From positions 1-64,000 of the IMG/VR virus record IMGVR_UViG_3300035169_000087: a stretch of DNA of 64,000 nt; one strand, written 5' to 3'. The first letter of the stretch is position 1. Each line of letters begins with the position of its first letter. The DNA comes from a virus. Below the pieces are notes generated by a model, which made no database searches, had not been told where the DNA came from, and was given only the letters and a program-made list of their open reading frames with translations. Of the stretch, positions 1-64,000 are shown piece after piece. The position numbers were made by a program, and so were the translations under genes.

Positions 1-158
1 CGTTCACGGAGGCCAAGCCGAACTTCGGCGAGGAGGCGATCAAGTTCGACTGTGCCGGTTCGTGCGTGTTCAACAGCACGAACATCGGTACCAGCGGCGG
101 CCTGGGTCCGGCGACGGTGAGCCTGCAGAACGCGATCGCCGCAGCCACCTACCTGTAA
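1..158 (+). CDS. Major tail (tube) protein, 3' end only
   Basis: Open frame from base 3 (FTEAKPNFGEEAIKFDC...LQNAIAAATYL) ends TAA at 156-158; lies just upstream of the chaperone and tape measure genes. Confidence 0.6.
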   Translation, partial: FTEAKPNFGEEAIKFDCAGSCVFNSTNIGTSGGLGPATVSLQNAIAAATYL

Positions 159-166
159 GGACCCGC

Positions 167-664
167 ATGAAGATCGACCTTCCGAGTGGCGCGTGTGCGG
201 ACCTGCTCGCGCCCGACAAACTCAAGGCCAAGCACCAGCGCGCCGTGATGCGGGCGATCACGAACCAGGACCAGCGCGAAGGCGGCATGGCCGTCGACCT
301 GACCGACGGCGTGATCGCCATCATCATCCAGGACTGGACCGTGACCGGCGACGACGGCGAACTGCTGCCGCTGCCCAGCGAGAAGTTCTCCTCGCTCGAT
401 GAGCTGTCGATCGAGGACTACGAGACGCTGCTGGGCCACGAGTACGTGGTGCAGGTCGCCACGCGGCTGATGAAGCTGCGCGCCGAGCGAGTGAGCCCGG
501 ACGACTGGAACGACCCGGCGTCCCCTTCCGTGCCCTCGAGCGAATCCGGGCCCGGCTCGAGGGCGGCACTATCCCCGAGCGCAAAGACGTCCGCACAGAG
601 TGGGACGAAGACGAGGTCTACGTCCACTTCGCGGAGCGCTGGCACCTCCCGCCGCAAGTCGTAG
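167..664 (+). CDS. Tail assembly chaperone (gpG-like)
   Basis: ATG 167; IIQDWTV..DDGELLPLP...LDELSIEDY pattern; Ser/Thr-rich tail after ~520; position between tail tube and tape measure. Confidence 0.75.
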   Translation: MKIDLPSGACADLLAPDKLKAKHQRAVMRAITNQDQREGGMAVDLTDGVIAIIIQDWTVTGDDGELLPLPSEKFSSLDELSIEDYETLLGHEYVVQVATRLMKLRAERVSPDDWNDPASPSVPSSESGPGSRAALSPSAKTSAQSGTKTRSTSTSRSAGTSRRKS

Positions 665-759
665 ACGAGATCCCCGTCGGCCCGTTCAACCACATGCTGC
701 CCATCGCGCAGGTATTCGACGAAGTGCGCGCCGAACGGGAGAAGACCCGGTGGGGGTGA
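523..759 (+). CDS. -1 frame extension of tail assembly chaperone (gpGT-like)
   Basis: -1 frame reads PFRALERIRARLEGG...FAERWHLPPQVVDEIPVGPFNHML...EKTRWG, stop TGA 757-759, 4 bp before the next ATG; no suitable start codon of its own at the 5' end. Confidence 0.7.
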   Translation, partial: PFRALERIRARLEGGTIPERKDVRTEWDEDEVYVHFAERWHLPPQVVDEIPVGPFNHMLPIAQVFDEVRAEREKTRWG

Positions 760-763
760 GGGC

Positions 764-1255
764 ATGGCGGTGCGGCTGCTCGGCGTCCCGCAGTTCATGG
801 CCGCGATCGACGGAATGGTCACGCGAGCCGACTTCGCGGCGCGTGAAGCGACCGGCAAGGGCGCGCACCTGATCGAGGCAGCGACCAAGCAGAAACTGGC
901 CGAGTCGAGCGGCACCGTCACGCGCGGGCAGCGCGACTCCCGTGGCCGTTTCACCCGCAACCAGACCAGCCCGTCGTCGCCCGGGCAACCTCCCGCGCTG
1001 CAAACAGGACAGTTGCGCCGCTCGGTCCGCGTCGAGGGGCCGACGAGAACAGGGCCCGGGGCGTGGGAGTCGAAGACCGGGCCGACCGCAGCGTACGGGC
1101 GCATCCAGGAACTCGGCGGCGTCACGGGACGCGGCGGGGCGACAACGCTGCCCGCGCGGCCCTACCTCGGCCCGGCGCTTAAGGAACTGATTGATTCCGG
1201 GCGGCTGGCCGAGGTGTACACGCAGGCGTGGCGCAGCGCGTGGTACCGCGGCTGA
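764..1255 (+). CDS. HK97 gp10-like tail completion/morphogenesis protein
   Basis: PP..QTGQLRRS, YGRIQELGG and LPARPYLGPA motifs. Confidence 0.7.
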   Translation: MAVRLLGVPQFMAAIDGMVTRADFAAREATGKGAHLIEAATKQKLAESSGTVTRGQRDSRGRFTRNQTSPSSPGQPPALQTGQLRRSVRVEGPTRTGPGAWESKTGPTAAYGRIQELGGVTGRGGATTLPARPYLGPALKELIDSGRLAEVYTQAWRSAWYRG

Positions 1256-1314
1256 CGCCGCCGATCGAGTCGAGCTCTTCCCGTCATTGACCTCTTCCGG
1301 ACGGGGGTGTGTCA

Positions 1315-4212
1315 ATGGCTGGATTTTTACCGCCAGTTATTGCCGTCCTGGGCGCCTCTATCGGCGAATTCACCGCGAAGATGGGCGAGGCCCGCGCGGA
1401 GATGCGCACCACCGAGGGCTCCTTCGCGGAGGCCGGCGCCCTGGGCAAGGGCGCGCTGCTCGGCATCGGCGCTGTCGCGCTCGGTGTCGGCTACGAGTCG
1501 GTGAAGATGGCCGCCGGGTTCGACCAGGCCATGGAAATGGTCCACACCCAGGCCGGCGCGTCACAGGCCGAGGTCGACAAACTCAAGGGCTCTGTGCTCG
1601 CGCTCGCCCCCGCGGTGGGCATGGGCCCGGAGGAACTGGCCACCGGCCTGTACCACATCGAATCGGCCGGGTTCCGCGGCGCGCAGGCCATGGACATGCT
1701 CACCGCCGCGGCGAAGCTCTCGCAGATCGGCCAGTCCGACTTCGAGACCACCGCGCAGGCCGTCGTCGGCGTGATGGCCTCCCAGATCAAGGGCGTCAAA
1801 GACGCCGCCGACGCGGGGAACCTGCTCAACACCACCGTCGGCATGGGCGACATGAAGATGCAGCAGCTCGCGCAGGCCATCGGCACCGGGATCCTGCCGA
1901 AGGCCGCCGCCGTGGGCCTCTCGTTCGAGGACGTGGGCAGCGCGCTGGCGACCCTCACCGACAACGTGACGCCCGCGAACGAGGCCGCCACCCGCCTGGG
2001 CATGACGTTTTCGCTGATGGAAACGCATACGCCTAAGGCGAATGCCGCGTTCGAGGCGATCGGGATGACGAGCGTCCAAACCGCGAACGACATGCGCGGC
2101 CCTGGCGGTCTACTCAAGGCGCTGGAAGACCTCAAAGGCCACCTCGACGCCACGTATCCGGCCGGCAAGCAGGTCAAATTGTCGCTGCAGGAGCAGCAGG
2201 CGGAGATGAAGAAGTACTCCGACTCCCTCACGGCGATGGGCGTGCCACTCGATCAGCAGACCACGATGCTGAACACCTTCAAGGGCAACCTGGAGAAGAC
2301 CGGCAGCGCGGCGGTCAAGCAGGCGAACGCGCTCTCGGCGATGTTCGGCGGCGGCAAGTCCTCCGGCACCATGCTCACGCTGCTCGGCGAGATGGACCGG
2401 TTCAAGGAAAAGACGCAGCAGTACGGCACCGCCGCGAGCCGCGCGCAGCAGGCTCAGGAGGCGTGGGCGGCGCAGCAAGCCCAGTTCTCCCAGCAGATGC
2501 ACCAGATCGGCGCCCAGCTCGACGTGTGGGGCGTCAAACTCGGCAACGTCCTGATCCCCGCGCTGCAGAAGTTCATCGGCTGGGTCCAGACCGGCGCGAA
2601 ATGGATCTCGCAACACAAGGACGTCCTCGCGATCCTCGCCGGAGTCATCGCAGGACTGGTCATCCCCGCTATCTACTCGATGGCCGTCGCGTTCGGCACA
2701 TTCACCGCAGCGCTGCTGACCAACCCGGTGTTCCTGGTGATCGCGGCGCTCGCCGCAGGCGCCTACCTGATCATCACGCACTGGGGCGCGGTCAAGCACT
2801 TCTTCGAAGACCTGTGGAAATGGCTGAAAGAAGCCGCAGGCGCGGCGTGGGACTTCATCAAATCCCACCTACACGAGGTCGAAGCCGCCCTGATCGTCGT
2901 GCTCGGGCCGATCGGCCTGATCATCACCGCGGCCATCGAAATCGTGAAGCACTGGAGCGCCGTCAAGGGCGCGCTCGGGGACGTGTGGAACTGGATGAAA
3001 CGAGAGGCCGGTGCGGTCGGCTCGTTCTTCGAAGGGATCTTCAACGGGATCGCGCAGCCCATCGAGCGGGAGTGGAACCGGATCGCTGGGGACCTCGCCT
3101 CGATCTGGGAATCGCTGACCACGATCTGGAACGCCACCGGCGGGAAACTCGTCTCGCTGATCGCCGACCACATGACGCAGATCAAGGCGGTTTTCTCACA
3201 GGCGTGGGCCTTCATCTCCGGGATCGTCCAGGCTGATCTGCGTTTCGTGGAGGGTCTGGTGCGCGCCGGGTGGGACCTGGTGCAGGGCATCTTCCATGTG
3301 GCGTGGGACGGGATCTCCGGGTATTTCAGGGCGGTCTGGGACATCATCTCGGGTGTCGTCAAGGCCGCGCTGTCGATCATCACCGGCGTCGTAAAGGCCG
3401 CGTGGGACGTGATCGCGGGCATCTTCAAAATCACCTGGACCCTCATCACGGGCACGGTGAACACCGCGCTCGATATCATCAAGGGCCTGTTGAAACTCTT
3501 CGCGGACCTGGTGACCGGCCAGTGGGGCAAGCTGTGGAGCGACGCGAAGAACCTGGTGTCGACAGTGTGGAACGACATCGCGGGCATCTTCTCCAGGGTG
3601 CTCGGCGACATCAAGAACACAGTCGTGGGCGCGGCCAAAAACATCTGGCACGGCTTCACCGGCGCGATCACGGACGCCATCAGCGGCGTGACCGGCGCGC
3701 TCAAGGCCGTGTGGGGCGCGGTCGTCGGCGCGTTCAGCGACGCGGGCAAGTGGCTGTGGAACGCCGGCGCGAGCATCATCAACGGCCTGGTCGGCGGCAT
3801 CAAGTCCGTGATCGGGGACGTGAAGAACACCCTGGGACACCTGGCTTCGGACATCGTCAGCTGGAAGGGCCCGCCGTCGAAGGACGCGGTGCTGCTGTGG
3901 GGCAACGGCCAACTGCTGATGCAGGGGCTGATGGGCGGCATCGACAGTAAGACGGGTGAGTTGCAGAGGAAACTGGCGGGTGTCAGTGCGACGATCGCTG
4001 GGGGTGTCGGCGGTTCGGGCTCGTCCGGGATGCTGTCGGGTAGCGGCCTCGGCGGCGGGGTGTCGTCGGGCAATGGCGTGATCGTCGTGGTCAACGTGCA
4101 GGGCGCGGTGCACAGTGACGCGGGCATCGCGAAGGTGGTGCGCCAGGAGGTGCTGCGCTACCAGCAGCGCAACTCCCGCAACAACCTTTCGCTGGCCGGG
4201 TTCGGCAGCTAG
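1315..4212 (+). CDS. Tape measure protein (~965 aa)
   Basis: Long Ala/Gly-rich helical ORF with TP901-type core, hydrophobic segments and periodic Trp repeats (AWD/VWD/IWN). Confidence 0.93.
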   Translation: MAGFLPPVIAVLGASIGEFTAKMGEARAEMRTTEGSFAEAGALGKGALLGIGAVALGVGYESVKMAAGFDQAMEMVHTQAGASQAEVDKLKGSVLALAPAVGMGPEELATGLYHIESAGFRGAQAMDMLTAAAKLSQIGQSDFETTAQAVVGVMASQIKGVKDAADAGNLLNTTVGMGDMKMQQLAQAIGTGILPKAAAVGLSFEDVGSALATLTDNVTPANEAATRLGMTFSLMETHTPKANAAFEAIGMTSVQTANDMRGPGGLLKALEDLKGHLDATYPAGKQVKLSLQEQQAEMKKYSDSLTAMGVPLDQQTTMLNTFKGNLEKTGSAAVKQANALSAMFGGGKSSGTMLTLLGEMDRFKEKTQQYGTAASRAQQAQEAWAAQQAQFSQQMHQIGAQLDVWGVKLGNVLIPALQKFIGWVQTGAKWISQHKDVLAILAGVIAGLVIPAIYSMAVAFGTFTAALLTNPVFLVIAALAAGAYLIITHWGAVKHFFEDLWKWLKEAAGAAWDFIKSHLHEVEAALIVVLGPIGLIITAAIEIVKHWSAVKGALGDVWNWMKREAGAVGSFFEGIFNGIAQPIEREWNRIAGDLASIWESLTTIWNATGGKLVSLIADHMTQIKAVFSQAWAFISGIVQADLRFVEGLVRAGWDLVQGIFHVAWDGISGYFRAVWDIISGVVKAALSIITGVVKAAWDVIAGIFKITWTLITGTVNTALDIIKGLLKLFADLVTGQWGKLWSDAKNLVSTVWNDIAGIFSRVLGDIKNTVVGAAKNIWHGFTGAITDAISGVTGALKAVWGAVVGAFSDAGKWLWNAGASIINGLVGGIKSVIGDVKNTLGHLASDIVSWKGPPSKDAVLLWGNGQLLMQGLMGGIDSKTGELQRKLAGVSATIAGGVGGSGSSGMLSGSGLGGGVSSGNGVIVVVNVQGAVHSDAGIAKVVRQEVLRYQQRNSRNNLSLAGFGS

Positions 4213-4520
4213 TTGCCGACCCGTGCTGCTGCCGTCGCGGCGGCATCTCTGCACCGGTCGGCGCTTGCGCCAAGTCCCGCGCCGTCGAGACGCTCGGCGA
4301 GATCACCAAACACCGCCATGTCGCGCAGGGCGGTGCGCCGGACGAGCTTACGGTCCAACGCCTGCGCGCCGGTACCGCGATAGATGCCCTGCCAGATGTC
4401 GGCCAGCCACCGATCGAGCGTGACGAACGGTTCATGCTCGACGAACCGGCAAGCAAGAACGAGCGCCACATCAGCCGCGATGATCCCGATCGTCAGGATG
4501 AGCGCGGCCGGCTGGCTCAC
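4209..4520 (-). CDS. Hypothetical single-pass membrane protein
   Basis: N-terminal hydrophobic stretch; 4-bp overlap with the upstream minus-strand ORF. Confidence 0.45.
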   Translation of the reverse strand: MSQPAALILTIGIIAADVALVLACRFVEHEPFVTLDRWLADIWQGIYRGTGAQALDRKLVRRTALRDMAVFGDLAERLDGAGLGASADRCRDAAATAAARVGN

Positions 4521-4768
4521 TTCGGTGCCTCAGCGGTCTCGCCCTGCGCGAGCAGCGGCCCGAGTTGCCGCCACAGCGGCACGACGCGGGCGACCGTCGC
4601 GACCCAGATCGGTTCGATGAACTTACGGGCCGCCGCCAAGTTCGCCTCCAGTTCGGCGATCCGCGCAGCCTGGTCGCGGTGCTCAGCCAGGACCGTGCGC
4701 AGGTCTTGGAGCGGCAACTCCCCCTGGTCGGCCCAGCGCGCGAGCCGCTCCGCTGCATCACTCGTCAT
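4517..4768 (-). CDS. Hypothetical protein, probably leaderless
   Basis: TAGCCT-N6-ATG on the minus strand; coiled-coil-like sequence. Confidence 0.5.
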   Translation of the reverse strand: MTSDAAERLARWADQGELPLQDLRTVLAEHRDQAARIAELEANLAAARKFIEPIWVATVARVVPLWRQLGPLLAQGETAEAPK

Positions 4769-4777
4769 GCCGTCAGG

Positions 4778-5338
4778 CTACGGCAGGTTCCACTGCGCGG
4801 TACTGTCCGCCATCCCCGAATCCGGCGTGAACTGCAACTTCACCGGCTTATCCCCGACCGGAACCTGAAACACCACCACACCGAGCACCGAATCGCCCGC
4901 CGCGAGATTCACCGACCCGAACGACTGCCCGGCCGTGACATCCGACAAGTCCGACTGGAACTGCTGCCCCGAGGAGTCCCGCAGCACGACGCAGTTGTCC
5001 GGGGAATCCGAATAGGCCTTCGACCCGGCGTTGGTGATCCGCAGCTGTACCGCGTAGAACTGCTTGCCGCTGTCCGGGCTGGTGAACTCGTCCGCGCCCT
5101 TCGCGTCCGGGAACAGCTTGACCAGTTGCACCGTCAGCTTCTCGCCGCCGAACCCGGTCACGCTAATCGAATCACCGACCCCCGCCGGTTTCACTGCAGG
5201 CTTCGACGACGACGCTACGGCCGCCACAGACGGCGCACCGCTCGCGGCGGCCGTGTTCACCGTGCTGCCCGTACTAGAGCACCCAGCCAAAGCGGCGGAC
5301 AACAAGACAACGGCCGGCCACGCGAAACGTGCGCGCAT
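4778..5338 (-). CDS. Lipoprotein with DUF4352-like Ig-fold domain
   Basis: Signal peptide with lipobox LAGC; FYAVQLRITNAG, LRDSSGQQF and GVVVFQVP motifs. Confidence 0.8.
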   Translation of the reverse strand: MRARFAWPAVVLLSAALAGCSSTGSTVNTAAASGAPSVAAVASSSKPAVKPAGVGDSISVTGFGGEKLTVQLVKLFPDAKGADEFTSPDSGKQFYAVQLRITNAGSKAYSDSPDNCVVLRDSSGQQFQSDLSDVTAGQSFGSVNLAAGDSVLGVVVFQVPVGDKPVKLQFTPDSGMADSTAQWNLP

Positions 5339-5445
5339 GAGGAACCCCCCTCGACGTCGGTATCAGACGTGCGCGACGGTACCCCACGCCTACGGCGCCG
5401 ACGGGACTGGTGCCCGGATCGTTACCAGCGGGGCGGGGGTACGCC

Positions 5446-8400
5446 ATGGCGATCACCACCATCCCGCCCACCTTCTACCAGGTCGCGTTCAACGCCGACC
5501 CCAACCAGGCCGTCATCCCCCCGTACTGGACCGACCAGTCCTGGCGCGTCCAGTTCCCCTGGTCCTCCGCGCGGGGACGGCAATACGAACTCGACGCCGT
5601 GGAAACCGGCGAATGGCGCCCCACCCTCGCCAACCCCGACGGCGCCCTGGACCCCTCAAACACGACCTCGCCGTACGCGCCGAACGTGCTGCCGTTCCGC
5701 CAAGCCCGCATCCAGTGCAAACCCGGCCCCAACCAGCTGACCCCAGACCAGGCCACCGCGGGAGAGGCGACCGGCTACCCGGCCGGGATCACCGCACCCG
5801 CACAGATGGCGGTCTCCAACGACTTCGGGTACACCGTCACACTCGCCGCCAGCGGCACCGCCTACCAAGGCAACCAGGTCTACCAGGTCACCGTGCCCGG
5901 CGGTGCGACACAGTTCACCACGATCCTGCTGATCAAACCCGTGCCGGTGACACCGCTAGTCACCTACAGCTTCAGCGCGCAGGTGCGCATCAACTCCGGC
6001 ACGTCCGCACCCACGAACGCGACGATCCTGTGGTACGACACCACCGGCGCGAACATCTCCTCAATCGGTGGCGCCGCGGTCACACCCACGTCCGGCTCCT
6101 CGACGTGGAACCAGATCAGCGTCTCGGGCGCAGCACCAAGCGCCGCGTACAGCGCAGTCCTGAAAATCGAGATCGCCTCCGGCGGATCCACTTCCGCCAG
6201 CACCGTGTGGCAGGCCGACGGGCTGCAACTGGAACAGAACCCCTTCGCGACCCCGTTCCAGATCCCCAACATCCTGTCCGCGAACCTGTTCCCGGGGAAC
6301 CTCGCGACCGGCGGCTACGACACTCAGGGCGCAGCCGGCTGGTGGTATCCCACTGTCGGCGCCGTCTCCTACGTCACCGGGCTCACGGCCGCGCCGACCG
6401 GGCACACCAACGCGTTCGCGTGGACCAGCCCGGCAAGCACGACCAGCGCGTCCCCGATGCTGACCGGCCCGGCGGCGTCCGGCCCCGTCGCGGACATCGT
6501 GCAGGTCGCCGGGAGCACCGCGTACAGCGCCTCGTTCTACGCGCTGCGCGCCGCCTCCGCCGACGCCACCCTCGCCGTCACGGCCACGATCACCTGGTAC
6601 GGCGCTGCGGCCACGTCACTGGGCACCAGCGTCGGCTCGCCGCTCACCCTCGCCACCGGCACCTGGGGGCGGCTCACAGTCTCGGGCACGAGCCCCGCCG
6701 GGGCACTGTGGGGCCGCGTGTCGCTCGCCGTCACCACCCCGGCGTCCACGACCGCGTCCAACACCGTGTACCTGACGGCGGGACAGTTCGAGGCCGCCGC
6801 GTCCCCGAGTTCGTGGCGCGACACCGGGCCCACGTACTCGATCATCACGCCGTTCGTTGAGCGCTGGCCGCAAACGTGGTCGGAGCAGGACGGCACCTAC
6901 GGCACGAGCAGTGTGATCGGCGACGACGCGCTCGTGGCCCTCTCGCAGTACACGCTGACCGCCCCGTTCATCGAAGAAGTCAACGCGTTAAACCCGAACT
7001 TCTTCTATCCCCTGTCCGATCCGCAGGGGTCCACCAGTTGCGCGGACGCTTCCGGCAGGCGGGTCGCCGCTCCGGTGGAGAACTCGCCGTTCGGCGCGGG
7101 TTCGCTCGTGTTCGGCGGCTCGATCACCTCGGTCACCGCGGGTTCGGCGTTCATCGGCAGCAGCGGTCCCGTCGCGACATTCGCCAACGACGCCACGCAG
7201 AACCCGCCGACGCAGGTGCAGCGCGCCGAGACGTTCGTGTCCATCCACAAGACCACGAGCAGCCCGGGGCTCCCGAACACCGGGGCGTGGACCAGGATCA
7301 TCGCTTTCCGCGCCGCCGCAGCGCCCGGCACCAACAAGGGCTACACCCTGTGGGACGCCGAACCCGCATCGTGGACAACCAACGCGTCCCTCGCCTCGTT
7401 CGCGATCAACAGCCTCGGCCAGGCGAACATCCAATGGTCCAACACCCTGGGCAACAGCGCGTGGGACTACACCGGCACGACGAACCTGTGCGACGGCAAC
7501 TGGCACCTGCTGGCCATGGGCAACGACCCGGCCGCCACCGGCACCGTGATCTGGGTCGACGGGGCGGTCGTGTCCACCAGCCCCGGGTCCACCGGGCTGC
7601 CGTCCGGGTTCGTCACCGACGCGCTGGGCTGCTCGATCAGCGCCGGCCGCCAGTACTACGACGCCGGGCACATCGGCGATTTGGCGTTCGCCGCCGAATT
7701 CCCCGCGCTGCTCACCAGCGCACAGATGAGCAACCTGTACAACTCCTGGCGCACCGCGAGCCAGGGCGAGTCCACCGGTGCCCGCATCCAGCGCATCCTC
7801 ACCTCCTGGATCGGCTGGACCGGCGCGACCGCACTGGACGCCGGCCAAACCACGAGCATGGGCCCAGCGACCGACCTCACCGGCGCGACCGCACTGGACG
7901 CGTGCAACAACGTCACGCTCACCGAGAGCGGCAACTTCTACGCCGCCGCGAACGGCACACTCACCTTCAAATCCCGCACCGCCCGCTACGGCCAACTGGT
8001 ACCGGCGTACATCTTCGGCGAGAAGACCGCGGTCGGCGAGTGGCCGTTCGAAAACCCGTTCCAGTTCGACGATGATTCCAGTCACATCGCGAACAACGTG
8101 CAGGTCACACAGTACGGCGGTTCGGTGTACACGGCGCTGGGCGCCACGTCGAGCGGCCGTTATTTCCCGCGCGTCTACCAGCGCACGATCAACACGACGA
8201 GCGCGGCCGAATGCCAGGATGCCGCGGCCTATCTGCTCTCGCAGTACAAGGACGCGCACATGCGCGTCTCGGCGCTGCGCCTGCACCCCAGCGCGGTCCC
8301 GGGCCTGTTCCAGGTGTGCCTGGCTTTGGAGCTCGGGACGCGGATCCGGGTGAACCGGCGCCCGAACGGCGCCCCGCAGATCACGTGGGACGGGTTCGTC

Positions 8401-9684
8401 GAGAAGATCGAGTGGGAGTGGGATCCGGACCAGGGCGGCGAGGTGTTCGTCAACCTCCAGTGTTCGCCGGCGGATCGCGCGTCGTACTGGGTGCTCGGGG
8501 CGTTGCATACGACGCTGAACGCGCAGGCGGCGAGCGGCCAGAACCAGGCGACGATCCGGGCGCTACCGGACTCGGCGGTCAACGCGCTCGCGTCTTCGCT
8601 GCCGCAGGGCTACCAGCTCACGTTCGATCCCGGCCTGCCGACGCAGGAGACGATGACGCTCGCGGCCACCGGGATCCCCGCGACCAACCCCGGCTACAGC
8701 ACCGCCACGCTCACGTTCACCAGCAACTTCGCGTTCACGCACGCCGCGAACGCCGTCGTGTGCGAACCGCTGCCCACCGGATACACCGACCCCACCACGT
8801 GGGATGCCGCGTCCGTCATCGGCGCCGCGTACGCCACGACCCCGGGGCAGGTCTCCGGCACGACCCTGCTACCGGTGGGCACGTTCGGGGACGCGAAAAC
8901 CAACGCCCTCGCTAGCGACCTGGCGACCGGCGACGTCATCTGGATCGGGCCCGGCACCGCCAACTTCGAGGGCTACAACCTGCTTCACCCCTCGGTTTCG
9001 ACCGCGGGCGAAGGCGCGATCCCGCTGGCGACCGGCACGTCCGGTGCGGGCCTCGGCCTGGCCAGCGACCTCGGGACACCCACCGTCACCGCCTCCGGCA
9101 CCGCGTTCCAAGGCGCCAACGTGTGGCAGGTCTCCGTCGCGGGCGGCGCCACTACCCCGAAGGGCCTGCTGTACGTCAACAAGGTGGGCGCGGCGCCGCT
9201 GCTGGCGTTCACCGTCTCGGCGTACACGCGCTCGGCGACCACCGGCGCGAACCCGGTCTGCGACATCTACGTCAAGTTCCTGGACGCCAACGGCGCGACC
9301 CTCACGCAGACCACCTCGGGCACCAGCACCCTAACCGGATCCCCCACCGCCGCATGGACGCGCCTGACCGCCACGGCCACCGCCCCGGCCGGAACCGTGT
9401 GGGTGCAGTTGGGGATCCTGCTCACCGGCACCGCACCGGCCGGCGCGTGGTCGTTCCAGACCGACGGCCTGCAGGTCGAGCAGAACGGCTCCGCGAGCGC
9501 GTATCAGACCGCGCCGCAGGTCAAGTCCGTCACGGCGGGAGCGCCCGGGTACAGCAGCGCGCAGATCGTGCTCGCCCAGAACCTGATCAACAACCACGGC
9601 GCGGGCGAATGGGTGTGCGACCCGCTGCCGCCCGGCACCACCAACCCCACCGCGGTCACCGCCACCGCGAAACTCGCGTACTAA
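5446..9684 (+). CDS. Large minor tail protein with three carbohydrate-binding-like modules and a LamG/ConA-like domain
   Basis: ATG 5446; N-terminal RGRQYELD..ETGE...LANPDGALDP; DGNWHLL...IWVDG LamG-like motif; three W.....S/TA.AP.GA-type repeats. Confidence 0.8.
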   Translation: MAITTIPPTFYQVAFNADPNQAVIPPYWTDQSWRVQFPWSSARGRQYELDAVETGEWRPTLANPDGALDPSNTTSPYAPNVLPFRQARIQCKPGPNQLTPDQATAGEATGYPAGITAPAQMAVSNDFGYTVTLAASGTAYQGNQVYQVTVPGGATQFTTILLIKPVPVTPLVTYSFSAQVRINSGTSAPTNATILWYDTTGANISSIGGAAVTPTSGSSTWNQISVSGAAPSAAYSAVLKIEIASGGSTSASTVWQADGLQLEQNPFATPFQIPNILSANLFPGNLATGGYDTQGAAGWWYPTVGAVSYVTGLTAAPTGHTNAFAWTSPASTTSASPMLTGPAASGPVADIVQVAGSTAYSASFYALRAASADATLAVTATITWYGAAATSLGTSVGSPLTLATGTWGRLTVSGTSPAGALWGRVSLAVTTPASTTASNTVYLTAGQFEAAASPSSWRDTGPTYSIITPFVERWPQTWSEQDGTYGTSSVIGDDALVALSQYTLTAPFIEEVNALNPNFFYPLSDPQGSTSCADASGRRVAAPVENSPFGAGSLVFGGSITSVTAGSAFIGSSGPVATFANDATQNPPTQVQRAETFVSIHKTTSSPGLPNTGAWTRIIAFRAAAAPGTNKGYTLWDAEPASWTTNASLASFAINSLGQANIQWSNTLGNSAWDYTGTTNLCDGNWHLLAMGNDPAATGTVIWVDGAVVSTSPGSTGLPSGFVTDALGCSISAGRQYYDAGHIGDLAFAAEFPALLTSAQMSNLYNSWRTASQGESTGARIQRILTSWIGWTGATALDAGQTTSMGPATDLTGATALDACNNVTLTESGNFYAAANGTLTFKSRTARYGQLVPAYIFGEKTAVGEWPFENPFQFDDDSSHIANNVQVTQYGGSVYTALGATSSGRYFPRVYQRTINTTSAAECQDAAAYLLSQYKDAHMRVSALRLHPSAVPGLFQVCLALELGTRIRVNRRPNGAPQITWDGFVEKIEWEWDPDQGGEVFVNLQCSPADRASYWVLGALHTTLNAQAASGQNQATIRALPDSAVNALASSLPQGYQLTFDPGLPTQETMTLAATGIPATNPGYSTATLTFTSNFAFTHAANAVVCEPLPTGYTDPTTWDAASVIGAAYATTPGQVSGTTLLPVGTFGDAKTNALASDLATGDVIWIGPGTANFEGYNLLHPSVSTAGEGAIPLATGTSGAGLGLASDLGTPTVTASGTAFQGANVWQVSVAGGATTPKGLLYVNKVGAAPLLAFTVSAYTRSATTGANPVCDIYVKFLDANGATLTQTTSGTSTLTGSPTAAWTRLTATATAPAGTVWVQLGILLTGTAPAGAWSFQTDGLQVEQNGSASAYQTAPQVKSVTAGAPGYSSAQIVLAQNLINNHGAGEWVCDPLPPGTTNPTAVTATAKLAY

Positions 9685-9737
9685 CAGCACCCTGACGTCC
9701 GGCCGCCCGGCCGCCCCTTGCCCGAAAGGAGCGGCCG

Positions 9738-10274
9738 GTGTCCGGCAACTTGCCCGTACCCATCCCGCGCACGTTCTCGGTCAGCGAAGTCGAAGTCGGC
9801 GCGTACCTCAACTCGGTCAGGGATGCGCTCAACTTCCTGGTCAACGTGCCCGCGGCGTTCGTCACCCAGTCCGCGACCCAGAACCTGACCTCCAGCACAT
9901 TCACCGCGCTCACGTTCGACCAGTCCGTGTTCGACTCCTACGGCGGCCACTCCAACGTCACCAACAACTCCAGGTACACCGCGCAGGTCGCGGGCTGGTA
10001 CATCGTGTTCGGCTGCTCGTGCTTCGCCGCCAACACCACCGGGCAGCGCGGCGCGGCCGTCGCCAAGAACGGCACGAGGATTCAAGGCGCGGCCGGGTTC
10101 ATCCAAACCACCAGCGCACTGTCCCCCGCACCCGCCTCACCGCCGACGATCGTGTTCCTCGCCGTCGGCGACTACGTGGAGATCCAGGCGTACCAGAACG
10201 GCGCGAACCCGCTCGCCACCGCGTCCGGGGCCGACTTGGACTCGTCGATGACCGTAGTGTGGATCCACGCCTGA
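9738..10274 (+). CDS. Minor tail/fibre protein with C1q/TNF-like beta-sandwich
   Basis: LNSVRDALNFL N-terminus; TFD...FD..GGH....NSRYTAQVAGWY and FLAVGDYVEI motifs. Confidence 0.7.
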   Translation: MSGNLPVPIPRTFSVSEVEVGAYLNSVRDALNFLVNVPAAFVTQSATQNLTSSTFTALTFDQSVFDSYGGHSNVTNNSRYTAQVAGWYIVFGCSCFAANTTGQRGAAVAKNGTRIQGAAGFIQTTSALSPAPASPPTIVFLAVGDYVEIQAYQNGANPLATASGADLDSSMTVVWIHA

Positions 10275-10289
10275 GCACTGGGGGACCTG

Positions 10290-11468
10290 ATGCGCCGATC
10301 CGGGTACGCGACCACTGCCGCGCTGCTGGCTGCCGGGTTGGCTGCGGCGGGGGGCGGCGCGTCTGCCGCTGTCCGTTCGACTGTGCCGCCCGCACGGGCG
10401 TCCCTCACCTGGTCCTCGACGTGGTCCGCGCCGCAGTCCACCTCGCAGGCGGAGGGTTTCGGCGCGCAGACGATCCGCATGGTCGTCAACAGCAGCCTGG
10501 GCGGCAACCAGGTGCGGCTGCGGCTCAACAACATCTACTCGACCGGCACCGCGGTGTTCGGGCACGTCACGATCGGGCTGCAGCAGTCCGGGTCGACGAC
10601 GCAGGGCACGCCGGCCACGGTCACGTTCGGCGGATCGCAGTCCGTGTCGCTCGGTCCGGGGGCGTCGGCGTGGTCGGACGCCACGCCGTTGACGGTGCCC
10701 GCGCACACGCGCCTGCTCGTCTCGCTGTTCCTGCCGCCGCAGCACTCGGGTACCGCGCCCATGCACAGCCTCGGCGACGACACCGAGTACAACTACTGGG
10801 GCAGCGCGGACATCTCCGCGTCGCCGACGTTCACGGTGTCTAACACCTTCGCGTACAGCATGTACGTGGACGACGTGGACGTGGACACGCTCGCCGCCTC
10901 CACGGTGGTCGCGGTCGGCGACTCCATCACCGACGGCGCTAACCTCGCCACCGACACGGACACCCGCTGGCCCGACTACCTGGCCGCCAGGATCGCGCCG
11001 GCTGGCCTCGCGGTCGCGAACGCGGGAGTTAACGGCGACACGGTCACCGGCTCGTCCCCCGGTATCGCGGCCCGCTGGTCACGCGACGTACTCGCCGTGC
11101 CCGGTGCGCGCGCGATCATCGACGAGGGCGGCATCAACGACCTGCGGCTCGGCGTCACCGCGACCGCGCTCGAGGCGGCACAGACCAGCCTGATCGCATC
11201 GGCGCACACGGCTGGCCTCAAGATCCTGCTGACCACGATCACACCGTGCTCCGGCGCGAGCAGCTGCACGGCCGGGTTCGAGACGCAGCGGCAGGCGTAC
11301 AACGCGTGGGTGCGCGCCGGAACCACCGCTGACGGGTTCGTGGACTTCGACCACGCCATCGGCAACGCCGCGGCCCTGGCCGCCGCGTACGACTCCGGTG
11401 ACCATCTGCACCCCAACGCCGCCGGGCAGGACATGCTGGCCAACGCGGTCGACCCGAGCCTGCTCTAA
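10290..11468 (+). CDS. Secreted SGNH/GDSL esterase
   Basis: Signal peptide; GDSITDG (block I), NAGVNG (II), GGIND (III), DHLHPN (V). Confidence 0.88.
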   Translation: MRRSGYATTAALLAAGLAAAGGGASAAVRSTVPPARASLTWSSTWSAPQSTSQAEGFGAQTIRMVVNSSLGGNQVRLRLNNIYSTGTAVFGHVTIGLQQSGSTTQGTPATVTFGGSQSVSLGPGASAWSDATPLTVPAHTRLLVSLFLPPQHSGTAPMHSLGDDTEYNYWGSADISASPTFTVSNTFAYSMYVDDVDVDTLAASTVVAVGDSITDGANLATDTDTRWPDYLAARIAPAGLAVANAGVNGDTVTGSSPGIAARWSRDVLAVPGARAIIDEGGINDLRLGVTATALEAAQTSLIASAHTAGLKILLTTITPCSGASSCTAGFETQRQAYNAWVRAGTTADGFVDFDHAIGNAAALAAAYDSGDHLHPNAAGQDMLANAVDPSLL

Positions 11469-11779
11469 CCGCCCGGCACGACGGAGCACGCGAGCAGCTG
11501 CCCGTCGGCGGTGAACTCGGTCACGCTCGGCGCGGACGTACCGGGCAGCTCGATCGTGCTCGCCCCGGCCGACTCGGCCCTCGTGACGGTGCCGCCGCCA
11601 GCGCGAACCTCGACACTACCCGGCTGCTCGAGCGTCACCGTGAGCCGCAACCGGCCAGCCGCCGCCGTGTAGCGCACTGAGCACCCGCTGCCCGCTGATC
11701 CCGTCCCGTGGCTGACGAGCAGCACGCCGACCGGAACCGCGAGCGCCAGACACGCCGCCGCGACTACACCCTTACGCAT
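11465..11779 (-). CDS. Small secreted or membrane-anchored hypothetical protein
   Basis: ATG at 11779 (MRKGVVAAACLALAVPVGVLL), two further Cys residues. Confidence 0.5.
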   Translation of the reverse strand: MRKGVVAAACLALAVPVGVLLVSHGTGSAGSGCSVRYTAAAGRLRLTVTLEQPGSVEVRAGGGTVTRAESAGASTIELPGTSAPSVTEFTADGQLLACSVVPGG

Positions 11780-11874
11780 GACCCACCCCTGAATCACTGC
11801 CGGTAACGGCGGCACCCTACTGCGCGTACAAGCGCGCCGAGGCCGAATCCCGAAAACGAAGGGAGGCGGCCGCC

Positions 11875-12315
11875 ATGGCGCACGAGACGGTCGCGGCACA
11901 CGAACAGACAGAGACGCACCACTACTCGGTGCACTTCCCGCCACACCCGGCGCGCACAGACGACCCGCACTACAAGGACTTCGACCACCTGCACCGCGAG
12001 TGGAAGAAAGACCCCGAGAAGTGGCAGTGCGCGGTCGGCAAGCACCGCGGCGACTTCTCCGAATGCGACCTGACCAAGCCGCTGGAGCTGCACCACAGCC
12101 ACGTCGAGTTCTCACTGCAAAACGGCGTCGCCCTCGCCTGGCTGGAAGCCGACTACCCGGGGATCTCCAACCCGGATGAGGTGGGGGCGTGGGTGGAAAG
12201 CCCGGCGAATCTCGAGGTCCTCTGCGTCTTTCACCACCGCGGACACGGCGGCGTGCACGTGGCAGCGGCTGCGGACTACGAGGCTGAAAAGTATGTGCGG
12301 GGGCTGATCACGTGA
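11875..12315 (+). CDS. His-rich HNH-like protein
   Basis: GGGAGG RBS; LELHH...NLEVLCVFHHRG..GVH resembles a beta-beta-alpha-Me motif. Confidence 0.6.
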   Translation: MAHETVAAHEQTETHHYSVHFPPHPARTDDPHYKDFDHLHREWKKDPEKWQCAVGKHRGDFSECDLTKPLELHHSHVEFSLQNGVALAWLEADYPGISNPDEVGAWVESPANLEVLCVFHHRGHGGVHVAAAADYEAEKYVRGLIT

Positions 12316-12878
12316 CCGCCGAACCGCAGCCGGGAACCGCGCCGCGCACCGCGTTCGAGCACGCCGTACACCCGTGGCGCCGCGAACGCGCCCAGCGCGG
12401 CCCCGTGAAGGTCACCGACCAGCACCCGCGCGGCAACCGCGTCACCCGGTTCAACACGCGGCTCGCTCTCGCGACAACCAAGGCCGTTGGCAGCATGTGG
12501 TGCGCGTACGCGTTCGCCGCGTTCGACTGCCTGGCGCTGCCGGAGGCAATCGCGGGCGGCATGTTCGGGATGGTGCAGTGGGTTGCCAGCTTCCTGCTGC
12601 AACTAGTGCTCCTCTCGATCATCATGGTCGGTCAGGACGTGCAGGCGAAGGCAGCAGACGCGCGCGCCGAGTCCACGTTCAAGGACGCCGAGGCGATCTT
12701 GCACGCCGCCGACCAGATCGCCGAGCACCTCACCGCGCAGGACGCGCACCTGATCGAGCAGGACGGGAAGCTCACGGACCTGGTCGCCGCGCAAGGCGGC
12801 CAGTTCGCCGAGTTAACGACACTGCTCACGGCCCTGCATGACCGGCTCGGCGACCGGCCGCAAGGGGGCACGCCGTGA
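12312..12878 (+). CDS. DUF1003-like two-TM membrane protein
   Basis: VGSMWCAYAF...FLLQLVLLSIIMVGQ..QA.AAD.RA signature. Confidence 0.7.
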   Translation: MTAEPQPGTAPRTAFEHAVHPWRRERAQRGPVKVTDQHPRGNRVTRFNTRLALATTKAVGSMWCAYAFAAFDCLALPEAIAGGMFGMVQWVASFLLQLVLLSIIMVGQDVQAKAADARAESTFKDAEAILHAADQIAEHLTAQDAHLIEQDGKLTDLVAAQGGQFAELTTLLTALHDRLGDRPQGGTP

Positions 12879-13828
12879 CCAGGCTCGGCGCAGACGCCAC
12901 CTCCACCAGCATCCCCGCGCTGCGTTCCCTCGGCGCGAGCTGGGTCAGCCGGTACCTGTCGGACTACCCGTGGAAGAACCTCACCCCCACCGAAGCCAAG
13001 GCCCTGACCGCCGCCGGATTCGACCTCGTGTCGAACTGGGAGAACGACGTCGACGACTGGGCCACCGGGCAGGGCGCGGCGTTCGCCCGCCGCGCGGCCG
13101 CCCAGCACGCCGCATGCGGCGGCCCGTCGTGGGCCCCGATCTTCTTCTCCGTGGACGAGAAGGTCGACCCCGCCGACCCCCGGCTGCACCAGTACTTCCG
13201 CGACATCAACGGCGTGCTCGGCGTATCGCGCACCGCCGCCTACGCGCAGACCAGCGTCCTGCGCGTCCTGCGTTCCCTCGGCCTGATCAGCTTCACGTGG
13301 CGTTCCATGTCCACGTTCGGGCTACCCGAGGGCCTGGGCGACCCGGGCGAGTTCGACATCGAACAGACCGGGGCGTTCAACGCGGACTACGACCGGGACG
13401 TGGCGAACAGCACCTACTTCGGGCAGTGGCGCATCGGCGCGACGGCCCCTGCGCACGCACTTCAGGAGGTCACCATGGACGCTCTCTACGCCGTCAACCC
13501 CGGACCCAACCAGGAGGCGGCCGGGATCTGGCTGCTTCTGGGCGGTCACTACACGCACGTGCCGACGATCGCCGACCGCAACACGATCGTCGCGAAGCTC
13601 GGGATCGCGGAGAAGCCGCTGGACTACGACGCGCACCTGGTGCTGCTCGCGGCGACCGGAGCCCCCGCGCCCGCGCCGGTGGACGCCAAGGCCCTCGCCG
13701 CAGCGGTCGTCACCGGCCTGACCCCGATCGTGAACGCCGCACTACAAGCCGGGCAAGCCGTCGACTACGACCACTTGGCCGTCGTCGTCGAATCACACCT
13801 CGCCGCGACACTCGCGCAGGCCAAGTAG
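12875..13828 (+). CDS. Endolysin, DUF1906/Rv2525c-like glycoside hydrolase
   Basis: RYLS...KNLT..EA..L..AG..LVSNWE and PIFFSVD motifs; lies in the lysis region. Confidence 0.8.
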   Translation: MTRLGADATSTSIPALRSLGASWVSRYLSDYPWKNLTPTEAKALTAAGFDLVSNWENDVDDWATGQGAAFARRAAAQHAACGGPSWAPIFFSVDEKVDPADPRLHQYFRDINGVLGVSRTAAYAQTSVLRVLRSLGLISFTWRSMSTFGLPEGLGDPGEFDIEQTGAFNADYDRDVANSTYFGQWRIGATAPAHALQEVTMDALYAVNPGPNQEAAGIWLLLGGHYTHVPTIADRNTIVAKLGIAEKPLDYDAHLVLLAATGAPAPAPVDAKALAAAVVTGLTPIVNAALQAGQAVDYDHLAVVVESHLAATLAQAK

Positions 13829-13873
13829 CCGCCCCACCTGAACAACCGGCCCGCACATCCACAGGAGCGCGCC

Positions 13874-14284
13874 GTGGGCGACGAGCCGATGACCGACGGC
13901 GAGATCAAACGAAACTTCGCCCGCCTCGAACGCGGACAGAAAGACGGCGACGACCGGCACGCGAAACTCGCCGCCGAAATGGTCCCCACCGCACTATGGA
14001 AAGCCGAACACGAGGCACTCCAAGACGACGTACGCGAACTGCGCGACGAAGTACGCGAGACCGCGAAACGCATCGAACGAACCTCCCTGGAACGCATGGG
14101 CGTACTCACCGGGAAAATCGAGGCGGTCAGCAAACGGCAGAGCGCGCACGAGAAGTCGCACGCCGACAACACCAGCTGGTCACGCAACAAGAAACTGATC
14201 GTGGGCGTCGGGATGCTCGGCGCGGCCGCCACGATCGCCGCGGCGTGGATAGCTGCCGCGCTCGCGTCGGGAGGGCTGCACTAG
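13874..14284 (+). CDS. Coiled-coil protein with C-terminal TM helix (lysis accessory/holin-like)
   Basis: AGGAG RBS; C-terminal hydrophobic helix; follows the endolysin. Confidence 0.6.
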   Translation: MGDEPMTDGEIKRNFARLERGQKDGDDRHAKLAAEMVPTALWKAEHEALQDDVRELRDEVRETAKRIERTSLERMGVLTGKIEAVSKRQSAHEKSHADNTSWSRNKKLIVGVGMLGAAATIAAAWIAAALASGGLH

Positions 14285-15183
14285 TGTCGGCTGGACGTCG
14301 GATGCTGGCGGCCGCTTCGGCGGTGCTGCTCGTGGCACTGTTCGCGCTCGTGGTGTTCCTGCTGCTGGTGGTGGATCGCGCGGGTGGTCGTATCGACTCG
14401 CAGGCCTCAGCGATCTCGGCGCTCGCGTCGGGTGACAGTCAGTTGCGGGCGCAGGTCAGGTCGCTGGGTGGGACGCCGAACGTGCCGCCGCCGCAGGTCA
14501 TCATCTCCGGGATCCCCGGGGCGGCCGGCCCTGTGGGTCCGGGTCCGAGTGACGCGCAGGTGCAGGGCGCGGTAGACGACTACCTCGCCGCGCACCCGCC
14601 TGTCGCCGCAGTGTCTACGCAGGCTCTCACCACAGTCGTGGCCGCGTATCTCACCGAGCATCCACCCGCGCCCGGACCGCCGCCCTCGGACGCTCAGGTC
14701 GCTACCGCGGTCGCCGCGTACATGGCCGCGAACCCAGCGCCGTCCGGACCACCGGGACCACAAGGCAGTCCCGGCGTAGGCGAACAGGGACCGGCTGGGC
14801 CGGCCGGAACACCAGGCAGCGCGCCCGCGGGATGGACGTGGACCGACCCGTCGGGCACCACATACGACTGCGCGCAGGACGGCGGGACTCCCGCGCCGCA
14901 CTACGCGTGCGCGGCGCGCCCGTCCCCGTCTGCGTCACCGAGCCAGTCCCCGTCGCCGACCGATTCGACTTCCCCGGCCCCGTCCGTCTCACCGCCCGCG
15001 CCTGCCACGGCCGCACCGACCCTGGCGCCGAGCACTGCACCGCCGACCGGTTCGCCGGCCACGACCGCGGCGTCGTTCACGACCCTCACCAGCCCGGCCC
15101 CGCAGCCCGCGCCCACGACGCCCGGTCCGCGTTCGGGGCTGTGGCTGCTGAGCGTGCCGATGCTGCCCGGCCGCCGCTCCTAA
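14284..15183 (+). CDS. Membrane-anchored Pro-rich/collagen-like protein
   Basis: GTG overlaps the previous TAG; N-terminal TM, LRAQVRSLGGTP, Gly-X-Y runs, Cys-containing minidomain. Confidence 0.7.
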   Translation: MSAGRRMLAAASAVLLVALFALVVFLLLVVDRAGGRIDSQASAISALASGDSQLRAQVRSLGGTPNVPPPQVIISGIPGAAGPVGPGPSDAQVQGAVDDYLAAHPPVAAVSTQALTTVVAAYLTEHPPAPGPPPSDAQVATAVAAYMAANPAPSGPPGPQGSPGVGEQGPAGPAGTPGSAPAGWTWTDPSGTTYDCAQDGGTPAPHYACAARPSPSASPSQSPSPTDSTSPAPSVSPPAPATAAPTLAPSTAPPTGSPATTAASFTTLTSPAPQPAPTTPGPRSGLWLLSVPMLPGRRS

Positions 15184-15209
15184 CCACCGCAGTACCCGCA
15201 CACCCGCCT

Positions 15210-15257
15210 CCGCCCGCTCTCAGCCCCTCGCACGGGCTGGGGGCGGGCGGCTTTTTT
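15210..15257 (+). terminator. Intrinsic terminator ending the late operon
   Basis: CCGCCCGCTCTCAGCCC...GGGCTGGGGGCGGGCGG hairpin followed by CTTTTTT. Confidence 0.85.
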
Positions 15258-15355
15258 GCGTTCCCGGAAGGGCGATCCGTGACCTGCGTGTGACCCGTGC
15301 TCAAGGGCGTCGGCCGAAGGGGGGTTAAGAACCAGGTGGGGCCTGTCAAGAAGAT

Positions 15356-15380
15356 GTGTCCGAGGGGGGACTTGAACCCC
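15356..15380 (-). mobile_element. att core matching the 3' end of an actinobacterial tRNA-Leu (probably GAG)
   Basis: Minus strand GGGGTTCAAGTCCCCCCTCGGACAC = T arm plus acceptor 3' strand; no 5' half of the tRNA; ~120 bp upstream of the integrase. Confidence 0.85.
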
Positions 15381-15498
15381 ATCTAACATGCTGGTAGCTG
15401 CGCTGATGCCAGTATCCCTTTCCCTCGGTATCCCTGTCTATCCTTGCGTTTCCCGGCGGGCCGTGACCCCGGGTCACAGCCGGTGGCATCATGGCGGC

Positions 15499-16863
15499 AT
15501 GGCGAGCCTCTCCCACCGCACCCTCAAAGACGGCGCCACCGTGTACCGGGTGACCTGGCGGCCCAAGGACCCCGACGCGGTGAAGAAGCAGACCGTGGAG
15601 ACCTTCGACCCGCGTGAGGGGCGCCACCGCGACCGCGACGCGGCGGTGGCGTTCAAGCACGCGGTGGAGGCGTTCGGGCACTGCTGGCCGCCGAACTACG
15701 CGCCCGGCCAGGGGTACCTGAACGCGGAGGCGTACGCCGAGGCGCAGAAACGCCAGGGCGCCGGCCCAGCGGAGCCGGTGCCGTTCGAGCAGTACGCGTC
15801 GCAGTGGCTGGAGACGGTCGCCAACGGCCTAGAGGACGGCACCGCAGGCCGCTACCGGCAGATCCTGGCCAACCACCTGATCCCGGCGTTCGGGCACCTG
15901 GACATCCGCGACCCGGGCGGCATCACGCCGCTGCTGATCGGCCGCTGGATCACCGCGCTACGCCACCCCGAGAGCGAGGAGGACGAGGAGCAGGTCGCCG
16001 GGCTGTCACCGAAGACGGTGCGCAACCTGCACGGGCTTCTGTCCGCGATCCTGCAGAGCGCGGTGGAGCGGGAGGTGCCGCTGCGGGAGCGCAACCCGTG
16101 CCGGGAGTCGGGCAAGCACCTGCCGCGGCTGGATGAGGGCGACGAGATGGTGTTCCTCTCCCCAGGCGAGTACGACCTGATCCGCGGTCAGATCATCGAC
16201 GGTGAGGCGCGGGATCTGGCGGACTGCCTGTACGGCACGGGGCTGCGCTACAGCGAGGCGACGGCGCTGCGCGCGATGGACTTCCATTTGGATGCGCGGC
16301 GGGCGAGCTTCCAGGTGCGCAAGGCGTGGAAGCAGGAGTCGGACGGCTCCTACAAGCTGGGTGATCCGAAGACGGAGGCGGCGAAGCGCACGGTGTATCT
16401 GACGCCGGTTCAGGTGGAGGCGTGGGGCAAGCGGCTGGCCGGTCTGCGGCGCGAGTCGCTGGTGTTCCAGGGACCGAACGGCGGCCGGTTCGTGCATGAC
16501 ACGTTTTATTCGCAGCGTTGGCGTCCGGCGGTGTACCGGGCGGCGCGGTGCGTGCAATGCCGGTCCGAGGACTATGCGGCGGGGGTGGGGCGGCGCGGGT
16601 ACCGGTATCTGCGCAGTGAGCATGTGGCGTGGTGCGGGCACGAGGGACAGCTTGAGGTGATCCCGCGGGTGCACGATCTGCGGCACAGCCACGTGGCTGC
16701 GTTGATCGGGATCGGGACGCCGCTGTTGGCGATCTCCCGGCGGCTGGGGCACAAGAGCATTCAGATCACACAGGACCGGTACGGGCATCTACTGCCGCAC
16801 GTGCACGACGATCTGCTGGATGGGCTGGACGCGCTGCTGGCGACGCTCGGGGGGCGCGTTTAG
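15499..16863 (+). CDS. int: Tyrosine integrase
   Basis: TGLRYSE (R), PKT (K), HDLRHSH (HxxR), LGH...ITQDRYGH (H, Y). Confidence 0.95.
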   Translation: MASLSHRTLKDGATVYRVTWRPKDPDAVKKQTVETFDPREGRHRDRDAAVAFKHAVEAFGHCWPPNYAPGQGYLNAEAYAEAQKRQGAGPAEPVPFEQYASQWLETVANGLEDGTAGRYRQILANHLIPAFGHLDIRDPGGITPLLIGRWITALRHPESEEDEEQVAGLSPKTVRNLHGLLSAILQSAVEREVPLRERNPCRESGKHLPRLDEGDEMVFLSPGEYDLIRGQIIDGEARDLADCLYGTGLRYSEATALRAMDFHLDARRASFQVRKAWKQESDGSYKLGDPKTEAAKRTVYLTPVQVEAWGKRLAGLRRESLVFQGPNGGRFVHDTFYSQRWRPAVYRAARCVQCRSEDYAAGVGRRGYRYLRSEHVAWCGHEGQLEVIPRVHDLRHSHVAALIGIGTPLLAISRRLGHKSIQITQDRYGHLLPHVHDDLLDGLDALLATLGGRV

Positions 16864-17594
16864 CCGCGGCCGGAGCGCGGCTCGCTTTCCTCGTCCTGCT
16901 CGACGGGAAGCGGCGTGGTGCGCTGCGCGGGGCCGCGCACCAGGTGCAGTTCAGCGGGCGCGGCGAGATCACCCGCGCCGAGGGCGGTCAGCCGCAGCCG
17001 TGCGCGGTCCTCCCGGGCACACGCGTGCATCTCACAGGCGAGCTCGTAGAGGGTTTCACGGCGCGCCGCAGCGGTACCGGAGGCCACGATCACGGTCGTC
17101 CAGATCCCGACCGAGAGACACAGGATCAGCGTGAACATGCTCACCAGCAGTGTCACGTGGTACATGCCCCTGGCGGCCTGCCAGGTGTAGATCGCGGCCA
17201 GGACCCACGCGACGGCGGCGGCGGAACTCAGGCCCCTGCGCACCCGGGGGCGCAGCCGCCAGCGGCGCGCACCGGGGATCAGGACACTGTCCAGCCGCGG
17301 GTCCCCGATCGCCAGGCCACGGGCCAGTGCGCGGGTGACGCGCGGTTCCTCGCCATGCAGCATCGCGATCCCCAGACCCAGGCAGCCGGCGCCGATACTC
17401 CAGCAGCACAGCAGCCCGAAACGCTCGGGCAGTAGGCGAATGGTGTGGGTGGCCTGCGCGGCGATCAGCGCGCCAGACCCGCACCAGGTGGTTGCGGCCA
17501 GGAGCGCGCCAGCGCGCACGATGGCTCGATCCCCCCGCGCTTGATCTCCGCCGCCGGCCCGTGTTGGCGGGTCGTCGGGCGGCCGGTCGGACAT
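16860..17594 (-). CDS. Four-TM membrane protein (possible exclusion/immunity factor)
   Basis: Four hydrophobic segments; downstream of the repressor on the same strand. Confidence 0.55.
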   Translation of the reverse strand: MSDRPPDDPPTRAGGGDQARGDRAIVRAGALLAATTWCGSGALIAAQATHTIRLLPERFGLLCCWSIGAGCLGLGIAMLHGEEPRVTRALARGLAIGDPRLDSVLIPGARRWRLRPRVRRGLSSAAAVAWVLAAIYTWQAARGMYHVTLLVSMFTLILCLSVGIWTTVIVASGTAAARRETLYELACEMHACAREDRARLRLTALGAGDLAAPAELHLVRGPAQRTTPLPVEQDEESEPRSGRG

Positions 17595-17774
17595 GTGCTC
17601 TCCCCTGCGTGTCCGTCACCCTTGTGGCCCGAATCACCAGGGCGTGCCTGTGTTTGTGACCGGTAAACCGGAGTGTAGTGCGCATACCCCGGACTTTTCA
17701 GCTTATGGAGCGTGCGCCCCGGCGCGCAGCGATTTCACCCGATCGAGTTACAGTGCTTTGTTTCGTGGGGAGTT

Positions 17775-18269
17775 TCAGAGCATTGCCCTGGTTTCGTCGC
17801 CGTCGGTTTCGCCGCTCTTGCTGCGGGTGCGCCCGTCGTGTTCGGTGCGGTAGCGGCGCTGGGCTTCGGCGAGGCGCAGTTCGAAGTAGTGGATGGTTTC
17901 GGCTTGGGTGCGGCGGAATTCGGCTTCGAGCTGGTCGCGCTGAGCGGCCGTCAGGACGCGTTCGTTGCGGATGCGCGCGATCATCGGGTGTTCTTCCGCG
18001 TTGTCGATCTCGGCGCGGATGAGCGCGGCGGCGCGGGCCATGCCGGCGGCTTCGAGGGCTTCGGTGGCGTCGCTTTGCCGTAGTGCGTGGGCGACGGCGA
18101 TGACGTCTTCGATGCGGCGGGGGGCGTAGCCCTTGCCGGTGTACCACTTGGAGATGTTGCCGGTGGTCATGCCGAGGATGTCGGCGATTTCGGCTTGGCT
18201 GATTCCGCTGGCGTCGAGCGCTGCGCGAAACCATGCCGACCAGGTGTGTGCGGGGTCGGCGTCCGGCAT
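17775..18269 (-). CDS. Immunity repressor, XRE-family HTH
   Basis: ISQAEIADILGMTTGNISKWYTG HTH; divergent from the early operon. Confidence 0.85.
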   Translation of the reverse strand: MPDADPAHTWSAWFRAALDASGISQAEIADILGMTTGNISKWYTGKGYAPRRIEDVIAVAHALRQSDATEALEAAGMARAAALIRAEIDNAEEHPMIARIRNERVLTAAQRDQLEAEFRRTQAETIHYFELRLAEAQRRYRTEHDGRTRSKSGETDGDETRAML

Positions 18270-18312
18270 GGCGCGTCCTCCGGTACTCGGTGGGGGGTCC
18301 TTCATTTTTGAA

Positions 18313-18499
18313 GGAAGCGTACCGCTTCTCAGTGTATGCGGCGGGTTACCCGTGCGTAAGTAGCGTGACGCAAAGTCGCAGCGCCCGAACACATTCCTGA
18401 CTTAGCCGCAGGTCATCCCACGACTGCGTGGAAGTTGCGCAACCTGCCCGTGACCTGCGGCGAATGGGTTGCGCTTCCTGCCGGAAGCGTGTAGCTTCC
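18313..18499. promoter_or_regulatory. Putative repressor operators GGAAGC-N5-GCTTC(C/T)
   Basis: 17-bp near-palindromes at 18313-18329 and 18483-18499, a degenerate copy near 18430, all in the divergent intergenic region. Confidence 0.65.
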
Positions 18500-18545
18500 T
18501 ACATACAGGAAGGAACTTCCTTCTTTTCTTGATCGAGGAGCCAGA

Positions 18546-18884
18546 ATGGCCCGACTCCGCAGCGGCGTGCGCTACCGCCTCAAGCGCGCACCGCAGGACG
18601 GCCCGGCGACCCCGTCCAACGACGCACTGATATGGCTCGCCGCCCTGAACCCCGCATGGACCCGCGGCCCGCAGATGGTGCCCAACATCGAGGCCATCGC
18701 CCGCGCCGCACACATCAACCCCGTGTCCCTGCTGCGCGCCGCACAACGCGACAGCGAGATCTCCCAGCGCATGATGGCCAGCCTCGTGTGCGCCTGCGTC
18801 GAGCACGGCGAGAAGCACGACCGGGCGTTCAGCGCACTGTTCGAACTCGTGCGCGACAGCGACTACGCCGGAGCCGCCGCATGA
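18546..18884 (+). CDS. Cro-like HTH protein
   Basis: GAGGAG RBS; NIEAIARAAHINPVSLLR; first rightward gene opposite the repressor. Confidence 0.6.
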   Translation: MARLRSGVRYRLKRAPQDGPATPSNDALIWLAALNPAWTRGPQMVPNIEAIARAAHINPVSLLRAAQRDSEISQRMMASLVCACVEHGEKHDRAFSALFELVRDSDYAGAAA

Positions 18885-19162
18885 GCGACGAGACCCGCTG
18901 GCGCACCGTCACAGAGACCGCCGAGCACTTCAACATCAGCCGCAACGCCGTCTACGAGGGCTGCAAGAACGGCGGCTGGCCGCACCGGCGCCCCCACAAG
19001 GGCGTGCGCGCACCGATCCTGTTCGACCCAGCGCAGGACTGGCCGGTGATCGCGGAGCTGATGCGCCCGGCATCGACACGAGTCCCCGTCAACGCCGCTC
19101 CGTCCATCGCGCGGATCGACCGCGGGATGAAGCGCCGGATGCCGCAGCGCACAGCCGCCTAA
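18881..19162 (+). CDS. Excisionase-like winged-HTH protein
   Basis: WRTVTETAEHFNISRNAVYE...GGWP; ATGA overlap. Confidence 0.7.
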   Translation: MSDETRWRTVTETAEHFNISRNAVYEGCKNGGWPHRRPHKGVRAPILFDPAQDWPVIAELMRPASTRVPVNAAPSIARIDRGMKRRMPQRTAA

Positions 19163-19170
19163 ACGCAGAA

Positions 19171-19208
19171 AACCGCCCTGCCCGGGGGCCTCCGGGCGGG
19201 CGGCGGTT
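19171..19208. terminator. Stem-loop after the xis-like gene
   Basis: AACCGCC-CTGCCCGG...CCGGGCGG-GCGGCGGTT inverted repeat. Confidence 0.55.
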
Positions 19209-19238
19209 CATCCACCAGTACAACCGATTTGAGGAGCT

Positions 19239-20363
19239 TTGGTGGCGTATCCCAGCGTAACGCAAGCCCAGCACCGCGTCAGTGACGCGAAGGTCAAGGG
19301 CAAGTCAGAGTTCGGTGAAACCTCGCGGCGGTGGTGGCAGCGCAAGGGCGAAGCGCAACCCGCGCCCGCCGAGCCCAGCACGTTCCCCAACCCGGCCGGA
19401 CGCACGCAGATCCTGCCGCTGGTCGAGCACCACAACCCGGCCCCGCCCGCCGCGCCGCAGGTTCTCTACCGGGAGCGGCCCATCGACCTCGACAAGGCCG
19501 CGTGCAACATCTCCCTCGCCGCCAACAGCTCGGTCCTGCACGGCTGGTCTGCGATCAAGTTGAGGGAGTCGCTGGAGCGGCACCTGCGGGTGGTGAACGC
19601 CCTGGCGGAGCGGGAGGTCGCCGAAGGCCTCAAGCTGATCGAGCGTCCGAAGAACGCCGGCGCGGCGACGGATTCCGCGCTGGACAGCCTGCGGGAGGTT
19701 GCCGAGGCCGAGCGTAAGGCCAACGAGTTGGCGGGCGTGCAGATCACCGCCGAGGTGGACACGAAGGTGTTCGGTTCGGATCTCGGCGCGGTGTGGACGA
19801 ACGCGCGGGCGGTGAGCGACGACACGGCGCATTTCGAGCCGATCCGGCCGGATACGCCGGACCCGCGATTGAAGGTCACTGTCAAGACGGCCGGGATCGA
19901 GACGGTTCCCGCGACTGCTTCGGCCGATCCGGCGGCGGTCCCGTCTCCGGTGCATGTGTCGTCTGACGGGTCGCTCGCCCCCATCCCCGAGCAGCCCGCC
20001 CCGCTGGCCGCGCCGTTGCCGCGCCGCGGCGAGATCACGGTGCTGCCCGCAGGCGACAACGACCCGTCCAAGAGCCTCGACCCGCTGGAGGAGTCCCTGC
20101 TGCCCGGTTCGTGGGTGCAGGACGAGGGCAGCGACACCACCGGCCGTTTCTGGTGGCGCGTGTTGCACGTGCGCAAGTCGATCGGTGACGGCGCCCCGTG
20201 GACGCGGGTCGAGTTCGCGAACGGCCAGGTCCGCAACGTGGACTCGGGCGGCACTGTGCGGGTGCTGAGCCCGGATGCTGCGGCGCGGATGCTCACCGAG
20301 CACGTCGCGCAGCTCGCCGCGAAGGCCGAGGCCGAGCAGACGGACGCGGAGGCCGCGCGGTGA
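19239..20363 (+). CDS. Hypothetical protein (374 aa)
   Basis: GAGGAG RBS, GC3-rich frame, coupled to the next ORF. Confidence 0.65.
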   Translation: MVAYPSVTQAQHRVSDAKVKGKSEFGETSRRWWQRKGEAQPAPAEPSTFPNPAGRTQILPLVEHHNPAPPAAPQVLYRERPIDLDKAACNISLAANSSVLHGWSAIKLRESLERHLRVVNALAEREVAEGLKLIERPKNAGAATDSALDSLREVAEAERKANELAGVQITAEVDTKVFGSDLGAVWTNARAVSDDTAHFEPIRPDTPDPRLKVTVKTAGIETVPATASADPAAVPSPVHVSSDGSLAPIPEQPAPLAAPLPRRGEITVLPAGDNDPSKSLDPLEESLLPGSWVQDEGSDTTGRFWWRVLHVRKSIGDGAPWTRVEFANGQVRNVDSGGTVRVLSPDAAARMLTEHVAQLAAKAEAEQTDAEAAR

Positions 20364-20563
20364 CCGAGTCCGAGATCCACGCGGTCCTCGCCGCAGCATT
20401 CGAAAACTGCCCGGAGGATGTGGCCGACACGCTACTGCGGTGGCGGCTCGCGCAGGGCACGCCGCTGGGGTCGAAGCTGCACCAGGACTTCAAGGAAGCC
20501 CTGTCCGATCTGGCAGGGACGGTCGCGTTCTACACGCGGCAGGGCAGCGAGGTGCTCGCATGA
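20360..20563 (+). CDS. Small hypothetical protein
   Basis: GTGA/ATGA overlaps at both ends. Confidence 0.55.
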   Translation: MTESEIHAVLAAAFENCPEDVADTLLRWRLAQGTPLGSKLHQDFKEALSDLAGTVAFYTRQGSEVLA

Positions 20564-21453
20564 CCGCCGTCCTGGAAACCCCGACGCCCGCCGGACCAAT
20601 CCGCATCACCCAGCCCGGCGTCTACGACATCCCCGCCGACACCTACCACCGCGACCCCGTCCCGGCCGGCTCCCTCTCCTCAACCGGCGCCCGCAAGCTA
20701 CTCACCCCGTCATGCCCCGCGAAATTCCGCTGGGACCAGACACACCCGCAACCCCCGAAAGACGAGTTCGACCTCGGCACCGCGGCACACAAACTCGTAC
20801 TCGGCAACGGCCCGAACATCGTCAAAGTCGACGCCGACTCGTGGCGCACGAACGCCGCCAAAGACAAGGCGATGGAGATCCGCGACGAGGGCGGCGTCCC
20901 ACTGCTGCCGCGCGAATACGAGCAGGTGCACGCCATGGCCGCCGCGCTACACAAGGTGCCGCTCGCCGCAGCGCTGCTCGCCGCGCACACAGGCCAAGCC
21001 GAGCAGTCCCTGTTCTGGATCGACCAGGAAACCGGGGTGTGGTGCCGGGCCCGGCCGGACTGGCTGCCCACATACGTCGGCGACCGCGTGATCGTCGCCG
21101 ACTACAAGAGCGCGCACTCCGCCGAACCGGAGAAGTTCTCCCGCTCGGTCCTCGACTTCGGCTACCACCAGCAGGCGGACTGGTACCTCGGCGGGATGCG
21201 GGCGCTGGGCCTCGGCTCGGAACGCAACGCGTTCCTGTTCATCGTCCAGGAGAAAACCCCGCCGTACGTCGTCTCGGTGATCGGCCTCGCGGAGATCGCA
21301 CTGATGGTGGGCCGCTCCCGCAACCGCAAGGCGCTCGAGTTGTACCGCGACTGCTCCCGCTCCGGCGTGTGGCCGGGCTACACGGACGACGAACCGGTGT
21401 ACGTGTCGCTGCCGCCGTGGGCGGAGCGCGAGGCCTGGGACGAGCTGGCATGA
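20560..21453 (+). CDS. RecE/exonuclease VIII-like PD-(D/E)xK nuclease
   Basis: LSSTGARKL, GTAAH, EQSLFW, CRARPDW, DYKS, GYHQQADWY, FLFIVQEK.PPY. Confidence 0.88.
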   Translation: MTAVLETPTPAGPIRITQPGVYDIPADTYHRDPVPAGSLSSTGARKLLTPSCPAKFRWDQTHPQPPKDEFDLGTAAHKLVLGNGPNIVKVDADSWRTNAAKDKAMEIRDEGGVPLLPREYEQVHAMAAALHKVPLAAALLAAHTGQAEQSLFWIDQETGVWCRARPDWLPTYVGDRVIVADYKSAHSAEPEKFSRSVLDFGYHQQADWYLGGMRALGLGSERNAFLFIVQEKTPPYVVSVIGLAEIALMVGRSRNRKALELYRDCSRSGVWPGYTDDEPVYVSLPPWAEREAWDELA

Positions 21454-21499
21454 CCGCCGTCCGAACCATCCCGATCCACCTGCTTGAGGGGGAAACATC

Positions 21500-22366
21500 A
21501 TGACCGAACTGGCAGTACACGAAGACATCGACCACACCAACGGCGCCCAGGTCGCGGTGCGCGACAACACGGCCCCGGCCGTCCTGGAGGACGTCGCGGT
21601 CAGCCCGCTGATGCTGTGGGCGTACGAGGCCAAGCAGGCGTCACAGATCGCCGGTTCGCTCGCCCGCACCTCGTTCGTGCCCGCGTCACTGCGCAGCAGG
21701 CGCCCGAACCCGGAGGAGGCGCGCGCGGAGGAGACCGCGAACATCACCGCCGCGATCCTCGCCGGCATGGAGTTGGGTCTGCGGCCGATGGCGACGATGC
21801 GTTCGATTGACATCGTGCAGGGCACGCCGGCGTTGCGGGCGCACGCGATGCGCGGGCTGGTGCAGTCCCGCGGGCACGAGGTGGAACTGGTCGAGTCGAC
21901 GCCGAAGCAGTGTGTGATGCGCGGCCGGCGTAAGGGTTCGGATCAGTGGCAGGAGGTGACGTGGACGTTTGATCGGGCGGCGGCGCTGGGTCTGACGTCG
22001 CGGGAGCAGTGGCGTAAGCAGCCGCAGACGATGCTGATCGCGCGGGCGACTGGCGAGGTGTGCCGTCTGATCGCGTCGGATGTGCTGCATGCGATGCCGT
22101 ATGCGGCCGAGGAGTTGGCGCAGGACGGTCGGCAGCAGGATGGCCGACTGACTGCTCCGGCTCGGGTGACTGCGGCGGAGATCATGCGTAACGCGCAGCA
22201 GGCGACGCAGGGCGCGGCTGAGATGCCGGAGATGCCGCAGATAGGGCTGCCCGTCACGGATCCGGCGTCTTCCTGCGGGTGGTGTGAGCAGCCGGGCCAT
22301 CACGAGGACGAGTGCCCGCAGCGTGAGGACGGCGACTACGCCGACACCGAAACGCCGGACGAGTGA
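21500..22366 (+). CDS. RecT-like single-strand annealing protein
   Basis: TSFVP, AILAGMELGL.PM, I.IVQG.P, W.KQPQTML.ARA; follows the RecE-like gene. Confidence 0.75.
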   Translation: MTELAVHEDIDHTNGAQVAVRDNTAPAVLEDVAVSPLMLWAYEAKQASQIAGSLARTSFVPASLRSRRPNPEEARAEETANITAAILAGMELGLRPMATMRSIDIVQGTPALRAHAMRGLVQSRGHEVELVESTPKQCVMRGRRKGSDQWQEVTWTFDRAAALGLTSREQWRKQPQTMLIARATGEVCRLIASDVLHAMPYAAEELAQDGRQQDGRLTAPARVTAAEIMRNAQQATQGAAEMPEMPQIGLPVTDPASSCGWCEQPGHHEDECPQREDGDYADTETPDE

Positions 22367-22704
22367 TGGCCACCGTGTCGCACGCCTGGCAGGTGCTGCT
22401 CTCGCTGCCGCTGCCCGCGCGGGCCGGGATCGCGCTGTTCGCCGCGGTGGTGCCGTTGGGTATCTGGTCGCTGTCGAAGGCCGCCGCGGTGGTCCTGGTG
22501 GGCGCGGCCGGTGTTGCCGTGTCGTTCGCTCACCGCCTCGCCGGCCGGTTCAAGCCGCGCACGCCCGAGCTGGTGGTCACCGGCCCGATCCCGGTGCGGC
22601 CCGACGAGCCCGCGTGGCGCCGCGACGACGTGATCGAGGCGTGGGTGTCGGCGTGGGTGAACGGTGACGCGAGCCCCGACCGACGTAAGGACGCCGAGCG
22701 GTGA
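22363..22704 (+). CDS. Small membrane protein
   Basis: Two hydrophobic segments; coupled start. Confidence 0.45.
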   Translation: MMATVSHAWQVLLSLPLPARAGIALFAAVVPLGIWSLSKAAAVVLVGAAGVAVSFAHRLAGRFKPRTPELVVTGPIPVRPDEPAWRRDDVIEAWVSAWVNGDASPDRRKDAER

Positions 22705-22972
22705 GGGGCGCTGACGCCGTAGCCGCTTCGCTCGGCGCGCTGTTCTTCCTGGCCTACCTGCTTACGGGCGAGTTCATGGTCCGGCGTCGGCGCAAACCGG
22801 CCCGCTGGTAGCCGCCTAGTTCCCTGCCTCCGATCCGCGCCCTCCCCCTCGGCGCTGCGAGGCAGGCGCGTCGCCCGTGGCCACGGGCGGCAACCGGTCC
22901 CGGTGTCACCCACCCGACACCGGGACCGGCGAGGAGGGGACCTCAACCACTTCTGACCCCGAGGGGGCCTCG

Positions 22973-23716
22973 ATGTCCGAGTACCAGGCCGTATCCAGCC
23001 GCACACTCGCTCACCTCATCCGCGCCGTCATCGACCACGCCGGGACCGACGAGCGCAGCGACCTGCACGCCGTCCGCCTCGAATCCGACGGCACGTACCT
23101 GCACGCCGTAGCCACCGACCGGCTCACCCTCGCCGTGGCGCGCGAACTACTCGACCCGCAGCTGAACCCGGACCCGAAGCCGTTCACTGCCCTGATCGCC
23201 CCGCGTGACGCCGCGCACCTCGCGCAGATCGCCGACGGCGACGAGAACTTCGACGACGGTTTGCAGTTCACTGCCCCGCCGGACTTCCACACGCGGCTGC
23301 TGGTCAGTGATGGTCGGCCGCCGATCCTCGCCGCGCAGGTGCTGGTCCGCAAGGAAGGGGACGAGGAGTACCGCGACGACGCGTGCGCGAAGTTCGTGCT
23401 CGGCCCCGACGTCATCCCCTACGACTGGCGCGAGCTGGTACGCAGCTGCCTCAAGTCCGAGTTGGACGGTTCGGCGGGCGAGCGGACTATCGCCATCAAC
23501 CCGCACCTGCTTGCGCGTTGGAGTGGCTGCGAGGCCAGGCCGCTGCACTTCCGGATCACGGGCCCGTTCAATCCGGTGATCGTCACCGGCCCGGATTTCC
23601 TCGGCGTGCAGATGCCGGTCAAGCCTGCCGACGGCGAGTCGTTCGCGGCGCGCTACACGCCGTGGATCGACGACCTGCGCGGCGGGCTCAAGGACACGTC
23701 GGCGGCGACGGTCTGA
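22973..23716 (+). CDS. DNA polymerase III beta-clamp-like protein (two domains)
   Basis: LHAVRLE...LHAVATDRLTLAV, IAINPHLL and C-terminal GVQMPVK resemble DnaN domains 2-3. Confidence 0.65.
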   Translation: MSEYQAVSSRTLAHLIRAVIDHAGTDERSDLHAVRLESDGTYLHAVATDRLTLAVARELLDPQLNPDPKPFTALIAPRDAAHLAQIADGDENFDDGLQFTAPPDFHTRLLVSDGRPPILAAQVLVRKEGDEEYRDDACAKFVLGPDVIPYDWRELVRSCLKSELDGSAGERTIAINPHLLARWSGCEARPLHFRITGPFNPVIVTGPDFLGVQMPVKPADGESFAARYTPWIDDLRGGLKDTSAATV

Positions 23717-24102
23717 TGGACGACTTCGACACCTGCTTCGCCCGTGCGAAGGACGAGCCCGCGTTCAGTAACGGCACCGAGGGCTACGGCTGGATCGGCG
23801 CGAACTGTGAGACCTGCATCCACGACAAGGCCGCGCGGCAGGGCGACGTGGGCGGCTGCCCGCTGATCCTCGTGGCGCTGATGGGGCGCACCCCGCAGGA
23901 GTGGCTGGAAGGCGACCGCGACACGATCGTGCGCCGGTACACGTGCGTGATGTTCCGGCATGAGGACGACGGGGGCGACCCGGAGCCGAGGCCGATCCCC
24001 GACCCGCCGGGGCAGCTCACGCTGTTCCCGCGTGACGGGCTGGAGGGCGTTCGGATGCTCAAGTCGCTGCCCGAGCCGGTCTGGGCGGAGGTGGCCTCGT
24101 GA
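23716..24102 (+). CDS. Hypothetical Cys-containing phage protein
   Basis: FSNGTEG..W...NCETC..D...CP motif; TGATG coupling. Confidence 0.6.
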   Translation: MDDFDTCFARAKDEPAFSNGTEGYGWIGANCETCIHDKAARQGDVGGCPLILVALMGRTPQEWLEGDRDTIVRRYTCVMFRHEDDGGDPEPRPIPDPPGQLTLFPRDGLEGVRMLKSLPEPVWAEVAS

Positions 24103-24716
24103 GTTTCGCTGCCGCTTTCTGGCTTCCCTCGCGCGACGAGGTGACGACCGCCGAGCCGCGCCCGCGTGACTTGCCGGACGACGACCTGCTCGCCGCGCTG
24201 GGCCGGGGCCTGGCTGAAGCGCCCGAGGCCGAACTGCTCGCCGCCGCCGACACCCTCACAGCCATCCACGGACCGGCACCCGCAGGCACCGCCGCCGCCT
24301 ACGACTGGCGTGCCCTGAGCGTCCGCCAACCCTGGGCGAACGCCATCCTCCGCGGCCCGAAGGACGTCGAAAACCGGGCGACCAAAACCAACCGGCGCGG
24401 CCCGATCCTCATCCACTCCAGCCAGCACTACGACCACAGCCGCGGCCCGGCGCCCGCGCTCGACCGGTGGATGCGTTCCGGTGGGGCGCCGTGCGACTGG
24501 ACGTTCGGCGCGATCCTCGGCGTCGCCACGGTTGAGGACTGTCACCGCTGTGACGGCTCCTGCTCCGAGTGGGCCGAACCCGAGTCGTGGCACTGGGTCC
24601 TCGGTGGCCGCCAGCTGCTGCCTGAGCCGGTGCTGTGTCGTGGCGCGCTAGGGTTCTGGCGCCCTACGCCAGACGTGCTCGCCGCGGTCCTCAAGCAGAT
24701 CGGCGGCGCGCCGTGA
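24099..24716 (+). CDS. ASCH domain protein
   Basis: ALSVRQPWA.AI..G.KDVENR...RGPILIHS and CRGALGFW. Confidence 0.85.
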   Translation: MSFAAAFWLPSRDEVTTAEPRPRDLPDDDLLAALGRGLAEAPEAELLAAADTLTAIHGPAPAGTAAAYDWRALSVRQPWANAILRGPKDVENRATKTNRRGPILIHSSQHYDHSRGPAPALDRWMRSGGAPCDWTFGAILGVATVEDCHRCDGSCSEWAEPESWHWVLGGRQLLPEPVLCRGALGFWRPTPDVLAAVLKQIGGAP

Positions 24717-25231
24717 TCGAGCAGACCGCGCTACGCATCGACACCTGTCACGACCTGAACCAGGCCGCCCAGACCCCCGCTGCGGCCCACGCCTCCGCCG
24801 CAGCGGGCCAGCCTCCCCTCGCGTCCACCGGCCCGCACGCCGACGCGCGAGGGGAGGGCACCACCTACACCGTCGCGCTCCCCGCCGGACTGCCGCTACT
24901 CAACGCCAACGACCGGATGCACTGGCGGCGGCGCAACGACATGACACAGGTCATCGTCGACGCCGCGATCGTCATGACCCGGAAGGCCAAAGTCCCCCGG
25001 CTGGAGCGGATCGCCATCAAGGCGGTCCTGCACCCCACCGACAAGCGGCGCCGCGACCCTCACAACTGGTATCCGTCGATCAAAGCGGCGATCGACGGCG
25101 TCGTACGGTCCCGCGCGGTCATTCCCGACGACGACTCCACGCATCTCGTCGATGTCTCCGTCGCACTCGGCGAACCGGTCAAGGGCGGCCAGCTGATTCT
25201 GTTGATCACGCCTCTCGGCGGTGCCTCATGA
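24713..25231 (+). CDS. RusA-like Holliday junction resolvase
   Basis: LLNANDRMHW, RRRDPHN...IKAAIDG...IPDDD. Confidence 0.75.
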   Translation: MIEQTALRIDTCHDLNQAAQTPAAAHASAAAGQPPLASTGPHADARGEGTTYTVALPAGLPLLNANDRMHWRRRNDMTQVIVDAAIVMTRKAKVPRLERIAIKAVLHPTDKRRRDPHNWYPSIKAAIDGVVRSRAVIPDDDSTHLVDVSVALGEPVKGGQLILLITPLGGAS

Positions 25232-26745
25232 CGCTGCGGACCGCGAGCCTCTGCTCTGGCGTAGGCATGATCGACCTTGCCGTCGAGTCCGTGTTCCCCG
25301 GCGCGCAACTCGCCTGGTACGCCCAGTACGAGCCGCCCGACAAGGACGGCAAGATCGACCGGCACCAGTACGCCGCGCGCATCATGGCGCACCACTGGCC
25401 CGGTGTCCCCAACCACGGCGACATCACCGCCATCGACTACGCCGGCGTCGAGCCCGTGGACCTGCTCACCGCCGGGTTTCCGTGCACGGACCTGTCCCTG
25501 GCCGGTAAGCGCGCGGGCCTCATGCCGGGCACGCGCTCGGGCGTTTGGTCGCACGTCGCCCGCGCCATCGGCGCACTGCGCCCCTCGCTCGTGCTCATTG
25601 AGAACGTCAGGAGCCTGACCAGTGCGAAAGCCCATTGCGACGTGGAATCCTGCCCGCGGTGTATGGGAGATCCCGGAGACGGCGACACCCCTGTTCCGTA
25701 CCTGCGAGCACTCGGCTGTGTTCTCGGCGACCTGGCCGATCTCGGGTTCGATGCGGAGTGGACGTGCCTACCCGCCTCGGGCGTCGGAGCCCCGCACAGG
25801 CGCGAGCGGGTCTTCGTCCTCGCGTGGCCTGCTGCCGACGCCGCGAACCTCGGACACGAACGGCGCGGGCTCACATGGGGACGGCGGCCCGGACCTTCGC
25901 ACGGCGGTGTCGCTGCTTCCGACGCCCAGGGCGTCGGACGGGGAGAAGGGCGGCCCGAACCAGCGCGGCTCGTTGGGGGACCTGATGCTGCCGAGCGCCG
26001 TAGCGCACCTGCTGCCGACGCCGAACGCCTCGGATCACAAGGGCAGCGGAGCGACGCAGGGCCGCATGAGGGGCAGACGTCTGCGGACGTCTGCGGACGT
26101 GGACCTACCGGAGGCCGTAGCGCTCCTACCGACCCCGAGGGCGAGCGACACGGGCACGCCGGGGCGACGGGCCTCGGAGGGCTTCCGGCCGCCGCTCTCG
26201 CAGGTGCTCCTGCCGACCCCGATGGCGGCCGACGGGCAGCGGGCGAGCCTGACGATGCCCAGGGGCAACCCGACGCTCGCTGGCGCACTACTGCCGACCC
26301 CGACGACGCAGCACTCGGCGCGCAACGCGACCGCGAACCGCAAGGACCCGAAGCCGACCACGGACGTCACCGGCTGGACCCTTCAGGACGTTTTCTGGGC
26401 TGGGGACCATACGAGCCCGCCATCCGGCGCTGGGAACACATCCTCGGACGCCCCGCGCCCAGTCCAGTTGACGATCGAGGACGCCTGAACCCGCCGCTTC
26501 CCGAATGGATGATGGGCCTGCCCGACGGGTGGGTCACCGCCGTGCCCGGGATCCCGCGCAACCCTCAACTGCACGCGCTCGGCAACGGGTGCGTGGTACA
26601 GCAGGCCGCGCACGCGCTGCGGCTCCTGCTGCCCGCGTACCTCGCTGCATGTCAACCAGCTGACGGTTTCGGTGTTATCCGGAACGGTATCCGTCAACAG
26701 GCTACTACCGGCGCGGCCTGCGGCGATCCGGGACGTGCGGCGTGA
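25228..26745 (+). CDS. C5 cytosine DNA methyltransferase
   Basis: Motifs I (SLCSGVG), IV (GFPC), VI (ENV), VIII (PHRRERVF), IX (EWMMGLP.GW), X (LGNG). Confidence 0.9.
   Translation: MTLRTASLCSGVGMIDLAVESVFPGAQLAWYAQYEPPDKDGKIDRHQYAARIMAHHWPGVPNHGDITAIDYAGVEPVDLLTAGFPCTDLSLAGKRAGLMPGTRSGVWSHVARAIGALRPSLVLIENVRSLTSAKAHCDVESCPRCMGDPGDGDTPVPYLRALGCVLGDLADLGFDAEWTCLPASGVGAPHRRERVFVLAWPAADAANLGHERRGLTWGRRPGPSHGGVAASDAQGVGRGEGRPEPARLVGGPDAAERRSAPAADAERLGSQGQRSDAGPHEGQTSADVCGRGPTGGRSAPTDPEGERHGHAGATGLGGLPAAALAGAPADPDGGRRAAGEPDDAQGQPDARWRTTADPDDAALGAQRDREPQGPEADHGRHRLDPSGRFLGWGPYEPAIRRWEHILGRPAPSPVDDRGRLNPPLPEWMMGLPDGWVTAVPGIPRNPQLHALGNGCVVQQAAHALRLLLPAYLAACQPADGFGVIRNGIRQQATTGAACGDPGRAA
25622..26488 (+). 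CDS. Nested alternative-frame protein with six LLPTP repeats (putative target-recognition subunit)
   Basis: 288-codon +1 frame inside the MTase; repeats LLPTPRTSD, LLPTPRASD, LLPTPNASD, LLPTPRASD, LLPTPMAAD, LLPTPTTQ. Confidence 0.65.
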   Translation: MRKPIATWNPARGVWEIPETATPLFRTCEHSAVFSATWPISGSMRSGRAYPPRASEPRTGASGSSSSRGLLPTPRTSDTNGAGSHGDGGPDLRTAVSLLPTPRASDGEKGGPNQRGSLGDLMLPSAVAHLLPTPNASDHKGSGATQGRMRGRRLRTSADVDLPEAVALLPTPRASDTGTPGRRASEGFRPPLSQVLLPTPMAADGQRASLTMPRGNPTLAGALLPTPTTQHSARNATANRKDPKPTTDVTGWTLQDVFWAGDHTSPPSGAGNTSSDAPRPVQLTIEDA

Positions 26746-27371
26746 CCGGCCGAGGAACGCGACACGGCACGCTCGCTGGCTACCACCTCGACGGCTGCCG
26801 CTGCGAGCTGTGCACCGCCGAAGCCACCCGCTACGAGAAACGCCGCCTCCTCGACGCGATCGAGGGGCGCCCGCGCGCGGTGGACGCCACCGGTTCCCGC
26901 CGCCGCATACAGGCGCTCGCAGTCGCCGGGTTCCCGATCCGCGTGATCGCCGAACAGCTGGGCACGCAGATCGGCCCCCTGCACCGTGCGGTCAACGGCA
27001 AACGCCTGGCCGCGGTGAAGGCGCGGGAGATCGCGCGGGTGTACCGCCGGTTGAGGTTCGCGGACCCGGCGCGCTACGGAGTCGACCTGCGGCAGTCCGC
27101 TCGGGTCGCGCGGATGGCGCGCGCGAAGGGCTGGAGCGGCCCGGAGGCGTGGGAAACCGCAGACATGGACGACCCGGGGGCGCTGCCCACAGAACCTGAC
27201 CCGTACCGGCCGTTGGCGTCGTACGAGGCGATCGCCGAGGACGCGTTGTGGGTGCTGGCCACGGCCGGGCCGGACACGCCGCCGGCTGAGGTCGCCGCGC
27301 GTCTCGGCGTCGGGGAGCGGCGCCTGTTCCGTGCGCTGGCGTATGCGCGCTCGGCGAGTGAGTCCGCGTGA
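26742..27371 (+). CDS. HTH DNA-binding protein with N-terminal HG...GCRCxxC motif
   Basis: HGTLAGY...GCRCELC; RRIQAL...GF; C-terminal VAARLGV. Confidence 0.65.
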   Translation: MTGRGTRHGTLAGYHLDGCRCELCTAEATRYEKRRLLDAIEGRPRAVDATGSRRRIQALAVAGFPIRVIAEQLGTQIGPLHRAVNGKRLAAVKAREIARVYRRLRFADPARYGVDLRQSARVARMARAKGWSGPEAWETADMDDPGALPTEPDPYRPLASYEAIAEDALWVLATAGPDTPPAEVAARLGVGERRLFRALAYARSASESA

Positions 27372-27466
27372 ACGATCCGCCGCGAATAGAAGCCGACGAA
27401 CAACCCTACCTGTAGCCGTTGACCTGCTGTTTCATTCGAAAACTAGCCAAGAAAGTAAGCGCCCGC

Positions 27467-28023
27467 ATGGACACACTGGAAGACCCGTCGGGCCGCGTGC
27501 AGACGCTGCGCGCCGCCGTGCACGACGTCATCGCGAACCTCACCAACGAACGCGACGCCGCGTTGGCGACCGCGGTACGGGAGCACGCGGAGAACGACCA
27601 GCTGACCGCGCAATGCCGGATGCTGCGGGAGCGGGTGGCCCGCCAGCACGAGACGATCATCCGTTTGCAGCGTTACCAGCGGCCCACGGCCACGGCTGCC
27701 GCACGGGGTCTGGTGCGCGCCGCTCTGTCCCGGTTGGCGTGGTCCCGGTGATCGCGTTGCGGGCCGGTCAGGCGCTCGTCGCGTCCTCGCCGCTGCTGGT
27801 CCTCGGGTGTGCGCTCGGGGCGAAGTTGCACGCCGCTGCGGTGGTGTTCGGGTGTGCCGGTGGCGCGCTCGGGGCGTTGCTGCTGGGGATCGTGCTGTGC
27901 GCGATCGGCGGTCCGGCGGCGGGCGAGCTGGCCGCTGAGGCTTCCCGCCCGTCGCTGGCGGACCTGCCGTGCGGTGGCTGTGGTCAGTGCGACGGCTGCG
28001 ACCTGCGGTGGGCGGACGTATGA
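27467..28023 (+). CDS. Two small hypothetical ORFs (27467-27751 coiled coil; 27748-28023 membrane, CxxC)
   Basis: Coupled by GTGA overlap; fill the operon. Confidence 0.45.
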
Positions 28024-28415
28024 GCGCGCCCGAGACGTCCGCGGTGTGCCTCAAGGGCCGGCGGGAGGAGTTCGGCTCATCCCTGCAACTGCCCGCCGCC
28101 GAGGACGTGGTGTACGTGGGCCGGGCGATGCACCAGGGCGGGTGGCGGCTGGCCCGCTCGCCGTTCGCGAACCCGTTCCGGGCTCAACGGGTCGGCGGCG
28201 CGGCGAAGGCCGTCGAACTGTACTTCATGCACCTGCGCGCGCATCACGAGCTGGTGGCGCGGGCTAGGCGTGAGTTGGCCGGGAAGCGACTGGGCTGCTG
28301 GTGTCCGACGGATGACCCGCAGCTGTGCCATGCCGCACTGCTCGCTGCCGTTGTGGCCATGGATGCCGAGGCCCTGGCGCGGCTCCTCGGCGGGCCGATC
28401 GGAGCGGCACTGTGA
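28020..28415 (+). CDS. DUF4326 family protein
   Basis: VYVGR...SPFANPF...LAGKRLGCWC...CHA. Confidence 0.8.
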   Translation: MSAPETSAVCLKGRREEFGSSLQLPAAEDVVYVGRAMHQGGWRLARSPFANPFRAQRVGGAAKAVELYFMHLRAHHELVARARRELAGKRLGCWCPTDDPQLCHAALLAAVVAMDAEALARLLGGPIGAAL

Positions 28416-29094
28416 AGCCCACGATGCCCGCTGACGCGGTTGACGGCTACGGGCCATCCCGCGAGTTCCTGCGCCGCACGCTGCACCTCCAGCGCGTGCG
28501 CAACCTGCCATCGCACACCTACGCCGCCCTGCTGAAGGAGCGCGGGTTCCCGATCACCCCGGCGAAGATCCGGCTCCAGAACACCAGCATCACGCAGGCG
28601 CAGTGCACGCGGGTGAAGCTGGAGCAGGTTGTCGCGGCGTCACTCGTGTTCGGCGTCTCCATCGAGTTCCTGGTGGGCCTGACGCCGTGCGACCTGTGCG
28701 GCGATAAGCCGCCAGCCGGATTCTCGTGCACACGCTGCGGCAAGCCTGGCGGTGATCCGTCGTGACCTCAACGGATCTGGGTCGTTCGTGGCTGTCCAGT
28801 ACCCCGGACGGCGCGGTCGTCATCGAGCGGGTGGTGCGGGCGTGCACGGTCACCGCGGTGTACGACGACGACTTCTCGGCGCACACCACGGGGCAGCGCA
28901 GGCGGGTCTATCACCCGCTCAGCCTGGTGTCGGACGCGGACCGGCCGCTGGTGAAGCCGGGCGCAAGGTTCTGGCTAGTGGTCGAGCGGCTGCGTAGTCA
29001 CCCGGTGCAGATCTGTTCGGCTATCGCGTTCCGCCGTCCTGGCGCGCTCAGTCCGCAGCGGGCGTTCGCCGACCGGGCGGGAGTCGCTTCGTGA
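28412..29094 (+). CDS. HTH/Zn-finger protein (28412-28765) and hypothetical protein (28762-29094)
   Basis: FGVSIEFL plus CDLC...CTRC in the first ORF; GTGA overlaps. Confidence 0.5.
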
Positions 29095-29990
29095 CCGACA
29101 TCCGGGCGGTGGACGTACCAGAGGTCCGGGCTGAGCTGATCGACTACATGCGTAGTGATCTCGGCGCCGGAGTGTTCGGGATCTTCAAGAGCATGGGCCT
29201 GCTACCGGTCGGCGGCACCGCGCAGGAGATCGCCGACGCAGAGGCCAAACGCCTCGGCGGGGATCTCTACTTCGTCGGCGCGGACATGGTGGAGCTCTCA
29301 CGGCACGCCGTCAAAAGCCTGCCCGAGTTCAAACTGGCACCCGAGGACCTGCCGTCCAAGTCCGGGTTCATCGTGTTCGAGACACCGATCGGGACTGTGA
29401 AGCAGGACCTGATCGCGGCGCCCGTCCCGAAGGAATACTCGATCGGCGCCGCGGCGTGGGGGCACTTCAGCACGGGACACGGGAACACGGGCGCATGGAT
29501 CAGTTGGTATTCCGACCAGCGCGCGACCGCACAGCCGGCGGCATGGCCGACACGGTATGTGTTCGACCACGAATTCATCGTGCCGTTCGAGGTGCAGCAC
29601 ACCTCGTTCGTCGACCCGTTCCACGGGGAAGTGCTCGACGGCGTCCCGCAGCTGCTCGACATGCTGCGGGTCACGTGGCTGCTCATGCAGCAGCCGATCG
29701 CGACCGATGAGCGGGTGGAGACGTACCGGGCGGCGCGCAGGCGCTTGGAGCGGGCCGGGCACGAGCCTGCGGCGGTCCGGGTGATCCGGCTGCGCCGCGC
29801 CGCGCATGCCCCCGGTTCGGGCGAGTCAGAGCACGAATATCATCACACGTGGATCGTGCGGGGTCATTGGCGTCAGCAGTGGTATCCGAGTCGTGAGGTC
29901 CACCGGCCGGTGTGGATCGCGCCGCATGTCAAGGGGCCGGAAGGCGCTCCCCTGATCGGTGGGGAGAAGGTCCATGCCTGGGTTCGGTGA
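29091..29990 (+). CDS. Conserved actinophage hypothetical protein
   Basis: C-terminal WIVRGHWRQQWYPS...WIAPHVKGP motif. Confidence 0.7.
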   Translation: MTDIRAVDVPEVRAELIDYMRSDLGAGVFGIFKSMGLLPVGGTAQEIADAEAKRLGGDLYFVGADMVELSRHAVKSLPEFKLAPEDLPSKSGFIVFETPIGTVKQDLIAAPVPKEYSIGAAAWGHFSTGHGNTGAWISWYSDQRATAQPAAWPTRYVFDHEFIVPFEVQHTSFVDPFHGEVLDGVPQLLDMLRVTWLLMQQPIATDERVETYRAARRRLERAGHEPAAVRVIRLRRAAHAPGSGESEHEYHHTWIVRGHWRQQWYPSREVHRPVWIAPHVKGPEGAPLIGGEKVHAWVR

Positions 29991-30084
29991 CGGGGTGACC
30001 TGTTGTCCTCGCTGCGGTTGCCGTGTCCACGCGACGGGCGCGGGCCTGCTCGAGCAGGACACGCACCGCCTCGGCGTGCTCGGG

Positions 30085-30333
30085 TCAGCCGGCCCTCGGC
30101 GCCTCGTCCGCCTCGATCAACTCCAGCACGGCGCTGGCGTTCTTCTCGATCCACTCAGCAACCCACGCGGGCACGATCGCGGCGGCGCGGTCCTTGCGGT
30201 TCATGACGTAGGCGATCGGAAGCTCGCCCAGTTCGAAGCGGGCAGCGCGCGCGGCCTGGGTGATTTGGCCGAGCTGCTTGTAGACGTCGCCAGTGGCGAT
30301 CTCGGTCTTGGTCACTTTGGCTTCCTTGGTCAC
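30085..30333 (-). CDS. Orphan Phd/YefM-antitoxin-like protein, leaderless
   Basis: TACACT-N6-GTG; IATGDVYKQLGQI...YVMNRKDRAAAIVP resembles the Phd N-terminal pattern. Confidence 0.5.
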   Translation of the reverse strand: MTKEAKVTKTEIATGDVYKQLGQITQAARAARFELGELPIAYVMNRKDRAAAIVPAWVAEWIEKNASAVLELIEADEAPRAG

Positions 30334-30472
30334 GCTGGGAGTGTACCCAGTCTTCGACAACATGCTAATTCACTCTGTAGTCCAAAACAAGCACTACAAG
30401 GACTTCCAGAACTTCTTGAACTTCAGTATGGTGGACCCACCGGCACAGCACAAGAGCCAGAGGAGTCCCCCC

Positions 30473-30838
30473 ATGACGGACCTTGCCGACCTGCTCGAAC
30501 TCACCAAGCTCGGCGCCGAGGAATCCTTCGGACGCTACGCGAGTTGCTTCGCCGGCTGCGGCGGACATGCCGACCCCTCCACCAGGCACTCACACTCCAC
30601 GCCGCTGGAGTTCTTCGGCGAGTTCGGAGTCACGGTGGCCCAATTCGACGGCCAGCCCGCACGGGTCAAGCACGTCGACCAGCCCACCCCCGAAGCCACG
30701 TACACCCCGGACGAGGCGCGGCTGGTCGCCTACCAGTTCTTGCTCGCCGCGGACTTCGCCGACCGGCTCAACGTGACCACGACCACCGCCGAACTCGCGC
30801 TTCGGCTCGGCGAGAAGTTGGCCGCGATCAAGGGCTAG
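30473..30838 (+). CDS. Hypothetical protein
   Basis: GAGGAG RBS; C...C.GH...H and YTPDEAR.VA. Confidence 0.6.
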   Translation: MTDLADLLELTKLGAEESFGRYASCFAGCGGHADPSTRHSHSTPLEFFGEFGVTVAQFDGQPARVKHVDQPTPEATYTPDEARLVAYQFLLAADFADRLNVTTTTAELALRLGEKLAAIKG

Positions 30839-30919
30839 GGCCGCGACATACCCAACCGGAGACCGCTCCGGGACGCAGCCCACCCATCCACCCTCTCGGG
30901 GAAAGCGAAGCAACAGCAC

Positions 30920-31423
30920 ATGGCCAACACCAAGCAGCGTCAAGCGCAACGACGCGGCTGGCTCGTCCGGATGGACCCGGACTTCTACGTCGATATGAGC
31001 TTCGGGCGTCACTGCGACCGCCGAGCGCGATTCGCCTACATCGACAGCCTGTTCTACCTGGCGTCCACCGACGGACCTGACGGCATCTACCCATTCGTCG
31101 AGCTCGCCCGCGAGTTCTCGATCGGCGCCGAGTCCGTGGCCGCGCAACTCGTCTCGATCGGCGCATGGGATGACCTCGCGCTGGGGTTCCGCGTCCACCC
31201 ACGCGCCGGCTGCCGTGTAGTGGCCGACGGACGCATCCCCGTCCCCTCCTGGCTACGGCAGGCGGTCTTCGATCGCGACGGCCACGCCTGCGTGGAGTGC
31301 GGCGCGACAAAGGATCTCGCTCTCGACCACATCTATCCCTGGTCGCTCGGCGGTCCGGACACCTTCGAAAATCTGCGCGTGCTGTGCAAGCCGTGCAACA
31401 GCAGCAAGGGGGCGACGGTCTAA
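30920..31423 (+). CDS. HNH endonuclease
   Basis: VFDRDGHACVECG...LDHIYPWSLGG....NLRVLCKPCNSSKG. Confidence 0.9.
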   Translation: MANTKQRQAQRRGWLVRMDPDFYVDMSFGRHCDRRARFAYIDSLFYLASTDGPDGIYPFVELAREFSIGAESVAAQLVSIGAWDDLALGFRVHPRAGCRVVADGRIPVPSWLRQAVFDRDGHACVECGATKDLALDHIYPWSLGGPDTFENLRVLCKPCNSSKGATV

Positions 31424-32544
31424 TGGCCCGCGCATTCGGCAAGATCTTCGCCAGCCAGTGGGACGATGAGGACTTCCTCACCCTCGGAGCGGACGCCAAG
31501 TACGTCTACGACTTCCTGGTCGCGCAATCAGACCTCGGCCACTCCGGCATCATCACGCTGCGCGTCGCGCCCTGGGCCCGACGGCTGAGCAAGGCCATCG
31601 GCGAGGTTGAGGCCGCGCTCCGTGAGCTGCACCAGCGCCGGTACATCGTCGCGGACGACGACGAAATGCTCCTGCTCGTCCGTTCGCTGATCCGACGCGA
31701 CGACGTGTACAAGCAACCGAACGTCTTCAAGTCCGCCGCCAGCCAGATCTACGCGTGCCCGTCGAAGCCCATCCGCGCGGTGTTGCTGTCCGAACTCGAG
31801 CGGCTTGACGAGTCGGCGATGAAAGGCGACACCGTACAGGTCTGCGCAGACCTGATCGCGTGGCTCAGGAAGACTTGCGGGAACCCTTCCCCGAACCCTT
31901 CCGGTGGGGGTAGCCGGAACCCTCAAGGCGACGCATCGCCTGATATCTCCGAATACGGACACGCTCCCGGTATTCCCACAGGTGGGGAGGGTTCCGTTAA
32001 CCCTTCCGGGAACCCTCTCCCGCGTGCGCCCGCGTGCGCGGGCGTTCCCCTACCCCTACCCCTGCCCCTGGCTCCTTCCGAGAACCCTTCCGCGGCTGAC
32101 GCCGCGGCGCCGGAGTCGGATGCGTTGTTCGACGCTCCCATTGCCGAGGTCTGCGTCGGCGAAGACGAGCCGGAGTCGAACGCCGGGACTCTCGTCGCCG
32201 AGTGGATCGAGTCGAGACCCGGAAACCGGCCGCCCGGCCGGATCATCGGGCGCGTCGGCAAGGAACTGCGGGTCCTGCTCGAAGAGGACCGCATCCCGTA
32301 CGAGACCGTCCGCGACGGTTTCATGGCCTGGGACCGCAAGGGCGCCGACCCCTCGGCGATCTCTTCGTTCGTCAACCAGACGCAGGCCGCTCGCGCCCGC
32401 GGTCTCCTGCCAGGGCAGCGCCCTTCGACGACGACCCGGATCGTGGACCAGGGCGTCGACCTGATCCGCAAGATGGCGCAGGAAGACGGCGTCGACCTCG
32501 CCGACGTGCTGCCCTTCGCCCGGCGCGGGGAGTTGACGGCGTGA
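31423..32544 (+). CDS. Phage replication initiator (replisome organiser)
   Basis: MAR.FGKI....WDDEDF..L N-terminus; internal iteron-like repeats; upstream of DnaB. Confidence 0.75.
   Translation: MARAFGKIFASQWDDEDFLTLGADAKYVYDFLVAQSDLGHSGIITLRVAPWARRLSKAIGEVEAALRELHQRRYIVADDDEMLLLVRSLIRRDDVYKQPNVFKSAASQIYACPSKPIRAVLLSELERLDESAMKGDTVQVCADLIAWLRKTCGNPSPNPSGGGSRNPQGDASPDISEYGHAPGIPTGGEGSVNPSGNPLPRAPACAGVPLPLPLPLAPSENPSAADAAAPESDALFDAPIAEVCVGEDEPESNAGTLVAEWIESRPGNRPPGRIIGRVGKELRVLLEEDRIPYETVRDGFMAWDRKGADPSAISSFVNQTQAARARGLLPGQRPSTTTRIVDQGVDLIRKMAQEDGVDLADVLPFARRGELTA
31881..32091. repeat. Iteron-like AACCCT(T)CC cluster, putative origin
   Basis: Copies at 31881, 31893, 31917, 31999, 32010, 32082 and an inverted copy near 31984-31995. 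Confidence 0.6.
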
Positions 32545-32882
32545 ACCGCATCGAAGCCGGCGTGCTGCTCACGTACATCGCGCGGGTGGATCACCGCACG
32601 TGGGGTGAGGACGACGCGGCGGCGTACGCGGACCTGCTCGATGACATCTCGCTCGCTGACGCAACGTTCGCGGCCCGCGCTCACCTGCGTGAGGACAACG
32701 CGTGGCTGACCCCGGCGCTCATCCGCCGCCGCGTACTCGAAGGGCGCAAGCAGCTGCCCGCAGCGGACTGGTGCGGCCAGTGCAACGAGAACACCTGGTG
32801 GATCGAGGACCCCGACACGCGCAGACCGCTGCGCCGCTGCCCGAACTGCCACCCCCTAAGCCGGAAGGCGAGCACGCCATGA
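32541..32882 (+). CDS. Helicase loader/inhibitor-like protein
   Basis: EAGVLL..IA.VD.R, WLTPA.IR, C-terminal CxxC pairs; between initiator and DnaB. Confidence 0.55.
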   Translation: MNRIEAGVLLTYIARVDHRTWGEDDAAAYADLLDDISLADATFAARAHLREDNAWLTPALIRRRVLEGRKQLPAADWCGQCNENTWWIEDPDTRRPLRRCPNCHPLSRKASTP

Positions 32883-34195
32883 CGGACCGCACACCCCCGC
32901 AGGACCTCGACGCCGAGATGGCCACACTCGGCGGGATGCTCGGCTACCAGCGGGCCATCGCCGAGGTCTCCGAGATCCTGATCCCCGCCGACTTTTACAA
33001 GCCCGCCAACGAATTGATCTACGCGGCGATGCTCGATCTGGACACGGCCGGGCAGCCCGTCGACTCGCTCACCGTCGTCGCGGAACTCGACCGGCGAAAC
33101 GAGCTGACCCGGGCCGGCGGCGCGCCGTACGTGCACCAGCTCGGCGCGTTCATCACCACCGCGGCGTCTGTGCTGTGGCACGCGCAGATCGTCCGTGACG
33201 TGGCCACCCGCCGGCGCATCATCGACGTCGGTACGCGCATCGCGCAGATGGGCTACGAGACCGACGACGCCTCGGATCTCGCGGAGATCGTGGACCGGGC
33301 GCAGGCCGAGGCGAACGCGATCAGCGAGCGCGCCGCCCGCGAGGATGACCCGACGGTGCGCGACGCGGCGGACGAGATCGTCGATGAACTGAAGAACGGC
33401 GTGGGGACGGGGTTGCAGACCGGGTTCCGGGATCTGGACCGGCTCACGCACGGACTGCAACCCGGACAGATGATCATCGTTGCGGCGCGGCCCGGCATGG
33501 GCAAATCAACCCTCGGACTCGACATCGTCCGGCACGTCTCCATCAAACGCGGACTGCCCTCGGTGTTCTTCTCCCTGGAGATGAACCGCAAGGAACTAGT
33601 GCGCCGCGCCATCTCGGCCGAGGGCAGCATCCCGCTGCACCACATGGCGCCCAACTGCATGAACCAGGACGACTGGCGGCGCCTGGAGCAGGTCTACGAG
33701 CGGGTCGTGCGCGCACCGATCACCGTGAACGACCGGCACGACCTGACGGTGATGCGGATGCGCTCCGAAGCCCGGCGCCTGAAGCAGACCACCGGCCTGG
33801 AACTGGCGGTCGTGGACTACGCGCAGCTCGCGCAGTCCGGCAGTTCGCGCAGGCATGAGAACCGACAGACCGAGGTCACGGAGATCTCCCGTCTGCTCAA
33901 GCTGCTCGGCAAGGAGCTGGGCATCCCGGTAGTGGTGCTCGCGCAGCTGAACCGGGGGCCGACGCAGCGCGCGGACAAGCGCCCGGTGATGAGCGACCTG
34001 CGCGAGTCCGGTTCCCTCGAGCAGGACGCCGATGTGGTTCTCCTGCTGCACCGCGAGGACGAATACGAGACCGAGTCCCCGCGTGCCGGCGAGGCGGACT
34101 TCATCGTGGACAAGCACCGCAACGGCCCGAAGGCCACGATCACGGTCGCGTTCCAAGGCCACTACAGCCGCTTCGTGGACATGGCCCAGGCATGA
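32879..34195 (+). CDS. dnaB: Replicative DNA helicase DnaB
   Basis: PPQDLDAE, AARPGMGKS (Walker A), FSLEM, VDYAQL, QLNRG, DLRESGSLEQDAD, KHRNGP. Confidence 0.96.
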   Translation: MTDRTPPQDLDAEMATLGGMLGYQRAIAEVSEILIPADFYKPANELIYAAMLDLDTAGQPVDSLTVVAELDRRNELTRAGGAPYVHQLGAFITTAASVLWHAQIVRDVATRRRIIDVGTRIAQMGYETDDASDLAEIVDRAQAEANAISERAAREDDPTVRDAADEIVDELKNGVGTGLQTGFRDLDRLTHGLQPGQMIIVAARPGMGKSTLGLDIVRHVSIKRGLPSVFFSLEMNRKELVRRAISAEGSIPLHHMAPNCMNQDDWRRLEQVYERVVRAPITVNDRHDLTVMRMRSEARRLKQTTGLELAVVDYAQLAQSGSSRRHENRQTEVTEISRLLKLLGKELGIPVVVLAQLNRGPTQRADKRPVMSDLRESGSLEQDADVVLLLHREDEYETESPRAGEADFIVDKHRNGPKATITVAFQGHYSRFVDMAQA

Positions 34196-35482
34196 GCGCG
34201 CCCACGACGTGCGACGACGCACCGACCGCCGAGGACTTCCTCGAGGAGGCCGCGGCCCGGCTTGACCGGCTTGCGCAGCGCGGCATGACTCCCGGCTCGG
34301 ACATCTACGAGTTGTGGCGTGTCCTCGCCCAGCTCACCGCCGCACTACGCGCCATGGCCGGCCCGCCAACCGCGGCCGAAGCCTGACCTCACCTGTCCCA
34401 GACGGCCGCCCCACCACACCCGCGAAACCAGCCCGCACAACACGAAGGATAGCGATGACCAGCAACGATACCGCCGCAACGAAGTCCACTGAGACCCGCT
34501 CCGAGAGCGACAACGCCGACAAGGCCAACGCCCAGGGCCCGCGTACCGGGCGCTGCGCCAAATGCTCGCGGCTCCTGCCGCTGTTCGCGTTCGAGATCGT
34601 CACCTCCAGCTTCCACGCCATCGAGTCCCGCACCGTGTGGCTGTGCGTCCGCGACTGGTCCGAGGCGAAGGGCATGGACGAGCGCGACGCGGACGCCGAG
34701 GACTGGGACTACTGGCTGCCGCGCCGCCGCGAGGGCTGGAACGAGTTCGCGGCGGCCAGCACGACGATCGTCACGGCGGTGTCCCGATGACCAGCAACGA
34801 GACCAGCCTCGCGAAGATCCTCGACGACCTCGAAGCCGACGCCGTTGAGGGCTGCACCCTCGAAACGGTCGTGCTGTACGGCACGTACACCGACGGGCGC
34901 GGCGGCTACGCAGGGAACCTTCGCCGCTCCCTCACGCCCAGCGACCTGCGCGCGATCGCCACCGGGAACGCGGAACTCCGTGCACGACTCGACCAACTCA
35001 CCGACCGCGTCGTCACTGCCGAAGAGAAGAACCAGGACGACACCGGGCTCGCCCGCGAGAACACCGAGTTGCGCCGTCAGCTCGCCGACACACCCACCAG
35101 CGAAGCCGCGGTCGCGAAGCTGCGCGAATGGGTGCCCGACTATGAGGCGGGCGCGTCGCACATCGCGATGCCGGTCGCCACCGCCCGCAAACTGCTCGAC
35201 GTCGTGGACCGCGCCGAGAACGCACGCGACCAGATCGCCGGTCAGCTCGCCGAGGCACGCAACCTGCTGGCCGCGTCGGGCCGCGCGGAAGCGATCGCGA
35301 CCGCGCTGCGCATGTACGCCGACAAGCTCGACGCCGTTCCCCTGGAGTGCACTGCGCTGACCGGTCCCGTCTGGTACGGGCAGGGCTGGCGTGACGCGGT
35401 GAACCACCTGCGGGACCTGACGGACGGGCTGAGGACGGAGCCGGTCGCGGCGCGTGGACCGGACGCCGGGAGCGCCACGTGA
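34192..35482 (+). CDS. Three hypothetical ORFs (34192-34386, 34455-34790, 34787-35482)
   Basis: Coupled starts and GC3-rich frames; the last two both begin MTSN. Confidence 0.5.
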
Positions 35483-36255
35483 CCGCGCCCTACTTCGACG
35501 ACGGCCAGGTGCAGCTGTACCTCGGCGATGTCCGCGAGATCCTGCCGCAACTCGGAATCGCCGCCGATGTGATCGTCACTGACTGCCCGTACGGCGTCAC
35601 CAGCCACAAATGGGACCGGTGGGTCGAGAACTGGCCCACCCTGGCCGCGTCCGCCGCCCCCGCCATGTGGGCGTTCGGCACCCTCGGGATGTTCATGGCC
35701 CACGCCGCCGAGTTCAAGTCAGCGGGCTGGAAGCTCTCCCACGACGTGGTCGACGTGATCTGGGAGAAGCACAACCCCTCCGGCCCGGACGCCGACCGGT
35801 TCCGGCGCATCCATGAGCAGGCCGGGCTGTTCTACCGCGGCCCGTGGTCCGGGGTGCACCACGAGCCGCAGCGCATCACCACCGGCGTCGTGGAGCGCGG
35901 CCGGGTCATCGCGAGCCACAAGGACATCGGACACCGCAGCGCGTACACCGGCAGGGCCGACTGGGAGGACGACGGCACGCGGCTGCAGGTCTCGGTGATC
36001 CGCGCGCGGTCGATGCACCGGATGGGCAATATCGCGCCAACGCAGAAGCCGACGTCCGTGCTGGAGCAGTTGATCCGGTACAGCTGCCCGCGCGGCGGGA
36101 TGGTCCTGGACTTGTTCGCGGGTTCGGCCTCGACGCTGGTCGCGGCGCGGGCGTGCGGGCGCCGTGGGGCCGGCATCGAGGGCGACGAGGCGCAGATCGA
36201 GAAGGCCGCGATGCGCCTGTCGCAGGGCGTGCTGGACCTGGGCGGTGCGGCGTGA
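35479..36255 (+). CDS. N6-adenine/N4-cytosine DNA methyltransferase (beta class)
   Basis: LYLGD, TDCPYG (DPPY variant), IWEK, PTQKP, VLDLFAGSAST. Confidence 0.85.
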   Translation: MTAPYFDDGQVQLYLGDVREILPQLGIAADVIVTDCPYGVTSHKWDRWVENWPTLAASAAPAMWAFGTLGMFMAHAAEFKSAGWKLSHDVVDVIWEKHNPSGPDADRFRRIHEQAGLFYRGPWSGVHHEPQRITTGVVERGRVIASHKDIGHRSAYTGRADWEDDGTRLQVSVIRARSMHRMGNIAPTQKPTSVLEQLIRYSCPRGGMVLDLFAGSASTLVAARACGRRGAGIEGDEAQIEKAAMRLSQGVLDLGGAA

Positions 36256-37197
36256 CGTACCGCCGCCCGTCCCCCACCGTCCCGGCCGTGGCCCCACGCC
36301 GCCCGGTGTTCGCGCTCAACACCCCGACCGGCCCGTGCGCCCGCTGCCGCCAGCCGCACCACCGCTACGGGCCCGGCGGGCAGCCGCTGTGCCCCACATG
36401 CCGCCCGCCCGCAGCCAAGCCGTCCGCCGCCTGATCCACACGCTGTGCACAACGACCGACAGGAGAACCCGATGAACGACACCAGCAAGGCCACCGCCAC
36501 CCAGGAGCCCGAGTGGATCGACGACGGGCACCAGGTGCGCGTCACCCTCGACTACGCCCAGTTCACCTTCGCCGTCATCTGCCCGTCAGACGGTGTCGAC
36601 CTGACCGGCAAGGGCTGGGCCGACCTCCCGGCGTGCCGCCGCGCCGGAGACGACGACGGCAACCCCGACCCCGGCAAGTCGCCCACCGCGACCTGCGGGC
36701 TGGCGATGCTCGCCACGGAGTTCGCGACCGACGAGTTCTTCGACGAGAAGGCGCCCGCGTTCGAGGTGGTCTCGCCGTTCCCGGTCGAGTACCACTTCGG
36801 CTGGGACGGCGACGCGGTGTACGTGCGGCCGAAGACCCAGCCGGAGAGCGACGAGGCTAAGCGCCTGCTGATCGCCGATGCGTCCGCGTACCTCGCCGTG
36901 ATCCACCGGCACGCGAACCGTCACGACGTGCTCGGCGTTGACCTCGGCTGCGCCGGGTGCGCGCTGCTCGACCGGATCGAAGCCGAACCCGAGCTGCCGT
37001 TCACGCCGGTGGCGCGCGATGACCGGCACTTCTCCCCCGGCTACCGGGGTGAGATCCCGAACCACCTCGGCCGCGCGGAAACCTGCGTGTTCCCGGAGTG
37101 CCGCACCGCACAGAGCCAGCACGAGGCTGTCGCGGACATTCAGGACCTCACGTACGAGCTGTTCGCCGACCGCGACAGCCGGGACGGGGACGCGTGA
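36252..37197 (+). CDS. Small Zn-finger ORF (36252-36434) and hypothetical protein (36472-37197)
   Basis: CARC...YG.GG.PLCPTC; AGGAG RBS before 36472. Confidence 0.5.
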
Positions 37198-37568
37198 TGA
37201 CGCACACCGCGGCCGTCCCGTGGGCGAACACCCCACGCCCCCGCACCAGCCCGCCGAGCTCCGTCACCCGCGCCAAGTTCACCGACACCGAACCGGCCGG
37301 CGAGAACTGGCGACACCGTGCCGAGTGCGTGAATGAGGACCCTGAGTTGTTCTTCCCGATCGGGAACACCGGCCCAGCGCTCCTGCAGATCGAAGACGCG
37401 AAGGCCGTGTGCCGTCGCTGCGACGTGATCGACCGCTGCCTGACGTGGGCGCTGGAGTCCGGACAGGATCACGGCGTCGCGGGAGGCGCGAGCGAGGACG
37501 AGCGCCGGACCATGAAGCGCCGGGAGTCCCGCCGCCGCCAGCAAGACGCAAGGCGTGACGCCGCATGA
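37197..37568 (+). CDS. whiB: WhiB-family transcription factor
   Basis: WRHRAEC..EDPELFFP.GNTGPALLQIEDAKAVCRRCDV...CL.WALESGQD.GV.GG. Confidence 0.93.
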   Translation: MTHTAAVPWANTPRPRTSPPSSVTRAKFTDTEPAGENWRHRAECVNEDPELFFPIGNTGPALLQIEDAKAVCRRCDVIDRCLTWALESGQDHGVAGGASEDERRTMKRRESRRRQQDARRDAA

Positions 37569-38071
37569 CCGCCCCGACGGACGCGCCGGCCGCGACCGAC
37601 GACCTGCACGGCAAACCCCTGACCGCCCGCGAAGTACAGATCCTGCGGCTACTCGCCGACGGACACACCGACCCGAGCATCGCCACCGCGCTGCACCTCT
37701 CGCCGAACACCGTCAAAGCCCACATGCGCCGGATCTTCATCAAGCTCGGGGCGCGGTCCCGCGCCAACGCCGTTTCGCTCGGCTACCTGCAGCGCGTCCT
37801 GCTCGTGCCGGGGCCGGTGGCGGTCAAGGCGTTCCCGCGGGTGAGCGAGCAGGCGGTGCTGGTGCGCCGCTGGGTGTCCACGGGCAAGGCGCAGATCGTG
37901 CGGCGGGGCGCGGGTTTGACGCGGGCTCAGGTGGCGGCGGACTGCGGGGTCACCGGGGCGGTGGTCGCGGGCTGGGAGACCGGTGTGGGGCGGCCGTCGG
38001 GTGAGCCGTTGGAGGCGTACTACCGGGCGCTGGTGGCGATGGCTCAGGCCGCGGAAGAGCGGGCCGCGTGA
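37565..38071 (+). CDS. LuxR-HTH plus XRE-HTH fusion regulator
   Basis: LTAREVQILRLLADG...IA..LHLSPNTVKAH, then GLTRAQVAADCGVT...VAGWETG..RP. Confidence 0.8.
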   Translation: MTAPTDAPAATDDLHGKPLTAREVQILRLLADGHTDPSIATALHLSPNTVKAHMRRIFIKLGARSRANAVSLGYLQRVLLVPGPVAVKAFPRVSEQAVLVRRWVSTGKAQIVRRGAGLTRAQVAADCGVTGAVVAGWETGVGRPSGEPLEAYYRALVAMAQAAEERAA

Positions 38072-38365
38072 GCGTGGCGGGCGGCAGTCAGGGGGCGCGG
38101 AGCTCTCACAGCCCCGTAGAGCCTCTGGCGCGAAGCCACTCAAGCCTGTTTAGGCGTAAGCGAGTCCAGGCCGCCTACGGCCCGCACAGCCCGCTTCTCG
38201 GCGGTCGAAACCGCCATTCGCTCGGTGCAGCCGCAACCCGACAGCCCCGACAAGCCCCAAATGCACACAATCCGGAAGGACCCCAGTGACGCAACCCCTC
38301 GAAGCCGCCCCCGCCACGCTCGCCGCCGTCCAGATGGGCCACCACGAGACCGACAGGAGCGACCG

Positions 38366-38698
38366 GTGACCAGCCTCACGCCCGACCTGCTCGCCGCGTG
38401 GCCCGCACGCCCCGGCGCACCAGTCCTGATCGCAGACGCGGTCCTGGACGCCGTCCGCCACGGACACATCCCCCCGCACACCACCCCACCCGAACCGGCC
38501 CGCGGGCCACTGACCCCGCGCCAGCACCAGGTCCTCATGCTGCTCATGCGCGGACACACCAAGGCACGGATCGGGGCCGAGCTCGGGATCGCCGAGGACA
38601 CGGTGCGCAACCTGGTGCGGCAGGCGTACGAGCGGCTGGGCGCCCACAACCGGGTGCAGGCCGCGATCGCGCTCGGGATGCTCGGAGGCGAGCGGTGA
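38366..38698 (+). CDS. LuxR-type HTH protein
   Basis: LTPRQHQVLMLLMRG.T..RIG.ELGIAEDTVRN...LGAHNRVQA. Confidence 0.8.
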   Translation: MTSLTPDLLAAWPARPGAPVLIADAVLDAVRHGHIPPHTTPPEPARGPLTPRQHQVLMLLMRGHTKARIGAELGIAEDTVRNLVRQAYERLGAHNRVQAAIALGMLGGER

Positions 38699-39114
38699 CC
38701 GGCGACCTGCGCATGCGGATCGCCCGCGCCCTGGCCGACCACGCACAAGCCGACCTCGCACTGGACGCGCACCACTACGGCCCCGAGAAGTGGCTGTGCT
38801 GCGCCGACGCCGTACTCGCCGCGCTCCCGGACAGCCCCGACGACCTCGACCAGCTCATCCGCGAGCAAGCCGCCGCAGATCCGCGATTCGCAACCGGCTA
38901 CATCGAAGCCCAGTACTCGGCGCGCCTGCGTGCCCTCGATGACCTGTTGGCCGCCGTGTGGCTGTTCATCGACTGGCGGCACGTCACGGAGCGGCTGACG
39001 GCCGAGCAGAGGACGTTGTTCGCCGACGCGGTCGAGGCATCCAGCGCGCGCATCGCGCAGGCCGATCCGACGTATGGCGAGCCCGTGATGACGGACCGGT
39101 GGTGGCAGCCGTGA
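38695..39114 (+). CDS. Hypothetical protein
   Basis: GTGA coupling; W.FIDWRHVT..LT.EQR.LFADAV. Confidence 0.55.
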   Translation: MTGDLRMRIARALADHAQADLALDAHHYGPEKWLCCADAVLAALPDSPDDLDQLIREQAAADPRFATGYIEAQYSARLRALDDLLAAVWLFIDWRHVTERLTAEQRTLFADAVEASSARIAQADPTYGEPVMTDRWWQP

Positions 39115-39214
39115 CGTTGCATGTGGCCGCGCGTCTGCTGTGCGCTGTGGCGTCCGGCGTGTTCACCGGGCAAGTCGCGTGGATGCTCACCGGCGCGGCG
39201 AAAGGCGGCCGACC

Positions 39215-39670
39215 TTGAGCGACTACTGGCACGAGCAGCGCTACGACGACGCGTTCTTCGCGATCCACAGCCGAATGCCCGGCGAGCCCAAGCCCAAGCC
39301 GACCCGCATCCTGATCACCGGCAGTCGCGACTACACCAGCGTCCACGCCATGCGCACCGTCCTACGCGCCATCCTCGACGAACACGGCCAACACGCCGTC
39401 ATCGTCCACGGCGACGCACGCGGAGCCGACCGCCTCGCCGCCCAGATCGCCGAAGCCTTCGGCATGAAAACCGAGCCGTGGCCGGCCGACTGGGACCGGC
39501 GCGGCAAAGCCGCCGGGTTCATCCGCAACCAGGCGATGGTCGACGCAGGCGCGGACCTGTGCCTGGCGTTCCTCGTCGCAGGACTGCCGTGCAAGGGCAC
39601 GCGGGACTGTGCTCACCGCGCGGAAAAGGCAGGCATCCCGGTTCGCTGGCACACGCAGGGTGCGCGGTGA
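39215..39670 (+). CDS. SLOG superfamily (DUF2493/YspA-like) protein
   Basis: RILITGSRD, VIVHGDARGAD, ADW...GKAAG.IRNQAMVD, GT.DC. Confidence 0.85.
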   Translation: MSDYWHEQRYDDAFFAIHSRMPGEPKPKPTRILITGSRDYTSVHAMRTVLRAILDEHGQHAVIVHGDARGADRLAAQIAEAFGMKTEPWPADWDRRGKAAGFIRNQAMVDAGADLCLAFLVAGLPCKGTRDCAHRAEKAGIPVRWHTQGAR

Positions 39671-39794
39671 CGCGCCGCAAGCGTTGGCGTCCGCCCTGGC
39701 CGGTGCAGCTCGCCGGGGTGTTCGCCGCGTGCGCGGCAGCGGCGCTCACGTGGACCGAGGCGCTACGGCTACTGGGGATGCGGCGGTGAGCGGG

Positions 39795-40013
39795 TCAGGA
39801 CTCGGCGCGCTTCGGGGTGCGCACGTACCGCTCGTTCGGTGGGATGCCGTGGTCGCGGGCGATGTTGCGGATCGTCGTGTACGTGTACTCGGCGCGTTTG
39901 GCCACGTCAGTTGGCCGGTCGCCGCATTGCAGGGCAGCGACGATCTCGGCTTCGAGGTCTCTGCGCGCACGGTCGAGCCGGGCGCGGGCGCGCTTGATCG
40001 GATCGTCGGTCAT
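39795..40013 (-). CDS. Small HTH regulator, leaderless
   Basis: TACCCT-N7-ATG; IVAALQ.G.RPTDVAK.AEYT..TIR.IAR.HGI. Confidence 0.65.
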   Translation of the reverse strand: MTDDPIKRARARLDRARRDLEAEIVAALQCGDRPTDVAKRAEYTYTTIRNIARDHGIPPNERYVRTPKRAES

Positions 40014-40153
40014 GCAACAGAGGGTAGCGCAAGGAAGTGTTGCAAGAAAGGCGTGCGAAGTGGTTGCGATCAACAGGCCATCCCGCTAGTTTTAGTTGCG
40101 CAAGGAAGTTACGCAATGCAACGTCGCTAAGGCGACGCGGAGGGGAACCCGAG

Positions 40154-41352
40154 ATGATCACGCTGAGCCTGCCGAAGCCCCAGGACCACCTGCCCAAGCA
40201 GCCCCACCGCACCACCGGCAAGCCCGGCACCCCCTGGCAGCGCGCAGTCGCCGCCTACCGCAACCGGTCCGTGCTCACCGCCGCTGGATACCTCGCCTCC
40301 ATCGGGGCGGACGCCGAGACGATCCGCAGGTTCGCCAGTTCCTTCGGCCGCAAGGTCGCGCAGGCCTACCGGGCCGCGACCGGCAGCGAGCCGACGCGCA
40401 ACGGACTGGCGCTCGTGCGCGGCCAGCTGATGCGGGTGTTCGCGTACGGCGACCGCGCCCTGTTGGCTTCCGTGGCCCGCGACTACCACGCCACCGCCGC
40501 ACTCGCGGAGGTCGCCTAGACCAACTTCAACGAGATCGCCGCGATGCCGATGGATCAGCGACGCGAAGCCGTTGCCGCCATCGACGTGAACGCGCTTCCG
40601 GCCGAAGATCAGCAGGCGCTCGTCGCGGCCGTCATGGCTCCCGAACCGCCGAAGCCGCAGCCCGACGCTCTCCCGCACATTCGCGCCCGCATCCCACTCA
40701 AGCGCGGCAACGGCTTCTACCGGCCCACCTACGGCCCGAGCGAGAACGGTTCGCGCACTCTGTGCGGCGCGCCCGCCGGACTCGACTTCACCTTCGCCGA
40801 GGCGCGCAACCTGGGCGAGAAGCCGGTGTGCCCGGCATGCAAGACCATCCGCGCCGCAGCCAAGAACGGAGCTTCCTGATGACCGACCCCACGACGCCCG
40901 ACCCGCTGCACTTCGACCCGACCGAGTTCTCACACATCGTCGTGGACGGACCCAACGCCGAGGAGACCTGGACCACGGCGCAGTGGAACGACTACATCGA
41001 CCGGTGCAAGGACCCGAAGACCGGCGGCGAAATCATCTTCAAGGTCGTGCGGCTGGTACCCGCCGCGGCCACCGAACAGATCACCCTGGACGCGCTCTAC
41101 GCCGCCGACGGTATCCAGCTCGACTTCGAGGCGCTGCGCCGCTACTTCCACCGCGCCGTGACCTACGCGCTTCCGCACGCAACCGGAAGCTCCGAGGGCT
41201 GGCGCACGGCGAAGGTCGAGCACCTCGCCGAGTGGATGGCGAATTTCCTGACCGCTGGCATCGGTCCGACGTTGCACGAGGAGGCCGTGGCCGGCGGCGT
41301 GAAGGTCGCCCGCCAGTTCCTCGCCGACGAGCGCGCCAAGAACGGAGCCTGA
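40154..41352 (+). CDS. Three hypothetical ORFs (40154-40519, 40544-40879, 40879-41352)
   Basis: GGAGG RBS before the first; GC3-rich frames. Confidence 0.5.
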
Positions 41353-41354
41353 CC

Positions 41355-42131
41355 GTGACCACCACTACCGTCCCGGACCTGATGCTCGCGCATGTCGAGT
41401 CGCGCACCCTGAAAGGCGACCGCTCCTACCAACAGGACGCCGCCGACTGGTCGCGGGCTGTGGACCCGGACACAGGCCTGCCGGTGATCGTGGCGGCAGT
41501 CGCGGACGGCTGCGGGTCCGGCTCGGGCTCGGGCCGGATCGCACGGGCCGCAGTGAGCCTCGCGGTACAGATCGCCGCCTGCTATGGCGCCGAACACCTC
41601 GACCGGGCGATCGACGCCGCACGCGAGATCATCGACGCCCGGTTCCCTCGCCGCGGCCGCAACGACAACTCGACGCTCGTGCTCGCCTACTACGACGCCG
41701 CGCGCCTGCGGGTGGCGTGGATCGGGGACTCGCGCGCCTACGCCCTCGCCGCCGACGGGCAGTTGCATCAGCTGACGAAGGACCACAACCTCGCGCCGCA
41801 CGCCCCTAACGTGCTCACCCGCGCACTACTCGCGGACGGCAACCACCGGCACGGGGACGCGTGGGAGGGCTGCGAGTCGCACACCCCGCAGGTCGCCGAT
41901 CCGCTGCTCGGCCGTCCGTTCGCGCCGCCGCCCGCGCGGATCCTGTTGTGCACGGACGGGGCGTGCGGGCCACTGGCGGACGAGGAGATCGCGAGCACCC
42001 TGGCGAGCACGTCGGACGCTTCGTCGGCGGCGCGGCGGCTCGCGGCACGCGCCGTGCGTACCGCCAGGGCCGCGGGCGAGAAGGCGGACAACGCGACCGC
42101 GTTCGTCATCGACCTGGGCGGGGTGGACTGA
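41355..42131 (+). CDS. PP2C/PPM-family Ser/Thr protein phosphatase
   Basis: R.YQQDA, AVADG.G, STL, WIGDSRAY, QLTKDH, LTRAL, LLCTDG, DNAT. Confidence 0.9.
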   Translation: MTTTTVPDLMLAHVESRTLKGDRSYQQDAADWSRAVDPDTGLPVIVAAVADGCGSGSGSGRIARAAVSLAVQIAACYGAEHLDRAIDAAREIIDARFPRRGRNDNSTLVLAYYDAARLRVAWIGDSRAYALAADGQLHQLTKDHNLAPHAPNVLTRALLADGNHRHGDAWEGCESHTPQVADPLLGRPFAPPPARILLCTDGACGPLADEEIASTLASTSDASSAARRLAARAVRTARAAGEKADNATAFVIDLGGVD

Positions 42132-45074
42132 TGCCCGTCTCCCCGCCGCAGTCGCGCTTGTCGCGTCGTGAGGTTCTGTCGCTGGTCGAGCGCGGCGAGG
42201 TGTACCGGTACACGGACCCGCTCTCCCACTGGTCCGCGCCGGGCCGACGCGGTTACCGCGTCATCGTGACCGCGCATGTGCGTTCGCTGATCGCGGACGG
42301 CCTGGTCGTGGAGGGCGTGGCGCGCGGCCAGGTCGTGTACGCCGCCCCGTCCGACACGGGCCGCACCCAGCTCGCCACCCTCACGGAAGGCTCCCCGTCG
42401 TGACGATCTCCGACGTTCAGCATCTCGCGCTCGTCGCCGCAGCCGCCGGCGAGGAATGGCGCGCCGGCCAGCCGTACATCGGGCGTTTCGCCCGCGGCAT
42501 GCAGGACGCACAGACCGCGCTGCGCAAGATCCTCGAAGCGCACGCCGAAGACCGCGACGGCCTCGAAACCGCGCTGCGCGCCTACCTCGCCGAGGGTCCC
42601 GCGTTGGACAGCGACGACTACGACCGGGGCGGCGAGTGCGTGCACAGCGACGTCGAGTACGTGCTCGACGGCGACCGGTACACGATCGCGGACCTGCTCG
42701 CCACTATCACCGACACCACGGAAGGCCAGTCATGATCGCGAACACCGAGCCGACGACGCGCGTCCGGTTGGACCCGCTGGCCGAGTTCGAGTTGATGCTC
42801 GGGCAGCTCGCGGCCGAGGGCTTGTCGATCCCGGCTGCTGAGGCGCTGCGCCTGTTCCGGCTCGCGATGGCCGCACGCACCTGACCCCCGTGCCGGTCCC
42901 GACCCCACGCGGACCGGCACCCGAACACCAACCACCCGCCGCCACAACCAAGGAGGACCGCCCGTGTCCTACAGCAACCGCTTCACCGGCGAGATCACCA
43001 TCACGCCGCCGCTGACCGCCGCAGAGATCCGCCGCGCACCCGACCTCGACCAGGAATGGGACGTGCACCTGCGGGTCACCGAAACCACCGAACAGACCCC
43101 GGATGGCGAGATCACCCGCTACAGCGCGGACGCGATCGTCGGCCCCGACGAGCCATGCAACGGCTACGACGCGGAAGACCAGATCCGTGGCCTCGTCGCG
43201 TTGTTCGCGGACGGGCACGAGTTCTCCGGGCACATCCAGGTGGACTGGGATCCGGGCTTTGGCGACCCGCCGGACCGGTACGTCGTGCGCGGCCGTGAGG
43301 TCGTCAAGGTCAGCCCCGTGATCGTGTGGCCGGACGAGGCGGGCGCGTAATGCCTGACGCCGTTTCCACTTTCGAGCAGGTCCAGGCGTACGAGGCTGAG
43401 CGCGCCGAGATCATGGCCCGCTACACGCCCCGCCTCAAGGCCATGGCGAGCAACGACCCGCTGTACCCGCACGTGTGGAACGAGCGCGCCGCAGCCCTCG
43501 CCGCGTGCGCCCGCAAACATCGGATGCCCAGCGACGGGAGAGCGTGATGCCCGAGCCCCGCACCCCCGAAGACCTGGAACTGCTGTCCGCGCACTCCGGT
43601 TTCACCGCGGTCCAGGACGGCATCGAATGGCTCGAGGGCACCGGTTGCATTCCCGAGTCGGCGTCCGCGATCCGGTTGCTGGACATGCAGAACGACGCGC
43701 GCGGCCGGGAGATCGACCGCGCCAACGCGGTGATCGCCACCGTGCGCGACGAGCTCGCGGACCGGATCCGGTACGCCGAGGAAATGGTGCGGCTCAGCGA
43801 GTCCGTCCCCAACGCGCGGGCCGAGTCGTGGTGGGACGAGCGCCGCCGTACGTTCGCTGACGCGCTCGCGCTGGTCGAGAAGCAGCTCGCCGTGTTCTAC
43901 GGGGAAGCGTCCCGCTACTGGGCTGTGTGGTCCGAGGACGAGCGGCTGCTGGAACTGCTGGAGTACGACGACCGGCCGCGTACTGAGGCTGAGGCGCGAG
44001 CCGACCTGCGTGAGCCCGTCGTGCCGCTCACCGGCCGGCTGGAACTGATCGACCGGGCGCGGCTGACGCAGCTGCGCGAGACCTTCGAGAGCAACAACAA
44101 GGAGCAGTGATGGGCCAGTCCACGAACGCGATGCTGATGTACGGCTACGACCTGGACACCGCCGACGGCTGGAAGTTCGTCGAAGCCGGGGAGTGGGGGC
44201 AACTCGCCGCGCCCTGGTACGACGAGGACAGCGACCTCGAGTCCGTCGAGCAGGCCGTCAAAGTCCTCTATGACGCCATTCCCGGTGCGCCCGAAGCCGA
44301 CGACGACTGGGATCGGCAGGAGGCTGTCAAGGAGCACTACGGCGTGTGGTTCGAAGGCCACTGTTCCGACGCCTACACCATGTACGCGCTGGTCGCGTTC
44401 GAGAACACGGCGCGGCGCGGCTACCCCGAACTGATCGACTGGCGGGAGTTGGAGCAGCGGCGGGAGCGGGAGGGCTGGGACGCGAAGCTCGCCCGAGCGT
44501 TCGAAGTCCTGGGGATCACACCGAAGCAGGAGCGGCCTGGCTGGCTGCTCGCGTCGTATGCGGACTCGATGTGATGGCCGGGCCGGTGCGCGGCAGCAAC
44601 CAGGACGGCGGCGCGATCCCCACGGGCGGCCGTATGGACCTTGTTCGCTTGCTGGACGGCGACGACGAGAAGCTTGTGGGCGACCTCCTCGACTGGCAGT
44701 ACGCCGCGGTCGCCCGGTTCCTCGCGGAGGCTGGTGCCGTACACCCGAAGGTGCACACGCCGACGCGCATCATCAACTACCTCGAACGGCACGGTTGGCG
44801 GCGCATCGAGTCGCCGAAGCCGCCGCCGGGGGTGCTGGCGTCCTGGCCGTGGTGGTCGCCGCCGGATCCGGGCGACATGCGCTGGGCGCATCCGTCCGGC
44901 ATCGAACTGGACGCGCCCCTGTGTGACGACGTGCCGCGTTACGCGGAGGCCGTGCTGGACGCCGTGGACCGCATCGTCTGGGCCGCGACCGGGCGGCCGC
45001 TCGCGCCACCGCCTGCGGCCGTCACGGAAGTCCTGTTGGAGATCGCGCAGCAGCCGGACGAGGTGGCATGGTGA
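42131..45074 (+). CDS. Run of small hypothetical ORFs (42131-42403, 42400-42735, 42732-42884, 42964-43350, 43350-43547, 43547-44110, 44110-44574, 44574-45074)
   Basis: Nearly all linked by TGATG/TAATG/GTGA/ATGA overlaps. Confidence 0.55.
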
Positions 45075-45237
45075 CTGATCTGGCCAACTACCGCGCCCTG
45101 GCTGCTACTGCGCGCGACGACACCAGCGACGGGCTGACCGCTCGCGAACCGCTGCCGGGTCGCCGAACTGTGGCGCCTGGTCTGGAGTTCGGCGGTCACT
45201 TGCTGGCCGTGAACCGGACGGACGCGCGGGAGGACGA

Positions 45238-46053
45238 GTGGTGAGCGGCTGGCGGTCCCTGTTCGCGGCGATGAGCCCTCGGATGCGTCGCCTGGTGCGC
45301 TGGTCGCTCGCACTGATGGCCGGGCAGCTGCTCGCGGTCGTGGCGCGGGTGGTGGAGTTTGTTCTCTCCGCTCCCGTCTCGGTGTGGGTGCCAACGTCGG
45401 TGCTGATGTTCGGTCTCGGCGGCCCGTGTATCGGGTTGTCGCTGCGGATGCGGGCGGTGCGGCTGGCCGAGGACGCCGAGGCGCAGGCTGAACGTGTGCG
45501 TCGCGCGGAGTTCCTGCGGTTGCGCGCACCCGACCCGCTGCCCGGTCAGTGCCCGGTGTGCGCGTACGACGACCTTGGCGTGCTGGGCGAGCGGGACCGT
45601 GATCTGGGGGTGGAAGGCACGGAGTTGGCCCGCGTGGTGGCGTACGGCCCACACCGGGCGCACAGCGAGTGCGCTGCCGTCGTGCCGTACGTGCCGCCGC
45701 CGCGCTCCACGTCGGGCGGTATGACGCTGGGGCATGCCGTGCTCGCGCTGGACGGTAGGCCGCATCTGTGTCGGTGCCCGCAGTGCGAACGCGCCCGGCC
45801 GAGGTCAACGAGGGGCGGCTACGCGGCGGGCGACGTGCCCGTGAGCCAGATGGGGCCGCTACCCGAGGTGCTGACGCGGCCCGCGCTCAAGCCGCCGCTC
45901 GTCAACGGCACACTGCGAGACTCCATCAAGGTCACGGGCACGTATTGGGCCCGGTGCGGTCGCTGCCCGTGGATCGGTTCGGCCGGGACGCAGGATGCCA
46001 CCGAGGGCCTGCTGCGAGTGCACGCCCAGACGTGCCGCAAGCGCAAGCGCTGA
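45238..46053 (+). CDS. Membrane-anchored Cys/His-rich hypothetical protein
   Basis: Two TM segments, several CxxC motifs. Confidence 0.5.
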   Translation: MVSGWRSLFAAMSPRMRRLVRWSLALMAGQLLAVVARVVEFVLSAPVSVWVPTSVLMFGLGGPCIGLSLRMRAVRLAEDAEAQAERVRRAEFLRLRAPDPLPGQCPVCAYDDLGVLGERDRDLGVEGTELARVVAYGPHRAHSECAAVVPYVPPPRSTSGGMTLGHAVLALDGRPHLCRCPQCERARPRSTRGGYAAGDVPVSQMGPLPEVLTRPALKPPLVNGTLRDSIKVTGTYWARCGRCPWIGSAGTQDATEGLLRVHAQTCRKRKR

Positions 46054-46058
46054 CGCGT

Positions 46059-46093
46059 CCGCCCCGGCGCGGGGGGGGGTGCGACCGGGGCGG
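46059..46093. terminator. GC-rich stem-loop near the end of the rightward arm
   Basis: CCGCCCCGG...CCGGGGCGG inverted repeat. Confidence 0.45.
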
Positions 46094-46699
46094 GTTCCCG
46101 CTGTCGAGTGCGGGCGGGCACACCAGGTCGGGGGGCCGGGCCGGGCGCGCAGGTCGAGCGTAACCCGCAGATGCGGCAGACGTACTGCGTTTGTCGCAGG
46201 AGTGCGCTTCACTATGGGCGTGACGGATGCCGCGCCGTGGGATCTACTCGACCGCCTGGACGCGGCCGCCCTGAATGCGGGGAACATTCACGACGACCTG
46301 TGCGCCCAGTTCACTGAGGGCGAAGTGTTGCCGTGCTCGTGCGGGATCCCGGCGCTGTTGACGGACGCGGCGGAGTTCGTGCGTTCCCTCGCGGTTGAGG
46401 ACGCAGTCACGCAGGCGCAGCGGGCGGCCTGAGCAGGGTTGACGGCCCGCAGACCATGCACGCGATCCCGTCCGGCCCCGCCACCCACCACGACTGGTCG
46501 TGGCCGCATGCCGGCACGTCCGCTCCGCCGAAGTGTTTCTCGTCGAGATGCGCACGCGCACGCTGGGCGAGTTGCGCCAGCGTCTCACCGCCGACGAAAC
46601 CGGAGAACCAGCCCGGTCCGCCCTTCGTCGTGTCGCACACGGGGCAGCACAGGACCGCGCCGCCCTCGATCTCGCCGACTGCGAACTGAATCGGGGCGA

Positions 46700-48299
46700 T
46701 CAAGGCAGTAGTCCTTCGCGTTGCATGGCCTGCTCAAGTTGCCGGCGGATCCCCGGGTCCAGGTCGGGCGGCAGCTCCCCGTACAACAGGACATGCCCGG
46801 CGACGCGGCTGATCTCGTCGGCGACGAGCCGTTGTACCGGGTTGAGTTTCGCCCGTTCCCGTTCGACCGCCGTACTCACGGCCGCGAACACACCCGGCTC
46901 AGTCATGCGCTTTCCCGGTGAGTAGTTCCCGTGCCCTGGCGATCAGCGCGCCGCCAGCGTCGTTGGGGTGTGCGGCGAGCCACCGGTCGAGTAGCGCGAC
47001 CGCTCCCGGCCTGGTGCTGCGTACGTCGCTGGTTTCGCCGCTGTGCGTCTCGATGGAGGTGTCGCGTACGAGCGTGAGCCGGTCGTCCGGGGCCATGGGT
47101 AGGCGCAGCGTGACCTCGACCGTGGGTTTCGGCAGCGCCTCGATCCGGGTGGGCAGCGACATGCCGGGCGTGTGATCAACGGGTAGTCCGCGCTGAATCG
47201 AGCAGCCGACCAGTTCCCCGAACAGGTCCGATTCCTGCCCGTCCACGGTCAGCAGGCCACGGCCGCCGACCAGAGACACCACGAAGTCAGGCACCGGTTG
47301 CCTCCCGGATCGCGGTGTACGTGCCACACGGCCACGCGACGGGCACCGTGTCATCCAGGTCGCTCTCGCAGCACTCCGAGCACACGACCCGCGTATCGCC
47401 CTCTACCGGCAGGTGAACGCCCAGCGCGGCCAGCGCGGCGGTATTGCCCTCCAGGGAGGCGCAGGTCGCGTTGTAGTCGGCGGCGGCTTCCTCGTAGGCT
47501 GCGGCGATCTCGCGGCGTCGTTGCGCCCGCTGCTGGCGCTGGTTGAGTTCGTGCGCGGACCGCTCGGCCGGGCTGAGGCCGACGCTCAGCGGGCCCGCGT
47601 ACTTCGCTTGGCGGGCGATCTCTGCGGCGAGGTTGCGTAGCGGCGCGGCCAGGTCGTACGCCTGGATGCCGGTCGGTACCGGCGTGGGCTCGGTCACGGC
47701 GCGTCCAGGACGTATCCGACGCGGATCACAGCCCAGCACTCGCGCTCGGACCACGCGGTGAGCAGTGCGTGCATGTCGGCCGAGCCGCGCCGGGTGGTGC
47801 GGTTTTCGCCGCCGACGTAGGCGCCGTGCTCGCCGAACCAGCGCACCGACACCGGGACGGTATCGGCAGCGCCGTGTTCAGCGACCGCTGCGGCCGTGGA
47901 CTCGTCCCATACGGCCTGGCATACGGTGCAGCGCCGGGCCAGCCACTCGGGCGGGTACGCGATCGGGCCGATGCCACCGTAGGGGCTGGCCGTGCGGCGC
48001 GTGTACTTGGTTTCCACGGCCTTCGACCCGCATTTGCGGCACGTCGCGTGCTCCCCGGAGTAGGGCGGTAGCGTGACGGGTTTCGGGATGCCGGGGGTCG
48101 CGCAGCAGTCGTTGATCTGTTCGTCGATGCCGTACGCCGGCATGTCGGCGGGCGCGTAGCCGGGTCTCTTGCAGCACACGGTTTTGCCGCGGTACGCGTA
48201 GCCGTCTGGTGCGGGTCCGTAGCGGTGGGTCCAGGTGCCGTCGCCGGTGCGTTCGAAGATGACCGGCTCAAGTGCGGCGTCAGGCGTTTCGTTCGGCAC
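46700..48299 (-). CDS. Four leftward hypothetical ORFs (46700-46906, 46899-47294, 47287-47697, 47694-48299)
   Basis: Overlapping stop/start coupling; CxxC and WPC.T motifs. Confidence 0.5.
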
Positions 48300-48384
48300 G
48301 CGCCTAGTGTGCCTCGCCGGGCGGTGTTTCGTTGCGCGGAATCCGGATCGACGCAACGGATCGTAGGTGGCGATCGTCAAACGA

Positions 48385-48414
48385 TTCGCCCGCGACACCC
48401 GGCAGCGCTACGGT
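48385..48414 (+). promoter_or_regulatory. Putative housekeeping-sigma promoter of the Y RNA-Ro60 unit
   Basis: TTCGCC-N18-TACGGT; the -10 ends 7 nt before the first RNA stem. Confidence 0.45.
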
Positions 48415-48421
48415 AGGGCTC

Positions 48422-48493
48422 GCCCCGGTGCGCACGGTACGGGTTACTTCTTTCATGCAGAAACAACACCCGCACCGGACCTGATCTCGGGGC
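48422..48493 (+). ncRNA. Y-RNA-like RNA 1 (short, no T or D arm)
   Basis: Terminal stem GCCCCG/CGGGGC, shared GGTGCG...GATCTC element, TACTTC motif, apical hairpin. Confidence 0.7.
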
Positions 48494-48520
48494 ACACAAC
48501 TGAACAATGACTGCGAACGC

Positions 48521-48655
48521 CCGTCAGGTGCGCAGGAGAGGGCTACTTCACTCTGTAAAAGTGGCAGTCCGGGTTCGAGTCCCGGCAGGCCCGTAACAGG
48601 GCCCGTAGTGTAACGGCAGCACGCTCGTCGCCTTCCCCGACTCGATCTCTGGCGG
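48521..48655 (+). ncRNA. Y-RNA-like RNA 2 with permuted tRNA domain retaining a GUA anticodon arm
   Basis: Stem CCGTCAG/CTGGCGG; TCACT-CTGTAAA-AGTGG; T arm CCGGG-TTCGAGT-CCCGG; looped acceptor stem; D arm TAGTGTAACGGCAGCAC. Confidence 0.8.
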
Positions 48656-48673
48656 CACTCGCAGTGGACAGCA

Positions 48674-48796
48674 CCTCCCGGTGCGTAGGCGACGCGTACT
48701 TCTCGCTAGGGATATCGGTTCGAATCCGAGAGCCGCTTCGGCGGCGACGGCGTGACGGTAACCGCCATTTCGCGTAGCCGCCCTGATCTCGGGAGG
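48674..48796 (+). ncRNA. Y-RNA-like RNA 3 (YrlA-like, degenerate tRNA domain)
   Basis: Stem CCTCCCG/CGGGAGG; T arm TCGG-TTCGAAT-CCGA; GCCGC-TTCG-GCGGC; GGCG-TGACGGTAAC-CGCC. Confidence 0.75.
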
Positions 48797-48808
48797 AGCA
48801 AGCATCGG

Positions 48809-48951
48809 GGTCGCGCCCGGTGCGACGGAGACGGGTCCTTCTTAGGGTTGCTGGTTCGAATCCAGTCGAGTCGCTTAGGCGGCTCGTAGCGCAATCTGGT
48901 AGCGCATAAGAGCAGTTCAATCCCGCCACCATTCCGATCTCGGGCGCGACC
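48809..48951 (+). ncRNA. Y-RNA-like RNA 4 (YrlA topology)
   Basis: 11-bp stem GGTCGCGCCCG/CGGGCGCGACC; T arm GCTGG-TTCGAAT-CCAGT; acceptor CGAGTCG/CGGCTCG closed by a loop; D arm TAGCGCAATCTGGTAGCGCA; TCTTA/TAAGA anticodon-stem equivalent. Confidence 0.85.
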
Positions 48952-48988
48952 ACCTTTCCCGCTCCTCCCCTTCCCGTGGGAGTCGAGC

Positions 48989-51841
48989 ATGGCCCGTTTC
49001 AACACCCCGACCGCGAAGCCCGCGGTCCACTCGCCGATCATGGGCGAGCGCACCGCGTCCGGGCGCACCTTCGAAGGCGGCGCAGGCTACGCGCGGGACG
49101 CCAAGTCGGAACTCTTCCTGCTCGCCGTCTCGAACTTCGTGTCCACCGACACGTTCTACGAGAAGGCCGACGACCGCGACGAGCGGTTCGAACGCCTCGT
49201 GCACCAGGTCGCGGTCGAGGACCCGGACTGGATGGGCCGGTTCATCCCGTGGCTGCGCAGCGAGGCCAACATGCGCACCGCGTCCCTCGTCGCGGCCGCC
49301 GAGTCCGTCAAGGCACGACTGGACGCCTACGACGCTTCTCTCGCCGGGAACGAGCAGCCTGCGGACGCGCTCAAGAAGCCGGTCAACCGCGCACTGATCA
49401 ACGCTGCGTGCCAGCGGCCCGACGAACCCGGTGAACTACTCGCCTACTGGACATCCCGCCACGGACGCGCCCTGCCCAAGCCCGTCAAGCGAGGCATCGC
49501 CGACGCCGTGCGACGCCTCTACAACGGCAAGTCGCTGATCAAATACGACACCGCGTCGCACGGCTACCGGTTCGGCGACGTCCTCAACCTCGTACACGCC
49601 GACCCCGAACCGGACAAGCCGTGGCAGGGCGAGCTTTTCAAGTACGCCCTGGACCGGCGCCACCACCCGGCTGAGGCGGTCGTACCGGAATCGAACCGCA
49701 CGCTCACCGCGAACAGTGCGCTGCTCGCGCTGCCCGTCGACCAGCGGCGCGCGTTCCTGCGCGGCCCCGACGCCGCGGCGCGCCTCACCGAGGCCGGGTT
49801 CACGTGGGAGATGCTGGCCGGGTGGCTGCAGGGCCCGATGGACGCCGAGGCGTGGGAGGCCGTGATCCCGTCGATGGGGTACATGGCGTGCCTCGCCGAG
49901 GGAACCCCGGTCTGGCTGGCCGATGGCACCACCGCACCGATCGAGGACGTGGTGGCCCGCAAGCTGCCAGTGCTCTCCTACGACAAAGCATGGGACAGCC
50001 GGCCGGTCAAATACGGTCCCAACCAGGGGCCACGTGACCAGTCGGTGGGCAACCTCGTGCCTACGATCCCGTCTGCGTGGCTCGACACCGGCGTGCGCCC
50101 CATTGCGGCCGTGCGGTTCGCCTCGGGCCGCGTCATTGAGGCCACCTACGATCACCGGTGGGTACGCCAACGTCGAAGCGGCCGCCAGGCGTGGGAATGG
50201 AACACGACTAGTGAGCTGCGGGTCGGCGACCGCATCCCGGTCCCTCTGACCGCCGATACGTTCGGCGATGAGGGAGACGCCTGGGATGGCTACTTTGTTG
50301 GGGGCATGCTCGGCGACGGTGGCATGACAGTGCTGACCCCGGAGTTTCATGGCGACCCGAACAACGGCGCTGTGGCGTTCATGCGCGAATACGCAGCCAA
50401 ACACGGCTGCGACGTTCGCGAGGACACGAACGGTGCGATCGTGCGCATGCGATTCCCGTTCAAACAGTGGAAGCGGAATCCGCTGGCGGAGATCCTTCGC
50501 CGGTACGAGGTCTGGGGAAAGCGTTGCGAGGCCAAAGCACTGCCCAACCGGCCCTTCAGCCGGGAGTTCTGGATCGGCGCGCTATCCGGTCTGATCGATA
50601 CTGACGGCTGCGTCCGGGAGCGCACCAACGCCAAGGGCACCCTGCACGGCTCGGTCGAGTATGCCACCGTGTCCCGACGGCTCGCCGAGCAAGTGTCCGA
50701 TGTGCTGCTGCGTCTCGGGGTAACCAACATCATCCGCGAGAGGGCGCCACTCAGCCGGCCCGACGCAGCCATCCAGAGCCGCCACACCCTCTTCGTCGTG
50801 GAAACGAACCGGGCGACGGCGCTGGTTCGTCTCGCCGAACTCCTCGACCTGCGGATCAGCTACAAAGCCGCGCGGCTCGCTAGCCTGGCGGAGCGCTTGG
50901 CGCATGTAGCTCCGGCTTCGAGCGAGATGCACGGATACGACAAGGCCGTGGCTCTGGATCGCGTGGTAGCGATCGAGGACGCCGGAGAGCGCGCGACATA
51001 TTGCGTCACGGTCGACGCCTCGAACTTGTTTGTGGCTAATGGCATTGTGACGGGCAATTGCCTGCGCAACCTGAGGAATTTCGACGAGACCGGCGTCCCG
51101 GACGATGTCGCCGAGCAGGTCATCGCGAAGCTCAAGGATCCGGCCGAGGTCGCCCGCTCGCGACAGTTGCCGTTCCGGTTCCTCTCGGCGTACCGGGCGG
51201 CTCCGTCGCTGCGCTGGTCGTATCCGCTGGAGGTCGCGATCGGCCGCTCCCTGGGCAACGTGCCGGCGCTGTCGGGCCGCACGCTGATCCTCGTGGACAC
51301 CTCGGGTTCGATGAACGCGGGGTTCAGTAAGGACGGGACGCTGATGCGGTGGGACGCTGCGGCGCTGTTCGGGATCGCACTGGGGCATCGTTGCGCTGCG
51401 GCGGACGTGGTGTCGTTCTCCTCGCTTCAGTACTACTACGGGCAGCCGGGTGGCGCGAACGTGAAGGCGTTCCCGCTGAGCAAGGGCGAGTCGGTGCTGC
51501 GGTCGCTGGAGCGGTGGCGTGGCGGCGGCTGGTTCCTGGGCGGGGGTACGGAGACTGCGGCGGCGTTGCGGGCGACGTTCCAGGGCCATGACCGTGTGGT
51601 GGTGTTGACGGACGAGCAGGCGGCGCATGACGGGGTGGAGGTGACGCGGAGCGTGCCGGAGTCGGTGCCGATGTACACGTGGAACCTGGCGGGTTACGCG
51701 CGGGGGCATGCGCCGTCGGGTGGGCGGAATCGGCATGCGTTTGGGGGGCTGACGGATCAGGCGTTCAAGATGATTCCGTTGCTTGAGGGCGGCCGGGACG
51801 GTTCCTGGCCGTGGGATGCGGAGACGGTGCCCGCGCGGTAG
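48989..51841 (+). CDS. Ro60/Rsr TROVE plus vWA RNA-binding protein with intein (950-aa precursor, ~560 aa spliced)
   Basis: TFEGGAGY.RD.KSELFLL, WLR.EANMRT, QRPDEPGE.LAYW, PKPVKRG.AD, MGYMA|CLRNLRNF, SRQLPFRFLSAY, MIDAS LVDTSGSM, LTDEQ. Confidence 0.92.
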   Translation: MARFNTPTAKPAVHSPIMGERTASGRTFEGGAGYARDAKSELFLLAVSNFVSTDTFYEKADDRDERFERLVHQVAVEDPDWMGRFIPWLRSEANMRTASLVAAAESVKARLDAYDASLAGNEQPADALKKPVNRALINAACQRPDEPGELLAYWTSRHGRALPKPVKRGIADAVRRLYNGKSLIKYDTASHGYRFGDVLNLVHADPEPDKPWQGELFKYALDRRHHPAEAVVPESNRTLTANSALLALPVDQRRAFLRGPDAAARLTEAGFTWEMLAGWLQGPMDAEAWEAVIPSMGYMACLAEGTPVWLADGTTAPIEDVVARKLPVLSYDKAWDSRPVKYGPNQGPRDQSVGNLVPTIPSAWLDTGVRPIAAVRFASGRVIEATYDHRWVRQRRSGRQAWEWNTTSELRVGDRIPVPLTADTFGDEGDAWDGYFVGGMLGDGGMTVLTPEFHGDPNNGAVAFMREYAAKHGCDVREDTNGAIVRMRFPFKQWKRNPLAEILRRYEVWGKRCEAKALPNRPFSREFWIGALSGLIDTDGCVRERTNAKGTLHGSVEYATVSRRLAEQVSDVLLRLGVTNIIRERAPLSRPDAAIQSRHTLFVVETNRATALVRLAELLDLRISYKAARLASLAERLAHVAPASSEMHGYDKAVALDRVVAIEDAGERATYCVTVDASNLFVANGIVTGNCLRNLRNFDETGVPDDVAEQVIAKLKDPAEVARSRQLPFRFLSAYRAAPSLRWSYPLEVAIGRSLGNVPALSGRTLILVDTSGSMNAGFSKDGTLMRWDAAALFGIALGHRCAAADVVSFSSLQYYYGQPGGANVKAFPLSKGESVLRSLERWRGGGWFLGGGTETAAALRATFQGHDRVVVLTDEQAAHDGVEVTRSVPESVPMYTWNLAGYARGHAPSGGRNRHAFGGLTDQAFKMIPLLEGGRDGSWPWDAETVPAR
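49889..51058 (+). mobile_element. Intein (390 aa) with LAGLIDADG homing endonuclease
   Basis: Block A CLAEGT.V.LADG, block B ATYDHRW, GGMLGDG and SGLIDTDG, block F TYCVTV...NLFVANGIV, terminal TGN followed by Cys+1. Confidence 0.92.
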
Positions 51842-51848
51842 AACCAGT

Positions 51849-51881
51849 GGCCCCGTGCTCGACGGAACCAGGCGCGGGGCC
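51849..51881. terminator. Stem-loop between the Ro60 gene and the convergent leftward operon
   Basis: GGCCCCGTGC...GCGCGGGGCC. Confidence 0.6.
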
Positions 51882-53264
51882 TACGGGCAGTCGCAGTGCC
51901 CGCAGTGGTGGTGCACGCTCGGCGGGGGCGGTGTCACCTGCTGCGTGGTGAGGACCGGCGGCCGGACGGTGCCGCGCGGGGACTTCTGCCCGAGGCCGGG
52001 CCGGGTGAGCACGTCCGGAAGCGGGCCCATAGCGGACACGGGCACGTTAGCCGCCATGTATCTGCGTCGCTGCTTGCCTTGCGCCTGCCGGAGTTCGGCC
52101 CTGTGGCGGGCGGTGTTCTCGACGATCCCGAGTTCCAGTTCCAGGGCGCGGATGCGGGCCCAGGTGCGCCGATACCTGCGGTATCGGATCAGGCGCACCA
52201 GTAGACGCGCTAGCCAGGTCACAGCACCCACTTCTCGTCCCAGCCTTGGCGTCCCGCGTACGGGGCGGCGAGCAGGCGCGCTGTGAGGCACGGCGCCCAC
52301 AGGTCACCGTTGAAGTCCGGGTCGCTCTGGCGGTCCTGGCAGAAGTAGCGCCGTGTCCCGTCGTCGAGTTCCGCGTAGGAGGTCATGTGCAGGCCCAGGA
52401 TCGCCCGCTTCGTCTCGACCTCAGCGAGCACGTGGGCCGGATCCCAGCGCGCGATGTGGACGCCGACAGTCTCGTCAATGTCCTCGATCCCGGTTGCGAC
52501 TACACCGCCGGACGCCCCCACCGAACCGCGAAAGAGGGTCCACTGCGGATCTGGTGTGCCGTCCGTGGTGCCCGCAGCCAGCGCGGACTGCATCGCGATC
52601 TGCTCGTCTCCGGCGAGGCATTTCTCGAGGAACGCGGTGATCGCGGCAACGTCAGTCACGCTCGACCTCCACGCCGAGTTCCTTCGCGATGGCGCGCACC
52701 GTCGGGCACGGGTAGTCGCGCGCCAAGAACTCGTCCGTTCCGTCGCTGCATTCGTCGCAGATCGGCTTGCCCTCCAATGTGCCCTCCACGGCGATACGCG
52801 GCTTGTGCAATTCGAGGACCGCGTGCAGGCTCCCGGCTATCACGGACGCCCAGCGCGCGAACTCGGCGAGCTTGCCGTCACCGATCATGTTCGCGCGGGA
52901 GCGCCACCCGATGGTCGCGCCCATGAACCGCTGGACCTCGGCGCGCAACGCTTCCACATCCAGGTCAGGCATTCGTCTCCAGTCCGAGCTGTTTCGCGAT
53001 GGCCTCGACGGTCTCGCAGGGGTAACCGGTCGGGTTGCAGATCTCTGGCCCGATGTCCATGCAGACGGAGCAGTCCTTGACGTGCGGCTTGCTCCCGATG
53101 CCTGCCCAGCGGGGCTTGTGCAGGTCGAGGGCGGCGGTCAGCGCGCCGCGCATCTTGATCGCCTCCGAGTGCCCCTCGACGGGGCAGTCGTCGCGCCACC
53201 GGCCGCAGATGTCATCGAGCCAGCCGTCCAGCCGCTCCCGGATCGCCGCGTCGAGGTCAGTCAC
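51881..53264 (-). CDS. Four leftward ORFs (51881-52222; 52219-52659 DUF6221-like; 52652-52972; 52965-53264)
   Basis: HIARWDP..VLAEVE.KR.IL..H...PC.T.RLLA.PY in the second; LH.P...CxxC...YPC.TV.AIA in the last two. Confidence 0.6.
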
Positions 53265-53696
53265 GGCGCAAGAGCCAGTCGGCGAGTCGCGGCAGGCGCA
53301 GGGCGTCGGCAATCGCCCAGAACAGGGCCGACGCGGCGTCGCGGTATCGCTGGGCGTCCTCGGCCAGGGTCCCGGGTGGTGGCCTGTCAGGCATCGTTGT
53401 CGCCTTCGTCGAGATGTTGCGGATCGTGTGCACGGTCCCGTCCGCGCCGACCATGGCAAGGTGCCGGGTGGCATTCGTTCGTCAACGACGACTTGCGGCA
53501 GAGGCTGCTCGGTCACCGTGTCCTCCTGGCGTACCAGCGCCTTACCCGCGCGATGCCGGGCTCGATCAGCAGTGCGGCGGCGAGCGAGTTGCACCAGGCT
53601 TCCCAGCCGGTGTGCCCGTGCCAGCGTGCGAGGTCCCCGACGGCCACGAGCGCGAGGATCAGGGTAGGGCGCGCCCACCAGGCGCGACGTAGACGG

Positions 53697-54870
53697 TCAA
53701 GCACCGTCGCCACGCTCCGGTTTGAGCGGCCCGAACCGGTCCGCGACCTCCTGCAGATCCAGCAGCCACAGGCCGTGCACGTCGTCGCTGACGTTCTCAA
53801 ACACCGGGGTGAGCCGGTTCGGGCGCCAGCCGTGCATCTGCCACCGGTCGCCGTCCGACCCGACGAGGATCTTGCCCAGCGGGTAGGTCACACCGAAGCG
53901 GCCGGTCCACTGGGTCGGCACAGACTGGGTTTTGAGTTCGGCGACGAGCTGGTCGGCTTCGTTGAGTAGCCGGATGATGTCGTTCACGACGAGGGCGAAG
54001 GATTCGCTGTGCTTGGCGACGGCGTGCCGGGTTCGGCCTAGGCGTTCGCTCAGGTCGTTGAGGACTTCAGTCACGCGTAGCCCCGGATCTGCGGCGGCGC
54101 GTCCCCGCCACGGGAACGGCGCACGGCTTCCCGGACCCCGTCGAGGCCGCGCAGCGGGGCAGGTGCCGCGAAGTCCCCGATGCCGGTGTGGATCTCGTGC
54201 GTTGGCGGCTTGCGGCACACGCACTGTTCCGGGTTGGCGTAGGCGCGTGCGGCGATGTGCGGGTGGCGGTGGGATTGCTCGCTCCAGCCGCACAGGCAGT
54301 TGCCCGCGCCGGACCCTGGGTCGGCCTGGTAGGGGTGGACGCGCGGCATGTCGGGGTAGCCCATGCGCCCAGTATCGCTGCTCACGTCTGCTGGTCGGTG
54401 CCGGTTTGCGCCCTGGGCGTGAGCGCCCGCTCGCGCAGGTGCTCGGGCAGGGTCGCGGCGGCCCGGAGGATCGCCTCAGAGACCTGGCTCGGGTCTCCCT
54501 GACCGTGCCAGCCGTGCTCGCCCTCGAGGTACCGGTGCGGCGGCCGCCACGCTTCGACACGGTCGGGGAGCATCCGCAGCCAGCCGTATCGACCTTCGCC
54601 GGTGGTGTGCGCGCCGTGCGGGCCTGGCTCCTGGACGGCGGCGAGCCATACGCACAGCCCGGCCCAGTCGCGGCTGTTCGGGATGGGCGCCCAGGCGAGG
54701 ACGATCACTTCGGTGAAGCCGCGCAGTTTCGGGTTCGGGTGGTCGACGAAGTGGACGCGCACGACTTGCGCGCCCCGCACGAGGATCAACTCCGGCGGCG
54801 GGTCGGCGAGCGCAGGCAACGGCGGCTCGTCCAGCCACTGGTCCGGATCGCCCGCTGCTGCCTCACTCAC
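53697..54870 (-). CDS. Three leftward hypothetical ORFs (53697-54074; 54071-54364 Cys/His-rich; 54382-54870)
   Basis: Coupled starts; GATACT-N6-ATG before 54364. Confidence 0.5.
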
Positions 54871-54874
54871 GGGA

Positions 54875-55321
54875 TCAGTGCAGGACCCTCGGCCGCAGCA
54901 CGAGCAGGTCGCCGGTACGCACCCCTAGTTCGGCGGTGAGGGCGAGATCGTCGAGTTCGACGCCGCTATCGGTGAACAGGCCGAGTTGCGCTTCGCAGCG
55001 AGTGGTGTCGGCGTCGGGCTGGTGTGCGTGGATGGCGGCGCGTAGTAGTTCGATGGTTTTCGTGCCGCCGGTGAGCGGTAGTTGCTTGTCGGTGCCGTTC
55101 CAGGTGACGGTCACGGTTCCGGGTTCCATCCGGCCAGTATCCCGCGCCGGGTCAGTCTCCGTCCGGGTGCGCGTCTTGCCGTCGAAAGCACGTAGCGCGC
55201 GGGTCAGCCGTTCCAGGTCGGTCGGGATCTCGAACGGTCTGGGTGGCGGCATCGGGTAGTCGATGTAGGCGGGGAGCACCATCACGGGCTCGCCGGCCTC
55301 GGCCTGAGTTGACTCGGTCAC
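54875..55321 (-). CDS. Protein with C-terminal ubiquitin-like (beta-grasp) domain lacking the terminal GG; alternative start at 55129
   Basis: VTVTWNG.DK...LLRAAI.AH...LGLFTDSGVELDD....ELGVRTGDLLVLRPRVLH-stop. Confidence 0.6.
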   Translation of the reverse strand: MTESTQAEAGEPVMVLPAYIDYPMPPPRPFEIPTDLERLTRALRAFDGKTRTRTETDPARDTGRMEPGTVTVTWNGTDKQLPLTGGTKTIELLRAAIHAHQPDADTTRCEAQLGLFTDSGVELDDLALTAELGVRTGDLLVLRPRVLH

Positions 55322-57673
55322 TGGTCGTTCCATTCGGTGGTGTCACGTGCTGCGGCGTCTTTGAGCATGTCGGCGAGCAGGTCCGCCTGGTTCTCGTCGA
55401 GCAGCAGGTCGGCCACGGTCTCATCGTCGCGGTTGAGGGGAACGAGGATGCGGCCCTGGTTCCAGGTGACGGATTCACCCCACGCGTAGCGCGGAAGGCC
55501 CAGCGGGTCCACGACGATCGACGCCCCGGTCATGTCGTCCGGTGTCGGGGTGCGTATGTCGTGCACGGCCCGCGCCATGGCCTCGTGGCAGCGGGTGCAG
55601 TCGGCTGCCGGGCCGTCGTGAAGGGTGATCAGGTGCAGGGCTTCGGTGATGGTGTAGCGGGCGATCATCTCGTCGGGTGCGCCTGCGCGCCGCTCGGCGA
55701 TGATGCGCCGGATGATGCGCTGCGGACCGGTCAGTGCGACGGGCACGGTCACCGCGCTTTCCTTCGTGCGTGCCAGCGGCTCAGGCGCAGTGCGAGACGC
55801 CCGCGCCAGGTCGTGGAGAGGTGGGCGTCGAGTTCCGCTTGCAGCCGGTCGACCCTCAGTCCTGTGCTAGCAGCGCGCAGTTCGGGGAGTGACGGGCCGA
55901 GCGCGAAGTTGGCTGCGAGGTTCGCCATTGCCTCGGCTGCGGTGGGCGTGACGGCGCGGTGTAGGGCGGCAAGGTCCGGCAGGTCGTCGGTCACGTCTCC
56001 TCCTGCGCTGATTGTGCCGCGCCCGGCCCGTTGTCGGCGGCCCGCCAGTCGATGCCCGCGTCGTACTCCCAGCCCGAGTCGCCCCACGACTTCGACGACC
56101 AGAACCAGCCCTCGTACTGGCCGGGTACGGTCGGCCAGTTGACGGTGTCGCCGTCGTCGAAGGGGCAGCGCTGACCGTATTTGAGGGCGTCGCAGGCCGG
56201 AGTGTGGGTGAGGGTGTAGCGCGGTTCGTCGCGCACGCTCGTGAATGCGGGGTCGGCGTTGGCGGCCCAGGTGGCGGGGTGATGGACGGGCACGAGTTCC
56301 ACGGTGAGGCGGTGGGGTTCCTCTTCGCCGTCGGTCGGCGCGGTGGTTCGTAGCGAGTCGTATGCGTTGAGGATGCCTGCGAGTCCGCGCAGGCTCGTGC
56401 CGCCGGGCTTGTCGTGTAGGACGACCAGTTCGGGCGGCAGCGTCTCCCACGTCCACGGCCCGATCGTGCTGCCGTCAGTGGCCGGTGCGGCCCGCGTCTC
56501 GGGGGTCACGGCGCGATCCCCCGGTCCCACGTGTACAGCGGCTCGCCGTCCCCGTCCTCGCTCTCGTACTCGGTCACGAACGCGTCGTAGCCCTCGCCGG
56601 CCAGGATCCGTACCGTCTGGTCAATGACCCACGCCTTGTGGTGGTCGCCGTCGGTCTGGCCGTCGCCCGCGAGTAGTTCCAGGGCGAGTTGCACGCGCTC
56701 CGTGTCGGTCTCGGCCTGCTGGCGTTCGAACACGCCCCATACGCGCTTGCCGCCGCTGTGTGCGTCGTCGAGCAGCCAGCCGCGGTTGTCGTCGTCGCGG
56801 TGCGGCACGGGAAGCCAGTGGGCTTCCTCGTCGCTCGCGGGCCCCGTCTGGACGGCTCGCGCGATGGCGGACTGCTTCGTGGCGAACCCGTAGGTGACCT
56901 CGGCGCAGGCGTCGGGGTGGTCCCAGTGGTACAGGTCGAACACGGTCCTCATGCTGGCACTCCGAGCTGGGCGTCGTGGTTGTCGGCGGGGTGCGTTCTG
57001 TGCTACCACCAGGAGTCGAGCACGTCCCCGTTGTATGTCGCCGCCTCGTAGTATCCGATCTCGCCGCAGTACTCGGACAGGCACGCGAGCGCCCGGTGCA
57101 CTTGGCACTGGTGCAGGGGCTCACCGGTGGCGCGCTCGGGGTCGGTGTGGGCGAGGACGAAGCGTTCCCGGTCCGTCCAGGCGAGGTGCCCGGTGATGGT
57201 TAGTTCGCGTTGGCGGGCTTTGACGGTGTCGATCGACGGGCAGCCGTCTGCGGTGTCGGTCACGGCGCGGTCCTCTCGCTCTCGGCGGTGTCGAGGGCGT
57301 CGTCGGTGCGCCACCGATGCGAACAGCGTCCGCACGTGCGGTGGAAGTGCCCGGTGTCGCGGTTCTCCGGCGCGATCGAGCCCCAGTCGCCGGAGCAGTA
57401 TTCGATCGCGACGTCGGGGCTGCCGCACTTGCGGCACGGCAGGTCGGGCACCTGGGGCGGCGGGTTGCCGGTCCACGGGTCCTCGTTGAGCGCGGCGGTG
57501 AGTTGTGTGCTGGCGTCGGTGAATGCGGCTTGGGCGAACTTCACGCGCTGTGCGTCGTCGGGCCCGTAGGTGGTGGGTGCGTAGGTGGCCCAGTGTTCGG
57601 CGAGTGCGCGGGCGCGGGTGAGGTGGGCTTCGGCGGTTAGGGCGCGGCGGCGCCAGTCCTCGGTGTCGGTCAT
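55318..57673 (-). CDS. Six leftward hypothetical ORFs (55318-55752, 55749-55994, 55991-56509, 56506-56952, 57003-57263, 57260-57673)
   Basis: GTGA coupling; DGDHHKAWVIDQ..R.L...WD.GIAP motif in 56506-56952. Confidence 0.55.
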
Positions 57674-57765
57674 GGCCGTGTTCCTGTCTGGGTGCATCGG
57701 GCTGGCAAGTGACTCAGCGCTCTGGCGCTTGTACGGTACGAGGCGGGCGAGCGGAGGACGGTCGC

Positions 57766-58422
57766 GTGGTCGTGGTCGAGCGGTGGACCGGCGGGCGGGC
57801 GTGCCTGCTGCAGGCCGCACTGCGCCACACCAACGCCGGGTTCGCGCAGGATCTGGGTGTCGGGGTGCGCACTGTGGCCGGGTGGCATGAGATGCCGAGT
57901 CTGGTGCCGCGCACGGAGGTGCAGCAGCTCCTCGATATCGCGTTGGAGCGGGCGTCCGGGGCGGCGCAGGAGCGTTTCGCGCGGCTGCAGGCTGAGGCTG
58001 CCCCGGCTGGTGGCGCGCAGGCCCTGACGGTGGCTGTCGCGGTCGTACAGCGCGCGGACAGCGTGCTGCTGGTGTGTCGGCGCGACGAGTCCGCGTCGGG
58101 GCTGCGCTGGCAATTCCCCGCGGGGGTCGTCAAGCCTGGCGCGGATCCGGGTGCGGTGGCCGTGTCCGAGACGCTGGGTGAGACCGGCGTGCATGCTGCG
58201 GTACGGGCCCACCTCGGCCGGCGCGTGCACCCGCTGACCGGCGTGGTCTGCGAGTACGTGCTGTGCGACTACCTGACCGGGCAGGCCCGTAACGCCGACA
58301 CGCTGGAGAACCTGGATGCGACGTGGGTACCGATCGCTAGCCTGGCCAGGTTCGTTCCCCTGGACGCCGTGTACCCGCCGATCCTGACCGCACTGGAGAG
58401 CGACCGTGACGCAGCCGACTGA
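57766..58422 (+). CDS. HTH plus degenerate Nudix domain protein
   Basis: GGAGG RBS; WTG..A.LL.AALR.T...FA..LGV..RTV..W HTH; WQFPAGVVKPG...SETLGETG. Confidence 0.75.
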   Translation: MVVVERWTGGRACLLQAALRHTNAGFAQDLGVGVRTVAGWHEMPSLVPRTEVQQLLDIALERASGAAQERFARLQAEAAPAGGAQALTVAVAVVQRADSVLLVCRRDESASGLRWQFPAGVVKPGADPGAVAVSETLGETGVHAAVRAHLGRRVHPLTGVVCEYVLCDYLTGQARNADTLENLDATWVPIASLARFVPLDAVYPPILTALESDRDAAD

Positions 58423-58822
58423 GGCCGACGCCAAGCCGCCGATCGCCGCTGCGGTGGTTGTGCAGGACGGGACGGTGCTGCTGGTGCGCCGCCGGGTCGC
58501 GGAGGGCACGCTGCTGTGGCAGCTGCCTGCGGGGGCGGTGGAGGACGGTGAGAGCCCGGAAGACGCTGCGGTGCGGGAAACCCTCGAGGAGACCGGCCTG
58601 AGCGTCGAGGCGGTGCGGATGCTCGGCCAGCGCACGCACCCGGCCACCGGCCGCGAAATGTCGTACTGGGCGTGCGAGGTCGTCGCGGGGCTGGCTACGG
58701 TCGCTGACCGCGACGAGTTGGACGCGGTCGCGTGGGTCGCGCTGGACGGGCTCGAGGCGCACGTCCCGGGCGGGTTCTTCGAGCCCGTACAGGAGTACCT
58801 GATCGCGGCACTGAAGCACTGA
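58406..58822 (+). CDS. Nudix hydrolase (MutT/pSAM2 Pif-like)
   Basis: Intact Nudix box GAVEDGESPEDAAVRETLEETGL; R.HP.TGR.M.Y. Confidence 0.9.
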   Translation: MTQPTEADAKPPIAAAVVVQDGTVLLVRRRVAEGTLLWQLPAGAVEDGESPEDAAVRETLEETGLSVEAVRMLGQRTHPATGREMSYWACEVVAGLATVADRDELDAVAWVALDGLEAHVPGGFFEPVQEYLIAALKH

Positions 58823-58850
58823 GCCGCGCCGTGCTCGCCGCCTGACCCGA

Positions 58851-59656
58851 TCACAGGGCGCTGCGTCCCTCGGCCTCGCCCGAGCAGCCCAGGCAGGGCG
58901 TCTGGTCGTAGCCGGTGGCGCGGCAGTTGTGGCAGCCCTTGCCGGGCACGTCGGGTGCGGGCGAGCACACGACGCACACGTGCGAGCGTCCGCACGGGAA
59001 CTCCACTACGCGCGGGTCCTTCGCGTAGGGCCATACGCCACTGGCCTTCTCGGCGGCGCGCTTCTCGTGCAGCCGCTCCAGGTAGTCGATGACGCGTCCG
59101 ACGCGGCGGTGTTCCGCGCGGGCGTCCTTGAGCATGGCGGCGATGGCGTCGGGCGACGCGTGGATCTCGAAACGCTCCCGGCCGCGACTCTGTACGTCCC
59201 AGTGTGCGGGCATCACGCACCGTCCTCGTGCGGGTAGGTGCCGGGTGTCGGCGGCATGAGTTTCGGGGTGGACAGGCCGTGGAACACGGCGTCCAAGCTG
59301 TCCTTCGGCTCCCGGTATTCCTCGGTGACGCTCCAGCCGTGCTGGTCGAGCCAGGTGACCCACTCGTACAGCTGCGCGACCGCGCCGGGTCCGTGGCCGA
59401 GGACGGCCATGCAGTCGTGTTTGTGGTAGGCGTCTTCGGGGGTCCACGGCCAGGGGTCGGGTTGCGGGTCGAGGTCGTAGATGTGGCTGTAGTCGAGGTA
59501 GTTGCTGCCGAGGGTGATGCCGACGCAGTCGCGCCCGATGCCGCAGGTTCCGGCGAATTGGGCGGTCGCGCCGTGGCGTGCGGCCCAGGCGGTGATGGCG
59601 AGGACGTGTTGGGGGTCGACTCCGGCGAGCGGGTCGGTGGTTTCTTCGGTGGTCAC
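58851..59656 (-). CDS. Two leftward hypothetical ORFs (58851-59213, 59213-59656)
   Basis: AGGAGG RBS; TGATG coupling; PEDAYHKHDC.AVLG motif. Confidence 0.55.
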
Positions 59657-59692
59657 GGGTTCCTCCTGGGGGTCGTTCGATGGTTGCACCGG
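59652..59692 (-). repeat. 41-bp start-associated repeat, copy 1
   Basis: 36/41 identical to 61935-61975; includes AGGAGG and the GTG start. Confidence 0.8.
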
Positions 59693-59802
59693 GACGCAGC
59701 CAGGCGCGCACGGTTTGCGCGGCTGGTCACGGTCGCGTCACGGCTGGGGCAGTGCACTGACAGCGGCGCTACGGTGCGTGGACCGGCATCGAGGGGTGGG
59801 GT

Positions 59803-60315
59803 ATGGCTGACAGCGGTCCGAAGCGGGGCGTGGGGTATTGGCTGCTCAAGCACGGCACGTTCACGGTGCTGGTGTCGATCGGGTTGTTGTTCCTGGCGGC
59901 GTTCGGGCTGATCAAGGCGACGGGGTTCCGGCAGTATCACGCGCCGGCGGATAGCGGGGCCGGGGTGGTGGTGTCGAGTGGTCCGGCCGCGGTGGGCAGC
60001 ACGCAGGCCGCTGCCCCGCCAGCCAGTGCCGCAGCGTCCCCGGCGCAGATGCTCGCGGACCTGGACGGTGACACGCAGCCTGTCGCGGACTATCAGGCCG
60101 CACTGGACGCGCTGGGTCCGAAGTGCACGCAGGATGAGGCGCACGTCGCCGCCCTGGGTAACGCCGGGTACGAGGACCTGATCAAGAACGGGGTGAACGA
60201 CGAGACGCGGCTGTCGGTGCTCAAGCACCTGTCGGATTCGATCCCGGCGAGTCTCGGGCGCACGGACTGCGTGGGCATCCTCTCGGGCTACCTCGTGCTG
60301 CGCGAACAAGGCTGA
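59803..60315 (+). CDS. Membrane-anchored extracytoplasmic protein
   Basis: N-terminal TM, Ala/Pro linker, helical domain with two Cys. Confidence 0.65.
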   Translation: MADSGPKRGVGYWLLKHGTFTVLVSIGLLFLAAFGLIKATGFRQYHAPADSGAGVVVSSGPAAVGSTQAAAPPASAAASPAQMLADLDGDTQPVADYQAALDALGPKCTQDEAHVAALGNAGYEDLIKNGVNDETRLSVLKHLSDSIPASLGRTDCVGILSGYLVLREQG

Positions 60316-60425
60316 GACGGCTCGCCGAACACAGGCGCCGGTTACAGGCCCGCGCACTCCCGGACCCACGCGATGGCCCGGCGTTCCCAGCCCATCAGCG
60401 CAGGGAACACCGGGCCATAGAAGCG

Positions 60426-60746
60426 CTAGAGCGCCAGCGCCGAACGCAGTCCGGCCGCTACGCGCAGCATCGTGCCCGGCGTGAGCGCACCGCCGTCGCG
60501 TTTGACCTCGTCCGCGTACATGACGGCGATGTTGTCGCACAGGACCCGGCCGACCAGCGGGTCCTGCGGCGCGAGTTCGATGATGCTGTCGAGACGCGGC
60601 TTGGTCGTGGTCGTGATCCGTACCACTAGCGCGCTGCCCAGCCGGGCATTGCGCCCGTTGTTGCTCACAACCAGGTACGGCTTGTCGCCGCGCCCCAGGT
60701 CGGCGTAGTAGATCCTGCCTCGGGTCAGTCCGGGGACTGCTGGCAA
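60426..60746 (-). CDS. PemK/MazF-family endoribonuclease toxin
   Basis: RGRIYYADLG...KPYLVVSNNGRN......VVRITTT...G.VLCDNI. Confidence 0.88.
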   Translation of the reverse strand: MPAVPGLTRGRIYYADLGRGDKPYLVVSNNGRNARLGSALVVRITTTTKPRLDSIIELAPQDPLVGRVLCDNIAVMYADEVKRDGGALTPGTMLRVAAGLRSALAL

Positions 60747-60749
60747 GGC

Positions 60750-61046
60750 TCAGTCCTCCGTGTCGCGCACGCGCTTGCGCATGGCGGCTTCGTAGGCGCG
60801 GTCCTCGTCGTCCTGCATGGCTGCCAGTGCCGCGTAGCCGTGGTCCTGTACGCGTTCCTTGACGGCGGTCAGGCCGAGGTGCAGGAGTGCCTGGAGGGTG
60901 GCTGCTTCGGAGCGGGTGGCGTCGGGGCCGGCGAGTTCGGTCAGGGCGTCGTGGACGGGCGTGCCGTCGGTGCGGGCTTGGGTGAGCGCGGCTTGTTCGT
61001 CGGGGGTGAGGGGGACGCTCTTGCGGATCGTTTCGGCGGCGGTCAT
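60750..61046 (-). CDS. Putative cognate antitoxin
   Basis: Small gene 3 bp upstream of the toxin; RHH-like N-terminus and GY.ALA acidic C-terminus; CATCAT-N7-ATG. Confidence 0.7.
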   Translation of the reverse strand: MTAAETIRKSVPLTPDEQAALTQARTDGTPVHDALTELAGPDATRSEAATLQALLHLGLTAVKERVQDHGYAALAAMQDDEDRAYEAAMRKRVRDTED

Positions 61047-61097
61047 GCATCAGATGATGCTGCAATTCGTGCTGCAATTCAACCGGGTTGGTGGCGG

Positions 61098-61939
61098 TCA
61101 TTCGGCGAGCCGTTCCAGTGCGCGCTCGTTGCGGTTCATGGTGTCGCGCAGTCGGGCGGCGAACTCGGGGTCCTCACGCCGCTGCGCGATCCGCTCGTCA
61201 AGGTCGGGCTCCTCGCAGTCGCCGGGTTCGATGACGATCGACGCCCCGGTGAGGTCGGGTGTGCCGTCCGGGTGTAGCGGCGAGGTGGGTTCGGGTGGTG
61301 GTGCGAGGCGTTGGGCGCGGCGTGCTTTCATGCGGGCGAGCCGTTGCGCGTCGGTGGGCTTGGTCCACTGGTGCCAGCTGGCCGAGGCGCGGTATCGCAG
61401 GTAGTGGCCGTACTGCGGGATGCCGCACCATCGGCAGCCGTCAGGTGTGGGTGTCTCGCCGGTCTTGGTCCAGTGTGTGGGCGAGTACCGCAGGCCCGTG
61501 GCCTGGTCGATCGTAACGAGGGTCACGGCTCAGTCCTCCTGGTGGCCGGTCCGGCCGCCCGTGCCCGCGAGTGGGGGCGTGGGATCGGCAGCGGGCAGCC
61601 TGCGGCGTGCCACGCCAGCACGTCGGCCGCGGTCATGCCGTTCACGATGACGTCCGGGGCGGCTTTCTTGGCGAGTTCCAGCGCCTCCTCCAGCGGGAAG
61701 CGGTGCTCGGCGAGCCATTCGTCCTCGCGCTCGGAGGGGATGTGCTCGTAGTCCCATTCGCCGTTGCGGCTGAGGCAGTTGGACCAGCGTTTGATGGCCC
61801 ACAGTCCGCGGCCGCGGTATTCGACGGTCAGTTCCCAGCTGTTGGCGTCGGGGGTCTCGTCGGGTAGGCAGGTGACGGTGTAGGCGGTCGGGTAGGCGGC
61901 GGGGTGTTCGGGGCTTGCTGATGGCCGCAGGTGTGTCAC
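61098..61939 (-). CDS. Two leftward hypothetical ORFs (61098-61526, 61523-61939)
   Basis: GCRWCG...H...W..PT..Q..ARM.ARR; YTVTCLP...VEYRG...WA...CL...GEW.YE..PS.R.DEWL..HRF. Confidence 0.65.
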
Positions 61940-61975
61940 TGGTTCCTCCTGAGAGTCGATCGATGGTCGCACCGG
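61935..61975 (-). repeat. 41-bp start-associated repeat, copy 2
   Basis: 36/41 identical to 59652-59692. Confidence 0.8.
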
Positions 61976-61995
61976 CGGCGGGCGTATGCGCAGCG

Positions 61996-62150
61996 TTTCC
62001 GCAGGTCAGCGAGCCGTGTACCCCTGCCGCCGTATTTCCGCAGGTCAGAGGCGGTGTGTACCCCTGTGTAGGCTTTTCCGAAACTCCCACGTATGCGCAT
62101 GGGTGGAGAAAACCGGAAACCCCTACACAGGGGTACACTCCCGCAGGTCA
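61996..62150. repeat. Ori-like direct and inverted repeat region downstream of the D5-like helicase
   Basis: TTTCCGCAGGTCAG at 61996 and 62035; GTGTACCCCTG at 62016 and 62056; perfect 17-bp inverted repeat 62056-62072/62122-62138. Confidence 0.7.
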
Positions 62151-63611
62151 CAGCGTTTCCCCCGTGTCCCCGCCAGCCAGCATCAGACCGGGATAGACGT
62201 AGCCGGCACTCGTGCGCTTCTTGGTGAACTCGCGCGCCGCCATCGACTCAGCGAAAGCGTTCTCAGTGCCCGGCTCCTCGCCGTTGTGCAGGCACCACGA
62301 CTTCCACGCCTCGAACAGCACCCGCGAGCGCCCGGCCGCAGTCGGATTCTTCACCGTCCGCTCCTCCAGGAACCGGCCCAGCGCGTCACTCGCCGCCTGG
62401 TACGCAGCAGTACGCGCCCTCACTGCTTCCGGCGGGTTCAGCCCTTCCTTGCAATAGGCCAGCCAGCCCTGATGCGCCCACGCGATCACCTCGGACGCGG
62501 CCAGTTTCAGCCGCTCCGGCAGGCTCCCGTCGCGCTCCTCCTCGGGGATCACCACGTCGAACGGCACGACGAGGATGCGCCGCCACACCGCCGGGTCGTC
62601 ACCGGACACCCTGGGCAGGTGGTTAGTCATCATGATCAGTGCGTGGGACGGGTCGAACGTGATCGGGTTGCGGTGCATCAGGTTCGCCTCGATCGGGTCG
62701 CCGCCCGTCAGCCGCTTCATCGTCGACTCGGAGAACCGGCGCTCCTTCTCCGTCTCCGAGCAGAACACCAGCCGCGCACCGCGCAGCCGCATCTTGAACG
62801 CGCCGTGCCGTTCGTGCTTGGACTCCATCAGCAGCGCGGGATCGACCTCGATCGCGTAGTCCCCGAACGCGGCGAGCAGCGCGTCGCGCAGCGTGCCCTT
62901 CCCGTTCGCTCCGGTCCCGGTGAAGATCGGCATGATGTGCTCGGTGACCTTCCCGGACATGCAGTAGCCAACCAGCCGTTGCACGAACGCGCGGATCTGC
63001 TCGTCGGGCAGGATGCGCTCCAGGAATGTGTGCCACTCGTGGCATCGGTCGCCGTTAAGCGCGCCGCCCGCGACCTTGGTGATCAGGTCCGTGCGGCCGT
63101 GCTTGCGGGTCTCCCCCGTGTGCAGGTCGAGCGTGCCGGCTGCGGTGTTGAACACGTACGGGTCGGCGTCCAGCCACTTCGGCGAGGTGGAGATCGGATG
63201 GAGGGCGGCTGCGATGCGGGCGATGCCCTCCATCGCCGATGCGCTCTCCATGCGCCGCAGCTCCTTGAACAGCGCGTTGCGCTGCTCCTTGTCCGCGACC
63301 GCCACGGCGTCTTGCAGTGCGCGCTGGATGGTGGCCTTGACGCTGCGGACCTCGACGCGCATGTCGTCTCTTAGCCAGCGGCATCCGTCCCAGGTGTGCC
63401 AGCCGAGGTCGTGCACGTGTCGTAGCGCGAGGGCGTGTTCGCTGGCGAAGCGTTCGGCCATGCGCAATTGCCCGCGGTGCTCGACGGGTTTCGTGGGTGG
63501 CTGGCCGGGATCTTCGGGCATCTCGGGTGCAGCGCCGTACTGCGCTTCGGCGGTTTCCCGCTCGAAAGCGCGCCATGCGGCGAACGCCTTGTTGTCGGCC
63601 AGTTCCGTCAC
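62148..63611 (-). CDS. P4-alpha/D5-like SF3 helicase (no N-terminal primase domain in this ORF)
   Basis: W.TWDG.RW, LDADPY.FN...G.LDL.TG, ITK, GTGANGKGT (Walker A), LRGARL...SE, KRLTGGD.I.A, NHLP, AVWRR. Confidence 0.9.
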   Translation of the reverse strand: MTELADNKAFAAWRAFERETAEAQYGAAPEMPEDPGQPPTKPVEHRGQLRMAERFASEHALALRHVHDLGWHTWDGCRWLRDDMRVEVRSVKATIQRALQDAVAVADKEQRNALFKELRRMESASAMEGIARIAAALHPISTSPKWLDADPYVFNTAAGTLDLHTGETRKHGRTDLITKVAGGALNGDRCHEWHTFLERILPDEQIRAFVQRLVGYCMSGKVTEHIMPIFTGTGANGKGTLRDALLAAFGDYAIEVDPALLMESKHERHGAFKMRLRGARLVFCSETEKERRFSESTMKRLTGGDPIEANLMHRNPITFDPSHALIMMTNHLPRVSGDDPAVWRRILVVPFDVVIPEEERDGSLPERLKLAASEVIAWAHQGWLAYCKEGLNPPEAVRARTAAYQAASDALGRFLEERTVKNPTAAGRSRVLFEAWKSWCLHNGEEPGTENAFAESMAAREFTKKRTSAGYVYPGLMLAGGDTGETL

Positions 63612-63937
63612 TGTCCACCGTCCAGGATTTCGAGTTCGGCGGGCGTGAACCAGTCGCGCCAGGTGATGCCGTCGTGGTGGCCGCTACTGCGATCGATCGG
63701 TTCGGGGACGGTTCCTCGTAGCCGGTCGGCGTCACGGCGGATCGAGCGGGCGAGTTGAGCCCACCACTGCGCCACCTCGCGGTGCGCTGCGGCGTAACCG
63801 GCATCTAGTCCGTCCGCGTAGCCCATGGCGTACTGCTCGGCTTCGTTCAGCGCGTTGACACGCAACCGCCCGAGCTCAGCCGCGACGTCCGTCGCCTCGA
63901 CCACAACGCGCGGGCGATCGTCCAGTGCGGTCACCAT
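63608..63937 (-). CDS. Hypothetical protein
   Basis: GGAGG RBS; GYADG..AGY motif; GTGA overlap with the helicase. Confidence 0.55.
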   Translation of the reverse strand: MVTALDDRPRVVVEATDVAAELGRLRVNALNEAEQYAMGYADGLDAGYAAAHREVAQWWAQLARSIRRDADRLRGTVPEPIDRSSGHHDGITWRDWFTPAELEILDGGQ

Positions 63938-64000
63938 CCTCCCCTCCACCAGTAGCGCTGATCGAGACCCGCAGACTCCCGGATGTGCCCGCGCGCCAAC

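What the first reader, a model, noticed from the sequence alone, without database searches (positions are those of the whole stretch)
48385..51881. Phage-encoded Ro60 unit preceded by a tandem array of four different Y-RNA-like tRNA mimics
Seen: four consecutive fold-back units (48422-48493, 48521-48655, 48674-48796, 48809-48951) share one scaffold. Each has a GC-rich terminal stem whose sequence differs between units but stays paired, an invariant GGTGCG facing an invariant GATCTC, a second stem, and T(A/C)CTTC. Their apical parts differ. A candidate promoter precedes unit 1, the TROVE-vWA gene starts 37 bp after unit 4, and a hairpin follows the gene. The block runs opposite to its neighbours, like an autonomous cassette. 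Known: Ro60/Rsr binds Y RNA stems; bacterial YrlA RNAs mimic tRNA; Salmonella has rsr-yrlBA-rtcBA; mycobacteriophage Giles encodes Ro plus a Y RNA. Inference: four diversified Y RNAs with no RtcB/RtcA in the window suggest a modular RNP in which one protein carries interchangeable RNA adaptors, for example decoys for host tRNA-targeting defence nucleases or tethers to different RNases. I do not recall such an array being described, but could not check.
Basis: partly seen in the sequence, partly recalled or inferred. Interest (0 to 1): 0.95.

Follow-up and report, generated by a model that had tools for sequence, protein, structure and literature searches.

The report
Phage Ro60 with four Y RNAs
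An uncultured soil actinophage carries a self-contained Ro60 (Rsr) gene, split by a homing intein and preceded by four small structured Y RNAs (one short hairpin, three tRNA look-alikes); the array is real, but 1-6 such RNAs beside this gene are usual in actinobacteria and their phages, so it is a new member of a known kind.

Summary
Four fold-back units at 48422-48951 share one scaffold: a terminal stem that covaries, GGUGCG facing GAUCUC, a second stem, and U(A/C)CUUC. They lie 37 nt upstream of a TROVE-vWA (Ro60/Rsr) gene. The cassette has a conserved -10 box and a terminal hairpin, and minus-strand genes flank it.

Units 2-4 carry T arm, acceptor-like hairpin and D arm, as YrlA does. Unit 1 is a short hairpin, as YrlB is.

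A covariance model built from the four units finds 204 same-strand units beside 78 of 80 viral Ro genes (1-6 per locus). It finds 193 beside 80 actinobacterial Ro genes, with long-short-long recurring in Streptomyces. Across these, 94% of pair cells are paired and 30 of 33 pairs show compensatory change.

So the array is a general, mostly unannotated trait, not a singular invention. Published precedents have two Y RNAs (M. smegmatis, Salmonella, phage phiLo) or up to five small RNAs (Deinococcus). This scan's earlier AI notes also report Ro60 RNA arrays on other DNA.

Ro60 is split by a 390-aa LAGLIDADG intein. The hairpin before the T arm looks like an anticodon arm (CU-NNN-AA loop) with a variable triplet. 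The decoy idea is untested.

The parts
48409..48414 (+). -10-like promoter box TACGGT (TANNNT), about 7 nt before unit 1
   Evidence: T, A and T are invariant in six orthologous arrays while the flanks vary. Not found by the sigma-70 consensus scan. Its function is inferred.
48422..48493 (+). Y RNA unit 1: short hairpin (72 nt), YrlB-like, with no T or D arm
   Evidence: 57.8 bits with model R1. RNAalifold on five orthologs predicts the same scaffold, with 7 compensatory pairs. Fold z = -2.4.
48521..48655 (+). Y RNA unit 2: YrlA-like. Anticodon-arm look-alike 48548-48564 (loop CUGUAAA), T arm 48569-48585, acceptor-like hairpin 48586-48605, D arm 48608-48622
   Evidence: 129.3 bits with R1. Rfam YrlA partial match 20.9 bits and Rfam tRNA 20.3 bits. 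RNAalifold on five orthologs gives 43 pairs, 20 with compensatory change, including the V hairpin.
48674..48796 (+). Y RNA unit 3: YrlA-like variant. T arm 48715-48729, UUCG-capped hairpin 48732-48745, D-like arm 48749-48766. Terminal stem CCUCCC/GGGAGG is invariant in relatives
   Evidence: 118.1 bits with R1. Orthologs are aligned. A contig of a related sequence in soil run X7 has 178 other letters in place of 48640-48776, which spans most of this unit.
48809..48951 (+). Y RNA unit 4: YrlA-like. T arm 48851-48865, 8-bp acceptor-like hairpin 48867-48886, D arm 48889-48905
   Evidence: Rfam YrlA 39.7 bits, E = 3.8e-7, over model positions 1-114. 123.6 bits with R1. Fold z = -2.7.
48978..48982 (+). 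Ribosome-binding site GGGAG, 6 nt before the ATG
   Evidence: GGGAGT(C/T)GAGCATG is conserved in four of the six aligned arrays and degenerate in the other two.
48989..49888 (+). Ro60/Rsr N-extein (aa 1-300), the first part of the TROVE ring
   Evidence: About 47-53% identical overall to annotated phage Ro-like proteins. Matches phage phiLo Ro60 (PDB 9KOP) residues 20-198, E = 2.9e-9.
49889..51058 (+). Intein, 390 aa, with a LAGLIDADG homing endonuclease. It starts with Cys, ends in Gly-Asn, and is followed by Cys
   Evidence: Pfam LAGLIDADG_3 (E = 3.6e-11) and Intein_splicing. Matches the M. tuberculosis RecA intein PI-MtuI. It sits exactly between the conserved PSMGYMA and LRNLRNF motifs and is absent from six relatives. 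Its GC3 is 0.79 against 0.88-0.91 in the exteins.
51059..51841 (+). Ro60/Rsr C-extein: end of TROVE plus the vWA domain with MIDAS motif DTSGS, and the stop codon
   Evidence: Pfam TROVE and VWA_2. Matches phiLo Ro60 residues 250-488, E = 1.7e-8.
51849..51881 (+). GC-rich hairpin after the stop codon, a candidate terminator without a U tract
   Evidence: Stem of 11-12 pairs, -35.6 kcal/mol for the 70-nt stretch, z = -2.6. A convergent minus-strand ORF begins at 51881.

Best explanation
This is a phage-borne rsr (Ro60) locus of the actinobacterial type. One promoter drives a polycistronic transcript that holds four Y RNAs and then the Ro60 mRNA.

Shown here:
- The four RNAs share a covarying scaffold found only next to Ro genes.
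- Three of them carry a tRNA-like module (T arm, acceptor-like hairpin, D arm).
- The gene encodes a collinear TROVE-vWA protein interrupted by a homing intein.

Inferred from published systems:
- Host RNases cut the precursor into discrete 70-145 nt RNAs, as in M. smegmatis and D. radiodurans.
- After protein splicing, the ring-shaped Ro60 binds each RNA on the conserved helix GGUGCG / GAUCUC. That helix resembles the GGUCCGA site contacted by frog Ro60.
- The variable outer module of each RNA tethers Ro60 to a different host partner. Polynucleotide phosphorylase is the documented one (the RYPER complex, also assembled in vitro with phage phiLo Ro60). tRNA-binding enzymes are the suspected ones for the tRNA-like modules.
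- The likely net effect during infection is to redirect host decay of structured RNA.

I am highly confident of the identity (Y RNAs plus Ro60). The tether-to-nuclease step is by analogy only.
For: - Scaffold and motifs are present in all four units.
- Rfam YrlA matches unit 4 over the full model, E = 3.8e-7.
- Model R1 hits only these four places in the 99 kb contig.
- R1 gives 204 hits beside viral Ro genes, all on the Ro strand and mostly within 600 nt upstream. It gives 193 beside bacterial Ro genes.
- In three whole 9-11 Mb genomes, 8 of 11 hits cluster at the searched rsr loci. Two lie elsewhere at full length and one is a partial match.
- 94.3% of pair cells are paired, against 70.2% in shuffles and at most 54.5% when the partners are slid. 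30 of 33 pairs show changes on both sides.
- RNAalifold on MAFFT alignments of orthologs predicts the same structure independently.
- GGUGCG, UACUUC and GAUCUC are 88-100% conserved in both the viral and the bacterial sets.
- Both exteins match solved phage Ro60 (9KOP/9L5Y) collinearly.
- Precedents: YrlA and YrlB are processed from one precursor and bound by Rsr in M. smegmatis (PMC4201824). Yrn2-tRNA-Yrn1 form a precursor in D. radiodurans. phiLo Ro60 binds two upstream Yrl RNAs and forms a complex with host PNPase (PMC12135203).
Against: - No expression data exist for this uncultured phage, so discrete RNAs, Ro60 binding and partners are untested.
- The Rfam YrlA score (39.7 bits) is below the curated threshold of 69.
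- The published 5' motif GNCGAA(N)G is not met literally. The units read CGCA, CGCA, CGUA and CGAC.
- The alignment used for pair counts was fitted to my own model, which favours the structure.
- The hairpin after the gene has no U tract.
- Whether the intein, with its non-canonical Gly-Asn end, splices is unknown.
Confidence: 0.78

Rival explanations
1. The tRNA-like units are Ro60-tethered decoys or baits for enzymes that read the anticodon arm, such as host anticodon nucleases, tRNA-targeting toxins or modification enzymes. The hairpin before the T arm would be a working anticodon-arm mimic whose triplet changes quickly.
For: - With no constraint on loop sequence, 58 of 101 distinct long viral units have a hairpin of at least 4 bp with a 7-nt loop ending 3-6 nt before the T stem. 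Shuffles give a mean of 11.6 and a maximum of 19.
- The loop reads C (90%), U (91%), NNN, A (79%), A (95%), with 30 different loops.
- The same is seen in 34 of 77 bacterial units.
- In orthologous unit 2 the stem covaries while the triplet changes: GUA, GCU, GUU, GCU, CAA. A loose end of a related contig in soil run X7 reads CUU at the same position.
- The contig has no tRNA genes of its own.
Against: - In this window only unit 2 has such an arm. Units 3 and 4 have short 4-nt-loop hairpins there.
- Two loops (CUGCUAA, CUGUUAA) make up 26 of 58, so the diversity is partly phylogenetic.
- A relic of a tRNA-dimer origin (10.1101/312249) would also leave an anticodon arm, though it would not explain why the arm is maintained.
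- No anticodon nuclease or tRNA-targeting gene was identified nearby.
- No experiment links Y RNAs to such enzymes.
Confidence: 0.15
2. The four units are not separate RNAs but a structured 5' leader through which Ro60 regulates its own mRNA. Excess protein would bind the repeated sites and control translation or stability.
For: - The units are on the same strand with no terminator between them.
- Unit 4 ends 37 nt before the ATG, with a conserved ribosome-binding site.
- In most loci the last unit ends about 35-40 nt before the start codon.
Against: - In phage Atuin three units lie downstream of the Ro gene, among the tRNA genes.
- In several contigs units lie more than 1 kb from the gene (L033, L048, L058, L072).
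- In M. smegmatis and D. radiodurans the homologous RNAs accumulate as discrete, Rsr-bound species.
- Autoregulation could coexist with the main explanation.
Confidence: 0.05
3. The units are decayed or rearranged tRNA genes (pseudo-tRNAs) left from a phage tRNA array, with no link to Ro60.
For: - Related cultured phages embed the Ro gene in tRNA arrays.
- GenBank annotates a tRNA-Arg inside a unit in GiJojo and in VanLee.
- The T and D arms are tRNA-like.
Against: - ARAGORN and Rfam tRNA find no tRNA in the window or contig.
- The arm order is permuted and the acceptor-like stem is a closed hairpin.
- The non-tRNA scaffold (terminal stem, GGUGCG/GAUCUC, stem 2) covaries and is conserved across about 400 units found beside Ro genes; in three whole genomes 8 of 11 hits lay at the rsr locus.
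- Unit 1 has no tRNA part at all.
Confidence: 0.02

Closest known systems
Mycobacterium smegmatis rsr locus with YrlA and YrlB (Chen et al. 2014, PMC4201824)
   Same: Actinobacterial-type locus. Several Y RNAs lie upstream of rsr on the same strand and are processed from one precursor. One long RNA has T arm, acceptor-like stem and D arm, and one is a short hairpin RNA. The locus is not linked to rtcBA.
   Different: Four RNAs instead of two, three of them tRNA-like. The short RNA comes first rather than last. The locus is on a phage, and Ro60 is split by an intein. I could not retrieve the M. smegmatis sequences to test direct homology.
Thermus phage phiLo Ro60 with Yrl1 and Yrl2 (PMC12135203; PDB 9KOP, 9L5Y)
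   Same: A phage-encoded Ro60 with Y RNA-like genes directly upstream. Both exteins match this protein collinearly. Binding and a PNPase complex were shown there in vitro.
   Different: phiLo has two RNAs defined by a CGAA motif, and the paper's text never uses 'tRNA-like' or 'YrlA'. Here there are four RNAs with GGUGCG(N)A, three of them tRNA-like. Protein similarity is distant (E about 1e-9).
Deinococcus radiodurans Rsr with Yrn1, Yrn2 and small RNAs a, b, d (RYPER complex)
   Same: A cluster of up to five small RNAs upstream of rsr. There is a polycistronic precursor, and T-arm-like elements occur in several of the RNAs. It is the mechanistic model: Y RNA tethers Ro60 to PNPase.
   Different: The arms are ordered differently and a tRNA gene lies inside the cluster. 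The binding helix is closer to the animal type. It is bacterial and stress-induced.
Salmonella Typhimurium rsr-yrlBA-rtcBA and Rfam family YrlA (RF02553)
   Same: YrlA architecture (T arm, acceptor-like hairpin, D arm, conserved UA before the variable region) plus a second short Y RNA.
   Different: No RtcB, RtcA or RtcR on the contig. Rfam scores stay below the family threshold (39.7 against 69 bits).
Mycobacterial RecA intein PI-MtuI and other actinobacterial LAGLIDADG inteins
   Same: Splicing-domain similarity (E = 8e-8), LAGLIDADG endonuclease core, insertion in a highly conserved host-protein motif.
   Different: The host protein is Ro60. I found no report of a Ro60/TROVE intein in the searchable literature. 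The penultimate residue is Gly instead of His.

Membership tests
Y RNA (Ro60-associated noncoding RNA) | Encoded next to a Ro60/TROVE ortholog on the same strand | tested here: met
   The units end 37 nt before the Ro60 ATG. In about 160 related loci all hits are on the Ro strand.
Y RNA (Ro60-associated noncoding RNA) | A long stem formed by the 5' and 3' ends, followed by an internal loop or bulged helix | tested here: met
   Terminal stems of 6-11 bp, then G-C with a bulged U and a 2-bp mini-helix, in all four units. This helix is 98.6% paired and covaries across 139 distinct units.
Y RNA (Ro60-associated noncoding RNA) | Conserved 5'-strand Ro60-binding motif: GNCGAA(N)G in bacteria, GGUCCGA in animals (PMC4201824) | tested here: inconclusive
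   The literal GNCGAA/CGAA is absent (the units read CGCA, CGCA, CGUA, CGAC). GGUGCG(N)A is 95-100% conserved in the family and differs from GGUCCGA at one position in unit 4. Relatives read GGUGCGAAG.
Y RNA (Ro60-associated noncoding RNA) | Physically bound and stabilised by Ro60 | not testable with these tools
   Needs co-immunoprecipitation or a gel-shift assay.
YrlA (Rfam RF02553) | tRNA-like module in the order T arm, closed acceptor-like hairpin, UA, D arm | tested here: met
   Units 2, 3 and 4 have GGUUCGA(A/G)UCC T loops, hairpins of 5-8 bp, and D arms with GG in the loop. Unit 1 lacks the module.
YrlA (Rfam RF02553) | Score at or above the curated gathering threshold (69 bits) | tested here: not met
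   The best is 39.7 bits (unit 4, E = 3.8e-7), then 20.9 bits (unit 2). Relatives reach at most 47 bits. These form a divergent actinobacterial-type subgroup.
Ro60 / Rsr (TROVE + vWA) | TROVE HEAT-repeat ring followed by a vWA domain with a MIDAS motif | tested here: met
   Pfam TROVE and VWA_2. DTSGS motif. Both exteins are collinear with solved phage Ro60 and 47-56% identical to annotated phage Ro-like proteins.
Intein with homing endonuclease | Cys/Ser at position 1, TxxH block B, two LAGLIDADG motifs, terminal Asn followed by Cys/Ser/Thr, inserted in a conserved host motif | tested here: met
   The sequence shows Cys1, TYDH, two LAGLIDADG-type motifs, and Asn followed by Cys. The penultimate His is replaced by Gly. 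Splicing itself was not tested.
rsr-yrlBA-rtcBA RNA repair operon | RtcB ligase and RtcA cyclase adjacent to rsr | tested here: not met
   No RtcB match in the 99 kb contig. The neighbours are small genes of unknown function.
tRNA gene | Cloverleaf with an open acceptor stem, detected by ARAGORN or Rfam tRNA | tested here: not met
   No tRNA in the window or contig. The best partial Rfam tRNA score is 20.3 bits against a threshold of 29.

The most novel reading that the evidence does not exclude
In actinobacterial-type Y RNAs, the hairpin that the literature calls the 'variable arm' may be a maintained anticodon stem-loop mimic. It has a 5-bp stem and a 7-nt CU-NNN-AA loop, followed by a 4-5-nt variable loop and the T arm. 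Its triplet turns over between orthologs. If so, Ro60 would display complete, permuted tRNA look-alikes, and phage arrays of up to six would act as a panel of decoys or baits for anticodon-reading enzymes such as defence nucleases.
Probability: 0.15. Interest if true: 0.8.

Novelty: new member of a known kind. Interest (0 to 1): 0.4.

Why it matters
Ro60-Y RNA particles are well known, but their function in bacteria and phages is only partly understood. This locus adds three useful points.

1. Multi-RNA arrays (1-6 units) are usual beside Ro genes of actinobacteria and actinophages. They are unannotated in the four cultured-phage records I looked at. At least two 'tRNA-Arg' calls (GiJojo, VanLee) fall inside such units.

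2. Many units keep an anticodon-arm look-alike that published models treat as a variable arm. This gives a concrete, testable handle on what the tRNA-like module recognises.

3. Ro60 can host a mobile intein.

None of this changes the class of the system. The practical value is a covariance model and a list of culturable phages (BRock, VanLee, GiJojo, Atuin) in which the RNAs can be studied.

Tried and rejected
- Rfam at gathering thresholds found nothing in the window. Only the E-value mode showed YrlA.
- ARAGORN found no tRNA or tmRNA.
- blastn of the array against 50,697 phage records found no match.
- The sigma-70 consensus scan found no promoter. The promoter call rests on conservation only.
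- The hexamer pair GGTGCG...GATCTC is not significant on its own.
- PHROGs and Pfam on ten neighbouring ORFs gave only DUF6221 and unknown-function families. No nuclease, ligase, PNPase or ubiquitin-like hit appeared. I therefore drop any link between the cassette and the nearby putative ubiquitin-like ORF.
- Sequencing runs: no RNA holder is listed, so nothing can be said about expression.
- Two reviews (PMC10870794, PMC6542706) and the supplementary tables of PMC4201824 are not held. I could not see how many YrlAs per phage were already tabulated.
- I could not reach the M. smegmatis genome by name to test model R1 on the experimentally validated YrlA and YrlB.
- My first hairpin finder, which took the longest stem, undercounted 7-nt loops. 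It was replaced by a loop-size scan with shuffles.

Full report
**Source.** The window is the first 64 kb of a 99,071-bp IMG/VR viral contig (estimated 76% complete). Soil metagenomes hold it. Its GC content and its closest protein relatives point to an actinobacterial host.

**Observation.** Reading 48200-52100 confirms four consecutive units at the stated coordinates. Each has a terminal stem, GGTGCG, a second stem, T(A/C)CTTC, a variable apical part, and GATCTC before the closing strand.

- The terminal stems differ in sequence but pair. Two column pairs show three and two different Watson-Crick types among only four units.
- The hexamers are common in this GC-rich DNA (70 and 32 copies), and chance pairs at the right spacing occur. 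The evidence is therefore the whole scaffold.
- Covariance model R1, built from the four units, scores them at 58-129 bits. The next best window hit is 8.6 bits, and nothing else in the contig matches.
- The ORF 48989-51841 starts 37 nt after unit 4. A strong hairpin (51849-51881) follows it.
- Neighbouring ORFs on both sides are on the minus strand, with GC3 of 0.78-0.84.

**What the units are.**
- Rfam YrlA aligns to unit 4 over its whole length (39.7 bits, E = 3.8e-7) and to the T/acceptor/D core of unit 2. Both are below the curated 69 bits.
- Units 2-4 have the YrlA order: T arm (GGUUCGA(A/G)UCC), closed acceptor-like hairpin, UA, D arm.
- Unit 1 is a 72-nt hairpin without these arms. It resembles the short second Y RNA (YrlB, Yrn2) that Chen et al. 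describe in every species examined (PMC4201824).

**The protein.** It is a Ro60/Rsr.
- Pfam finds TROVE and vWA.
- It aligns over its full length with annotated phage Ro-like proteins.
- Both exteins match the solved Thermus phage phiLo Ro60 collinearly.

**Comparative evidence.**
- The Ro protein recovers relatives in cultured Streptomyces, Gordonia and Arthrobacter phages, in 80 IMG/VR contigs, and in 80 actinobacterial genome loci, mostly Streptomyces.
- On the viral loci R1 gives 204 hits at E <= 0.01. All are on the Ro strand and nearly all lie in the 600 nt before the start codon. Of 78 loci with hits, 10 have one unit, 36 two, 17 three, 8 four, 3 five and 4 six.
- On the bacterial loci R1 gives 193 hits. 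A long-short-long trio recurs in many Streptomyces loci.
- In three whole 9-11 Mb genomes, 8 of 11 hits cluster at the searched rsr loci. Two lie elsewhere at full length and one is a partial match.
- In an even sample of 151 genomes of the class, 16 have hits, in clusters of up to four.
- By eye, BRock and VanLee each have four units, and L002 has five. In Atuin, R1 finds three units downstream of the gene.
- The window's closest relatives (L008, L009, L010, L012) have the same short-long-long-long array, unit by unit.

**Structure support.**
- On 139 distinct units, 94.3% of pair cells are standard pairs, against 70.2% in shuffles and at most 54.5% when partners are slid.
- 30 of 33 pairs change on both sides. 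The covariation score is 0.48 against 0.13 in shuffles.
- That alignment was fitted to my model. I therefore also ran RNAalifold on plain MAFFT alignments of orthologs of units 2 and 1. It predicted the same helices, with 20 and 7 compensatory pairs.
- GGUGCG, UACUUC and GAUCUC are 88-100% conserved in both the viral and the bacterial sets. They are therefore family signatures and the probable Ro60 site. GGUGCGA differs by one base from the frog/human GGUCCGA. The literal published GNCGAA motif is not met in this window.

**Expression signals.** The consensus scan found no promoter. In the six-way alignment, however, the T, A and T of TACGGT (48409-48414) are invariant amid variable sequence, 7 nt before unit 1. 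The GGGAG ribosome site is conserved in most of those arrays. Co-transcription and processing are inferred from M. smegmatis and D. radiodurans. No RNA data exist for this phage.

**The intein.**
- Residues 301-690 are an intein with a LAGLIDADG endonuclease. It is inserted exactly between PSMGYMA and LRNLRNF.
- None of the 80 viral Ro loci has a match length that would include it.
- Three bacterial genomes (Lentzea, Glycomyces, Microbispora) carry it at the same site. In the Lentzea and Glycomyces sequences that I aligned, the intein is clearly more conserved than the exteins, as expected for homing.
- In other soil runs, contigs 85-99% identical to the window leave 49912-51027 without cover, apart from a trace in one bin in X5. 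Their joints start at or a few bases before 49888, the last extein base. I read these as intein-free alleles.

**Anticodon-like hairpin.**
- The hairpin between UACUUC and the T arm is called V (variable arm) in PMC4201824. YrlA is said to lack an anticodon loop in 10.1101/312249.
- With no constraint on loop sequence, 58 of 101 distinct long viral units have a stem of at least 4 bp with a 7-nt loop ending 3-6 nt before the T stem. Shuffles give a mean of 11.6 and a maximum of 19.
- The loop reads C, U, NNN, A, A at 79-95%. 34 of 77 bacterial units show the same.
- In orthologs of unit 2 the stem covaries while the triplet changes.
- This fits the tRNA-dimer origin model cited in 10.1101/312249. 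The maintained stem and loop frame suggest a function. In this window only unit 2 has such an arm.

**Verdict.**
- The reading as a Ro60/Y RNA cassette is supported.
- The claim of an unprecedented array is not. It is one member of a widespread and variable family, with published precedents of two to five RNAs. Earlier AI notes of this scan also report similar Ro60 RNA arrays in other phages. I used those notes as leads only.
- Function is inferred by analogy: Ro60 gated by and tethered through Y RNAs to host PNPase or tRNA-binding factors.

Noticed in passing
window 49889-51058: A 390-aa LAGLIDADG intein splits Ro60 between PSMGYMA and LRNLRNF and ends in Gly-Asn rather than His-Asn. Its GC3 is lower than that of the exteins. 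Contigs of related sequences in three other soil runs show intein-free joints starting at or just before 49888. I found no paper on a Ro60/TROVE intein.
   Followed up: yes
L092 2501-5254, L093 1158-3890, L094 2501-5272: Ro genes of a Lentzea, a Glycomyces (MAG) and a Microbispora genome carry the same intein at the same site. In the Lentzea and Glycomyces sequences that I aligned, the intein is more conserved than the exteins (a homing pattern).
   Followed up: partly
window 48548-48564; alignments A4, A6: The 'V' hairpin of many YrlA-like units looks like an anticodon arm: a stem mostly of 5 bp, a 7-nt CU-NNN-AA loop, and usually 4-5 nt before the T stem. It is present in 58 of 101 viral and 34 of 77 bacterial long units. 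The triplet varies between orthologs.
   Followed up: yes
L004 2269-2343 (GiJojo), L006 2204-2275 (VanLee): The GenBank features 'tRNA-Arg(cct)' and 'tRNA-Arg(tct)' lie inside units found by model R1. Rfam's tRNA model does not hit them. They are probably Y RNA modules called as tRNAs.
   Followed up: partly
window 48672-48680 and 48791-48796; A4, A6: One recurrent class of units (unit 3 here) has the terminal stem ACCUCCC / GGGAGG. It is invariant in six relatives and occurs in 30 of 139 viral and 51 of 146 bacterial units. The 5' strand equals the anti-Shine-Dalgarno core of 16S rRNA (from my own knowledge) and the 3' strand is Shine-Dalgarno-like. This may be coincidence in GC-rich stems.
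   Followed up: no
window 48639-48777 (soil run X7): A contig of a related sequence replaces 48640-48776, which spans most of unit 3, with 178 other letters while keeping the flanking sequence. This suggests that single units can be swapped.
   Followed up: no
L007 4396-4834 (Arthrobacter phage Atuin): Three contiguous units lie downstream of the Ro gene, between tRNA-Thr and tRNA-Phe. The array therefore need not be a 5' leader.
   Followed up: no
L005 4579-4742 (Streptomyces phage BRock): Rfam manA RNA matches at 49.7 bits, just under its 55.2-bit threshold. The match lies between tRNA genes, 500 nt downstream of the Ro gene.
   Followed up: no
window 52219-52659 (-): The nearest downstream gene with any family hit is a DUF6221 protein (E = 1e-19). 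The other nine neighbours tested have no Pfam family. One of them is the 54875-55333 ORF that another note calls ubiquitin-like.
   Followed up: partly

Follow-up and report, generated by a model that had tools for sequence, protein, structure and literature searches.

An anticodon-arm-like hairpin in a YrlA-class Y RNA encoded upstream of a phage rsr gene

The closest described relatives of the RNA considered here, unit 2 of a viral Y RNA array, are the YrlA RNAs (Rfam family RF02553) of Salmonella Typhimurium and Mycobacterium smegmatis. Like unit 2, they are encoded just upstream of rsr and on the same strand. Their ends form an Rsr-binding stem, which is putative in unit 2, and both have T and D arms, a closed acceptor-like hairpin, a YUAY motif and Levitt covariation; in M. 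smegmatis YrlA, as in unit 2, the acceptor stem has seven positions. A further, less conserved stem-loop of YrlA, named 'V', was equated with the variable arm of tRNA, the conserved YUAY standing at the start of its loop (Chen et al. 2014, PMC4201824), and a structure preprint presents YrlA without an anticodon loop (10.1101/312249). RNase P cuts M. smegmatis YrlA, with its 7-bp acceptor stem, in vitro; in vivo, the RNA occurs as two halves, and CA is added to the 5' half, giving CCA (PMC4201824). YrlA has been proposed to be a competitive inhibitor of an anticodon nuclease (Hughes et al. 2020, PMC7790460), and a dimeric-tRNA origin model for its modules is cited in bioRxiv 10.1101/312249. In comparison with published YrlA, the hairpin of unit 2 exhibits the full architecture of an anticodon arm and is separate from the closing stem, with a five-way instead of a four-way junction. 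The group of unit 2 also exhibits the 5' motif GGUGCG(C/U/A)AG and not GNCGAAN0-1G, with Rfam scores under the gathering cut-off. Yrn1 of Deinococcus radiodurans has, like unit 2, a potential 'anticodon arm' with a 5-bp stem. Unlike unit 2, it has a 6-nt loop, neither a full D arm nor a V arm, and differently oriented T and D arms, and it was judged to have evolved independently (Chen et al. 2014, PMC4201824).

Viral tRNA-like structures such as the TYMV TLS resemble unit 2 in being virus-encoded tRNA mimics that include a mimic of the anticodon domain. They are located at the 3' end of an RNA genome, have a free CCA and are aminoacylated, whereas unit 2 is a small RNA in its own right, encoded by a DNA phage and linked to Ro60, and its acceptor is closed in the DNA sequence. 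Permuted or split relatives comprise the permuted tRNA genes of Cyanidioschyzon merolae, the split tRNAs of Nanoarchaeum and the two-piece tmRNA, which give translation RNAs by bulge-helix-bulge cleavage and ligation, or carry an mRNA-like part. As in unit 2, permuted tRNA genes encode the 3' part of the fold upstream of the 5' part. In contrast, the break in unit 2 lies at the D/anticodon junction and is filled by the conserved, putative Rsr-binding stem. The two-chain tRNA-like molecule of two-piece tmRNA would be matched if RNase P cuts the acceptor loop of unit 2. Taking all the evidence below into account, we consider it probable that unit 2 is a YrlA-class Y RNA which acts as an Rsr-tethered mimic of a full tRNA, likely as a decoy for proteins that read the anticodon loop.

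The rsr locus and the anatomy of unit 2

The window analysed is a stretch of 64,000 nt from a 99-kb, high-GC viral record assembled from soil. The plus-strand open reading frame at 48989-51841 encodes 950 amino acids with the Pfam domains TROVE, Intein_splicing and LAGLIDADG_3, and corresponds to an rsr (Ro60/TROVE) gene interrupted by a LAGLIDADG intein. Its exteins are 40-66% identical to Ro-like proteins adjoining homologous Y RNA arrays. The intein, of ~390 amino acids, contains a LAGLIDADG homing endonuclease (49886-51055; CLAEGT...VTGN, followed by C), and the Ro genes of the phage relatives compared are uninterrupted, with about 520-550 amino acids. The 570 nt upstream of rsr contain four tandem Y-RNA-like units on the plus strand, all with GGUGCG near the 5' end, a (U/C)(A/C)CUUC motif and GAUCUC(G/U)GG near the 3' end. 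Unit 1 (48422-48493) is a simple Y-RNA-like unit without T and D arms, which has the scaffold GGUGCG...UACUUC...GAUCUCGGG in common with the others. Unit 2 (about 48521-48657) carries the anticodon-like hairpin, and ends 332 nt before the start of rsr on the same strand, YrlA RNAs being expected within about 4 kb of rsr and on its strand. For comparison with homologues, a covariance model, R1, was built from 31 other units, the window being left out. Unit 3 (48674-48796) is a degenerate tRNA-like Y RNA without the hairpin, scoring 26.6 bits with R1 with most hairpin positions deleted. Unit 4 (48809-48951) is a canonical YrlA-type RNA, scoring 39.7 bits with the Rfam YrlA model and 43.5 bits with R1, the hairpin being deleted in the latter alignment. 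In unit 4, the 5' strand pairs with the strand that follows the D arm to give the anticodon-like stem UCUUA/UAAGA, with five of five pairs and canonical spacing. This agrees with the proposal of the earlier note on this DNA that unit 4 has no anticodon loop and that its stem leads into the Ro-binding stem, which the Rfam and R1 alignments and the pairing check bear out.

With regard to the surroundings of the array, no match was obtained by blastn against 50,697 phage records. The ten neighbouring ORFs gave no informative function with Pfam and PHROGs and did not reveal any RNA ligase, nuclease or CCA enzyme. A promoter scan found nothing, and the terminator-like sites that it gave are unconvincing. 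CUCCC at 48965-48969 can pair with the rsr Shine-Dalgarno sequence GGGAG at 48978-48982, 6 nt before the ATG, and the CUCC...GGGAG arrangement is also present in the loci L029 and L064. In the more distant loci L086, L049, L112 and L047, the interval from the last Y RNA to rsr instead contains a terminator-like hairpin, CCCCUC...GAGGGG, followed by a U-run. Third-position GC content assigns the ORFs on either side of the Y RNA/rsr block (47287-48398 and 51881-54870) to the minus strand, so the block looks like a separately oriented insert in a region of minus-strand genes.

[quoted passage not shown] The GGUGCG of this strand, at 48527-48532, is invariant in 32 aligned units, and the strand covaries with the 3' strand. 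In the minimum free energy (MFE) fold, the segment 48535-48546 comprises the 5' strand of the closing stem (48535-48543, pairing with 48630-48637) and the YUAY motif, CUAC, at 48543-48546; the closing-stem pairs exhibit compensatory changes in 10-12 sequences each in the 32-unit alignment. The anticodon-stem-loop mimic is located at 48548-48564. Its stem, UCACU/AGUGG (48548-48552/48560-48564), has four Watson-Crick pairs and one U.G pair, and its loop, CUGUAAA (48553-48559), displays the triplet GUA at 48555-48557. It is followed by a variable loop of class-I type, CAGU (48565-48568), in which U48568 is placed for a Levitt pair with A15 of the D loop, and by a T arm of 5 bp (48569-48585; CCGGG/UUCGAGU/CCCGG), which is paired in 100% of the cells and covaries in the 32 units. 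The closed acceptor-like hairpin (48586-48605) consists of the acceptor 3' strand CAGGCCC (48586-48592), the linker GUAACA (48593-48598) and the 5' strand GGGCCCG (48599-48605). Six of its seven positions are paired, the exception being a mismatch between A48587 and C48604, and the six inner pairs covary. The equivalents of U8 and A9, UA at 48606-48607, precede the D arm (48608-48622; GUGU/AACGGCA/GCAC, with the GG present), both being assigned by reading, Rfam alignment and covariation (48606-48622); this type of D arm is also found in a real phage tRNA-Glu. The remainder (48623-48657) comprises a linker (48623-48629), the 3' strand of the closing stem (48630-48637) and the 3' strand of the Rsr-binding stem, with the conserved GAUCUC at 48644-48649.

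The earlier note had described a complete, circularly permuted tRNA at 48548-48622. On reading the sequence, each element was found where the note had placed it, including six of seven acceptor pairs, and all four tRNA arms are present, with the break between the D arm and the anticodon arm. The MFE fold draws the closing stem around a multi-branch junction and contains the hairpin as well as the T arm and the acceptor hairpin. For the single sequence, the folding z is -1.1 for the hairpin, -1.1 for the whole domain and -3.2 for the acceptor hairpin. Apart from the acceptor hairpin, which stands out, these energies are ordinary for the composition, so the unit 2 sequence by itself proves little.

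At gathering thresholds, Rfam reported nothing in the window. With permissive settings, the YrlA model (RF02553, cut-off 69) aligned to unit 2 from T arm to D arm only, with 20.9 bits, and to unit 4 over its full length; the tRNA model (RF00005, cut-off 29) gave 20.3 bits on 48540-48593, and this only with the D arm skipped. ARAGORN found 0 tRNA genes in the window, and RF00005 found no tRNA over the whole 99-kb record. R1 matched 48534-48639 with 69.4 bits (E 1.5e-18) over its full length, model positions 1-109, with the hairpin aligned. Unit 2 is a member of the YrlA class: it exhibits T and D stem-loops with the tRNA-invariant bases, 15:48 covariation, the closed acceptor-like hairpin and YUAY. 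The stem at the RNA ends covaries in its family, and the 5' motif is the variant GGUGCGCAG, as compared with the classical GNCGAAN0-1G. Its relatives exhibit GGUGCGAAG at this place, and some units of the order holding the Rhodococcus genome exhibit GUCGAAG or GCCGAAUG.

Recurrence of the hairpin in homologous units

A protein search with the N-extein retrieved Ro-like genes of 40-49% identity from Streptomyces, Gordonia and Arthrobacter phages and from two viral contigs, and the scaffold pattern GGTGCG...TACTTC...GGTTCRA retrieved 117 viral and 120 genomic loci. Most loci with such units have an adjoining Rsr homologue, the identity reaching 66%, and 77% in one bacterial genome. These units repeatedly exhibit, from UACUUC to the T arm, a 5-bp stem and a 7-nt loop of the form (C/A/U)U-NNN-(A/G)A, and units beside rsr in Streptomyces, Kitasatospora, Rhodococcus and other genomes have the same hairpin. 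The different triplets number more than 15 and include GUU, GCU, GGA, UGG, CAU, CUU, GUC, GCC, ACC and ACG, as well as CUG, UGU, CGC, CCA, GAU, CCU, UCU, CGA and UCA.

For a census, we used 55 distinct units with the motif and 14-21 nt before the T stem, pairing being ignored in the selection. In 31 of them, 3-6 nt separate the T stem from a perfect 5-bp/7-nt hairpin, as compared with 2.6 +/- 1.6 (maximum 8) in 500 shuffled controls. Loops of 5, 6, 8 and 9 nt were observed in 4, 1, 3 and 4 cases, respectively; about 40% of the set is without a perfect hairpin, and some loops have 6 or 8 nt. This counting was anchored on the T arm because plain MAFFT alignment gapped the loop and mixed registers; together with the shuffles and the covariance model, it was used for the hairpin region. 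The rows of the 32-unit alignment had been chosen for paired hairpins, which makes its figure of 94% paired for the hairpin circular. RNAalifold did not draw the hairpin itself on these 32 units, because U.G pairs abound in the stem and the row of the window is one column off. Covariation was observed in the 32 full units for each of the terminal, closing, T, acceptor and D helices.

Within 27 distinct hairpins, U33 is present in 25, C32 in 22, a purine at position 37 in 26 and A38 in 24, and positions 34-36, the triplet, are nearly random, with an entropy of 1.7-2.0 bits. Position 37 is coupled to position 36: G36 is followed by G37 in 6/6 cases and the other bases by A37 in 19/21. Three Streptomyces-type units exhibit C at position 37. 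The two loop-proximal stem pairs of the 27 hairpins occur as four pair types each, and pairs 30:40 and 31:39 exhibit compensatory double changes in 11 and 10 sequences, respectively, of the 32-unit alignment. Near relatives in independent soil metagenomes, including an 86%-identical contig, have the hairpin unchanged; one relative contig differs at 17/120 positions, none of them in the hairpin, and has a compensatory G48589>U and C48602>A change in the acceptor.

A sample independent of the pattern was obtained from the Rfam YrlA matches in 141 genomes of the order holding the Rhodococcus genome. All of these matches are below the RF02553 cut-off, which indicates that this model is poorly tuned to the actinobacterial branch. 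About half of the genuine units exhibit loops like CU-ACG-GA, CU-GUG-AA, CU-CGA-AA, CU-GAU-AA and CU-UCA-GA, and the hairpin-bearing units include some with the classical GNCGAA motif.

The earlier note had proposed to check whether homologues keep U33 and a purine at position 37 in a 7-nt loop while the triplet varies. The outcome is positive: the homologues exhibit a 7-nt (C/A/U)U-NNN-(A/G)A loop with a variable triplet. At the level of sequence comparison, the homologues confirm that the hairpin at 48548-48564 is more than chance.

Hairpins with anticodon-like loops are also observed directly after UACUUC in simple units without T and D arms: UUCU/UUCAUGC/AGAA in unit 1 of the window (48444-48470), UUCAU/CUGCUAA/AUGAA in unit 1 of L039 (~6480-6500), and UCAAA/CUGCUA(A/G)/UUUGA in L019 (~3307) and L020 (~2696, minus-strand count). 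An actinobacterial YrlA-type unit, L259 (~1520-1550, minus-strand count), has the loop CU-UCA-GA, and UCA would read the UGA stop codon. L257 exhibits an 8-nt loop variant beside its 7-nt relative L258.

ARAGORN and GenBank annotation call such hairpin units tRNA genes, ARAGORN doing so for 19 units in the loci examined. In three phages, a tRNA annotated in GenBank immediately before the Ro-like gene overlaps the 5' part of a YrlA-type Y RNA. These are tRNA-Arg(tct) of Gordonia phage VanLee (L006:1204-1275; R1 match L006:1216-1323, 103 bits), tRNA-Ser(gct) of Streptomyces phage LuckySocke (L004:1274-1347; R1 match L004:1289-1387, 47 bits) and tRNA-Arg(cct) of Streptomyces phage GiJojo (L003:1269-1343; R1 match L003:1277-1395, 45 bits). 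In VanLee, the only 'tRNA' annotated in the 3.9-kb stretch around the Ro gene is a spurious call of this type.

Triplet, position and origin of the hairpin

The earlier note had assigned a Tyr (GUA) identity to the hairpin, which the comparison does not uphold. The syntenic orthologue in L029, with an Rsr 65% identical and nearly identical flanks, has the stem UCCAA/UUGGG, an 8-nt loop, CUUGCUGA, and an acceptor hairpin of 6 bp, and the triplet of the family varies as freely as unconstrained loop sites. ARAGORN reports 'tRNA-??? (tgct)', with a four-base anticodon, at L029:262-331. Eleven units, mostly of Streptomyces type, form a clade in which the stems hardly differ and the triplets are CAU, CCU, CCA, GUC, GAU, CUU and GUU. 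In this clade, the triplet reaches a diversity of 0.56, as high as that of unconstrained loop sites, as compared with 0.14 for the loop frame, 0.07 for the stem and 0.14 for the remainder of the RNA. The T and D arms do not change with the triplet, and units with the Ser triplets GCU and GGA have no long variable arm, which indicates that these are not isoacceptor-specific tRNA bodies. 'Tyr' therefore probably carries no specific meaning. The Y RNAs might be Rsr-tethered 'programmable' tRNA baits, in which the fast-changing triplet selects the anticodon nuclease, toxin or modification enzyme. We put this forward tentatively and regard it as unlikely. A free triplet fits a lack of constraint as well as diversifying selection, so that an anticodon-specific function is at most possible. 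If the bait reading were true, triplet turnover among close relatives in phages and in Streptomyces chromosomes would be the trace of a tRNA-cleavage arms race.

Another possibility is that YrlA arose from tandem tRNA genes and that the anticodon arm of the upstream tRNA persists as the hairpin, decaying and now functionless. In related phages rsr sits within tRNA gene arrays, the Rfam YrlA model also matches junctions of real tandem tRNAs, 7/32 acceptor loops begin with N-CCA, the D arm of unit 2 has its counterpart in a phage tRNA-Glu, and the G36-G37 coupling looks copied from real tRNAs. However, a decaying relic should lose its frame and stem as fast as its triplet, and the clade diversity of 0.56 at the triplet, as compared with 0.14 and 0.07 in frame and stem, counts against this. 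Moreover, the stems change via compensatory substitutions, and the 5' strand of the stem is built from the conserved UACUUC of the family and is not copied from any tRNA stem. A functionless remnant is, in our view, quite improbable. Recent copying from real tRNA loops as the sole cause of the triplet match was rejected, the 5' strand of the stem being the family's own UACUUC. The weak Rfam YrlA matches L245 and L260-L263, in actinobacterial genomes, are tandem tRNA junctions composed of a T arm, a spacer and the next D arm; such matches are a source of false positives, and they also fit the tandem-tRNA origin model.

With regard to the identity of the hairpin, the earlier note had stated that described YrlA RNAs are without it. 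This has to be corrected, as the hairpin is drawn as the 'V' stem-loop in PMC4201824; the element itself is therefore known, and what is new is its anticodon-arm identity only. In the literature searched, no statement was found that reads 'V' as an anticodon-arm mimic. The published reading would make the hairpin merely a long variable arm, with the closing stem playing the anticodon stem and the likeness of the loop incidental. The topology of the secondary structure is indeed the same, the hairpin lying between the 5' strand of the closing stem and the T arm, and the MFE fold can extend the hairpin of unit 2 into the CAGU segment. However, the hairpin is followed by an ordinary variable loop of 4-5 nt and class-I type (AGGUC and similar), the position 48 of which covaries, the Levitt pair 15:48 being A:U in 8/32 and G:C in 23/32 units. 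Where the hairpin is absent, as in unit 4, the strand of 5 nt that leads into a 5-nt variable loop pairs with another strand of 5 nt, which starts exactly one base after the D stem. This pairing is perfect in 10 of the 12 analysable units of this kind, with differing sequences, and has the geometry of tRNA 27-31/39-43. The 3' strand of the hairpin thus sits at tRNA positions 39-43, which identifies the hairpin as an anticodon arm rather than a variable arm; where the hairpin is present, this strand is paired in cis, with the 7-nt loop as the cap, the whole being equivalent to tRNA 27-43. Furthermore, the D stem lies 4-7 nt from the closing stem in all 32 hairpin-bearing units, according to the extended closing stem of RNAalifold, instead of 1 nt. 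Judging from this spacing only, the hairpin may stack under the D stem. Class II variable arms are not known to have anything but loops of 3-5 nt without an anticodon-like frame. The hairpin, in contrast, exhibits a strong preference for a 7-nt loop with the U33/R37/A38 frame, and it has neither the short loop of such an arm nor an anticodon stem formed by its flanking strands next to the D stem. We consequently regard a mere variable arm as very unlikely, and retain the reading as an anticodon-arm mimic.

As regards the fate of the RNA, the earlier note had also envisaged its maturation into a tRNA-Tyr in the way of permuted tRNA genes. In this case, unit 2 would be the precursor of a functional tRNA-Tyr, two-piece or re-ligated, which would be opened by RNase P, receive CCA, be charged and decode UAY. 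All the parts of a tRNA are present, in the order of a permuted gene (anticodon arm, V, T, acceptor 3' strand, linker, acceptor 5' strand, D arm). Moreover, CCA is encoded in some homologues and there is no ordinary tRNA gene in the 99-kb phage record. Seryl-tRNA synthetase needs a long variable arm, and the discriminator of bacterial tRNA-Tyr is A73. The T/D body is, however, constant across triplets, bodies with GCU or GGA are without a long variable arm, the discriminator of unit 2 is a G, and the orthologue in L029 has a loop of 8 nt. As compared with a tRNA-Tyr gene, the D arm is 3' of the T arm and there is no continuous cloverleaf, and the tRNA models score under threshold. The D and anticodon arms are joined solely via the Rsr stem. 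Inspection of the folds revealed no bulge-helix-bulge at the precursor ends and no 3-nt/4-bp/3-nt motif; the junction adjoins a long stem that is conserved, and it has 0-1 nt at the 5' side of this stem and 4-7 nt at the 3' side. Such a precursor is therefore extremely improbable, the proposed maturation finding no support in view of the constant body and the absence of a visible bulge-helix-bulge, and unit 2 is in all likelihood not a gene for a decoding tRNA-Tyr.

The opposite statement of the earlier note, that the RNA cannot be charged since its acceptor is closed, is unsafe in view of the M. smegmatis YrlA precedent (PMC4201824) and of the N-CCA in 7/32 homologues. In the family, the acceptor has seven positions, comprising six covarying pairs and a seventh that is paired in 76% of the units, and the N-CCA comes immediately behind the acceptor 3' strand. 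In unit 2, a G followed by UAACA stands at this place, so any CCA would need to be added. Finally, that the CUGUAAA loop is a coincidence has next to no probability: a fit to YU-NNN-RN is expected for about 1 in 16 loops of 7 nt and the single-sequence z is only -1.1, but the hairpin recurs across the family far above shuffles and is aligned in the 69-bit match to R1.

Proposed role of unit 2

Based on these observations, the decoy reading of unit 2 can be outlined as follows. Unit 2 would be one of four YrlA-class Y RNAs made from the array upstream of the phage rsr. Its ends would pair into the Rsr-binding stem, with GGUGCG facing GAUCUC, and its effector end would be a five-way junction of the closing stem, the anticodon-stem-loop mimic, the T arm, the closed acceptor hairpin and the D arm. 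In this arrangement, a complete tRNA would be mimicked, circularly permuted at position 26, with the Rsr handle attached there. In the actinobacterial/actinophage branch, the features kept are the 5 bp, the 7-nt loop, C32, U33, purine 37 and A38, along with G37 next to G36, and the three central bases are left free.

Bound by Rsr, unit 2 would offer a look-alike of the full tRNA to a protein which recognises the anticodon loop by its shape. Phages and hosts alike have a conserved anticodon-loop frame on a scaffold of this Rsr-tethered kind, as would fit a bait or decoy for such readers. Most plausibly, unit 2 would serve during infection as a competitive decoy or bait for nucleases of the anticodon loop or for enzymes that modify tRNA. 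As in the case of M. smegmatis YrlA, its acceptor hairpin may be opened by RNase P and receive CCA.

Judging by their sequences, dozens of related phage and actinobacterial Y RNAs appear to share the overlooked anticodon hairpin. This explains the spurious tRNA calls beside Ro genes in deposited phage genomes, and the branch that carries the hairpin lends concrete sequence support to the tandem-tRNA origin model. [quoted passage not shown] A conserved mimic of the anticodon arm on a constant scaffold narrows the search for this partner to proteins that read the anticodon loop, and the natural variants that differ in the triplet alone make the idea that YrlA inhibits an anticodon nuclease directly testable.
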